Below are positions 1-64,000 of a DNA stretch of 64,000 nt, one piece after another. How positions within the stretch are numbered: the stretch's first letter is position 1; each line of letters begins with the position of its first letter. Source of the DNA: the human T2T-CHM13v2.0 reference genome, Homo sapiens. The stretch lies in NCBI RefSeq assembly GCF_009914755.1, contig NC_060926.1; one strand, 5' to 3'. The notes below the pieces were generated by a model. That model saw nothing but the letters and a program-made list of their open reading frames with translations, did no database searches and had not been told where the DNA came from. The position numbers and the translations under genes were made by a program.

Positions 1-858
1 CCTCCCATCATAGCCTCAGAGGTTTAAGTGGAAAAAGTAGTTTCAACGGCTGGCCAAGGGTCCCTGTGATGTGTGCAGCCTAGGGACTTGGTGCCCTGCA
101 TCTCAGTCACTCCAGTCATGACTGAAAGGGACCAACACAGAGCTCAGGCTGTGACTTTAGAGGGTGCAAGCCTCAAGCCTTGGCAGCTTCTACGTCGTGT
201 TAAGCCTTTGAGTCCACAGAAGTCAAGAATTGAGGTTTTGGGACTTCTGCTTAGATTTCAGAGGAAATGTGGGGTCAGAGTCTCCACACAGAGTACCTAC
301 TGGGGCACCACCTAGTGGAGCTGTGAGAAGAGGGCCACTGTCCTCAAGACCCCAATGGATCTACCGATCCATTGACAGCTTGCACTGTGCGCCTGGAAAA
401 GCCACAGACACTCAACGCCAGCCTGTGAAGGCAGCTGGGAGGGAGGCTTTACCCTGTAAAGCCACAAAGGTGGAGCTGCCCAAAACTATGGGAACCTACG
501 TTTTGCATCAGTGTGACCTGAATGTGAGCCATGGAGTCAAAGGAGATCATTTTGGAGCTTTAAGATTTGACTGCCCTGCTGGATTTGGGACTTGCATGGG
601 GCCTGTAGCCCTTTTGTTTTGGCCAATTTCTCCCATTTGGAATGGCTGTATTTACCCAATGGCTGTACCTCCATTGTATCTAGGAAGTAACTAACTTGCT
701 TTTGATTTTATAGGCTCCTAGGCAGAAAGAACTTGCATTGTCTTGGATGAGACTTTGGACTGTGGACTTTTGAGTTAATGAGTTTATGGGACAGTTGGGG
801 AGGCATGATTGGTTTTGAAATGTGAAGACATGAGATTTGGGAGGGGCCAGGGGCAGAA
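1..858 (+). mobile_element. THE1/MaLR internal region (3' part, cut by window edge)
   Basis: Typical THE1-int sequence (ggagtcaaaggagatcattttggagctttaagatttgactgccc), ending in a polypurine tract GGGAGGGGCCAGGGGCAGAA directly before the LTR. ORFs 73-315 and 230-694 are read from it. Confidence 0.9.
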
Positions 859-1226
859 TGATATGGTTTGGCTCTGTGTTCCCACCCAAAATCTCATCTT
901 GCAGCTCCCATAATCCCCACGTCTTGTCGGAGGTACCCAGTGGGAGATGATTGAATTATGGGGTGGGTCTTTCCTGTGCTGTTCTTATGATAGTGAATGG
1001 GTCTCATGAGATCTGATGGTTTTAAAGAACGGGACTTGCCCTGCACAAGCTCTCTCTTTGCCTGCCACCATCCATGTAAGATGGGACTTTTTCCTCCTTG
1101 CCTTCCACCATGATTGTGAGGCCTCTCCAGCCATGTGGAACTGTAAGTCCAATTAAACCTCTTTCTTTTGTAAATTGCCCAGTCCTGGGTATGTCTTTAT
1201 CAGCAGCATGAAAATGGATTAATACA
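859..1226 (+). mobile_element. THE1-family LTR (3' LTR of MaLR provirus)
   Basis: TG...CA termini: tgatatggtttggctctgtg ... gtatgtctttatcagcagcatgaaaatggattaataca; about 370 bp. Confidence 0.93.
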
Positions 1227-1239
1227 GTAATCCAACCTT

Positions 1240-1800
1240 GTGGAGCTGCAAATAATTCTGTGTGACCAGATCACGAGACACATGTGGAGAGGTGTTGTGA
1301 GAGTTAAGTTTGGAGAGGTTAGACAGGAGGCAGATCATAAAATTATTTTATGCCTGACCAGGGAGTCTGTGTTTTATGGACAATGGGGGATCTTGAAGTG
1401 GTTTGAAGTAAGTAAGAGATCGATGAAGTTTACTTTGGAAAATTTCTCTGGCAGCTATATAGAGGCTGAATGGTAGATAATCAAAATTAAAATCAGGGGG
1501 GCCAAGAAGAAGCCTGTTACATCAGTCCAAATTAAAACAAAATGCAAACATCACTGACAGAGAGGAAGAGGGACAGAAGAGAAAGAGGGAATGTTACCCT
1601 ATGATGGGCTGAAGCATGAAATTTGTGCAAAATGCTGAGAAGGAGAGGTCAGAGAATTTGAAGGAGAATCAGAAAAGAGTGGGAACAAAGGGAGGGGAGA
1701 ACTTTAACAGAGGGAAGTGGTCAATAGTGTAAGGAAATTAGGAGGATAGAGAACTGCCCATTCTTTTTCAACCATGTAGATATCATTGGTGACCATAGGT
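1240..1800 (-). mobile_element. Degraded L2 fragment (approximate bounds)
   Basis: Purine-rich L2-like motifs such as ggaggcagatcata and ggggaagtggtcaatagtg. Confidence 0.45.
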
Positions 1801-4374
1801 GAAGTAGTTCCTGTTGTATTTGTTTTATTATTCTTCACTAGCCTTCTGGACATGGAAACTCTTGAGAAAATTGCATTGTAAATACAGCGAATCTCTGCAG
1901 TTAAGGGAACACAACACCCTTAGCTCCGGCAACCAGTTAACTTTTCTCAATCACAAGTCCAAAGAGGCTGATCGAGGTCTTAGAAGCCTCCTTTTCCTCT
2001 GACCTATTGCCCTCAAAAGAACTCAATTCTGACTTGTATATGTGGCCAGCCATTTAAAACCTTTAATAGCTTGTCAGTAAATTGAATGATGATGGAGAGA
2101 GGTGGGAAAAGAGATGTCTTTTCCTAAATCTGAAGCTTGCTTTGTCTCGACCTCTTTAGTCAGAAATAGTTTTTTGATTCTCTGAGTGAGCCATCATCAT
2201 CGTTCATGAGGCCATGCATGGGGTGATTCTCCATTGCTCTCTCCGCTGTAGGACTCATAGGCACCTGCCCTCAACCCAGGTGACCCTGAAGAAGAAACTT
2301 CACCATATTAATAAGACCACAGAGGCTTACACCAGAGGATAAACATCCTAGATGAAGTTAATTATTGAGTTCACAGAAATTCACTTTATGATTTGCGTTC
2401 TCCTGACATTTTTAACAAATGTTAAATTAACAAATGTTAATTTGGTCTTTTTCCTTTCTAAAAATCTATCTATTTAGTTTGTAAAGAGTGGGATAAGCTA
2501 CAGTTTCCATGGAGCAATCTCTTCCTCCCGCAGAGCTGGTGACTGAGGAGTGGCTTTTGCTATGTCCTTGTTTGTTAACCCAGTTGCTCTAGGTTAACCA
2601 CTAGCTTATTCCAGAGAAGGAGCAATTTGAGGCACCAAAAACTTTCCTCTTATACAGACAGATTATGAACCTGGAAATGACTACTCATACTTTGACATCC
2701 TGCTGTTAAAATGCAACCCTCCCAACCTGCCTAGCACCTCCCCTACACACTCACAACATTCACCCACAAATGGCCACCCAGTAGATTTTAACTGCTTTGA
2801 GAGAAGGGGCCGTGTTTTATTTACCTTTGTGTCTCTAATTCCAAGCATGTGTCTGGCACATTTATCATATAAATGGTAAATGTAACTGGAAAGCCCCCCT
2901 TATTTTCTTCCTAAAATGGGTACTAAATGTTTCATGAATAACTTTTTTTTGAAAATCCATCTTTCTCCTAGTTTTCTCTTCCAGAGGGGCTCCCCAAGGA
3001 AGCCTTAGAGGTTCTTCAAACTAATCTTAGTAGTCACTTGTTATCCTGTCCACCAACTCAGCTCTAAAGCATTGTTTTCCCCCAATGCCACATTATCACG
3101 TTATCTTATAATTCATTTCTCCTGGCTGCTGGTGGGCACAGTCTCCTCTTCAAAAGTACAGCTAAGGCCAGATTCATTTATGGATTGCTGATGAAGTAAT
3201 AGAAGCACCACCCCAAGTATAATGTGCATTGTCGCAGCAGTGGCTGCTTCTGCAACCCACAGACACTAATCTGTGAGCCTGAGAATGTTTTATTTCCTCT
3301 TCAATATGAACTTCCATTTGTTTCAAGGGAACTCTAGAAAAGTCAGTGGCAATAGTCAACAATATATTTTCCCAAATCTACAGTATTCTTATTTAAATAA
3401 TGCCATATAAGGAGCATTAATTATTAAACTTGCTTTTTAGAACAGTTATCAAAATCTTTAAGGGTACATCCTGGCTTACCATGGATGGATCAAATTTACC
3501 CAACTAATAAATGCAAACTTCAGCCTACACCACCTGCAGTCACATTTGTGGGGGAATCACAGCTTTCTCTGAGAACAATCGTTGGTATTTACATGATTTC
3601 TATGTAATCCTGTTGATTTCTCCAGAACTGAGGAAGTTGGTGTCAATAGTTTCAGATTCCCAAATAGCAGTTTTGTCATTAAAGTACAATTACAACATTT
3701 AAAGTTTGTCTTGATTGGTACCCCATTGTGTAAGTGTTTATTGAATTAAATGGATTTTAGAATCTTGTGATTAAAAAAAAGCTTACTCTTAATAATTGCT
3801 TCTCAAACAATGGCAAATAGAGCAAATGGTAAAGGCTAGAGAAATTCCTCTAAAATTCTGCATCATTAGCATGTTATTGTTGCTGTTGTCATTTGAAAAT
3901 AGGAAGTGGCAGTATTTCATCTTAATAGAGAAGAAAAATGGCTCTTGATTCTTCCTTGTTCTTGTGTACCCTATTCCCTTTCTAATCATACGTATAATGT
4001 GAGAATCCCCTGCTTCTACATATCTTACTCAGATGAAGCAGAGTGTTTTAATGAGAAAAGCATAAATTGGGAGATCCGTAACTTCTCCCCATGATTTTGG
4101 ACAAAAATATTTGGGCTACAGTTTCCTTATCTATTCAGAGGGGGTGATGAGTTTGTCTTCTCACAGGGTAAAATAAAACAATTCAATGTAGGACTCAGAG
4201 CCATTACTTTACTTACTGGTGAACCTCTCTTGGGGAAATATGGGTGCTGGGAAATAGATGGTTCTATATCTGTGGGTGGGTTACACAGAAACAGGAGTGT
4301 GGGCCTATGTTTAGGTTCCAGGGGAAAGGTGCTGAGAATGGAGCCTCGGCATGTGTTTGAGAGGTGACTCCAGG

Positions 4375-5460
4375 ACCAAGGTTTTCAACAGTGGAGAGTC
4401 CTTGAAAGAGCTATGCCACTCCCTGCATACTGGATGCTAGGAAATGAGCATACATGGTCTGTGATTCTCAGACTGGAGCTCATGGACAAAAACTTTCAAT
4501 AGTCCAAATGTTTCATAAAAGAATGTTTTAAAAATTATGTTGCATTTCAGTTATAATGCATTGCCTGACAGGCATATTTAGGCATTTTAAAGATCACTCA
4601 TTCCAAGAATGGAGCACAGTTTCCATGTGGACATTTACATTTGTTTTTATAAATGTTATTTTCACTAAATGAAAGTCAAATGATGTCAGGGAGTGATGCA
4701 TTAATGAAAGTATCACAGGAAGAAACGTGATGGGAGAGCTGAGCCATCAGAGGGCACAAGGACAGACATGCCTGTCAAATTCACAATATGCTTCTGCACA
4801 GGCGCTCCAAAATTGTGCAGACACCCTCTACAGATCCCATCTTTGAACAAGCCAAACTGTCACCGCTCATTCCTTGTAAGCATGGCCAGGCACATGAAAT
4901 GAGACCTGCTTCTGGCAATCAGGATTTATTTAATGAAAATTTCAATAATGCTGGAATCATAACCTTCTTTTCAAGCAAACAAGACAGCATTACAGAGTTA
5001 TCACATGACACTTAATTAAAATTGGCACTTGAAGATTGTTTGTTGGCAATGTTTTGGAAAAATATGAGGTCTATTTGTTGTGAACCAGCAAGCAAAGCTT
5101 TGAAATAATTAATAACATACTTATGCTAACAGGCATTATCTGAATTACTGAAGCCAAAATACCAACAAAAATTATTCAGTATAGAACCTGACCTGAGGCT
5201 CATCTTTTTCCTATTAAAACCAATACTGAAGATCTAGTTTCAGCAGAACAACATGCTTTATCACAGTGAATTAATGTTTTTAATTTGAATTTTATTGGTC
5301 TTATAGCTTAGTTATTACATGTTTTTAATGTATATGTTTGGTTTTGGTTTAATGATTTTAGGAGGAGTTTATAGCTAGTTTTAGTCAGTACTGGAGATCC
5401 ACAGGAATGTTTTTCTCTTTTAAAGGGATCTGCGTATCATTCAAATTTGGGAGGCACTGG
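4375..5460 (+). mobile_element. hAT-Charlie DNA transposon remnant with decayed transposase C-terminus
   Basis: About 5050-5270 reads, across frameshifts, as an hAT dimerisation domain (FW...KAL...TYLC...IEPDLRL...IKPN.EDLVS). The right end gggaggcactgg resembles a Charlie TIR. Left bound is approximate. Confidence 0.65.
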
Positions 5461-5464
5461 TACA

Positions 5465-5715
5465 GGGGTTAAGAGCACAGAGTTTAACATCAGACCTGGG
5501 TTCAAAACCCAAGCTCTCACACTTAAAAACCGTGTAAACTTGAATGTGTTATTTAATTGAATTGTGTTTCATTTTCCTGATCTGCTAAGATTGATATAAT
5601 AAAAGCAATAATCATTATCATAATTATAATTACAATGACTTACATCATTGGAATAAATAAAATAATAGCTCCCTAGTATAAAGATCTCTGGCATATAGTA
5701 GGTGCTTAATAAAAG
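5465..5715 (+). mobile_element. MIR SINE
   Basis: ggttaagagcacag...cagacctgggttcaaaaccc...ctggcatatagtaggtgcttaataaa. Confidence 0.75.
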
Positions 5716-7548
5716 TGAGTCATTATCATCATCAACATTTTTTAAACTTTGGTCTGAGAGACCCAAGAGTTGGCACAGCCAGATAAGGAGGTAAGAGATG
5801 CAGGAGGAGCAGCTGCTAGGAGTCATTGCTTTCAACAGGAAACGTTTTTTAAGGGTCATTGGACTGCAGCAGCTGCAGGAACTACCATTATCTCTGGAAG
5901 CAACTGAGGATGTCTGTCTGTGGACACCTCATTGCCTGGAGGTCCCACCCCTTCTAACAGCACTATAGCATTAGTCACCTCTGGAGAGGAAAGCAGTTGT
6001 TGCAGTCCTCGTCTCCTAGACCGATGCCTCCTGAACTGTGTTGACCTCCTTAGCACAGCTCCCTGCTGTGTACTCTCACAGTCACCCCTTGCATCTATCC
6101 CTTTGTATGGATTTTCAGGTCTTGGCTCTTGGTTTTCCTCATATTATGTCTGTCGTGGACATTCAAGGGACATCCTAGCCTCATCCATTGTGTTTCCTGG
6201 GACCGTTGTGGCTGCCATTCCCTCTGCGTTTCCCCAGAGCCCAAAAGGGGAAGGCAGAGGCTTCCTATGGGAATAAGATGGCTGGTGGGAGGAATTCATG
6301 GTGTAAATTACTTTCTCCTGTTGTTTTCCTCCTTTAATGCCTAGGGTTTGTTGAAACGTATCTCGAAGATATATTTCACAGAACTAACAGAGGTCCTGAT
6401 CAGATTGCCCCGTGGGGTTCCTTCAAACCTAGCCTCCTCCTGCAGTTGCTGCTATCACAAGTTTCTCACATTTGGTTAGGACATCTCAGAGCTACTGCCT
6501 AGTGAATCTGGGGAGAGAATGGGGACTGAGGTTGGGTGAATATGAAAGGGCAAAGCTGATCTTGATGGAAAGGAGACAGAATCCTATATGGATGATGGAG
6601 AGAGAAGAAAAAGGGTAGCCTGTTTCAGCCTTGCAGACCACATAGAATGTTCACTGTGATTATTATTATTATTTTTTCAAAACCACTTGCAAACCTGGTT
6701 GAACTCCCACCGAAATCCAGCCTGATTCCTTAACATGTGGTCAGTGGTGAGATTTGCTGATGTGGGCATCTGGTTAGAGTTGCATTAACAGGTAGTACAC
6801 ACCCCTCCTCTCTTCCCAAACCGCAAAACTCTACGGACAGATTTTTTTCCTCTTCTTCTTTTTCCTAGAGCATCTCAGAGCCTTTCTGTGTTCCCAAAAG
6901 GCATGAATTATTCACCGTATATAGCATCAAGCTTTAAAAAGCTTACTTTTAAGAAAGTAAAACTGCCCAAACCACCCAATAATTTGCTTCTGCCTTCATT
7001 TTCATTAACTGAACAACATCTTTAGAATTATTACTCACTTTCCTTCCTGCCATCTTTTTGTTGGTTTGATTCTCTTTTTTACTTCAACACTCCCCCTCCC
7101 CCTGTACCACCAAGAATGTAGAGGATTCATCCTTGTCTTGCTTCTGGCATGTCCAGGCCAAGGGTGTGGTTTATACTTGTAGTCAGGTTTCCATGTAAAT
7201 GTCATCATCTTCATTTTAAATACCTTCCTGACCATACATGGAAAGACAGGATATCTCTCTTGTATAGTATCAGCCCAGCTGCTAATTCTGCTGACAGAAG
7301 GTATTGACCACCTACCTGCATCCCTTTAGCATTTCTTAAGATTCAGGAAGCACCTACAGCTTAGGTTTGCATTCCACCACTGCCATCAACTGAAGTAGGG
7401 ACTTTGGCCAATAGCGGAGTCTTTCTGAGCCCCAGTTTTCTCATCTGCAAAAGATGATAATAATTATCCAGCAGCATGGTGAAGGTTAGAGACACGATGC
7501 CTACCCAGCATCACCTAGCATAGAGAAAGTATTTAGTGGTATAAATAA

Positions 7549-7865
<317 letters not shown>

Positions 7866-7883
7866 TAAATAATTTTCTTGATC

Positions 7884-8010
7884 AAGCTGGGTGTAGTGGT
7901 ATGTACCTATAGTCCCAGCGACCTGGGATGCTGAAGTGGGAGGATCCCTTGAGCCTAGGCCTTCAAGTCCAGTTTGGGCAACACAGTGAGACTCTTTCTC
8001 TTAAAACAAA
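7884..8010 (+). mobile_element. Alu monomer (FLAM/FAM-like)
   Basis: gctgggtgtagtggt...gggaggatcccttgagcctagg...gggcaacacagtgagact followed by an A-rich tail; about 125 bp. Confidence 0.8.
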
Positions 8011-8234
8011 ATTGCTTTATTTATTATCCATAGTCCAGATTAATGATATTTTAGCTCCTGGCTTCACCAATTGCAGCCTTCTGATATTAAAAAAGAAAAA
8101 AAAAAAACCTGGCATGATCCTTTTGTGTTTGCAACGGGACACAGCATATGCTAAATGCATTTGTAGGTAAATACTAAGACCAAGAGACAGTAGCAACTTG
8201 AAAAGAAACCTTATACCTTGAGTGTTAGACGTTC

Positions 8235-8935
8235 AGGAGCTAATAGTCATCAGATTTGAGTTCAAATTCTGTCTTGGCCACTTAGTTGACCAGGTGACTT
8301 TGGGCAATTGATTTCACGTGGGAATCATTTCATCTTCCTAAGCTGATTTTCTCATGTGTGAAATGGGGACCATACAAGCACCTAACCATGTAGGAGTTCA
8401 GTCAGGGTGGTAGGTGAAATTATAAAATAGACACAAACCTTCTTGGAAGGCCAGAAGGTTTTGCAAAAGCCTTAAGATAGGGTTATGACTGAAGGCAGCC
8501 TACTCTTCTTACCTTGAGCTAATAGCTTAGAGTAGGTACAAAGGAATGTAAGGGAGTTTATCTAAAGAGCTTGTTTACTCATGTGGTCCTAAGACTGGCC
8601 TTTGATCATTTGTAGGACTGCTCTCTCTGGGGGGACGGCAACCAGGTTAATTACCCACAGGTGTGTTGATTAAAAGCCTTTGTCATTAAATATGTGCTGA
8701 ATAAATGCCCACGAAGCCAGCTAGTCAATATGTGTGGCTGCCACAACTCTTTCTGTGAGTGGCCCGGCACCCCTGGCCTGCTCTTTCACTGAATATCGGT
8801 GCCTGAGTATGTTACTCATCCATCGTGCAGCCTGCATCTTCAGGTCAGACCCCGGCATACCCAGGTGCTTTTGTGATGATTAAATAAGATAGTGGATATA
8901 AAGTGTTTAGTCCAGTTCTTGACACAGGATAAATG
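8235..8935 (+). mobile_element. MIR split by the LTR at 8389-8857
   Basis: MIR core (gagttcaaattctg...ctcatgtgtgaaatgggg) resumes after the LTR (gtgatgattaaataagata...aaagtgtttag...gacacagga). Confidence 0.75.
8389..8857 (+). mobile_element. Solo LTR, LTR22-like (HERV-K HML-5 family)
   Basis: tgtaggagttcagtcagggtgg ... caggtcagaccccggca, 469 bp, internal AATAAA. Flanked by taacca / taccca (6-bp TSD, one mismatch). Confidence 0.75.
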
Positions 8936-9099
8936 TATGCTTTTAAACTGTGACTTTTACACAGTATGGCTGGCCATTTTGTGTTTTCTCCACAGCTATA
9001 GAAAAATGTTGAAAATGTGTGAAGGGGAAAAAGGAAATGCCACAGGCAAAGTGATCTGATGTTTTCCAGAACAACTTCTTCAGTTTTTTTCTCCTTTTA

Positions 9100-10413
9100 T
9101 TATGAAGCATTTAATACAGATAAAATAAGCAACATGTGAGCTATAAATCAGAAGAATAAACATATTACCTAGGAAAATACCTTTCAGGATAGTTACTTAA
9201 ATCCTTGAAACGTCTGTAATTTTTCTTGATTTCATTTCCCTGCCTTACTCAGAGGTAACCACTATCTTTGACTGTTTGTTTTTATTCCCTTGCTTTTCTT
9301 CATAGAATTACCACATACGTATGTATCCATAAACAACATATTGTTTAGTTTTGTTCTTTTTTTGGCTTTATGAAAATGATGTTACACTGTATATATTCCC
9401 GTGAAATTTGCTTTTCTCAGAAAACATTTCTTTCTAAGATTCAAATAAGAGTGTCTGCGGCTGCTGTTCTTTTATTTTATTGCTGCATAGTATTCCATTA
9501 TATGGGTAATCTATGATTAACTATCCTCCTGTCAATGTAGATGTAGAGTGTTTACAGGATTTTTTTGTTATGAATCACCAAAAATATAAACCTGCTGTAC
9601 ATGTTTCCTGTGATTCCTTAAGTTATGCTGTCCAATAGGATAACCACTGGATACGTGGCTATTGAGCATTTGAAATGTGGCAAGTTAGGATTGGTATGTA
9701 CTCTACATATAAAATACACATCAGCCGTTAAAGACTTAGTACAAAAAATGTAAAATATCTAATTAATATTTTTCATATATTGATTGCATGTTGAAATGAT
9801 ACTTTGGTTGTATTGTGTAAAATTAACTACATTGAATTTATTATTGAGAGTAATTTCACATTTTTTACTATTTTGAATGTGCCTATGGAAATTTTTAAGT
9901 TTCTTTTGTGGCTTGTATTAAATTTTTATTGGACAGTGCTGCTTTAGGGTATGGATAATATATTCTTAGGAGTGGAACTTCTGAATCTGAGGGTAATGTA
10001 AATCAGTCTTACAAGATGAGGTTAATTTTATTTCCAAATGGTTGTACTAATTTGAATTCTCATTACTAGTGTATAATCCTCATTGCTCCACATTCCTTTC
10101 ATACTTGGTATTATCTGATTCTTAAATTTTTGTCATATTGGTGATTGCAGATTGAATTTCATTTGTCTTATTTTGAAGTTCTCTGATTACCATTTCAGGT
10201 AAATTTTTTTCCCACATATTCCTTAGTCATTTGTTTTTCTTCTTCTGGAAAATGGTTGTTAATATATTTTGACCATTTTTATGTGGGGTTTTGGCCTTTT
10301 ACTTGTTGAGTTTTTGCAGGTATTTTAAAATGGAATATTTGTTCTAATATTCCTCATAGTTTATGGCTCATATTTTCATTTTCTTCCTGGAATATTTTGA
10401 TGAGCAGAAGTTC
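9100..10413 (-). mobile_element. Old L1M (ME/MC-type) 3' region, interrupted by a MER33-like element
   Basis: Motifs cagaggtaaccactat, tattgctgcatagtattccatt, ccaaatggttgtactaatt, tgatgagcagaagttctt. Confidence 0.7.
9623..9941. mobile_element. MER33/MER3-type hAT MITE
   Basis: TIRs tgctgtccaata ... tattggacagtgctg; about 320 bp; internal gtggctattgagcatttgaaatgtggc. Confidence 0.8.
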
Positions 10414-13400
10414 TTTTTTTGTCATTTTTTTAATTATAGTTTAAGTTCTGAGGTACATGTGAAGAATGTGTAGGTTTGTTACATAGGTATACACATGCCA
10501 TGGGGGTTTGCTGCACCCATCAACCCATCATCTACATTAGGTATTTATCCTAATGCTATCCCTCCCCTAGGCCCCCACCCCTGACAAGCCATGGTGTGTG
10601 ATGTTCCCCTCCATGGGTGCATGTGTTCTCATTGTTGAACTCCCACTTATGAGTGTGAACACTTGGTGTTTAGTTTTCTGTTCTTGTGTTAGTGTGCTGA
10701 GAATGATGGTTTCCAGCTTCATCCATGTCCCTGTAAAGGACCTGAACTCATCCTTTTTTATGGCTGCATAGTATTTGATGGTATATATGTGCCACATTTT
10801 TTTTATCAGGTCTCTCATGGATGGGCATTTGGGTTGGTTCCAAGTCTTTGCTATTGTGAATAGTGCTGCAGTAAACATGCGTGTGCATGTGTCTTTATAG
10901 TAGAATGATTTATAATCCTTTGGGTATATACCCAGTAATGGGATTGCTGGGTCAAATGGTATTTCTAGTTCTAGATCCTTGAGGAATTGCCACACTGTCG
11001 TCCACAATGGTTGAACTAATATACACTCCCACCCACAGTGTAAAAGCATTCTTATTTCTCCACATCTTCTCCAGCATCTGTTGTTTCCTGACTTTTTAAA
11101 TGATTGCCATTCTGACTTGTGTGAGGTGGTATCTCACTGTAGTTTTGATTTGCATCTCTCTAATGAGCAGGGATGATGAGCTTTTTTCGTATGTTTACTG
11201 GCTTCTTTTGAGGAGTGTCCGTTCATATCCTTTGCCCACTTTTTGATGGGGTTTTTTCTTGTAAATTTGTTTAAGTTCTTTGTAGATTCTAGATATTGGC
11301 CATTTGTCAGATGGATAGATTGCAAAAATTTTCTCCCAATCTGTAGGTTTCCTGTTCACTCTGATGATAGTTTCTTTTGCTGTGCAGAAGTTCTTTAGTT
11401 TATTCAGATCCCATTTGTCTATTTTGGCTTTTGTTGCCATTGCTTTTGGTGTTTTAGTCATGAAGTCTTTGCCCATGCATATGTCCTGAATGGTATTGCC
11501 AAGGTTTTCTTCTAGGGTTTTTATGGTTTTAGGTCTTACATTTAAGTCTTTAATCCATCTTGAGTTAATTTTTGTATAAGGTGTAAGGAAGGGATCCCGT
11601 TTCAGCTTTCCGGATATGGCTAGCCAGTTTTCCTAGCACCATTTATTAAATATGGAATCCTTTCCCCATTGCTTGTTTTTGTCAGGTTTGTGAAAGATCA
11701 GATGGTTGTAGATGTGTGGTGTTATTTCTGAGGCCTCTATTCTGTTCCATTGGTCTATATCTCTGTTTTGGTACCAGTCCCATGCTGTTTTGGTGACTGT
11801 AGCCTTATAGTATAGTTTGAAGTCAGGTAGTGTGATGCTTCCAGCTTTGTTGTTTTTGCTTAGGACTGTCTTGGCTATGTGGGCTCTTTTTTGGTTCCAT
11901 ATGAAGTTGAAAGTAGTTTTTTCCAATTCTGTGAAGAAAGTCAATGGTAGCTAGACTGGGATAGCATTGAATCTATAAATTACTTTGGACAGTATGGCTA
12001 TTTTGATGATATTGATTCTTCCTATCCATGAGCATGGAATGTTTTTCCATTTGTTTGTGTCCTCTCTTATTTCGTTGAGCAGTGGTTTGTAGTTCTCCTT
12101 GAAGAGGTCCTTCACATCCCTTGTAAGTTGGATTCCTAAATATTTTATTCTCTTTGAAGCAATTGTGAATGGGAGTTCACTCATGATTTGGCTCTTTGTT
12201 TGTCTATTATTGGTGTATAGGAATGCTTGTGATTTTTGCACATTGATTTTATATCCTGAGTCTTTGCTGAAGTTGCTTATCAGCTTAAGGTGATTTGGGG
12301 ATGAGACAAAAGGGTTTTCTAAATATACAAGTACGTCATTTGCAAACAGAGACCATTTGACTTCCTCTTTTCCTAATTGAATACCCTGGGTTTCTTTCAC
12401 TTGCCTGATTGCCCTGGACAGAACTTCCAATACTACATTGAATAGGAGTGGTGAGAGAGGGCATCCTTGACTTGTGCCAGTTTTCAAAGGGAATGCTTCC
12501 AGTTTTTGCCCATTCAGTATGATATTGGCTGTGGGTTTGTCATAATAGCTCTTATTATTTTGAGATATGTTCCATCAATGCCTCATTTATTGAGAGTTTT
12601 TAGCGTGAAGGGCTATGGAGTATTGTCGAAGGCCTTTTCTGCATCTATTGAGATAATCATCTGGTTTTTTCATTGGTTCTGTTTATGTGATGGATTACGC
12701 TTATTAATTTGCATATGTTGAACCAGCCCTGCATCCCAGGGATAAAGCCGACTTGATCATGGTGGAAAAGCTTTTTGATGTGCTGCTGGATTTGATTTGC
12801 CAGTATTTTATTGAGGTTTTTCGCATCGATGTTCATCAGGGATATTGGCCTGAAATATTTTTTATTGTTGTTGTGTCTCTGCCAGGTTTTGGTATCAGGA
12901 TGATGCTGGCCTCACAAAATGAGTTAGGGAGGATTCCCTCTTTCTCTATTGTTTGGAATAGTTTCAGAAAGAATGGTACCAGCTCCTCTTTCTACCTCTG
13001 GTAGAACTTGGCTGTGAATCGTCTGGTCCTGAGCTTTTGTTGGTTGGTAGGCTATTAATTGCTGCCTCAATTTCAGAACTTGTTATTGTTCTATTCAGGG
13101 ATTCGACTTCTTCCTGGTTTAGTCTTGGGAGGGTGTATATGTCCATGAATTTATCAATTTTTTCTAGATTTTCTAGTTTATTTCCATAGAAGTGTTTATA
13201 GTATTCTCTGATGGTGCTTTGTATGTCTGTGGGATTGGTGTTGATATCCCCTTTATCATTTCTTATTGCATCTATTTGATTCTTCTCTCTTTTCTTCTTT
13301 ATTAGTCTGGCTAGTGGTCTATTTTGTTGATCTTTCCAAAAAGCAGCCCCTGCATTCATTGATTTCTTTGGAGGGTTTTTTGTGTCTCTATCTCCTTCAG

Positions 13401-16330
13401 TTATGCTCTGATCTTGGTTATTTCTTGCCTTCTGCTAGCTTTTGAATTTGTTTGCTCTTGATTCTCTAGTTCTTTTAATTGTGATGTTAGCGTGTCAATT
13501 TTAGATCTTTCCTGCTCTCTCTTGTGGGCATTTAGTGCTATAAATTTCCCTCTACACACTGCTTTAAATGTGTCCCAGAGATTCTGGTACATTGTGTCTT
13601 TGTTCTCACTGGTTTCAAAGAACATCTTTATTTCTGCCTTCATCTTGTTATTTACCCAGTAGTCATTCAGGAGCAGGTTGTTCAGTTTCCATGTAGATGT
13701 GCGGTTTTGAGTGAGTTTCTTAATCCTGAGTTCTAATTTGATTGCACTGTGGTCTGAGAGACTGTTATGATTTCTGTTCTTTTACATTTTCTGAGGAGTG
13801 TTTTACTTCCAATTATGTGGTCAATTTTAGAAAAAGTGTGATGTGATGCTGAGAAGAATGCATATTCTGTTGATTTGGGGTGGAGAGTTCTATAGATGTT
13901 TATTAGGTCTGCTTGGTCTATAGCTGAGTTCAAGTCTTGGATATCCTTGGTAATTTTGTGTCTCGTTGATCTATTATTGACACTGGGGTGTTAAAGTCTC
14001 CCACTATTATTGTGTGGGAGTCTAAGTCTCTTTGTAGGCCTCTAAGAACTTGCTTTATGAATCTGAGTGCTCCCGTATTGAGTGCATATATATTTAGGAT
14101 AGTTAGCTCTTCTTGTTGCATTGATCCCTTTACAGTTATGTTATGCCCTTCTTTGTCTCTTTTGATCTTTGTTGGTTTAAAGTCTGTTTTATCAGAGACC
14201 AGTATTGCAACCCCTGCTTTTTTTTTTGCTTTCCATTTGCTTGGTAGATCTTCCTCCATCCCTTTATTTTGAGCCTCTGTGTGTCTTTGCAAGTGAGATG
14301 GGTCTCCTGAATAGATCACACCAATGGTTCGTGACTCTTTATCCAATTTGTCAGCCTGTGTCTTTTAATTGAGGCATTTAGCCCATTTACATTTAAGGTT
14401 AATATTGTTATGTGTGAATTTGATCCTGCCATTGTGATGCTAGCTGGTTATTTTGTCCGTTAGTTGATGCAGTTTCTTCATAGTGTTGATGGTCTTTACA
14501 ATTTGGTATGCTTTTGCAGTAGCTGGTAGTGGTTGTTCCTTTCCATGTTTAGTGCTTCCTTCAGGAACTCTCGTAGGACAGGCTTGGTGGTGACAAAATC
14601 TCTTAGCATTTCCTTATCTGTAAAGGATTTTATTTCTCCTTCACTTATGAAGCTTAGTTTGGCTGGATATGAAATTCTGGGTTGAAAATTCTTTTGTTTA
14701 AGAATGTTCAATATGGGCCTCCACTCTCTTCTGTCTTGTAGGGTTTCTGCTGAGGGATCTGCTGTTAGTCTGATGGGCTTCCCTTTGTGGGTAACCTGAC
14801 CTTTCTCTCTGGCTGCCCTTAACATTTTTTTCTCCATTTCACCCTTGGTGAATCTGACAATTATATGTCTTGAGGTTGCTCTTCTTGAGGAGTATCTTTA
14901 TGGTGTTCTCTGTATTTCCTGAATTTGAATGTTGGCCTGCCTTGCTAGGTTGGGATAGTTCTCCTGGATGATATCCTGCAGAGTGTTTTCCAACTTGGTT
15001 CCATTCTCCCCATCACTTTCAGGTACACCAGTCAAAAGTAGATTTGGTCTTTTCACATAGTCCCATATTTCTTGGAGGCTTTGTTCTTTTCACTCTTTTT
15101 TTTCGAATCTTGTCTTCTCACTTTATTTCATTGAGTTGATCTTCAATGTCTGATATTCTTTCTTCCACTATCAATTTGGCTAATGATACTTGTGTATGCT
15201 TCACGAAGTTCTCATGCTGCGTTTTTTAGCTCCATCAGGTCATTTATGTTCTTCTCTGAACTGGTCATTCTAGTTAGCGATTTTTCTAAACTTTTTCAAG
15301 GTTCTTAGCTTCCTTGCATTGGGTTAGAACATGCTCCTTAACTCGGAGGAATTTGTTATTACCCACCTTCTGAAGCTTACTTTTGCCAATTCGTCGAACT
15401 CATTCTCCATCCAGTTTTGTTCCCTTGCTGGCAAGGAGTTGTGATCCTTTGGAGGAGAAGAGCCGTTCTGGTTTTTGGAATTTTCATCCTTTTTGCGCTG
15501 GTTTATCCCCATCTTCATGGATTTATCTACCTTTGGTCTTTGAAGTCGGTGCCCTTCAGATGGGGTCTCTGAGTGGATGTCCTTTTTTGTTGATGTTGAT
15601 ACTATTCCTTTTTGTTTGTTAGTTTTCCTTTTAAAAGTCAGGACCCTCTGCTGCAGGTCTGCTGGAGTTTGCTGGAAGTCCACTCCAGACCCTGTTTGCC
15701 TGGGTATCACCAGTGGAGGCTGCAGAATAACAAAGACTGCTGCTTGTTCCTACCTCTGGAAGCTTCGTTCCAGAGTGGCACCCACCAGATGCCAGCCAGA
15801 GCTCTCCTGTATGAGGTGTCTGTCAGCCCCTACTGGGAGGTATCTCCTAGTCAGGATACACAAGGGTCAGGGATCCACTTGAGGTGGCAGTCTGTCCCTT
15901 ATTAGAGCTCCAATGCTGTGCTTGTAGATCCGCTGCTGTCTTCAGAGCTGCCAGGTAGGGACATTTAAGTCTGCTGAAGCTGTGCCCACAACCGCCCCTT
16001 CCCCCAGGTGCTCTGTCCCAGGGATGTGGGAGTTTCATGTATAAGTCCCTGACTGGGGCTGCTGCCTTTTTTTCAGAGATGCCCTGCCCAGAGAGGCAGT
16101 CTGGCCACAGGGGTGTTGCTGAGTTGGGGCGGGATCCGCCCAGTTCGAACTTCCTGGCAGCTTTGTTTACACTGTGAGGGTGAAACCGTCTACTCAAGCC
16201 TTAGCAATGGCGGACGTGCTTTCCTCCACCAAGCTTGAGCGTCCCAGGTCCATCTTAGACTGCTGCTGTGCTGGCAGCAAGAATTTCAAGCCAGTGGATC
16301 TTAGCTTGCTGGGCTCTCTGGGGGTGGGAC
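10414..16330 (-). mobile_element. L1-A: near full-length L1PA (approx. PA7/PA8), inactive, start of 5'UTR missing
   Basis: Minus-strand ORF1 fragments (14496-15710) and ORF2 EN/RT/C fragments (10567-14346, e.g. [16 protein letters not shown]). Poly(T) and 3'UTR from 10414. Multiple stops and frameshifts; no TSD found. Confidence 0.96.
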
Positions 16331-16389
16331 ATGTCTGGTTACTCCTTAGTCAGCATTACTACTTCTTCCTTAGCTTCCTACCCCTACTA

Positions 16390-17400
16390 GTGAGTTGGCC
16401 CCAAAATCAATCCTTGAATCTCTTCTTTTCTGTCTACACTCACACTCTGGATGATGTCACCGAGTTGCACATTTACTGATGACTGTCAAATATATAATTT
16501 CTAACTGTGCCCCTCCCCTGAACTCCAGATTTGTATATCGGACTGCCTACATGATGTCTCTCCTGCATGTCTAATTGACATCCAAAAGTTGACCTGTCCA
16601 AAATGGAGCTTCTGTTCCTCCCACAGCCTCTCCTTTTAGGAAATAGCAATCCATCTTTCTGGCTGTTTGGACCAAAAAACCTTGGCATCTTGCTTGACTT
16701 TAATAGTGTGCATCCAGTCCGTCAGCAAATCCCACGGACTCTACTTCACAGTAAATCCAGAACCCAGCCATTTCTCATCACTTTGACTGCTACCACCAAG
16801 TTCCAAGCTGCTGTGATTTCTCACTTAGTTTTGTAATAGCTCCCTAACTTGTCTCCTGGCATTTGTTTTGCCTCTTCAGTCCATTGGCAGCATAAATGTC
16901 AGAGTGGTATTTTGAAAATACAAATCAGGCCAAATTCTCTTCCAATGTAATCCTTTCTCACTCATAGTAAAAAATGAACATTTCTTATAATATCTTTGGG
17001 GTCCACCTGATCTGGCATCCCATATCTCTCAGACCTTATTGCCCGCTATGCTCCTTCAGGGTCATTCTGCTTTAGCTACATCACCCACCTTGGTGAAACA
17101 ATCTAGGCATCCATCAATCCCAGGCCCTTCTTATTTCCTCTTTTGTCTGCCTGGAATGCTATCCCTCCAGGTACCACATGGCTCCCTCCGTGACCTCTTC
17201 CGGGTCTTTGCTGAAATCTGTCTTTCTCCATGCCCTACCTATCTAAAATTGATACTCTTTCCCACTCTACTCCCTTTCCTCATTTATAGTTTTATTTATT
17301 CTCGTTATTATTTATCATAATCTAATATACTATATGCTTTACTTATTTATTATCTGTCTTCTTCCAGCAGAATATAAGGTCCATGAGGTAGTGGTCTCTG
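16390..17400 (+). mobile_element. L2 LINE fragment
   Basis: cccctgaactccaga, gactgcctac...catgtctaattgacatcc, tccagaacccagccatttctcatc, gaatataaggtccatgagg. Confidence 0.8.
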
Positions 17401-17404
17401 TTAA

Positions 17405-18200
17405 CATTTGTAAAGATTCCATGTGTGCCTGAAAACAAAGTGTTAGTTACAACATTCTTCATATTCATATTCTTCATTCTTCATATTCATTAATTAAGCT
17501 TTCTAATATTTAAATCTTCGCTATGCTTACTAATTTTTGGTCTGTTTGATTTATACATCAATGAGGATGTTAGTATCTCCCACAAATGGAAGAATTTGCC
17601 AGTTTTTCCTTATAGTTCCTTTAGTTTTTGTGCTACATATTTTGAGATATCTTAGGGTAATGCAAGTTTAGAATTATTACATCTCTCAGGAAAACTGAAC
17701 CTTTTTTTTTCATTATGGTGTAAACTTTAACTCTGGTTTTACATGTATTTGTGGGAAAGCCTATTTTGACTGGTGTGATATAGATATACCAGATAGATAT
17801 CTAGGTTAATTTGCCTACTATGTTTATTTCGTCTCTTTATTTAAACATTTCTGCTTCTTTATTGTGAGGCTTGTTTCATCTAAAGCGTGTATATTCCTTG
17901 AATTTTTATAATCAAATCTGACAGTTCATGCCATTTACCCGGAGTTCAGTCTATTTTCATCTACTGCAATTTCTAAAATATTTTGATTTATTTTTACCAC
18001 CTCATTTTTAAGCTTTCTATTTGTGTCCCTCTCTGTGTCTCAGATTTTCCTCCTTTTTTTTCTTTGAATCAATTTATTTCCCCGTATTCCATTATCTACT
18101 CTTCCTCATACATATTTGGAAGAGATATACTCTCCTTCTATTTTTAATTAAAAAAATTTAACATCCACACTTCTTATACTTAAATATAAATTAAGAGTTT
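17405..18200 (-). mobile_element. Old L1M ORF2 (endonuclease-region) fragment
   Basis: ttccatgtgtgcctgaaaa, tttttgtgctacatattttgag, caagtttagaattattac, aatcaaatctgaca. Confidence 0.6.
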
Positions 18201-21200
18201 TTCCTTCCCTTCAAAAATATAAAAATTATAGAATATTCTATTTATTTTAAGATAAATTTGTAGAAAGAATGCATGGACTGTAAGAGGGATATGCAGGAAT
18301 AAGAAGGTTCGGCACTCACTCTGTCTCCTACATCTCTTTCATATTTTTCTCCATAGAATTTATCATCACTTGACTTTGTCATTTGCTTATTGGCTGCCTT
18401 TCTCCTCTAACATGCAAATTTCACAGGGACAAAATTTTTTAACAGTTTGTTTACTCTTGTTTACTCAGTGCATCAAATAGTTCCTGCTTATAGTAAGTGC
18501 TCAGCAAATAAAGTTACTTTTATGAATGCTTCAATTGCAAACACACACTTCAGGCCTGCGTGATATTGTTGCTTAGCCTTTTAAACTCTTTTATTTATTC
18601 TTAACGTCACTAATTACATCCCTTAGAAGCTTTAGTATAGGTCTGTGGATAGCAAAGTCTCCGGAGGCACCTACTCAAGTGATGCAGGAACTTGAATATC
18701 TGGAAGGAGGGATGAGGAGCTGGACAGTAGTGCTATGGGAGTCACAAACAAAACAGGACAGTGGGAACCAAACTTCTGTGATAGTGCTAGTACTTTAACA
18801 CCTCCTGGAGGAGGTGCCCATAGAAACCCCTGTTACAGCTGTATTTCTGACTGTATTTGTATTTGAATTTTTGGCCCCACAGATCCTATGGCATTGCTCA
18901 CTAAGCCTTTATTCTCCTTGGCTGTCAGAACGCCATCAAATACCCATCAGTTGGCTCTGGCAAGAAAGCTTGTTTATTCAAATAGCAAAGAAGAAAAAAA
19001 TCTCTTGCTGCCTCTCCCTCCCCCACTTGTTTTCTCCATGTCTACTTACTTGTTTCTCAAAGGTAGGGAGAGGGATAGGCTTGCCTTTCCCAGCACCCCC
19101 TTAAGGTCCTGAAACTACTTCTAAAAGGGGAGGTCCAGTGGCTAAATACATTTGCATAGTTCACAGAGTTAGAATTTTGGAAATTGCCTGTTTTTTATTT
19201 TCATTTTAAAATTTTTATTCTTCCAGTCTCTGCTTGTCAGCATGACTCCTGATATTTCTTTCTGTGGCAGGCTGCATTTGAACAAGGCAAAGAAACAAAG
19301 TAGTGTGGTCAATGAACCACATGTTTACAACCTTTTGCAGAAATGGCTGTATCTTTGGGTGTTTCTTTCCTTGGGGGCTACTACTGCTGCCTAATCCCCT
19401 CTGACAATTGAACTCTTAAGAATTATTTCCCAGGTCTTAGTTGTGAGAGTCAAGGAGGTAGCCAAGGTTGTCTAGGCAATCCGCACCTAGCTTTATAACT
19501 AAACGATTGTTTGCATCTTCAGAGCTGCTTCTAAACTCAAGGAAGGAAAGCACTCATAATTTATCTGAGTGTTAAGAGTCGAAGTTCATTGAGTCATAGA
19601 GTATTTCAACATTCAGATTGATACTCTGGCAGTGGATATCCTACCTCCTGGGAAGTGGGAAACAGAAGAGAGAGTGCTCTCCTTCCCTGACCACTTTGCC
19701 TTGCTTTTGTGTATGCATATGCAGTTCCTTCCCTAGTCATTTGGTTCCAGGATGTTCCAGAAGGAAGAAATATCAGAAGCCATTATGCATTTAATTTTTC
19801 TCTTTTATTTAAGAAAATTCAATTTTGTTACACTCAGAATAAAAGAAACAACTACATGAGGTGGAGATGAGACTAATTATAGATAGTAAGTAAGCAAATA
19901 GCTGTGAGTCATAGAGGAAACTCAAAAATGTGCTGACCATGGATAGTAAGTTAGTAACTTGAGAGGCACAGTAGACCTAGCTAGAATTTGTAGAACTTTT
20001 TTGGAATATAGATCAAAATGATGGAACAAAAAAGAGTGTGACTTGTTGATAGACGATGGTGGAAAGCAAAGTAAATGTCAAAAATCCCCAAAGCACAAAT
20101 TATGTCACCTCCAGATTGATAACTATGCCATATCTGAACTGCCACGTACCTCTATTCTGGCCCATGTGTCCTCTGTCCAAGACACACACTCTTAACTGCT
20201 TAGAGTGCTATTGGCCACTTACTATGTAGCCAAATAAAAAATTGGCTGGGAGTTAGTTTTAGCAAGAAAAAGTCATCACTCTCCATTGTCTCTTTTCTTT
20301 GTTTTTTAGCCCCCAAATGGTTATTATAATACTCAGTTTCATTGTGTTTCCTTCCCTATCTCATCAGTAAGGAGTTTGCAGAGGGAGTCTCTGGAGTCAA
20401 GATAAATAGGAGACTGGGAGTTCTATAAGGCTAAACATACATTATGTGAAAGTTGTGGATGTTAGATATGAGGTCCTCAAAAACAAATCTGTTCATGCCT
20501 GCTTTGTCTAGCTCAGCAAAGAGTTGTGGACTATTGATGAGGGGTTGGTCTACTCTGATGTCCTCTTTTCTCTGGAAATTGTTCTTTCTCCACTATATTC
20601 TGTGATCCTAGTAGGACTTTCTATCATAGCACCCAGTCTCACTGGCCATTGGGATAGACATGTGACCAAGACCAGCAATTTCCTTATAGTATCCATAGTG
20701 CCTGGCTTAACTGCCTCTGCATTTATGAACGGAAAACTATGAACTGAGGTTTGGCTCTCCTGTCTTAGAAGACATCACTGTCTATAGAAGGAGGGAATAA
20801 AATCAGAGAAGGTAGGTTTAAGATCTGGATGTACAAGTAAATGATCATATCAGCATCAACTTCTTAGGCTAGTTCTCATTGGTCCCAGAGCTTCCCTTCT
20901 TCCCTTAGTGACACTTTTGTTTCTGTGAGCCCATCCAGTCTAATGGGACAATAAGGCCCTTTTAGTGTGAGCCACTTTCTGTTGAGTTTCTGTTACATAA
21001 TATACATTCCTGAAAAAATAGAAATCACTCATTAGAAGTAGGGTGTCATCAGGCCCTAGAATTCGGAATTGTTTGACTTTGGGTGGTGTATGATTGATAG
21101 GATTGCCTTCTTGTGGGTTGGGAAAATGGGATTATTGTTACATGATCCCATACCAGATGGTTGAATGCTTGCCTTTCATCTCTTGTTGTCATATACCAAT

Positions 21201-22359
21201 TAAACATACCAAGACAGAGCCATTAAGGACTTGGGAAACAATTGTAAGTTTATTAGAGGGTGTTGGTTTTTTTCTTAGTTAATATGGGAGTCTAAGTAAA
21301 GAAAAAAGTCTTATTACTAGCTGACATGACTAAAACTATAAAAGGAATAGCATTCAGTATTGTTGGGATAAGCCCTTTCCACTTGTCACCAGCATCCTTC
21401 TTGGTCCTGTCCAAACTCCATCTCCTGCATGAAGTGTTTCCTAACTACTCTAGCCCACACATTCATTTCTTTATGGGTTAATTCTTCAAATATTTACTTT
21501 GCACCTACTGTGCATCAGAAATTGGGCAAGGTGCCAGACATTTCTACTGACTCTATTGTTTCTAGGACATAAGTCTTTTAATAACACAGTTTATTTACTG
21601 ATGTTTCCATTGAAGAACATAATGAAACCTGAAATCAGTGGCAGCTGAATGAAGGAGCTCTGGCCTTGTGATAGTCTGTTAATACGAAAGAACCACAAAA
21701 AGCGAGATCCACATTGGGCAACATTCATTGAGTACCTACTATGCAAATTTGACAAGACTTCTGCCCTTGGGGAGGGAGTTCTTAGATTCTGGGAGAATTG
21801 TTAGAGTCGCACATAGGGGTCATTGTGAATTATCAGGAAAAGTGGCTTCTGGGTTTCTCTTCCCAGGGATTATATATTCATTCTCTCCTAAAAGGAAATC
21901 AGGCCAAGGAACCGATGATATATTCTGAACATTTGGGCAAATGCCAAAGCTACCAAATCACCTTGTGAACAGGAAGAAACCTTTTCTGCTGCTGAATAAA
22001 CTTTCTTTGTGGGGTTGGTATTCAAATCTCTCTCTATTACACATTTCCTAGTTCTCTGTGTTCTTAAAATAAGATTAGCAAGAGTCAATTCCAATGGCCA
22101 AATAAATTTGTAAGTTTACTATGTTATTCATTCATTAGTTTGTTCATCAAGTATTTATTAACTTATGCTGTGTAGCAAGTTGTTTGCCAGGTGAACCATA
22201 GACAGCATAGAACTGAAAGTGAGGAAACTTAAATGACCGATCCTGTTTTGCAGCTGAGTGACTGTGTGACCCTGGGTGAATCATGAAAATGCTTTGAATC
22301 TCAATTTATTTATCTGCACTTCACAACTACATAATTAGGCAGGAACATGCATGAAATAG

Positions 22360-23260
22360 ATATCTGTGAGTTCAAAATGATATAAATAAATGGTCAAATA
22401 AATAGGGAAAGGAGCAGATTAACTTCAAGTACATGTAGAAAGACTAAGATACGATTATCATTAGATGATTGCTGCATACAAGATCCACAAGTAAATGCTG
22501 AAACGTTACACAGGATATTTGGATAGCCTCAAAGTATCTCCCCCAAATATTCATTAAATAGATTGGTGGTTTTAACGTGTCTACAGATTCTTTCACAGTC
22601 CTCCTTTCAGGAGGTGGGCCTTAATCCCCCTTTCCTATAATGTTTGCTGGGCTCAGACTTTTTCTAACAAAGGACATAGGAAAAGATACCACTTTTAGGT
22701 GGAGAAATCCAGCAGACACCACCGTAAGCAAGTGATCACAGTTAACGTCACCAGTACTGTCATAGTGACATTGTGTAGCCCCTGAAGAAGAAGGCTTCAT
22801 TAATGCAATGAATAAGATAAATTACTTTTGTGGTATTTTTCCCCAAAATCCATAACCCCAGTCTAATCATGAGAAACCATCAGACAAATCCAAATTGAGG
22901 GGCATTCTGCAAATACCCAACTAGTTCTTTTCAAAGGTGTCACCAGCATGAAAAATAAAAGCTAAGAAATTGCCACAGATTGGAGAAGATTAAAGAAAAT
23001 GCAATGTGGAATTCTCTATTGACTCCTAGAACAGACAAAGGATTAGTGGAAACTAGAAAATTTTGTGAAATCTGAATAAAGTCTATAGTTTAACAGTCCA
23101 GCATCAGTATTAATTTCTTAGTTTTGATAAATATTTCTTAGTTACATAAGATGTTAATATTGGGGGAAGCAGGGTGAAGGGTCGATGTGAATTCTCTGAA
23201 CTATTTTTGCAACTTTTCTGGAAATCTAAATCTATATCAAAATAAAAAGTTTTAAAAATA
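22360..23260 (+). mobile_element. L1MC/MD-type 3'UTR fragment
   Basis: ccccaaaatccataaccccagtctaatcatgagaaaccatcagacaaatccaaattgagggg...ctatttttgcaacttttctggaaatctaaa...caaaataaaaag. Confidence 0.8.
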
Positions 23261-23479
23261 TTGTATCTTACAAAGTTGTTTAAGGAACCACTTCAATAAT
23301 ATTTGAAAATGCCTAGAAAAGATCTAGTATCATACTTACATATAAAAAAATTTTTATTTTTCTCATGGGGAAATGGAAAGAGTGGACAGTAGGGATGGCT
23401 GCTGGAAGGTGTAAGAGATGAAGGAAAATATTTTAAGTGACATTCTTAAAAGGTCCAAAATCATTTTCTAACTCCTGCT

Positions 23480-23645
23480 TTTTAGAATGTCAGCTCCATG
23501 AAGGGAGATGGTTTTATTTGTTTTGTTCAGGGCTGTATACATAGCAAGTACAGCAATCATCTAATGATAATCTTATTATTGGAACAGTGCCTGGCACATA
23601 GCAAGTGTTCCATACACATTGTTGAAGAATAAATGAATGAATTAA
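23480..23645 (+). mobile_element. L2 3' end
   Basis: tagaatgtcagctccatgaaggg...aacagtgcctggcacatag...gaataaatgaatgaa. Confidence 0.8.
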
Positions 23646-25409
23646 TTAATGCTGGTCTATATCGGTCACCAGGTGAGGCAGTGTTGGAATGTGGTGATAG
23701 CAGTGAGGAGAGATTATAAACCCACCAAATCATGCTTAGGATGTGGGAGAATAACCCCAATCTTAGTCTGTTTGGTAGGGGTGAGGGGTGAGGTTAAGAT
23801 CAGAGCAAGATGAGGGTTATCAAAAGCAGGGAGTGTGGGTGAGTGAGATGTTTTGGGAGAACCCGGATTAAAAACACCCAGAAGAAAAAAGAACCATTAA
23901 AATACAGGACTTGAGGTGACCCAGCATCTGGAGCAGCTTTCAGGACCTTTGGCCTTTTTCAGAAGTCAGACTGCTCCTTACCAAGGTCTCAGTTCCTCTA
24001 GATGAGTTGAGTCTCAAGAGTATTCTCCCCTCCACAGAAGAGCCCACTGACTGGAAGTATGGAAAAACTGCTACCTGAATATAAACAAAACACCCTCGTT
24101 ACAATTAGACAGTGATATGCCCAAGTACACAATACCCTTTATCCCAGTACAATCAGGAATATGGATTTCCACCCCAGAATGGGTTCCAGTTCCTCAAAGA
24201 AAGCATCTTCCACACTCATTTGGGGACAAGGTAGAGGGTATATTTCACCGGCCTTCAAGTAGTTGTCTAAATTGTAGAGACTGCCATGTTCTTTCAGAGT
24301 TGGGATATGGTGTTTAGTATAGCACAACAAAGTGCAGGCAGGAGGAATAAAAGCAGAGTCCTGAGTCTTAGGCAGGCAGTTTCTTAATTGCAGGGAACAT
24401 TTCAACCGTGTTTTCTAGTTCATGACTGTTTACCAGGACTGGGGAGCTCATTCTGCAGGTCAGCCACTTGTTGGGTCCTGGCGGTTGTGTTTCTTAGAGA
24501 GGGAGACTCCGTCCCCCACAGAGACCATGGCAAGGCCACAGTGGCTTTTGGTACCATTATCAGAGGCCCCACAGAATGCTGTATCAGCAGCTCTCTCTCC
24601 ATTTATGTAACACAGAAGAATTAGTTCTTTCCTTGCCTTCTTTAGATTGATTTAATTTCCCAGGCTGAGCTCCATAATGTAAGCTAAGGCCTGCTTCAAG
24701 GCCTATGACCATTAATGTTGAGTTGCAGTTTCCAGCAGAAAGTTTTTCTGAGAGTTGGTAGCTCAGCTGTTTCATTTCATAATGGGTGGGAATGTGGCAG
24801 GCGGGCTGTCAAACCTGATGCAAATGATATTTTATAAAAAGTGGTTTAAATTGGCTGAAGCTGTTTTTAGACTGATCAGTTAAAAAATATGTAGGGCATC
24901 TTTCTGACTTGCAGGAACACAGCTCCCAAGAATTAGATTTTTCATCACATACTTTGAGAGAGGTTTGTAGGTGGGCACAGGCTCATCAGAAAAAGCAGAT
25001 GAGGACTTGTTAATATGGGAACATGTAAATTGGGTTCAAGCTGCCCTCAGTTAATTGGAAGGGATATGTGAGCTAAGAAGGGAGGAAAGGAAAGCCATAT
25101 TGGAAGGAATACACTTAATGCCCTAGAGAAATAAGCCTTGTTCTTTGTTCTCCCCAGGCTATTAGAACAGTTGCAGGAATTCTGCCCCAAGACACAGAGG
25201 CAGTGTTTTTAGCTCCTGGGACTACAATTGCTGTCATTTTCAGCAGGACCTGAAGAAGCAAGTGATATTTTGACCCTTGATAAACAGATTTCAGGAGCAG
25301 CAGCCAGCAACTGTGGAAGGTTAGCTTTCTGAGTTTTGCAAAGACTAGTGCTCTTGAGATTAGACAAGCAGAAATTCAAAATTCCACTGAGAAACTTAGG
25401 AATTTATTT

Positions 25410-25745
<336 letters not shown>

Positions 25746-27983
25746 TGACTTTCTTCTCCTCCTTTCTACTCAAATCCTACTTTCAGCCATTTTCCTGGGT
25801 CTGGGCCAGTCTAGATGCAGCAAGCATGGTTTCTTCTCTGGTGCTGTGCTGGGGTTTTGACCCTGCCAACTCAGGAGACATGCTCCTGAACCGAATGCGT
25901 CTATTGCTTTGCCACTCTTGTCAAGTCTGTGGAATTCGGCTCTTAGGACCCCATCTCTCGTATATAAATTTAGATGAGATGCAAAATATTGTACATATAT
26001 ACATTTGGCTTCACATAAAGTAAATGTTGGAAGTTTGTGTGGAAATGGTTAATATGTAAATGTCTACAAAATCTGCCTCCTCCTTCCTACTCTCAGAAAT
26101 TCTGTGTTGTTTTATTTGGGATTGCTCTGCTTCTTTTTTGGATTCTTTTTAGGACTTAGGGGTTGAAGAATTTGGGAGGCAGGGGAAGAGAGGACCAGAG
26201 GGAGATAAAACTACAGTTTTAAGGGTGGCTTCAGGTGGTTTTGAGGAGAGGTGTGAGAGCAGGTGCAGTGTGTACAGCTTGCAGACTGGAGAGGAAGTTT
26301 TTAATTTAAAACGTTTAAGAAATGTTGCTATTGATTAAAATCTTTTGCAATGTTAGGTGTTAAAGAAAAATACAAACATTAGAGCTGAACTACTTTTATA
26401 CTATTTTGGTTGCATGGACTATGTTTTTGTTTTTAACTGCAATCCCATTTTGATGCCAAGCCATGTGGATCACAGCATTATAAGCATGATATTTGTTTTA
26501 ACTAGTTGGCTAATCCACGTGTATCATGTCCATGTGTCTACTCTCTTCCTTCATCCGTCCACTCTCTTCCTTCCTTCAACTTATGTTAGGCAGAATATAA
26601 GTTGTGGTTTGAGACCTAGAGAAAGGAGAAATTCATTTGGGAACATAAAAGATGAGAACAATTTATAGAAGTTTTGGTTGTCCACTATGATGGTAACCAT
26701 GGGTGCAACAAGAATTGGAAGAAAGGCTCAAACAAGAGCTTCAGTAGATCCTGTTTGCTGCCATAGCTGATCTCATATCTGTTTAGCATTGCAGTGTATC
26801 CAAATGCTGGCCTCAGCCTTCCTGGCCTTTCTTCATGTTCTATTGCAATACTCTTACTTGCTTCCTTCAGGTTGTTCTCTCTCATCCTTGCACTTCTTCC
26901 TCAGTTCTGGTTACGTACCTGTCTTGGCTCAGGCTATCACCATCACTTGGAAATATATTCTCAAGAATGTAAGCTCTTATGATCTATGAAACTTTTTCAG
27001 GTTCCCAAGTCCCAGGACCTTTCTATATTCATTGGACTCCTTTAAAGTACTCTTTATTTTGCACAGTTTAATAATTAGAATCATAAGATGTGAGAGTTGA
27101 AGGGGTCCTTACAGACCATATCTAGCCATCTCCTTTCATTTGTCAGATGAGACAACTGAGCTTTGGTGACAGGGTGTTACTCACGTTAGATCGTATGCTT
27201 GGAATATATGTTAACATGTTTGTTTATAAACTGAAAGTTGCTATAGAAATAGTAGTTAGTACTCTTTGAGTGGCAGAGCGGCATCTAGAAGCCAAGTCCC
27301 CTGACTCCTTTCTGCACTATCTGTTATATCAAGCTGCCTCTACTAAATTGCTGTCATTCTGTGTAAGCCTTGTCTGCCCAGTTTGTAGTGAGAGAACATG
27401 TAAAAGGAAGCCTCATCTAGCACCTACCATGTAACAACCACATTTATTACCAATACTCTGTCAGATAATGTATCATTCTTATTTTTACAAATGAGGACAC
27501 TAAACTTCAGAGAGGTTTAAACTTTTTCCCAAGGAGACACAGAAATCTGAAGACTCAGCATTCAGCTCCAGACTTGTGTAACTCAAAAGCAGTGTGTCTC
27601 CTTTTTCTTTCGTCTTTATCATGCCTCTTGAGGTCAAGATGATTTTTTTCCTTTTGTTTCTCTCAATATTTATGCCATCTTAGACCACAACATACGATTA
27701 ACCTCAATATTCTACTTCATCAGTGTCTGAGTCCTCCATAGGAAGTCTCTATGAACCTTTTCTTTTTTTCAATGAACAATTTCCAAGGAGGATCCATTTC
27801 ACAAATTCTAACAATCCATAATCATTTTAAAAATCATGATCAGATTAAAAGAACATGTGCTATGGCTCTCTGGAGAAAGATGTGAGAATTTGGCTCATGC
27901 TTTGTACTCTTTAGTTGAAAGTTACTCTTGAAATATAAAGGACAATTCATCTTAGTTTATAATGGGTGAATTCTGCATGATGA

Positions 27984-28557
<574 letters not shown>

Positions 28558-30274
28558 TGAGATGCCCCACGTGACACCTTATGCTGAGGCAGCCCTAAGA
28601 AAGTATTAATGCTTCTGTTCTAGAAGAAACCTACACTTTAAGAGGGGTGTTAGAGATAATGCCTTTAACCCTAAAGTGTGAATGTAATTTCGGATTCTTG
28701 GTAGAATGAGAGGCTAGTGAGAAGGTTGTTTTTGGATGAGTATATAATTAAGTAAGTGGGGAAAGGGAAGGAACATATATTTTAGGCCATAGTAGCCATT
28801 GTGTACTGCACATTGAAAATACAACCTAATTTGTAAGGAAGTAATAGTGGCTGTGAGCTGAGAGAGATAAGGGGAAAACGTCCAAATTAAGGGGCATTTA
28901 ACATTTGACCAGAGTCATTTTGAGTCATAACTTGCTATCCTTTGTCCTTCTTGCAGGCCTTACTCTATGTGGCTCTGGCCTCGCTTTGTCATTTGCCTAG
29001 GTAGGTAACACTGCCACTGATGAGTAGCAGCCACACATTCACCTGGCATCTTCCCCTCTTCCCACCTGGCCTCTTCCTTATTTTCTTTTCTTCTTTCTGT
29101 GGCAATGACTAGTGAGTGATTTAACCTGAAATGGTAATCTACACATTCAGAAATGACCCTCAGGCATTCAGTATACATAACAGGGTACCCTTCATTCAAT
29201 TTTACCTGTCACCTATCTTTTCACCTAATGGTATGAGAGTCTATTTGCCAGACAATTGCAGTATGGACTATGATTTTGAATAATATCTCTGGCAAATGGG
29301 TTTCTTCAGCCTCTGGGAATAGCATCTCCTTATCGCTCCCCTAATGCCCTAGTGTTTATTCTTTTCACGCCAAAGTGCTCTGCCATTTATCTGAACCTTC
29401 AACTTTCCCAATAACCTGTCTTTTAAAATAGCAACCATTGTCCCTCTGTGTCCCCTGAGGACAGAAAGGTATAAAGTAAATTTTCTGCTTCTATAGCATT
29501 CAGCTGCTAGGAGAGGAGTTCTTGACCAGGGAATTTCTCTATCTAAAGTCATACTGCAGAACCTTGGCTAATTAAAGAAAATTGGGTAGCATGATGGCCA
29601 ATGCATTCTCTCCCTTTGGTTTGGAGGGTTTGTCCCTTGACATCTGTCATAAACCATTTATTTATGCCTACAGTGTTCTTTTCTCTATCTTAGGTGCTGA
29701 GGGGCTCTGGAGCAACTTAAAATATATCCCTGCCCTTATGAAGTTTACGACTGAATTCATCTATTCAAGAATATGTATGGGCTACCTATTACATATAACA
29801 CATTGTGTCAGGGTATTAAGTAAGTAAGATGTGGGCTGTGCTCTTGAGGGATCACAGTGTCGTAAGATTAGTTAGTTATACACAAAACATACCACAATAC
29901 ATTATGCAATAAATGACACAAGAGTGTATTACGAATGTTTAGAGACAAGGATTACCTAGCTGTCTTGCATATATACCACATTTTTAATGAGCAACACCAA
30001 ACTTATTTTGCCTTTATTTTTCCTCTCCTACCCCAATTTGCTCCTCCTTTTGTCTTCTTCAAATAATGTCAATCAAACCAACAGGTCTAAAATATCAATA
30101 TTTTCCATTTTTCTCTTTTACCTTCCCTTTCTAATCAGATTTTGTCAATTTTATATTATACTTGTCTCAGGAGATATTTCCCTCCTTCTCTTCATTACTC
30201 TCCCCTTCTCCAAGTGTGTCCTCTTCATCTGTAATTTGGGTTATTGGAATAGTTTCTCAATGATTTATCTGTAT

Positions 30275-30520
30275 ATATGCTCATGGTTTTGTGGGCCATA
30301 CAGCCTCTGTCATACTCAACTTTGCCACAGCAGTGCAAAGCAGGCATACATAACACATAAATAGACATGGCTTGTTCCAAAAAAAATCTTATTTATAAAC
30401 ACATATCATTTACAATTGTTCTTTTGATTTTTTAAAGTTAAAAACGTAAAAACCATTATTAGCTCACAGGTCATATTCAACAAATGGCAGGCCAGATTTG
30501 GTCTACAGGATAACTCTTGG
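30275..30520. mobile_element. MER58-type hAT MITE (partial)
   Basis: ggttttgtgggccatacagcctctgtc...actcaactttgcc...gcaggccagatttgg. Confidence 0.75.
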
Positions 30521-31948
30521 TGTACAGAGCCTTGAGCCCTCCTAACCTCCCTGATGACTCAGTACTTGCACTCCTTCATCTTTTCCCCAACCCTTTGTTT
30601 CTGCTGCAAAAGAGCATTAGCTTATTCCTGTACATGCCACATAGTTTTATATTTCTCTACCAGTGATTTTTAACCCTGGCTGCCACTCGGGCATGACTAT
30701 CTAATACTGAATCACAGAGAATCTTCTCATATCCTTGAAACTGACCCATGAGACTCCTGTGTTTCCTCTTTTAGAAAGCCACGTCCCTGTGAACATCCCA
30801 TTATTACCTCCCAAATTATCAAGAAGAGTGAAGGGTCTGAGATTTGATTTCGTGTGCGTTCACCCTCGATTAGGAGTTTGTAAAACTTTCTCCACTGTAG
30901 ACTTTATTCTTAAAATAACCTGCTGATATTTCTAGTGAATATCCATGCATTATCTTGAGGCTTTTCTGAATTCAGATACACCAAGAGTTCCCTTTCCTTT
31001 CCTTTGTGTACTCCCGCACAGTTATGAATACACAGGTCCTATCATTAAGTAGTTTAAACTCGCTTACTAGTACTTTGGAGTTCCTGCTGATATCATCTTG
31101 TCATCTCATTTTGCAGCCGAAATTGTGGGTTATTGGTTTTCTAGATGATCTGTCTGTTTTTATGGGGGAATTTGAGGAGATTCTACAACTATGATGCTGT
31201 TGTAGTCTTCTTCTCAGAGTCATATCATTTTCTTCTTTCACTTTTAAAATCTACTACCCTTCATTATTTTTCATTCTCTGAAGTTTACACTCAGCCTCAA
31301 GACCTTGCTTAGAACATATCTTGTTTTCTTTTGTTCCATTTTCTAGTTTCTAGCCCAGGCATCTTTCCCAGAATATGGACTTTTTATAAGGTGCTAGAAT
31401 ATAAAGTGTCATAAATGATAACATCTTAATTCACTAAAATTTAACACCACCTGAAGTTATTACTCATTTTATACTAAGCCTTCTCTTTGAGGAATGAAGT
31501 AAGTAATTTTCTATAATATGTTTCACTACCATTCAATGAAAGCTAAAAAGTCGCCTAATACCAATGACAGGAAAAGAATTGTCAAGTTAAACTTTATGGG
31601 AAGTATTAGTGTCTTTAGCTATTTGTAAAGTTAATGATTGGCCAAATCACCTTGGAAAGGCAGTTGAAACTGAGAAATATCATGGGTTTTCTGGCTTTTT
31701 ATCTAGCCATTGGAACCTAACTTACTTATATGCAGAAGCATGTAGATTCTGTCAAGCCTCATTTATTTCTTGAAGATAAAAGTACTGAATATTTATATCA
31801 TAAAAGTCCTCTTTTAAAATATAAGCTGCTATAATATTATTATGTTTTTGTGTTGTAAAATTCTCCAAAGATATGTTGAATCCAGTGAATTGGACTATCT
31901 ATTCTGAATCAGATGAGGCTTTATTAGAAGTATGACCTGTTTGAATAT

Positions 31949-32540
31949 TATATTAGTGTTCTTTGCTGCCGTAACAATTTACCACAAATTTAGTAGATTA
32001 AGACAACACAAATTTATTGTACCACAATTTCTGTTGGTCAGATGCCTGAGTGGGCATGACTGGATCTTTTGCTAAAGTTTAACAAAGCCTAACTCCAGGT
32101 GTTGGCAGAGCAGTATTCCTTATTGGCACCTCTGAGGAGAAATCTGCTTCCAAGCTCATTCAGTTTAATTCTTGAATTCAGTTTCTTGCAGTTGTAGAAC
32201 TCAGGTCTTTGTTACCTTACTGGTTGTCAGCCAAGGACTGGTATTTGCTCCTAGAAGCCACCTGCATTCTTTTCATGCTTTCCAAGGAGTTCTAAACATG
32301 GCAGGTTGAGTCTCTCTCCTGATTCGAACCTCTGTGACTTCTTATTCCACCTTCCTCTCGCCTCCAGCTGGAGGGCATTCTCTGCTTTTAAGGACTCCTG
32401 TGATTAGATTTGGCCGTCCAGATAATACAGGAAAATCTCTCTATTTTAAGGTTAGTAACCTTAATTATATCTGTAAACTTACATATTCCAATTCCAGGAG
32501 TTGGCCATGGACTTCTTTGGAGTACCATTCTGGCTACCAC
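31949..32540 (-). mobile_element. MLT1 (D-like) solo LTR
   Basis: tattag...gctgccgtaacaatttaccacaaatttagt...aaatctgcttccaagctcattcag...cattctggctaccaca. Confidence 0.8.
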
Positions 32541-33257
32541 AAATATTGCTACTATCTTTATTTCTTCATGGCTAGAAAACCTATTGGGACAAAAAGAATA
32601 ATTAACAACATGAAAATAACTTTATTTATCATGAAACAGGAACCTTCACGTCAGCTTCTCTTCGTCATCCTCATGAACATCCCATTCCAGACTATGTGTC
32701 TGATATACATTAGATAGTTAATAGGTATAGCAATAGGTACCAAGGGTTTTATAGAAACCATTGGTTTGTCAGTGGTTTCTATAAAGGCCACAGACAACCC
32801 TACACATAGTTTCTTTTCAAAACCTCTTACATCTCTGTTATCAAAAGAAAGGATGGAATGAGAAATTCCCCTGGAAAATGAAAATGAAATTTGTTTCTAG
32901 TTAATTTAGGGAATAAAGATAATGGCTAACATTTATTGTGCCCTTAATATTTACCAGACTCTTTCTTTGATTAATTCTTTCTACATTTATTATCATATTT
33001 GATAGTCATAACAACTCTGTGAAGTAGATATTATTTCCTCCAGTATAGAGACAAGGAGACATTAAAGAAGTTCAGAAATATTCTCAATACTAGTAAGTAG
33101 CAGAGCTAAGATTTTAAAAGCCAGATACGAATTCTATGCTGTTTCTTTAGAAAAAGAGTATTTATTTTCATTAAAGTTATACATGAAAATATTTTAAAGA
33201 GTTATATAAGATTTGTTGCTAAAAACAGCATATATTAAATATAAACAGCGTATATTA

Positions 33258-33621
33258 AATACTACGCAGCCATAAAAAGGATGAGTTTATGTCCTTTTCA
33301 GGGACATGGATGAAGCTGGAAACCATCATTCTCAGCAAACTAACACAGGAACAGAAAACCAAACACCGCATGTTCTCACTCATAAGTGGGAATTGAACAA
33401 TGAGAACACATGGACACAGGGAGGGGAACATCACACACCAGGGCCTGTTGTGGGGTGGGGGGTTTAAGGGAGGGATAGCATTAGGGGAAATACCTAATGT
33501 AGATGATGGGTTGATGGGTGCAGCAAACCACCATGGCACGTGTATACCTATGTAACAAACCTGCACGTTCTGTACACATATCCCAGAACTTAAAGTAAAG
33601 TATAATAATAACAAAAAAAAA
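33258..33621 (+). mobile_element. 5'-truncated L1PA (approx. PA7/8), ~360-bp 3' end
   Basis: aatactacgcagccataaaaaggatgag, then 3'UTR, then cccagaacttaaagta and an A-tail. Confidence 0.92.
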
Positions 33622-35841
33622 GCAGTCTTTTGCTCACGTGACCACCATGTTCAACTCCAAAACACAACTGCTTCCAATTTTATATGTTTGATTATGTCCA
33701 TATCTCTATAAAATATGCCTACACAGCTTTTTCAGTTTTATTACTTGTCAATTGCCTCCCCATTTTTAAAAAAGCTCCCATTTTGCACACCTGTTGGAGA
33801 AATTCTCTCAACTTTTAAAAAACTTCTATTCTCTCTACTGAAATTTTAAATGCATTCAATCATAGTTTTAATTTCCAAAAGCTTTTCTTTAAATGTTCCA
33901 TTTGTATAGCATATTGTTCTCAGTTCTCTGAGGATATTAATGACATATTTGTATATTATTTTCTTCTTTTTCCCAGATTGCTCTTATCTGTTTGTTTTGG
34001 TTTCTGTCTTTCAAATAGAAATTTTTCTTAGTTTTCTGCTGATTCATGACTCTCTGTTCATATTTAAGAGAACAGAAGCTGAGTTTGCATGGACTGGTAA
34101 TTGCATGGCATTATAATGGGACTTTTTTGTGGGCTTCATTGAGTAGCGTTATAATGGGGAATGACCCATGTTACAGATTTGGGCTTTTTCCCCAGAATTG
34201 GTCCAGTTTCCGATTAGAATCTTTGATTCTTCTTTCTTGAAGGATAAGCCTTCCTAGTAGACCATTCTGAGAACTTGTTAAGGAAAGAGGACTGGTGGAG
34301 AAGTGGTAGTAGGGATGTCTCCAGATTCTACCTACAGGCTTTCACATTTTCTCCCTTATCTTAGTATCACATTCCTACTCTTAACAGTGCTAACTCTCTG
34401 TTAGCAGATCAGAGACTCTCTGTTTTCCTCACTGGAGGATAAATCTCTAGTCTTCTGATAAGGTGGGACATTCACTAAGTCAGAGAGATGATCTTAGGAT
34501 CCAACCACTTTGTATATGGACTTGGTACTGATCCATCTACAGTCCCACTTTACTCCACTTCTAGGGAATAGAAGATAATTGATAATAGATGATGCCCCTT
34601 TCTGAGCCTTTTGTGGTGTTCTGTAGTATGCATCTGGTTGCTTTTAACATTCTCGTCTTCATTTAAAATTTAACTTTTTGGTTTTGCTTCTATGCTTTCC
34701 AACTTCCACAGTGTTTTGCCATTGCCTCCTCTCCTTGTCTTTATGAGTTTATGTCTTTTGAAAATTCCATTTCTATCACTTCAGTAAGTGATAGACTAGG
34801 AGCAGAGGTGAACACTTGTGCTCACTCTTCCATCTGCCTTCTTCCAATGGCATCTGAGCCAGTTGCATTATTGACCTAGGCCTGTTACTCTTTCAGGCCC
34901 TCCTCAGTCAACATTGGCAGTTTGAATTGTTCATTCCAATGAACAAACAAGGATAAAGGGTAAGGGTAAGAAGAAAGGCCCTTACTTACTCCAGGGCCTT
35001 GTAGAATACACTGGTGTTGAACACAGATTTTCAGATGCAAATACCGACACTCACACTTTCCTCCCCAACAGCGGCCTTTAGAAGCAGCTGTCATGCTACC
35101 ACTCCTCTAAGTTTAGAAAAGGCTGATACAAGGACTATGAAGATTGTGGTTGAGTGTTCTCTCTGCTCTTTAAGGAAGAGGACCAGAGCCATGACTAATT
35201 GTGTCTCCTTGAGAAGAACGAAAGCTAATTATTACTTGTATAAACCTAAGCATTAAAGCAAGATATCCAGGTTTTTCTCTCCTCAGCAGTACATGCCATT
35301 GAAAAGTTACCAGGAATTCTAAAGGGAGATTGGAAATAAATGTGTTACAATAATCACTGGAAAAAGTTCAATGGAAAAGCTTTAGTTCCTTTGAATCTGT
35401 AGTTTTTCTTGAGCTAATCAGTCATTTGATAACTGCTCGCTAAGCACAAGCTCCAGGCCAGGCAGAATGTGAGGCTCATGGTGTTAGAACTAAAAAGAGA
35501 TGTAGGGTAGCACCTACCAAAGTGCTTGGAACATCTTGGTCTTTGCTAATCATTTATTAAATTCAGAATGTGGGCATTGTTCTCAAGTAGCATACTTTCT
35601 AAACAGTGAAGCAAAGGCCTTTTGTGAGAGTGCATAGATGAAACAAAGGTTTAGATAGTTCTAAAAATTAGAGTAATAATCAATAGATAAAAATAAATTG
35701 CTAACCTGACTCTCTTCCTATGCATGCCTAAAACACTTGACCCAGTTGAGGGGAGAATAAATAATTGCCCATGGGAATGTTGTGTAAAACATTCAAAGCG
35801 CTGAATATTGTCTGGTGTGGCTAGAGATGACAGGACTCATA

Positions 35842-38581
35842 CAATTGACCCTTGAACAACATGGATTTGAACTGCAAAATCCACTTATATGCAGATTATT
35901 TTTCAATAAATATATTGGAAGATTTTTTGGAGATTTGTGACAGTTTGGAGATTTGTGACAATTTGAAAACAGTAGCAGATGAACTTCATAGTCTAGATAT
36001 CAAAAAAATAGGAAAAAGTTAAGTATGTCATGATTATATAAAATATACATAGATACTAGTCATTTTATTATTTATTACCATAATACATATACAGATCTAT
36101 TATCAAAAGTTAAGTTTAGGCACACAAACACAGACCGTACATGGTCAAGAGAAATGTGAACAAATGTAAATATGCATTATTAAATCATAACCACACAAAA
36201 TTCACTATAGTATATACTGTACTATCACAATAATTTTGTAGCCACCTTCTGTTTCTATTGTGGTGAGCTCAAGTATCTGCTTAAAATGTTGTGTGAGACT
36301 AATCATCTCCTTGGGAGCAACATCTCCAGTCAATTGTGCATCCCAGTAAAAAGTGATCACTCATAGTTCTTGCATATTTTTCATCTTTGTGTTAGTGCAA
36401 TACCGTAAACCTTGAATAACAACACGGTACCCATACAAAGTGCAACTAGTGATGTTGGAAGTGCTCCCAAGAAGCAGAGAAAAGTGCTTTACAGGAAAAC
36501 ATTGAATTGTTTGATATGCACCATAGATTGAGGTCTGCAGCTGTGGTTGCTCATCATTTCAAGATAAATGAATTCAATGTAAGGACCATTACAAACAAAA
36601 CAAAAACAGAAAATTAATAAAGCTATTGCTGTAGCTACAGCAGCAGACACAAAAGCCTTGCAGTTTTTGCAAAACACCTTTTTATCTCATATTGAAAACA
36701 TAGCTTTCATGTGGGTGCTGGATTGCTATAAGAAAGGTATACCTATAGACTCTAATATGATTTGAGAAAGTGTGAGTTCATTATATGACAACTAAAAGCA
36801 AAAGGAAAGTGAAGGATCTAAAGCTGGAAGGTTTAGTGACAGCCAAGGATGGTTTAATATGTTTAGAAAGAGAGGTGGCTTAGAAAACATGTCAAGATAC
36901 CAGGAAAAGCAGATTCTGCTGCCCAAGAGGCAGCAAAGTTCCTAGATGCCATTTAAGAAAATAATTGAGGAAAAAGACTATCTGCATGGTGAAAGGCTAA
37001 ACGCTTTCTTCCTAAGGTCATGAACAAGTCAAGTATTTCCGCTCTTACTACCTCTATTTGACATTTCACTGAAGGTTTCAGCTAGTAATAAACAAAAGGC
37101 ATACAGACTGAAAAAAATATATATATATCTACCTGAACAAGTTTTTATTGCAGACAAAAGTGCCCAATTTTGGGAAAAAGCAATGCAAAAGACATTTATT
37201 AGAAAAGAAGAGGCATAAGCACCAGGATTTAAGGCAGGAAGGGATTAGCTAACTCCACTGTTTGGCGCAAATGCAGTAGGATTCATCATGAGGACTGCCC
37301 TTATCTATAAAGCTGCTAACAACTCCGCCTTAAGGGAAAGAGATAAACACCAGCTTCCAGTCATTTAGTAGTATAACAAGAAGGCCTGGACAACAAGAAC
37401 GCTTTTTCTGGACTGGTTCCACTGATGTTCTATTCCTGAAGTCAGGAAGCACCTTGCCATAAGAAACTGCCTTTTAAAGTTCACTTGATATTAGACAATG
37501 CTCCTGGCCACTCAGAACTCCATGACTTTAACATTAACGTTTCAAAAGGATCTACTTGTCCCCAAACTCAATGTCACTAGCTCAGCCTCCAAATAAGGAG
37601 GTCATAAGGACCTTGAAGCCTCATTACATGTAGCATTCTATGGAAAGGATTGCCAGCTCCATGGAAGAGAAGTCTGATAGAGAGATTATCATAAAAGTCT
37701 GGAAGGATTACACCATTGAAGATGCCATTGTTGTTATAGAAAGAGCATTATGAGTCTTATAGAAAGAGCATTATACATGACTTCACAGGATTTGCAACAG
37801 AGCCAATCAAGGAAATCATGAAAGATGTGGATATGAAAAAAAGGTGGCGGAAGGGGTGGATCAAGATACCTATCTTGGTAAAATTAGAGAGTTAATAGAC
37901 ACCACTCCAGAGGAATTAATAGAAGATGACTTGATGAAGATAACTGCTTCTGAACCAGTGACGGAATATGAGGAAGAAGATATAGGAGAAGCAGTGCCCG
38001 AAAACAAGTTGACGTTACACAATCTGGCAGAAGGGTTCTCAGTAATGAAGCCTGCTTTTGACTTCTTTTAGAACACGCATCCTTCTATGACATGGGCGCT
38101 GAAACTAAAGCAATAGTGGATGAAGTATTAGTATCTATAGGAACGTTTTTAAGGGAATGAAAAAGCAAAAAGTCAGGCAGAGATTATGATGTATTTCCGT
38201 AAAGTTACAGGGAGTGTGCCTGCCTCTCTTGCCTCCCCTTTCGACCTCCTCCACTTCTTCTACCTCTGCCACCCTTGAGACAACAAGACCAATTCCTCCT
38301 ATTTCTCAGCCTACTCAATGGAAATGACAAGGATGAAGACCTTTATGATGTTTCACTTTAACTTAATGAATAGCAAATATATTTCCTCTTCCTTATGACT
38401 TTCTTAATAACATTTTCTTTTCTCTAGCTTTATTGTAAGAATACAGTATATAATACATATAACATACAAAATATGTGTTAATAGGCTGTTCATGTAATTG
38501 GTAAAGCTTCCTATCAACAGTAGGCTACTAGTAATTAAGTTTTGGGATCCACTAACCCCTGCGTTGTTCAAGGGTTGGCTA
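35842..38581 (+). mobile_element. Tigger2 (pogo-family DNA transposon), near full length, decayed transposase
   Basis: TA|caattgacccttgaacaac ... gttgttcaagggttggcta|TA. Internal pogo motifs (cttgatattagacaatgctcctggccac = LILDNAPGH). ORF 37844-38071 is the acidic C-terminus. Confidence 0.9.
36986..37125 (+). mobile_element. Internal L1M ORF2 fragment inserted into Tigger2
   Basis: atggtgaaaggctaaacgctttcttcctaaggtc...ccgctcttactacctctatttgacatt...aaaaggcatacaga corresponds to the ORF2 region just upstream of the FADD motif. Flanked by tatctgc / tatctac. Confidence 0.7.
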
Positions 38582-39736
38582 TATTTGGAATCTCAAAAAA
38601 TTTCATGAATAAACAAGGGCAAAAAAAAATTTGTATCTTAAAGCATTCATATCTAACTCATTTTTTCTACTTTTTCTCAATGAAATGGGGATATAAACAT
38701 GGGAATACCAGATTTATAAAAATTACATATAAGGCATTTCTGAATAAACTGTTTTGACTAGATTAACTGAATTGTTCAGTCAAAAACCCACTAATATAAT
38801 AGGGTTTGAGTGACATTTTAAAATCCTGAATCCTTTAATTTCATATATGGTGAAATCAGTGTATTCATGTAGTTATCCTGTTTTCATGTGAATACAGTGA
38901 TAATTTAGGGCTTAATTTATAAAACTGATGTAAGGTGCTTGATGAATTTTATACGATGAATCTTGCGATAATTTCAGTCTTGAAAAATATATGCTGTTGA
39001 TCAAAGGAAATATCAAAACTGGTTTAATATGTGTGGCAGACATTGTTTATCGGCACTCAGCTCTACACCCACCATTCTACTGGAAACACATTTATCAGAC
39101 CCTCTTTTTAGGCGGGCTGAAGGGAAAGTCTTCCCATGGAAGATCTCCATGGGGTATTAGAAGACAGAATGGTGATAGACATCTGTCTGCTTCTGCTGCA
39201 CCTTAGGTAGAAGAATCAACAGTGGTTGCAGTAGGGTTGTACTTCCTGTTTAGTCCTTTGGTGGCACCAGCAGCAAGTATAGTCCCTTGGGCTCTTGCAA
39301 GGGTACTGGAAGCTGCTTGCTCTCTGGGCAATACCACCCTCCCTCTTACACTCCCCCAGAACTTCCAACCCTTTTCTAATTTCTTGCATTAAATTTTTCT
39401 CTCCACAAGGTATGAAGACTGTTTTCTGTTTACCTCCCTGAATACTAGCTGATAAAAAACAGAAATAAGGATTTTTCTATATCTTTTATATAGCTATAGA
39501 AAAGTGTTTTTCTATAATTTCTGGGTGTTGGCTTGATGCTCTAGTTCTCTACCTCTTGGTCTTCTAAAGGAATTGATTTGGTCTTCTTTGAAGGTCATAT
39601 ATGTAACTACATAGATATTATTTTTATATAATCAAATCATCTTCAACCTTATTCTAGTTTATATTGTATATAGATATACCACACTTTATCTACTTTTGTA
39701 CTATGTAAGATATTATATATTTAAGTGTTCTTGATT

Positions 39737-42700
39737 TAGTTATCTATTGTAGCATAATAAATTACCCTCAAACTTAGTGGATTAAAACAATATTCGTGGA
39801 TTTCTGTTCCAAGACAGCCAAATAGGAACAGCTCCAGTCTGCAGCTTCCAGTATGATTAACACAGAAAACAGGTGATTTCTGCATTTCCAACTGAGGCAA
39901 CTGGTTCATCTCACTGGAACTGGTTGGACAGTGGTGCAGCCCACAGAGGGCAAGCCAAAGTAGGGTTGGGGCATCACCTCACCTGGGAAGTACAAGGGGT
40001 CGAGGGATTTCCCTTTCTTAGCCCAGGGAAGCTGTGACAGACAGTACCTGGAAAAACGAGACACTCTCGCCCAAATACTGTGCTTTTCCAATGGTCTTAG
40101 CAAATGGCACACCAAAAGATTATATCACGTGCCTGGCTCGGTGCGTAACACACCCATGGAGCCTTGCTCACTGCTAGTGCAGCAGTCTGAGATTGACCTG
40201 CGAGGTGGCAGTCTGGCAGGGGGAGGGGTGTCTGCCATTGCTGAGGCTTGAGTAGGTAAACAAAACAGACTGGGAAGCTAGAACTGGGCGGAGCCCACTG
40301 CAGCTCAGCAAGGCCTGCTGTATAGACTCCACCTCTGGGGGCAGGGCATAACTTAAAAGGCAGCAGAAACTTCTACAGACTTAAACGTCCCTGTCTGACA
40401 GCTCTGAAGCAAGCAGTCATTCTCCCAGAATGGTGTTTGAGCTTGGAAAACGGACAGACTGCCTCTTCAAGTGGGTCCCTGACCCCCATGTAGCCTAACT
40501 GGGAGACACCTCCCAGTAGGGGCCGACTGACATCTCATACAGCCAGGTGCCCCTCTGGGACGAAGCTTCCAGAGGAAGGATCAGGCAGCAATATTTGCTG
40601 TTCTGCAGCCTCTGCTGGTGATACCCAGGCAAACAGGGTCTGGAGTGGACCTCCAGCAAACTCCAACAGAACTGCAGCTGAGGGACCTGATGGTTAGAAG
40701 GAAAACTAACTAACAGAAAGGAATAGCATCAACATCAAAAAAAGGACATCCACACCAAAATCCCATGTGTAGGTCACAAACATCAAAGACCAAAGGTAGA
40801 TAAAACCACAAAGATGGGGAGAAACCAGAGCAGACAACCTGAAAATTCTAAAAATCAGAGTGCCTTTTCTCCTCCAAAGGATCACAGCTCATCTCCAGCA
40901 ATGGAACAAAGCTGGACGGAGAGACTTTGACGAGCTGACAGAAGTAGGCTTCAGAAAGTCGGTAATAACAAATTCCTCTGAGCTAAAGGAGGATGTTCGA
41001 GCCCATTGTAAGGAAGCTAAAAACCTTAAAAAAAGATTAGATGAATGGCTAACTAGAATAAACAGTGTGGAGAAGACCTTAAATGACCTGATAGACATGA
41101 AAACCATGGCAAGAGAACTACATGATTCAAGCACAACCTTCAATAGCTGATTCGATCAAGTGCAAGAAAGGGTATCAGTGATTGAAGATCAAATTAATGA
41201 AATAAAGCAAGAAGAGAAGTTTAGAGAAAAAAAGAGTAAAAAGAAACAAACAAAGCCTCCAAGAAATATGGGACTATGTGAAAAGACCAAATCTACATTT
41301 GATTGGTATACCTGAAAGTGACAGGGAGAATGGAACCAAGTTGGAAAACCCTCTTCAGGATATTATCCAGGAGAACTTCCCCAACCTAGCAAGGCAGGCC
41401 AACATTCAAATTCAGGGAATACAGAGAACACCACAAAGATATACCTCAAGAGCAACCTCAAGACACATAATTGTCAGATTCATCAAGGTTGAAATGAAGG
41501 AAAAAAATGTTAAGGGCAGCCAGAGAGAAAGGTCAGGTTACCCACAAAGGGACACCCATCAAACTAATGGCAGATCTCTCAGCAGAAACTCTGCAAGACA
41601 GAAGAGAGTAGGGGCTAATATTCAATATTTTTAAGCAAAATAATTTGCAAATCCGGCCAAACTAAGCTTCATAAGTGAAGGAGAAATAAAATCCTTTACA
41701 GACAAGCAAATGCTGAGAGATTTTGTCACCACCAGGCCTGCCTTACAAGAGCTTCTGAAGGAAGCACTAAACATGGAAAGGAACAACCAGTACCAGCCAC
41801 TGCAAAAACATGCCAAATTGGAAAGACTATCAATGCTAGCAAGAAACTGCATCAACTAACAGGCAAAATAACCAGCCAACTTCATAATGACAGGATCAAA
41901 TTCAAACATAACAATATTAACCTTAAATGTAAATGGGCTAAATGCCCCAATTAAAAGACACAGACTGGCAAATTGAATAAAGAGTCAAGACCTATTAGTG
42001 TGCTGTATTCAGGAGACCCATCTCACGTGCAGAGACACATATAGGCTCAAAATAGAGGGATTGAGGAAGATCTACAAAGCAAATGGAAAGCAAAGATCAA
42101 AAGAGACAAAGAAGGGCATTACATCATGGTAAAGGAATCAATTCAACAAGAAGAGCTAACTATCCTAAATATATATGCACCCAATACAGGAGCACCCAGA
42201 TTCATAAAGCAAGCCTTAGAGACTAAGACTCCCACACAATAATAATGGGAGACATTAACACCCTGCTGTCAATATTAGACAGATCAACAGACAGAAGGTT
42301 AACAAGGATATCCAGGACTTGAACTCAGCTCTGCACCAAGCAGACCTCATAGACATTTACAGTACTATTCACCCCAAATCAACAGAATATACATTCTTCT
42401 CAGCACCACATCACACTTATTCCAAAAATTGACCACATAGTTGGAAGTAAAGCACTCCTCAGCAAATGTAAAAGAAGAGAAATCACAACAAACTATCTCT
42501 CAGGTCACAGTGCAATCAAATTAGAACTCAGGATTAAGAAACTCAACAACCTGCTCCTGAATGACTACTGGGTAAATAACGACATGAAGGCAGAAATAAA
42601 GATGTTCTTTGAAACCAATGAGAACAAAGATACAATGTACCAGAATCTCCGGGACACATTTAAAGCAGTGTGTAGAGGGAAACTTATAGCACTCAATGCC

Positions 42701-45700
42701 CACAAGAGAAAGCAGGAAAGATCTAAAACTGACACCCTAACATCACAATTAAAAGAACTAGGGAAGTAAGAACAAACAAATTCAAAAGCTAGCAGAAGGC
42801 AAGAAATAACTAAGATCAGAGCAGGACTGGAAGATATAGAGACACAAAAAACCCTTCAAAAAAAATCATTGAATCCAGGAGCTGGTTTTTTAAAACATGA
42901 ACAAAATTGATAGATCGCTAGCAAGACTAATAAAGAAGAAAAGAGTGAATCAAACAGACACAACAAAAAAATGATAAAGGGGATATCACCACCAATCCCA
43001 CAGACATACAAACTACCATCAGAGAATACTATAAACACCTCTACACAAATCAACTAGAAAATCTAGAAGAAATGGATAAATACCTGGACAGATACACTCT
43101 CCCAAGACTAAACCAGGAAGAAGCTGAATCTCTTAATAGACCAATAACAGGCTCTGAAATTGAGGCCATAATTAATAGCCTACCAATCAAAAAATGTCCC
43201 GGACCAGACGGATTCACAGCCGAATTCTACCAGAGGTACAGAGAGGAACTGTTAACAGTCCTTCTGAAACTATTCCAATAAAAAAAAGAGGGAATCCTCC
43301 CTAACTCATTTTATGCAGCCAGCATCATCCTGATACCAAAGCCTGGCAGAGAAATAACAAAAAAAGAGAATTTTAGACCAATATCCCTGATGAACATCGA
43401 TGCGAAAATCCTCAGTAAAATACTGGCAAACCTAATCCAGCAGCACATCAAAAAGCTTATCCACCACACTCAAGTCAGCTTCATCCCTGGGATGCAAGGC
43501 CGGTTCAAAATACGCAAATCAATAAATGTAATCCATCACATAAACAGAACCAAAGACAAAAACCACATGATTATCTCAATAGATGCAGAAAAGGCCCTTG
43601 ACAAAATTCAAAGCCCTTCATGCTAAAAACTCTCAATAAACTAGGTATTGGTGGAACATACCGCAAAATAATAATAACTATTTATGATGCACCCACAGTC
43701 AATATCATACTGAATGGGCAAAAACTGGAAGCATTCCCTTTGAAAACTGGCAAAAGACAGGGATGCCCTCTCTCACCACTGCTATTCAACACAATGTTGG
43801 AAGTTCTGGCCAGAGCAATCAGGCAAGAGAAAGAAATAAAGGGTATTCAATTAGGAAAAGAGGAAGTCAAATTGTCTCCAATTGCATATGACATCATTGT
43901 ATATTTAGAAAACCCCATTCTCTCAGCCCCAAATCTCCTTACGCTGATAAGCAACTTCAGCAAAGTCTCAGGATACAAAATCAATGTACAAAAATCACAA
44001 GCATTCCTATACACCAATAATAGACAAACAGAGAGCCAAATCATGAGTGAACTCCCATTCACAATTGCTGCTAAGAGAATAAAATACCTAGGAATCCAAC
44101 TTACAAGGGATGTGAAGGACCTCTCCAAGGAGAACTACAAACCACTGCTCAACGAAATAAAAGAGGACACAAGCAAATGGAAGAACCTTCCATGCTCATG
44201 GGTAGGAAGAATCAATATCGTGAAAATGGCCATGCTGCCCAAAGTAATTGATAGGTTCAATGCCATCCCCATTAAGCTACCAATGACTTTCTTCACAGAA
44301 TTGGAAAAAAACTACTTTCACATGTAACTATTTCATTTGGTTAATATGGAACCAAAAAAGAGGCCACATTGCCAAGACAATCCTAAGCAAAAAGAACTAA
44401 GCTGGAGGCATCACACTACCTGATTTCAAACTATATTACAAGGCTACAGTAACCAAAATAGCATGCTACTGGCACCAAAACAGAGATATAGACCAATGGA
44501 ACAGAACAGAGGCCTCAGAAATAACACCACACATCTACAACCCCCTGATCTTTAACAAATGTGACAAAAACAAGAAATGGGGAAAGGATTCCCTGTTTAA
44601 TAAATGGTGCTGGGAAAACTGGCTAGCCATATGTAGACAGCTGAAACTGGATCCGTTGCTTGCACCTTGTACAAAAATTAATTCAAGATGGATTAAAGAC
44701 TTACTGTTAGACCTAAAACCATAAAAACCTTAGAAGAAAACCTAGGCAATACCATTCAGGACATAGGCATGGGCAAGGGCAAGGACTTCATGTCTAAAAC
44801 ACCAAAAGCAATGGCGCAAAAGCCAAAATAGACAAATGAGATCTAATTAAACTAAAGAGCTTCTGCACAGAAAAAGAAACTACCATCAGAGTGAACAGGC
44901 AACCTACAGAATGGGAGGAAATTTTTGCAATCTACCCATCTGACAAAGAACTAATATCCAGAATCTGCAAAGAACTTATACAAATTTACAAGAAAAAAAT
45001 CAACCCCATCAAAAAGTGGGTGAAGGATATGAACAGACACTTCTCAAAAGAAGACATTTATGCAGCCAACAGACATGTGAAAAAATCCTCATCATCACTG
45101 GTCAGCAGAGAAATGCAAATCAAAACCACAATGAGATACCATCTCATACCAGTTAGAATGGCGATCATTAAAAAGTCAGGAAACTACAGGTACTGGAGAG
45201 GATGTGGAGAAATAGGAATGCTTTTACACTGCTGGTGCGAGTGTAAACTAGTTCAACCATTGTGGAAGACAGTGTGGTGATTCCTCAAGGATCTAGAACT
45301 AGAAATACCATTTGACCCAGCCATCCCATTACTGAGTATATACCCAAAGGATTATAAATCATGCTACTATAAAGACACATGCACATGTATGTTTATTGCG
45401 GCACTAATCACAATAGCAAAGACTTGGAACCAACCTAAATGAGCATCAGTGATAGACTGGATTAAGAAAATGTGGCACATATACATTATGGAATACTATG
45501 CAGCCATAAAAAAGGATGAGTTCATGTCATTTGCAGGGACATGGATGCAGGTGGAAACCATCATTCTCAGCAAACTACTGCAAGGACAGAAAACCAAACA
45601 CCGCATGTTCTCACTCATAGGTGGGAACTGAACAATGAGATCACTTGGACATAGGGTGGGGAACATCACACACTGGGGCCTGTCATGGGGTGGGGGCAGG

Positions 45701-46367
45701 GGGAGGGATAGCATTAGAAGAAATACCTAATGTAAATGATGAGTTACTGGGTGCAGCAAACCAACATGGCACATATATACCTATATAACAAACATGCATG
45801 TTGTGCACATGTACCCTAGAACTTAAAGTATAATAAAAATAATTAAAATTAAAAAATGTAAAAAACAAATAATAATAGATGAAAATACATTAAAAAAACA
45901 GTATTTGTTATCTCACAGTTTCTGTGGGTCAGAAGTACAGCATGGTCTAGTTGGGTCCATTCTTTCTCTGGGTTTCTTTCAAGGCTGCAATCAAGGTATT
46001 GGCTGGGGCTGTAGTTGCTGGCAGGATTCAGTTACTTATGAGCTATTGGACTGAGTGCCTCACTTCCTCATTGGTTATTATCCAGAAGCTGCTCTTAGTT
46101 TCTTGCCATATGGGTTTCTTCATAGGATAGCTCACAAAATGGTGGCTGGCTTCATTATAGAAAGCAAGAGAGAAGAGAAAGAGAGGTGTCACACTCTTTT
46201 ATAACCTAATCTTATAAGTGACATCTCATCACTTTTTTCATATTCTGTTTGGTAGAAGCCAGTCACTATGTGCAGCCCACACTCAATAGGAGAGGGATTA
46301 CACAAGCATTTGAATGACAGAAGGCAGGGATCGATCGTTTGAGCCATTTCAGAAGGTGCCAGCCACA
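39737..46367 (-). mobile_element. MLT1 LTR split by L1-B (pieces ~39737-39797 and 45895-46367)
   Basis: ttatctattgtagcataataaattaccctcaaacttagtggattaaaacaa continues after L1-B as tttgttatctcacagtttctgtgggtcag...ccagccaca. Confidence 0.85.
39798..45894 (+). mobile_element. L1-B: full-length L1PA (approx. PA6), inactive
   Basis: 5'UTR start ttccaagacagccaaataggaacagctcc; ORF1 and ORF2 fragments (40860-45631); degenerate A-tail. TSD aaaacaatattcgt (39784-39797) / aaaacagtatttgt (45895-45908) at a TT|AAAA site. Confidence 0.97.
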
Positions 46368-47324
46368 TTACTTTCCTAAATAAATGGTCAATTTCTTGCT
46401 TTCTCCCTTAGTGTTTAAATATTGATGAAAACTGGGCTTTTGTGTGGTATAGAAACAGTCTAATTATTTAGTTTCAGTGACTGAACATCTAAACTTATAA
46501 GCAGTAACAACAGACAGCCAAACAAATAAAGCCACCTCCCCTTTTTACCCAGGAATATAAATTTATTTCTTGTGATTGCAGTTCAAACATTATTAGCTTT
46601 TACTTGTATATTTTGTAAAATCACCACATCAATAAATAACCTTAGCTATTACTAGTTTATCTGAGAGATTTTCTTTAGTTAGAAAGGACACTTTGGGATC
46701 TTGAAGTCAAACTTCACTCTGGGACTCATCCTCTAATGGCCACAGAAATAGAAAACGTGCCACCTGCAGACTTTTAGATAAACCGATCCCCATTTCCGCT
46801 GGGTGTGGATATAGCTGCTTTTAAAGGGATCTTTTAAAATTGCATCACGCTTGCACTTCAGTCTCTTCCCTAAATCCTGATAAATAGCAAAGTGCACTCT
46901 TTGGATGGGGGCACGTTTCTGCTGTTAAGATGTTCACACGGAAACCGCGTGCTATCTCTTACAAGTCCTGCCAATGCTTTCATCTTTTCAAATCTAAAAA
47001 GGGCTTAAAGTGGCTTCGTTAAAACCCTCTCTATGAAAAGCTTAAATCCTTCAATAAGTCAGAATGAGGTGTACAGCTACATAAAGGCACCAGAGTTACA
47101 TGATTTTCCAGGTAGGAAATGTAGTGGCTATGTTTTACAGTATTACATTTGAAGAAGAAAGTTTTAATATAAATTTGATATATCAGAGATATCAGCACAC
47201 ACATTTTAATTATACACATAAAAAAATTGGTACAAGTCTTTGCCCTGCATGAATACAGATACAGCATTACCAAGGCAGTTTAATTTGAAGAGCAATCGGC
47301 AAACCAATACCCTAAAAAATTGTA

Positions 47325-47687
47325 TAGTAGTTCACTCTTATCTGCGGGGAATATGTTCCAGGACCCCCAGTGGATGCCTGAAACCATGGACAGTGCCAAA
47401 CCATATATATTTTATGTTTTTCAATCTGTTAACCAACATGTCTGCTAAGTGACTAACAGACAGGGAGGTTATACAGTGTGGATGTGCTGGACAAAGAGAT
47501 AATTCATGTGGGGTGGGGTGGAGCTGGAGTGGGATGGTGTGAGATTTTATCATACTCTTCAGAATGGTGCACAATTTGAAATTTATAAATTATTTCTGGA
47601 ATTTTCCCTTTAATATCTCTAGACCACAGATGACAATAGATAACTGAAACCGTGGAAAATGAAACTTTGGGTAAGGAGGGAATACTG
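47325..47687. mobile_element. MER44-type Tigger MITE
   Basis: TA|tagtagttcactcttatctgcgggg...gacccccagtggatgcctgaaacc ... ggtaaggagggaatactg|TA. Confidence 0.8.
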
Positions 47688-47833
47688 TACTTTCTATCTA
47701 GTACAGGGAATACTGTACTAGTTTCTATCATTTAAGAGGCACCTCTCTGGATGAGTTAATTGTCTCCTTTGTAAATGCAAATGCCTCTGGAAAAGGAAAA
47801 CAAGAAGTATCAGAATCTAGTATCTTTGAGTAA

Positions 47834-47836
<3 letters not shown>

Positions 47837-47885
<49 letters not shown>
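47837..47885. repeat. (TA)~24 microsatellite
   Basis: Perfect TA run read directly from the sequence. Confidence 0.98.
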
Positions 47886-47888
<3 letters not shown>

Positions 47889-49163
47889 CCCCCCCATAGG
47901 ACTATTCCTGACAGATGGCAGAAGGTGAGGGGAAGGAAGCTGATTACCTACCCTAGGCAATGAAGAGTGAGGCTCATGGGGCAGGTAGGTCATTAGAGGG
48001 CAGAAGACACTCTAGAGGGAGATGAAAAAAAACAACAACCATGAATCAGGCATTTATTTCTGTGTTGGATACTGTGTAAAGTGTGATATATACATTGCAT
48101 AATTCAATCCCACATCTCTCTCACATGGCTAGACAGGGCAGAGCTGGGGTTCAAGTTCAGCTCTGTCTGACTCTAAAGGCAGTGCTCTTTTTATCACACT
48201 TTCTTAGAATAAATCTGAAAGTGAAGGTGGGAAGCCCCAAAGATAGAATTGGCAACTTATTTTGTTAAGTGTATGTAAGTTTAAGAGTGAGAGAGCCATC
48301 CCACACTAGAAATAAAATTTCTGCATTACTGTCTTAGAGAGAAAAGAAAAGCCACTCACATTTGGATCCACTTCCCTTTCTGAAGGAAAATGGTTTGTTT
48401 GGTTGTCTTAGATTTTCTGTCTTGCGTGCTCTAGGCCATTTGGCATAGATGGCTCAGGGAATGGTGAAGGGCAACATTTGCTTCTGTGCCTCCTCTCCTT
48501 CCTGCAAATGTCAGACCAAACTACATCTACAGAGGCAGAAGCAAACAATAATTGATGCTCACATAATAATCCTCAGACATCAAGAAAATATCAAATTGTG
48601 TTCATTGACCTACATATAAGAAGGCAAAAATATGCATCCTATATTTCAGAAATAATTTTAATACATTTACTTTTCTAAACATTGGTGCCTAAATCCATTA
48701 ATGTTAACTCATGCTTTGACATACTGCTTAATTACAGAAAACGTCTAAGAGGCATTTGGCATGATTCTCATCCTCAAAGATTTCTACTTTTGCTCATCTA
48801 AAAAGTATTTATCAGGCACCTATTGGATTCTGAACAAAGGTGTAGAGGCTACAGATAAAGCAGTGAACAAAGTCTTCTGGGACAAGAAGGAAAACAAGAC
48901 AAAAAGTTTTAAAAGGCTAGATGTGGTACACAAATGTCTAGTACTATAGGATTGCAGGGAGAAGGGAAGGCCAGAGGAGCAAGCAGGGAAGAAAACTGGG
49001 GGTGGGGTGGGGGCAAATTGGGCTTGGAGAACTTTTCACTTGGCCAAATAGAGACAGATTTTAATTTCCTGAAAAGTCTAAAAGTAAACTTTGAAAAATC
49101 TAACTTATTCTTTCATAATGGCTATCTGATTCACACATTCTTCTCCACAGGTATACCCGCCTA

Positions 49164-49240
49164 CCATCCATCCATCCATCCATCCATCCATCCATCCATC
49201 CATCCATCCAACCATCCAACCATCCACCTATCCATTCATT
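49164..49240. repeat. (CCAT)n microsatellite grown from an L2 tail
   Basis: ccatccat... grades into cattcattc at the L2 3' end. Confidence 0.92.
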
Positions 49241-49860
49241 CTTTCAATAAACACTTGAGTGCCTACTATATGCAAGACAATAGGTTGAGTTCTGTTAATA
49301 TAATGGGGAACAAAAGCGCAAAACCTGCCCCTCATTGAAAGACTTACATTTTGCTGAATGCTACAGAAGAAAAGAACAAAGGGTTATTTGACAGAATACC
49401 TAATGGAAGGCTTATTTTAGGAGGTGGCATTCATGCTTAAATCTGACACATGAGAAGGGGCAGCTAAGTGAAGACATAAGAGAAATGCATTGCACACTCA
49501 GCATTCAGCCTTCATAGGGAACAAAGGTGAGGAGGAGATTAGCATGTTTAAGAAGGGAAACAAGGCCAGTGGGGCAGGTACATTGGGAGTTAGGGTGGCA
49601 ATCATATGCAATTTGAGAGCTGGGCAGGAATTAGACTGCCAGAGTTTTGTAAGCCATGGTAAGGGGCTTAGGTTTTATTCTAAATGCAAAGGAAATCATT
49701 GAGTGGTTTTAAGCAGGCGGTGATCCAATTTATGTTTATAAATATCCCATTTATTTTTATAAATATCATTTTGGCTGCTGTGTAGAGAATGGAATGAAAA
49801 GGGAAGAGAGTGATGAGAGACTACTTGTAGGCTTTAGCTAGATTAGGTGAGGACATCACA
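49230..49860 (-). mobile_element. L2 3' fragment
   Basis: cattcattctttcaataaacacttgagtgcctactatatgc...gccatggtaagggg...ttttggctgctgtgtagagaatgga. Confidence 0.85.
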
Positions 49861-52196
49861 AGCTTTTCACTTGACAAAAGTAACAGATGATAAAAGTAGA
49901 GTCCACAGTACTAAGTTGCTTCATTTGTCTGAAGCACTTTTTAAATTCAGAGATATTCAATCAACTGAACAGTGGGAAGTGGCTTTTCTGGAGATCACTC
50001 TGACCCAATAAACATTCAAAGTCAGTGTCAGTGTAACCCACATTTGCGTCTTCATTCCTGGCTATCCAATACTCTTTCTCTTCTTTTGTCCTCCTCCTCC
50101 TTCTTCTCTTGTTGTTGTTGTTATTATTTTTCTTGTCCTCCTCAATTCCACCAGATAATATCTTTTATCTCATGCTACATCTACTCCCTCATAGTCCAGC
50201 TCAAACATATTCTCAGTCATCCTAGTCAAGTCAAAGGGTAGAGACTGACCACAGTATGTACTATGCACAGAGCAGGAGAAGAATAGTTCTTATATGATCA
50301 ATGAGATTATATCACATTCACCATATAACAACATGCACAAGAAAATAGCTAAGTGATGAGAATTATGATTACCAAAGGAAGGTGAAGTCAATGGGTGAAC
50401 TAGGAGGTGAGAGGAGGAAGTTGCTACAGATAGGAGGAGGGTTGGCCTTGAAACTGCCTATACCAATCATGGACCAATTACAGGGACTATGAGAGAAGAG
50501 AAGCAAATCCTGTTCTATCTTAAGGGCATCTATACCAAAGAGAGGCAGAGGAATGGATGTCAAGGACACAAATTCCCTAGACCGTGTACTAGTCTCTAAC
50601 CCCCATCATGAAGGCCTGATCTTTATGATCTCATCTAAACTTAACTACCTTCCATGGGCCCCATCTTCAAATACCACCATTATATTGGGAGTTACAGCTT
50701 CAAAATAGAAATTTTGGGGGGATACCATTTAGTCCATAGCAGACTGTATAAAGCCCTCTGGGACGTGTCACAGCCCTTTATACTTTCTTTTCATAAAAAT
50801 GATGAAACATGCCTATGTATTATATCATTATATATTGTTACATAAAGTATAATATTTATATTCATTTGTATAACTATTTAATTCATATCTGTGTCTTCCA
50901 TGAAACTAAGCACTGTAAACACAGTGACTGAGGTCTTTGCTCATTATTCTATCTTTAACTGTTTAGATGATAGGTACTCAACACATATTTGCCTAATGAA
51001 TATGTTTAAATATGAAGCGTATCAATTTATATTAAAAAACATTTTGTGATTCTTCATTAATATTTTACTCTTTACATGTATTCTAATACATGTATTTCAT
51101 TGCTAAGAAACTTTGAAAACATTGCCCTATAGATCTACCCAGGAATACCTCTCTCTATAAACTCTTCTATCATTTGCATTATGGGCAAACTGACAATTTG
51201 TAGTGTTACATAAAACCCTCCATAGCTTATATTTGATAGCTTCTATTATAAAAGTTACTTTCAGTCTTTCGGGCTAGAAAACCCTAGCCAGCCACAGAGG
51301 ACCCCCCTACAATCTTCTTTCAATTGATTCTCTAACTTTTTCACTTGTTCTCCTTTAGTCTGCTGGCTCCACCAGAGACGGTCTGCTGGTTTATCTGTTT
51401 CAAAAACATGCCCTACCACTTTGTCCTTGCTGCCTTCCTAACCCTAGTGATTGCATTCTGTGCTGAGCTTTCCCCAAGCTTCACATGCATAATTCTATTT
51501 AATTTTCTCAATGATCCTGTAAGATGGATATTGATATACAAATTTTAGCTGAAGAAATTGTAGGTCAGAGAAATGAAATAATTCACCGAAGATGATGATG
51601 TGGGTAATAAGTGGCAAATCCAAATCTCTACCCTAAAGCCTGTATTCCCCAACATAATAGCTTCACTTTTGAAAGTCTCTACCCAAGTCTACCGAAATAT
51701 TTGAGGGCCAATGTGGATCACATTTCCTCTATAAAGCTGTTGCTATACACTTTAGTTCAGTGAATCATCCCTTTTTAAAAACAATAAAACCTGCCATATG
51801 TACCCTATGTACTAGAACTTCTGTTGAATTCTTACATATAAATTATCTTATTTAATGCTCTCATTGACCTTATGAGTTAGGATAACATTTTAATAGACAA
51901 GAAGCTGGTTTCAAAGTGATAGAGTAATTTCACTGACGTTCTCAGAGTTACAGTAGTTCAGAGAAAGGGCTTAAAGCCAGATCTGTCTGGTCCAAGATCT
52001 AGAGCTTTTACCCTCTTGTATAACATCCCACTTTAGCAGCATCACCTGCCCCACCAGGCATGGCTGGTTATGGGATAATATTTAGCATTTAATTAATGTT
52101 TAGAAAAATTTAAATGACATTATCTGATTATAAATAATGAGAAAGAATGACCAACACAAACACCACAGATCCATGTTAGAGAGTCTGAATTAAGTG

Positions 52197-52650
52197 GTTA
52201 TATTAATTTCCTATTAATCCTATAACTACCACAAATGAAGGGATGTAAAATGACACACATTTGTTATCTTACAGTCCTGGAAGTGAGAAGTCCTAAAATC
52301 AAGGTGTTGGCAGGGCATTCTTTCTGGAGACTCTGGGAGAAAATCTGTTTATTTGCCTTTTCTGGCTTCTAGAGGCTGCCCACATTCCTTGGCTTATGGT
52401 TTTAATAGCTATCTTCAAGGTCAGCAGTGTATTATCTTCTAATCATTTTCTCTGTCTCTGACCTTTATGCCTTTTTCTTAAAAGGACTCATTACTTTGGG
52501 CCCGTTTGAATAGTCCAGGATAATCTCCTTATCTCAAAATTCTCTGCTTAACCATATTTGCCAAGTCCCTTTTTCCAGATAATGTAACATATTTATGTTT
52601 TGGGGATTAGGACATGAACATCTTTGGGGGTCCATCGTTCATTCTACCAC
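52197..52650 (-). mobile_element. MLT1 (C-like) solo LTR
   Basis: tattaatttcctatt...aaaatcaaggtgttggcagggc...ggcttctagaggctgcccacattccttggctt...cattctaccaca. Confidence 0.85.
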
Positions 52651-55600
52651 AGCGGTGGTGGTTTATAGGACATTCTGCTGTCCATGGCTAAGGAGAAGGA
52701 GTTACGGATTTTTTTTTTGATCCATATTATGGCATTGTTATTTTAAGGAAACAGAATAATGTTTCCTTATTCCTGTGGAATATATTTCCTGTGGAATAAT
52801 AGGAATATTCCACAGGAAAAAAAAAAAGAGCTGTAGTGGTGACATTTTAGTCACTGCTACCTACAACATTTTCCAAAAAATTGCCTGTTGTACTAACACA
52901 GAACACCAACCCAGGAAAAATACCCACAGAAATTTCTCAGTAATTCCTTACTAGGGATATAAGTACGGTGATCACACATCCTCTTTGTGAACCTCTTCAA
53001 TCATATTGGAGTGCTAGGAGTGGAGATGTGGCCAAATAGCCGGGCTGGGTCTGCTTAGCACCTCTCCAGCTGAGATGGGCACACCCATTTTTTAAGTTGT
53101 AGAGGATGGCATCCAAGTGACTGACCTACTTGCCCAAGTTTTTACTGAAAGTAGGTTGAATGGTTGGAACTAAATCTGTGGTTGCTCAACTCTCAGTCCA
53201 GTGCTCTTTTCCATCTGACTCACTGAAATCAAGAAATGTTTTGAAATGCAATGGAGAGAAAAGAGGTGTCAGCTAGGAGAGAACAGAACAGACTACAGAA
53301 AGGGGACTTGTGTGGGGAGTTAGCAGAACACCAGATTTCTTTCTATGCTTCAGTTCTAAATAGGGCCCCACTTTCCATAATCTCCTCTTGGTTCCTTTTT
53401 CCTCTCCAAGAAAATGACAGTCTATGGTGGTGGCCCATGGTATTAATGCTTGGCACAGGAAAGGCTAGAGTTGATGGAGGAGTACAGCAAATGCTTTTGC
53501 TCTCACCTCGAGTCCCGTTTGAGTTGTTCGCATGACTTAGAAGTGAAATGGTTAGAGGGGCAAACAAGTTTCTGCAGCCAAAGAAAATGTTTCCATTTGT
53601 CATACAGGATGTATAATGGTATCCAATTTCCATGTGATTAATATTTTTGAAAGTTGGACTCCTAAACTTGAAGTTACTCTACCCTTCCCAATTCTGCAGC
53701 ACAAGCAAAATGCAGAATGCTGAATTTTTTTTTGAGGATTCTATATCAAGCACTCAGAACAAAGATATAGATGTAATTCCAGCATCTTGCAAATAGAGAT
53801 GCAAATAGTAAAAGAAATAGATGACAGGCATTTGCAGAGTAACCTAAAGGAAATAAATCTCTTAGAGAATTTTGAGGTAGTTAATTTTAACTACAGGAGG
53901 TAAGCTGTAGTTGGGTATCTGATTATTGCATTTAAGATCTTGATATCCACATTTGGTGAACTCGGTAAGATAACACTTGAAAAATGTTGGTTTAACAAGA
54001 TGTATTTAAGTCTTAAGAAGCTACATGTTAACAATTTCCACTCCGGAAGACAGTTATGGCTACAGCATAAGAATTTGCTCCAGCCTGTACAACATCTCCT
54101 AGATATATTTATTTCATCCACACTGACACAGGCTCTCTTATTCATCCATAATGACATGGCAGGGCTGATGGTCTTCCCATTCCAAGGGAATTTGCCTTTA
54201 AAAGGAGTCTGAAGTGAATGATACTTTCTACTATAAGTAATGCAGAATCACAGGTAACAGTAGAGAATATATTTGGGAGAAAGAGGATTTTCTCCTGCAA
54301 ATTACATTTTATATCCTGGTATTACATTCTTCCTTACCACCAAAAGGAATTTAAATGTTCATTTCTCTCAGTGTAATATCTAAGTATTTTTCTAATGCCT
54401 CAAATTCTGGAATTAACAGTTGACTTGGGAATGGACAAACAAAGATTGATCAGCTATCATTTTCCAGTGCTAGGGCCAGGGCTGAATCAGCAGCCTAACG
54501 ACCTACAGGCAGCTGGAACACCTGGAACGACATCAAAGGTATAAAGAAAACAATTTCTCATGGCCAGGTCTCAGACTAATTCAAACACAAACAAATTCAA
54601 ACTGATGATAAATTCACTTTGGCTCTAGCTCTTGTGTTAGAAGCATCAAGTCTCTGCCAGGACAACTAGTATGGCTGAAGGGAGGAAGTTAAAACAGCAA
54701 TTAGATGGCACTAATATGGCTCCAGTATAATCTCTTCCCTGGTTTCGAGTCTCTGCCTGCCAGGGCCCTTGGCCACCATCCCAGGGCTTAATTGCATTTT
54801 GCAAGTAGCCATGGTACACTTGCCACTATATCTCCCTAACAAACTTCAAACACAGTCTTCATGTCCAATTCAGCAAAAATGAGCTGAAATACCTCTGACA
54901 GAAAAATGAACGTGTTATCTAGTTTAAAGATTGGTTCAATTAAGAGAATAACTGGTTGTGAAGGGGAAAGAATAAGGGGATAAAATGGACAAATCATAGC
55001 CTTGAATTCTAAAATTTTCAGTAAAGCGCTGTAGAGGAATGGTTAATGATAAGATTTGGGACATTGCTATTGTTTAATGTTTATGTGCATTTTTAGGTGG
55101 AATGAACTTTAAATGTGATTTGACCTTGTGGTAATTGAGGGGCATTAGGGCTTAGCAGAAAGCACACTCTTCTCATTCTGGAAACCACTGGCTTTAAGCC
55201 AGATAAACTGTTTTGTCTCTTCTGTTGTAGTTACTAAGCATATGAACTTGGAGAAGTTCCTTGAAAATGCCACATCTCCATTTTCTCACCAACATATTGA
55301 GCATGAAAAAAATTTTTCTTATCTAATCTGTGGGGTTGGTTACTAAAATACTTACACAATTACAAAATGAGTTTAAGGTCTTATATTAAAACCTAACTAG
55401 TAAATATTTTCAGTAAGTGTTTCTTGTAAAATAAATGCATGTTTATCAAATGCAGTCATCAATAGAATGATGTAGAAAGCTGGAGGAAGGTAAAGAAAAT
55501 GGATAAGTTTTATGGACGACAATGACATGGCCAAGAAAAACACATTGGGAATTTCACCTCTTTGTGCTAGTTCTAGTAGAATAGGCAAATCTTATTTTTC

Positions 55601-56979
55601 TATTAGTCTACAGTGCAGTAAAATGGAGCTGCTAGTCCACCAGTTGACAACATCTATTGAGCACTTATGGTATATTTAACACGATGCTAGCCATTGTGGG
55701 AATTAGAGAACATTCTAGTTTCTTTCCTTAAGGAGATTATAATCTAGCTGAAGAAACAAGACCCAGACAGTATGTCATTAAATAAGAAAATATATAGTAA
55801 TAATTAAGTACACATTTTAAGAAAAGTAAAAGTCCTAAGGAGAAGGAAAAAAACATGAAAAGAAAGTTTAAAGAGGCTTCATAGAGAAGACAGGATCTGA
55901 ATAGAACCTGAAGAGATGGTTATGATTTGAAAATAGAAAATATGTAAAAGGTAGATATTTCAGTAGAGGAAAACATAACGAGTAAAAGTATATAGGAGAG
56001 AATAGGGATGACAGAAAGAGAGGTGGCTATGTTAAATAAAATGTGACTTATTAACTTTGTTTATAGCTCCTATGTAAGCAGGTATGGGAAAGTTTCCTAT
56101 CAAAAAGGCATTGGCTGTTAAAGACCTATACCAAACAGTGACTGTGTAATTCATGAACTCTGAATCTTCCTAAAAGATAACAGGAACAATGATAAACAAG
56201 ACTGACCTGAACACAGAATATTTCAACTGCACACGAACAGATGAAAATTAAAGGACCAAATCTAATAAGGGAAAGAATCAGCTGTCAAAGTCAACTTAGA
56301 GAATCAAGAGTTCAAAGTTCCCAAATCAAGGTCTAATGAGTTCAAGTAAGAGCAGAATCTTCAGAGAGAGTGAGAGTCCTGAGTGTTTGTCTTCGAGGCC
56401 AGCTAATCATCGGGACTTGCATTTATGAGCCAAAGGAAGATATTTGAGAATCTGACTCAAAGACCTGGGGTGGGGCTGGAAGGGAGACCATTAGGTTAGT
56501 AATAGCTCTCGATAATCACATTTCTCTTTGCAACACTATCCCTTTAAGATCCAAGACATGGGAAGAATGTTTTTATGCTCACTGAGCCCAAAAACCGTAA
56601 AGCCTGAAAGAGGCCTTAAATATCCTTATTGTATTTCAAATAAATTGTGAATACTAGTAAGTTTGGAGGAATATTTGGAAAGATTTAACTCCACAGTCCA
56701 GAAGAAAACAATAATTAAAGTATGTTTTGGAGCATCAAACTTTGACTTCCAATAGTTATAGGGAAATGTTAATCCCTATGATCTCCCAGAACATTTGTGA
56801 TAATGGGAGACATTTAGGGAGGAAAACAGAATTTTACAGAGCAGAGTCGCTGCAATGAGTGTCTGCAGGGTAGTCTCATATAGATTTATAAATTCTCTCT
56901 GCAATTTTCTCCAGAGAGACCAGCATAGCTATGTGAGTCTATCAATGCTTTTGCAAAGGTAATGCTTACAGTGCTTGTG

Positions 56980-57483
56980 GTCTTCTTAATAGCAACCTTA
57001 ACCTGAAGACCAAATTTGGCAGAGGTAAAAAGGAATATATTCAGGAAAATAGTAGTTACAAAGCCTATTTACCTTATTAACAAGTGTAGAGAAGAAAAGT
57101 CAGAATCTATGAATTAGACTCTTACATAAAATAATGATCAGGATTTAATCCGGTTAACCTTTTATTCTTGATACCTTTCGTTCTATCTTAGCAGTAAAAA
57201 CAAACAAACAAAAAAAAAAAAAAAGCACACACAAAGAATAGAAGAGCAGACAACACATCAATTGAATTAACATGTGAAAAAAATCTAGATTCTTACTGCA
57301 TGCCTTAAGCCAAAATAAATTCCAGATGGACTGAAGTTCTAAATATAAATAACAGAAGCTTGAGAGCAATAGAAGTAGGTAAATAATAATGTTATACTTG
57401 GTAAAGGAGAACTGCCTAGGCATATCTCCCAAAACAAAGCTCATAAGAGAAAATAGTGATAGATTTGATAACATAAAATTTTT
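56980..57483 (+). mobile_element. Old L1M(E) ORF2 3' fragment hosting the U6/L1-C insertion; resumes at 63794-~63890
   Basis: aaaataaattccagatgga...gatagatttgataacataaaatt continues after the insertion as tttatatttggtaaggc...gaaaaggcaagtcatag. Confidence 0.65.
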
Positions 57484-59535
57484 ATTTTATTTATTTTGTT
57501 TATTATACTTTAAGTTCTAGGATACATGTGCACAATATGCAGGTTTGTTACATATGTATACATGTGCCATGTTGGTTGGTTGCACCCATTAACTCGTCAT
57601 TTACATTAGGTATTTCTCCTAATGCTATCCCCCCCAGTCCCCCCACCCCATGACAGGCCCCGGTGTGTGATGTTCCCTACCCTGTGTCCAAGTGTTCTCA
57701 TTGTTCAATTCCCACCTATGAGTGAGAACATGTGGTGTTTGGTTTTCTGTCCTTGTGATAGTTTGCTCAGAATAATGGTTTCCAGTTGCATCCATCTGCC
57801 TACAAAGGACATGAACTCATCTTTTTTTATGGCTGCATAGTATTCCATGGTGTATATGTGCCACATTTTCTTAATCCAGTCTATCACTGATGGACATTTG
57901 GGTTGGTTCCAAGTCTGCTATTGTGAATAGTGCTGCAATAAACATACATGTGCATGTGTCTTTATAGCAGCATGATTTATAATCCTTTGGGTATATACCC
58001 AGTAATGGGATCACTGGGTCAAATGGTATTTCTAGTTCTAGATCCTTGAGGAATCGCCACACTGTCTTCCACAATGGTTGAACTAGTTCACACTACCAAG
58101 AACAGTGTAATAACATTCCTATTTCTCCACATCCTCTCCAGTACCTGTTGTTTCCTGACTTTTTAATGATCACCATTTTAACTGGTGTGAGATGGTATCT
58201 CATTTTGGTTTTGATTTGCATTTCTCTGCTGACCAGTGATGATGAGCATTTTTTCACATGTCTGTTGGCTGCATAAATGTCTTCTTTTGAGAAGTGTCTG
58301 TTCATATCCTTCACCCACTTTTTGATGGGGTTGATTTTTTTCTTGTAAATTTGTATAAGTTCTTTGCAGATTCTGGATATTAGTTCTTTGTCAGATGGGT
58401 AGATTGCAAAAATTTCCTCCCATTCTGTAGGTTGCCTGTTCACTCTGATGGTAGTTTCTTTTGCTGTGCAGAAGCTCTTTAGTTTAATTAGATCCCATTT
58501 GTCTATTTTGGCTTTTGTTACCGTTGCTTTTGGTGTTTTAGTCATGAAGTCCTTGCCCATGCCTATGTCCTGAATGGTATTGCCTAGGTTTTCTTCTAGG
58601 GTTTTTATGGTTTTAGGTCTAACATGTAAGTCTTTAATCCATCTTGAATTAATGTTTGTATAAGGTGTAAGGAAGGAATGCAGTTTCAGCTTTCTACATA
58701 TGGCTAGCCAGTTTTCCCAGCACCATTTATTAAATAGGGAATCCTTTCTGCATGGCTTGTTTTTGTCAGGTTTGTCAAAGATCAAATGGTTGTAGATGTG
58801 TGAAGTTATTGTAGAGACCTCTGCTCTGTTCCATTGGTCTATATCTCTGTTTTGGTACCAGTACCATGCTGTTGTGGTTACTGCAGCCTTGTAGTATACT
58901 TTGAAGTCAGGTAGCATGATGCCTCCAGCTTTGTTCCTTTGGCTTAGGATTGTCTTGGCAATGCGGTCTCTTTTTTGGTTCCACGTGAACTTTAAAGTAG
59001 TTTTTCCCAATTCTGTGACAGAAGTCATTGGTAGCTTGATGGAGATGGCAGTGAATCTATAAATTGCCTTGGGCAGTATGGCCATTTTCACGAAATCGAT
59101 TCTTCCTCTCCATGAGCATGGAATGTTCTTCCATTTGTTTGTGTCCTCTTTTATTTCGTCGAGCAGTGGTTTGTAGTTCTCCTTGAAGAGGTCCTTCACA
59201 TCCCTTGTAAGTTGGATTCCTAGGTATTTTATTCTCTTGGTAGCAATTGTGAATGGGAGTTCACTCATGATTTGGCTCTCTGTTTGTCTTTTGTTGGTGT
59301 ATAGGAATGCTTGTGACTTTTGCACATTGATTTTGTATCCTGAGATTTTGCTGAAGTTGCTTATCAGTGTAAGGAGATTTGGGGCTGAGACAATGGGGTT
59401 TTCTAAATATACAATCATGTCATCTGCAAACAGGGACAATTTGACTTCCTCTTTTCCTAATTGAATACCCTTTATTTTTTCTCTTGCCTGATTGCCCTGG
59501 CCAGAACTTCCAACACTATGTTGTGTTGTTGTGTA

Positions 59536-59802
<267 letters not shown>

Positions 59803-60574
59803 GAAGTTCTTAGCATGAAGGGCTGTTGAATTTTGTCGAAGGCCTTTTCTGCATCTATTGAGATAATCATGTGGTTTTTGTCTTTGGTTCTGTTTATGTG
59901 ATGGATTACGTTTATTGATTTGCATATGTTGAACCAGCCTTGCATCCCAGGGATGAAGCCCACTTGAGTGTGGTGGATAAGCCTTTTGATGTGCTGCAGG
60001 ATTTGGTTTGCCAGTATTTTATTGAGGATTTTCGCATCGATGTTCATCAGGTGTATTGGTCTAAAATTCTCTTTTTTTGTTATTTCTCTGCCAGGCTTTG
60101 GTATCAGGATGATGCTGGCTGCATAAAATGAGTTAGGGAGGATTCTGTCTTTTTTTATTGATTGGAATAGTTTCAGAAGGATTGGTATCAGCTCCTCTTC
60201 CTACCTTTGGTAGAATCTGGCTGTGAATCCATCTGGTCCTGGACTTTTTTTGGTTGGTAGGCTATTAATAATTGTCTCAATTTCAGAGCCTGGTTATTGG
60301 TGTATTCAGGGATTCAACTTCTTCCTGGTTTAGTCTTGGCGGGGGTATATGTGTCCAGGAATTTATCCATTTCTTCTAGATTTTCTAGTTTGCTGTAAAC
60401 ACCTCTACACAAATATTCTCTGATGGTAGTTTGTATTTCTGTGGGATCGGTGGTGATATCCCCTTTATCTTTTTTTATTGAGTCTATTTGATTCTTCTCT
60501 CTTTTCCTCTTTGTTAGTCTTGCTAGTGGTCTGTCAATTTTGTTGATCTTTTCAAAAACCATCTCCTGGATTCA

Positions 60575-60691
<117 letters not shown>

Positions 60692-61435
60692 TTATTGTGA
60701 TGTTAGGGTGTTGATTTTAGATCTTTCCTGCTTTCTCTTGTGGGCATTTAGTGCTATAAATTTCCCTCTACATACTGCTTTAAATGTGTCCCAGGGATTT
60801 TTATGTTGTGTCTTTGTTCTTATTGGTTTCAAAGGACATCTTTATTTCTGCCTTCATTTCGTTATTTACCCAGTACTCATTCAGGAGCAGGTTGTTCAGT
60901 TTCCATGTAATTTTGCAGTTTTGAGTGAGTTTCTTAGTCCTTAGTTCTAATTTGATTGCACTGTGGTCTGAGAGACAATTTGTTGTGATTTCTGTTCTTT
61001 TACATTTGCTGAGGAGTGCTTTACTTTCAACTATGTGGTCAATTTTGGAATAAGTGTGATGTGGTGCTGAGAAGAATGCATCTTCTTTTGATTTGAGGTG
61101 GAGAGTTCTATAGATGTCTATTAGGTTGGCTTGGTGCAGAGCTGAGTTCAAGTCCTGCATATCATTATTACCCTTCTGTCTCGTTGATATAATATTGACA
61201 GCAGGGTGTTAATGTCTCCCATTATTATTGTGTGGGAATCTAAGCCTCTTTGTAGGTCTCCATGGACTTGCTTTTTGAATCTGGGTGCTCCTGTATTGGG
61301 TGCATATATATTTAGGATAGTTAGCTCTTCTTGTTGAATTGATTCCTTTACCATGATGTAATGCCCTTCTTTGTCTCTTTTGATCTTTGTTATTTTAAAG
61401 TCTGTTTTACCAGAGACTAGGATTACAACCCCTGC

Positions 61436-61463
61436 TTTTTTTTTTTTTTTTTTTTTTTTTTTT
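61436..61463. repeat. T28 homopolymer inside L1-C ORF2 5' region
   Basis: Read directly from the sequence. Confidence 0.9.
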
Positions 61464-63687
61464 GAGCCTGTGTGAGTCTCTGCACGTGAGATGGGTCTAC
61501 TGAATACAGCACACTGATGGGTCTTGACTCTTTGGGGCATTTATTCCATTTACATTTAAGGTTAGTATTGTTATGTGTGAATTTGATCCTGTCATTATGA
61601 TGTTAGCTGGTTATTTTGCCCATTAGTTGATGCCATTTCTTCCTAGCATCAGTGGTCTTTCCAATTTGGCATGTTTTTGCAGTGGCTGGTACCAGTTGTT
61701 CCTTTCCATGATTAGTGCTTCCTTCAGGAGCTCTTGTAAGGCAGGCTTGGTGGTGACAAAATCTCTCAACATTTGCTTGTCTGTAAAGGATTTTATTTCT
61801 CCTTCACTTATGAAGCTTAGTATGGCTGGATATGAAATTCTGGGTTGAAAATTCTTTTCGTTAAGAATGTTGAATATGGGCCCCCACTCTCTACTGGCTT
61901 GTAGAGTTTCTGCTGAGAGATCCACTGTTAGTCTGATGGGCTACCATTTGTGGGTAGCCTGACCTTTCTCTCTGGCTGCCTTTAACATTTTTTTCTTCTG
62001 TTCAACCTTGGTGAATCTGACAATTATGTATCTTGGGGTTGCTCTTCTCGAGGAGTATCTTTGTGGTGTTCTCTGTATTTCCTGAATTTGAATGTTGGCC
62101 TGCATTGCTAGGTTGGGGAAGTTCTCCTGGATAATATCGTGAAGAGTGTTTTCCAGCTTGGTTCCATTCTCCCCGTCACTTTCAGGTACACCAATCAAAT
62201 GTAGATTTGGTCTTTTCACATACTTCCATATTGCTTGGAGGCTTTGTTCATTTCTTTTTACTCTTTTTTCTCTAAACTTCTCTTCTTGCTTTATTTCATT
62301 AATTTGATCTTCAATCACTGATACCCTTTCTTCCACTTGATCAAATCGGCTATTGAAGCTTGTGCATGCCTCATGTAGTTCTCATGCGATGGTTTTCAGC
62401 TCCATCAGGTCATTTAAGGTCTTCTCTACACTGTTTATTCTAGTTAGCCATTCTTCTAATCTTTTCTCAAGGTTTTTAGCTTGTTTGCGATGGGTTCGAA
62501 CATCTTCCTTTACTTCAGAGAAGTTTGTTATTACTGACCTTCTGAAACATACTTCTGTAAACTCGTCAAAGTCATTCTCTGTCCAGCTTTGTTCTGTTGC
62601 TGGCGATGAGCTGCGATCCTTTGGAGGAGAAGAGGCGGTCTGGTTTTTAGAATTTTCTGCTTTTCTGCTCTGGTTTCTCCCTATCTTTGTGGTTTTATCT
62701 ACCTTTGGTCTTTGATGTTGGTGACTTACACGTGGGGTTTTGGTGTGGATGTCCTTTTTGTTGATGTTGATGCTATTCCTTTCTGTTTGTTAGTTAGTTT
62801 TCCTTCTAACAGTCAGGTCCCTCAGCTGTAGGTCTGTTGGAGTTTGCTGGAGGTCCACTCCAGACGCTGTTTGCCTGGGTATCACCAGCAGAGGCTGCAG
62901 AACAGCAAATATTGCTGCCTGATCCTTCCTCTGGAAGCTTTATCTCAGAGGGGCACCTGGCTGTATTAGGTGTCAGTTGGCCCCTACTGGGAGATGTCTC
63001 CCAGTTAAGCTACATGGGACCCACTTGAGGAGGCAGTCTATCCATTCTCAGAGCTCAAACACCATGCTGGGAGAACCACTGCTCTCTTCAGAGCTGTCAG
63101 GGACATTTAAGTCTGTAGAAGTTTCTGCTGCCTTTTGTTCAGCTATGCCCTGCCCCCAGAGGTGGAGTCTACAGAGGCAGACAGGCCTTATTGAGATGAG
63201 GTGGGCTCCACCCAGTTTGAGCTTCCAGGCTGCTGTGTTTTCCTACTCAAGCCTCAGCAATGGCAGACGCCCCTTCCCCAGCCAGGCTGCTGCCTCGCAG
63301 CTGGATCTCAGACTGCTGCGCTAGCAGTGAGCAAGGCTCTGTTGGCATGGGATTTGCTGAGCCAGGCATGGGATATAATCTCCTGGTCTGCCGTTTGCTA
63401 AGACCATTGGAAAAGTGCATTATTTGGGTGGCAGTGTCCCGATTTTCCTGCCATAGTCTGTCACGGCTTCCTTTGGCTAGGAAAGGGACATCCCCCAACC
63501 CCTGTGCTTCCCGGGTAAGGCGATGCCCCACCCTGCTTTGGCTCGCCCTCTGTGGCCTGCACCCACTGTCCAACCAGTCCCAATGAGATGAACCCGGTAC
63601 CTCAGTGGGAAATGCAGAAATCACTCATCTTCTCTGTCAATCATGCTGGGAACTGCAGACGGGAGCTGTTCCTATTTGGCCATCTTG

Positions 63688-63793
63688 AAAAATATGGAAT
63701 GCTTCATGAATTTGCATGTCATCCTTGCACAGGGTCTTGCTGGTCTTCTCTGTATTGTTCCAGTTTTAGTATATGTGCTGCCGTAGTGAGCAC
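63688..63793 (-). pseudogene. RNU6: Full-length U6 snRNA retrocopy (106 nt), 5' partner of the U6/L1 chimera
   Basis: Minus strand: GTGCTCACTACGGCAGCACATATACTAAAACTGGAACAATACAGAGAAGACCAGCAAGACCCTGTGCAAGGATGACATGCAAATTCATGAAGCATTCCATATTTTT. ACAGAGA box present. By eye, about 12 substitutions (half at CpG) and 1 deletion versus the U6 sequence as I recall it. Confidence 0.97.
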
Positions 63794-64000
63794 CATAAAA
63801 ATTTTATATTTGGTAAGGCAAATAAACTCACAGATATGATGAAAAGGCAAGTCATAGTCTCGAAATGTATTTATAATACATATAAGGAATTAATTTTCTT
63901 AATATTATTATGTATTAATTAATATGTATGGGATATATAACGAATTAATTTCCTTAATATTTAAGTGAATCTTATAGGTTAATGAGAAATGACAGCCCCA

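What the first reader, a model, noticed from the sequence alone, without database searches (positions are those of the whole stretch)
44872..45128. 257-bp near-identical tract shared by the inverted L1-B and L1-C: recent gene conversion
Seen: 44872-45128 matches the reverse complement of 58206-58462 with a single mismatch (45087), while the two elements differ frequently on both sides. The tract carries unusual shared residues ([35 protein letters not shown]), where L1-A has the ordinary [12 protein letters not shown] and KWAKD. Inference: non-allelic gene conversion between nearby inverted repeats homogenised this patch long after insertion.
Basis: partly seen in the sequence, partly recalled or inferred. 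Interest (0 to 1): 0.7.

Follow-up and report, generated by a model that had tools for sequence, protein, structure and literature searches.

The report
Gene-conversion patch between neighbouring L1s
Two old, dead, oppositely oriented LINE-1 elements 13 kb apart on human chromosome 2 differ at about 8% of positions but are identical at 256 of 257 bases in one patch, most likely because DNA repair copied one onto the other fairly recently; this is a clean but ordinary example of a known process, and the same pair shows two or three smaller patches of the same kind.

Summary
The best other genomic copy is 95% (40 of 4034 candidates scored). Against L1 relatives chosen blind to the tract (22-26 per site), the patch holds 8 rare alleles shared by both elements and 1 private one; the flanks hold 3 shared and 102 private (Fisher p 3e-9). 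B and C form a 100/99 clade in the tract tree and in 0 of 200 bootstrap trees of either flank. Each element keeps its own target-site duplication, so there is no net inversion. Best explanation: non-crossover non-allelic gene conversion, late in the pair's history. New here: smaller candidate patches at 42091-42204, 42230-42276 and 43292-43383 (clustering p 0.004), so exchange likely recurred. Donor, ape state, polymorphism and read support were not testable. L1-C is a catalogued U6/L1PA6 chimera holding a catalogued human-specific NUMT. A known process, a locus I did not find in print, no sign of function.

The parts
44872..45128 (+). Main homogenised tract in L1-B (maximal bounds; first to last shared derived allele 44918-45105, 188 bp), in the 3' part of dead ORF2
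58206..58462 (-). Partner tract in L1-C
39800..45860 (+). L1-B, full-length degraded primate L1 (ends approximate), flanked by its own 14-bp target-site duplication with 2 mismatches; carries older-lineage alleles than L1-C on both sides of the tract
57481..63687 (-). L1-C, full-length degraded L1, catalogued as the L1PA6 part of a U6/LINE-1 chimera (hg38 chr2:49227587-49233793); own 17-bp target-site duplication
42091..42204 (+). Secondary candidate tract T1: 114 bp identical to L1-C 61276-61389, 3 rare shared alleles; only B and C match at 100%
42230..42276 (+). Weak candidate tract T1b: 47 bp identical to L1-C about 61191-61237, 3 shared alleles seen in 0 of 13 panel copies (2 mutation events)
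43292..43383 (+). Secondary candidate tract T2: 92 bp identical to L1-C 60054-60145, 3 rare shared alleles plus one at 3/15; only B and C match at 100%
63688..63793 (-). Full-length U6 copy (RNU6-439P) fused to the 5' end of L1-C, inside the same target-site duplication
   Evidence: Rfam RF00026, 91.2 bits, model 1-105/105
59531..59802 (-). 272-bp NUMT inside L1-C, 1069 bp from the tract; catalogued as human-only among great apes
   Evidence: supplement rows of PMC13629686

Best explanation
The patch is most likely a non-allelic gene-conversion tract: a break in one of two inverted, 13-kb-distant dead L1 elements was likely repaired by copying 188-257 bp from the other, without crossover, late in the pair's history, and smaller exchanges likely happened between the same pair on other occasions. 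Shown: near-identity confined to a patch; a full load of private alleles shared only there; tree incongruence; intact target-site duplications and unswitched lineage markers on both sides (no net crossover). Inferred from established recombination biology: a double-strand break or nick, strand invasion of the nearby paralog, synthesis-dependent strand annealing (or an equivalent replication template switch), germline transmission. The 45087 difference is a change in B (0 of 54 relatives carry it), most simply a later mutation. Donor direction is unresolved. 1/257 = 0.39% (Poisson 95% range 0.01-2.2%) against 8.4% in the flanks puts the event in roughly the last 5% (0.1-26%) of the pair's divergence; this is biased young because the tract ends are defined by mismatches.
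For: 256/257 vs 91.5-91.8% flanks. Best other copy 95%. Blind panel: tract 8 rare shared, 1 B-only, 0 C-only in 257 sites; flanks 3 rare shared, 50 B-only, 52 C-only in 1769 sites (Fisher p 2.6e-9). Run of 6 consecutive shared events reached in 1 of 100000 permutations. B+C clade 100/99 with stem 0.029 in the tract tree, 0 of 200 bootstrap trees in each flank. TSDs pair in cis: scores 9.0 and 12.0 vs 6.5 and 7.5 crosswise. B keeps older-lineage alleles at 44243 (p 0.006) and at 45366, 45534, 45697, 45781. Secondary patches: 4 adjacent shared-event pairs outside the main tract, 359 of 100000 permutations; B-C ranks first of 105 pairs (4 vs at most 2). L1-A shares no run over 75 bp with B or 62 bp with C.
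Against: No outgroup or population data, so the unconverted state was not seen. The genome search scored only 40 of 4034 candidates. The flanks diverge by 8.4%, more than the LINE-1 pairs behind human inversions (median 97.1% similar, passages of PMC9675761), and the 13-19 kb spacing exceeds the <10 kb range reported for raised Alu conversion (PMC6598467). The secondary runs are weak on length alone (expected 0.02, 0.14 and 7.6 runs of >=114, 92 and 47 bp), rest on a panel of 12-15 copies, and other genomic copies reach 98% to T1 and T2. In the search with the B stretch around T1b, L1-C was not among the 40 listed matches. B and C belong to neighbouring sub-lineages, so some sharing is inherited.
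Confidence: 0.92

Rival explanations
1. Assembly or polishing artefact: reads from one L1 were used to correct the other.
For: The two copies are repeats close to each other; I could not see reads.
Against: The patch is 257 bp inside 8%-divergent flanks and keeps one difference; long reads span such a patch easily (own knowledge). The hg38 span of L1-C (6207 bp) and its split point match the window layout at a constant offset of 4106, though this does not test the tract bases.
Confidence: 0.03
2. Inversion toggling: the interval between the L1s flipped an even number of times by non-allelic crossover, and the patches are conversion tracts that came with the crossovers.
For: Inverted L1 pairs of this spacing mediate inversions (mean 14.3 kb for human-specific L1 events, PMC2603318); several patches exist.
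Against: TSDs and lineage markers are in cis. A reciprocal swap 5' of the tract was tested and not supported (44575 p 1.0; 44793 p 0.07). The locus is not among the 49 rows of PMC2603318 Table S1, and no chr2 row came up in the PMC10150506 supplements.
Confidence: 0.04
3. Common source element: B and C came from one parent L1 that carried these alleles, and the patch has by chance not mutated since.
For: B and C share older-lineage alleles at 9 diagnostic sites.
Against: They differ at 4 strong lineage sites and do not group in either flank tree; at most 1 change in 257 bp has P 4e-9.
Confidence: 0.01

Closest known systems
Non-allelic gene conversion between neighbouring Alu elements (Aleshin and Zhi 2010, as cited in PMC6598467 and PMC8230782; the original was not read)
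   Same: Neighbouring copies of one retrotransposon family share non-diagnostic mutations; the effect depends on distance and identity.
   Different: Here L1, 13-19 kb apart (beyond the <10 kb Alu range), about 8.4% divergent, with individually visible tracts.
Conversion within the L1 shared by KALX and KALY (PMC3055243, passages)
   Same: Repeated conversion inside a primate L1, seen as local tree incongruence.
   Different: That case is between X and Y gametologues of one insertion; this is between two independent insertions on one autosome.
Double-strand-break repair of a chromosomal L1 by conversion with other L1s in mouse cells (Tremblay et al. 2000; seen only as cited in PMC3055243; paper not held)
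   Same: The mechanism proposed here.
   Different: Experimental and induced; here natural and germline.
L1 recombination-mediated inversions (PMC2603318; PMC9675761)
   Same: Same substrate: inverted L1 pair about 13 kb apart.
   Different: Crossover outcome with exchanged flanks; here the flanks are not exchanged.

Membership tests
Non-allelic gene conversion tract | Local identity far above the paralogs' background | tested here: met
Non-allelic gene conversion tract | Shared derived, non-diagnostic alleles confined to the tract | tested here: met
   8 of 257 sites vs 3 of 1769; permutation 1 of 100000
Non-allelic gene conversion tract | Local tree incongruence | tested here: met
   100/99 clade in tract, 0 of 200 bootstrap trees in each flank (flank bootstraps had not fully settled)
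Non-allelic gene conversion tract | No exchange of flanking markers | tested here: met
   TSDs and lineage alleles in cis
Non-allelic gene conversion tract | Non-reciprocal transfer with an identifiable donor | tested here: inconclusive
   45102 T goes with B's lineage, but natural intermediates like C (L049, L052, L018) also carry it
Non-allelic gene conversion tract | Unconverted state seen in an outgroup or another haplotype | not testable with these tools
   no ape or other human genome is held (no relatives)
L1 recombination-mediated inversion | Chimeric elements with swapped TSDs and an inverted interval | tested here: not met
   absent from the list
U6/LINE-1 chimera (L1-C) | Full-length sense U6 directly 5' of an L1, inside one TSD | tested here: met

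The most novel reading that the evidence does not exclude
This tail-to-tail L1 pair is a recurrent local conversion hotspot that works at about 8% divergence and over 13-19 kb; the main tract is human-specific or still polymorphic, and the fresh 257 bp of near-perfect homology re-arms the pair for a rare inversion of the roughly 13-kb interval about 60 kb upstream of FSHR. If such pairs are common, old L1s exchange sequence more than is assumed when divergence is used to date them.
Probability: 0.15. Interest if true: 0.5.

Novelty: new member of a known kind. Interest (0 to 1): 0.27.

Why it matters
Conversion between neighbouring transposons is known, mostly from Alu and LTR elements. This is a well-supported L1 example, apparently repeated in one pair, at a divergence and distance where it is expected to be uncommon. 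It offers a cheap test locus for dating and polarising such an event with ape T2T and pangenome data, and it suggests a genome-wide scan of neighbouring L1 pairs. There is no sign of function: both ORF2 frames are broken, the supplied annotation lists no gene part or functional element over the tract, and FSHR lies about 60 kb away.

Tried and rejected
Slow-evolving region: rejected, blind-panel pairs differ at 9 or more sites there. Subfamily-diagnostic alleles: rejected for 44918, 44949-50, 44979 and 45105; accepted for 45102 and partly for the CpG-type sites. Distant donor: best 95%. Net inversion: rejected by TSDs. Donor direction from lineage markers: inconclusive (one search had a coding error and was redone). 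Reciprocal swap upstream of the tract: not supported. L1-A or the short 3' L1 at 33254-33621 as partners: L1-A has no run over 75 bp, the short L1 is 85-88% identical to all three. PRDM9-type 13-mer (motif recalled): 2 matches in the window, at 1987 and 17185, none near the tracts. Template in the window for the 18-bp insertion in B at 44321-44338: none by exact 12-mers. Inversion catalogues: none near 49 Mb of chr2 in PMC2603318 Table S1 (whole table read); none by coordinate prefix in PMC10150506 supplements; PMC12350158 showed only chr12, chr14 and chr19 rows, but its file was cut and 2 of 4 places of one term were not shown; the PMC12058530 supplement was unreadable. PMC2567098 passages did not identify this NUMT.

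Full report
Layout. A self-comparison of the window shows three long L1 elements: A (minus, about 10414-16000+), B (plus, about 39800-45860) and C (minus, 57481-63687). B and C point tail to tail with about 11.6 kb between their 3' ends. C begins with a full-length U6 copy and is listed as a U6/L1PA6 chimera in a supplement row of PMC13174262. It also holds a 272-bp NUMT that two supplement rows of PMC13629686 list at CHM13 chr2:49225531-49225802, present in human only. I had no repeat library, so B has no tested subfamily name.

Observation. 44872-45128 equals the reverse complement of 58206-58462 at 256 of 257 bases, the mismatch at 45087. The flanks match at 962/1051 and 660/719. At that rate, at most one mismatch in 257 has P 4e-9. 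None of 1576 pairs among 57 related genomic L1s had two or fewer mismatches in any 257-column window, and 210 blind-panel pairs differ at 9 or more sites at these coordinates. A search of the window's own genome returned B and C at the top and 95% for the best other copy; it scored 40 of 4034 candidates.

Are the shared alleles private? I used two panels: 28 copies chosen by likeness to the tract and 29 chosen on B's 3' flank, blind to the tract. Against the blind panel (22-26 copies per tract site), the tract has 8 rare alleles (<=5%) shared by B and C, 1 B-only and 0 C-only. The 1769 flank sites have 3 rare shared, 50 B-only and 52 C-only (Fisher p 2.6e-9). With both panels pooled, 5 stay rare: 44918, 44949, 44950, 44979, 45105. 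Trees agree: B and C form a 100/99 clade in the tract (51 rows) and in 0 of 200 bootstrap trees of the 3' flank (57 rows) or the 5' flank (35 rows); rows covering too little of a region were left out.

Timing and outcome. One element's rare private load would be 7.3-7.6 per 257 bp and the tract shares 8, so the copy was made after most of the divergence had built up. One mismatch gives 0.39% (0.01-2.2%) against 8.4%. A human-specific event fits but is not shown (human-chimpanzee divergence of about 1.2% is recalled). Each element is flanked by its own target-site duplication, and B carries the older-lineage allele at 44243 and at four sites 3' of the tract, so there was no net crossover. The donor could not be named: the one lineage marker in the tract is also carried by natural intermediates that resemble C.

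More than one patch. With 12 further full-length relatives, rare shared alleles cluster in three more identical runs: 42091-42204, 42230-42276 and 43292-43383. For the first and third, only B and C match at 100% among the 40 scored candidates (of 549 and 790), with others at 98%. With the main tract removed, near-adjacent changes merged and the unreliable poly-A zone 42040-42090 dropped, 16 shared and 316 differing events give 4 adjacent shared pairs (359 of 100000 permutations), and B-C ranks first of 105 pairs. This evidence is moderate: the panel is small, the 92- and 47-bp runs are not unusual by length, and C did not appear in the search around T1b. Single rare shared alleles at 43942, 44704 and 45192 may be remnants or recurrent mutation.

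Mechanism. Most likely a break in one element was repaired from the other by synthesis-dependent strand annealing or an equivalent template switch, copying 188-257 bp without crossover (0.92). The pattern is shown; the repair steps are inferred from established biology. Rivals are an even number of inversions (0.04), an assembly artefact (0.03) and a common source (0.01).

Comparison with print. Conversion between neighbouring Alus, strongest under 10 kb, is reviewed in PMC6598467 (parts 1-2 of 4 read) and PMC8230782 (passages). Repeated conversion inside an L1 is reported for KALX/KALY, and that paper cites experimental L1-to-L1 break repair (PMC3055243, passages). Inverted L1 pairs cause inversions (PMC2603318, passages and Table S1; PMC9675761, passages). 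Ten literature searches (listings only) and coordinate look-ups in supplements did not turn up this tract or an inversion here. The library lacks most subscription papers, the PMC12058530 supplement was unreadable and the PMC12350158 file was cut, so ape or human inversion calls there could bear on the inversion rival. PMC2567098, PMC3649671, PMC4476161 and PMC11838501 were seen as passages (one section of the last).

Verdict. Interest 0.27.

Noticed in passing
window 63688-63793 (-) joined to 57481-63687: U6/L1 chimera whose L1 part is full length, whereas such L1 parts are typically 5' truncated (PMC11838501 section 29); already catalogued.
   Followed up: yes
window 59531-59802: Human-specific NUMT (COX1 identity recalled, not tested) sits where L1-C lacks about 150 bp present in L1-B (about 43635-43785); whether the loss came with the insertion needs the chimpanzee site. 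It marks a human-lineage break 1069 bp from the tract; no link shown.
   Followed up: partly
window about 61436-61462 (-): In L1-C a run of about 26 A replaces an A-rich stretch of the ORF2 5' region; the hg38 annotation is split at the same place.
   Followed up: partly
window 42091 and about 42218: Two deletions in L1-B (about 50 bp and 13 bp) lie at or near the edges of candidate tract T1.
   Followed up: no
window 44321-44338 and 44771-44784: L1-B has an 18-bp insertion with no template found in the window and a 6-bp tandem duplication.
   Followed up: partly
window 44677-44729 and 45186-45220: Short identical runs near the main tract, each holding one rare shared allele (44704, 45192); possible remnants of an older, longer or patchy tract.
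   Followed up: no
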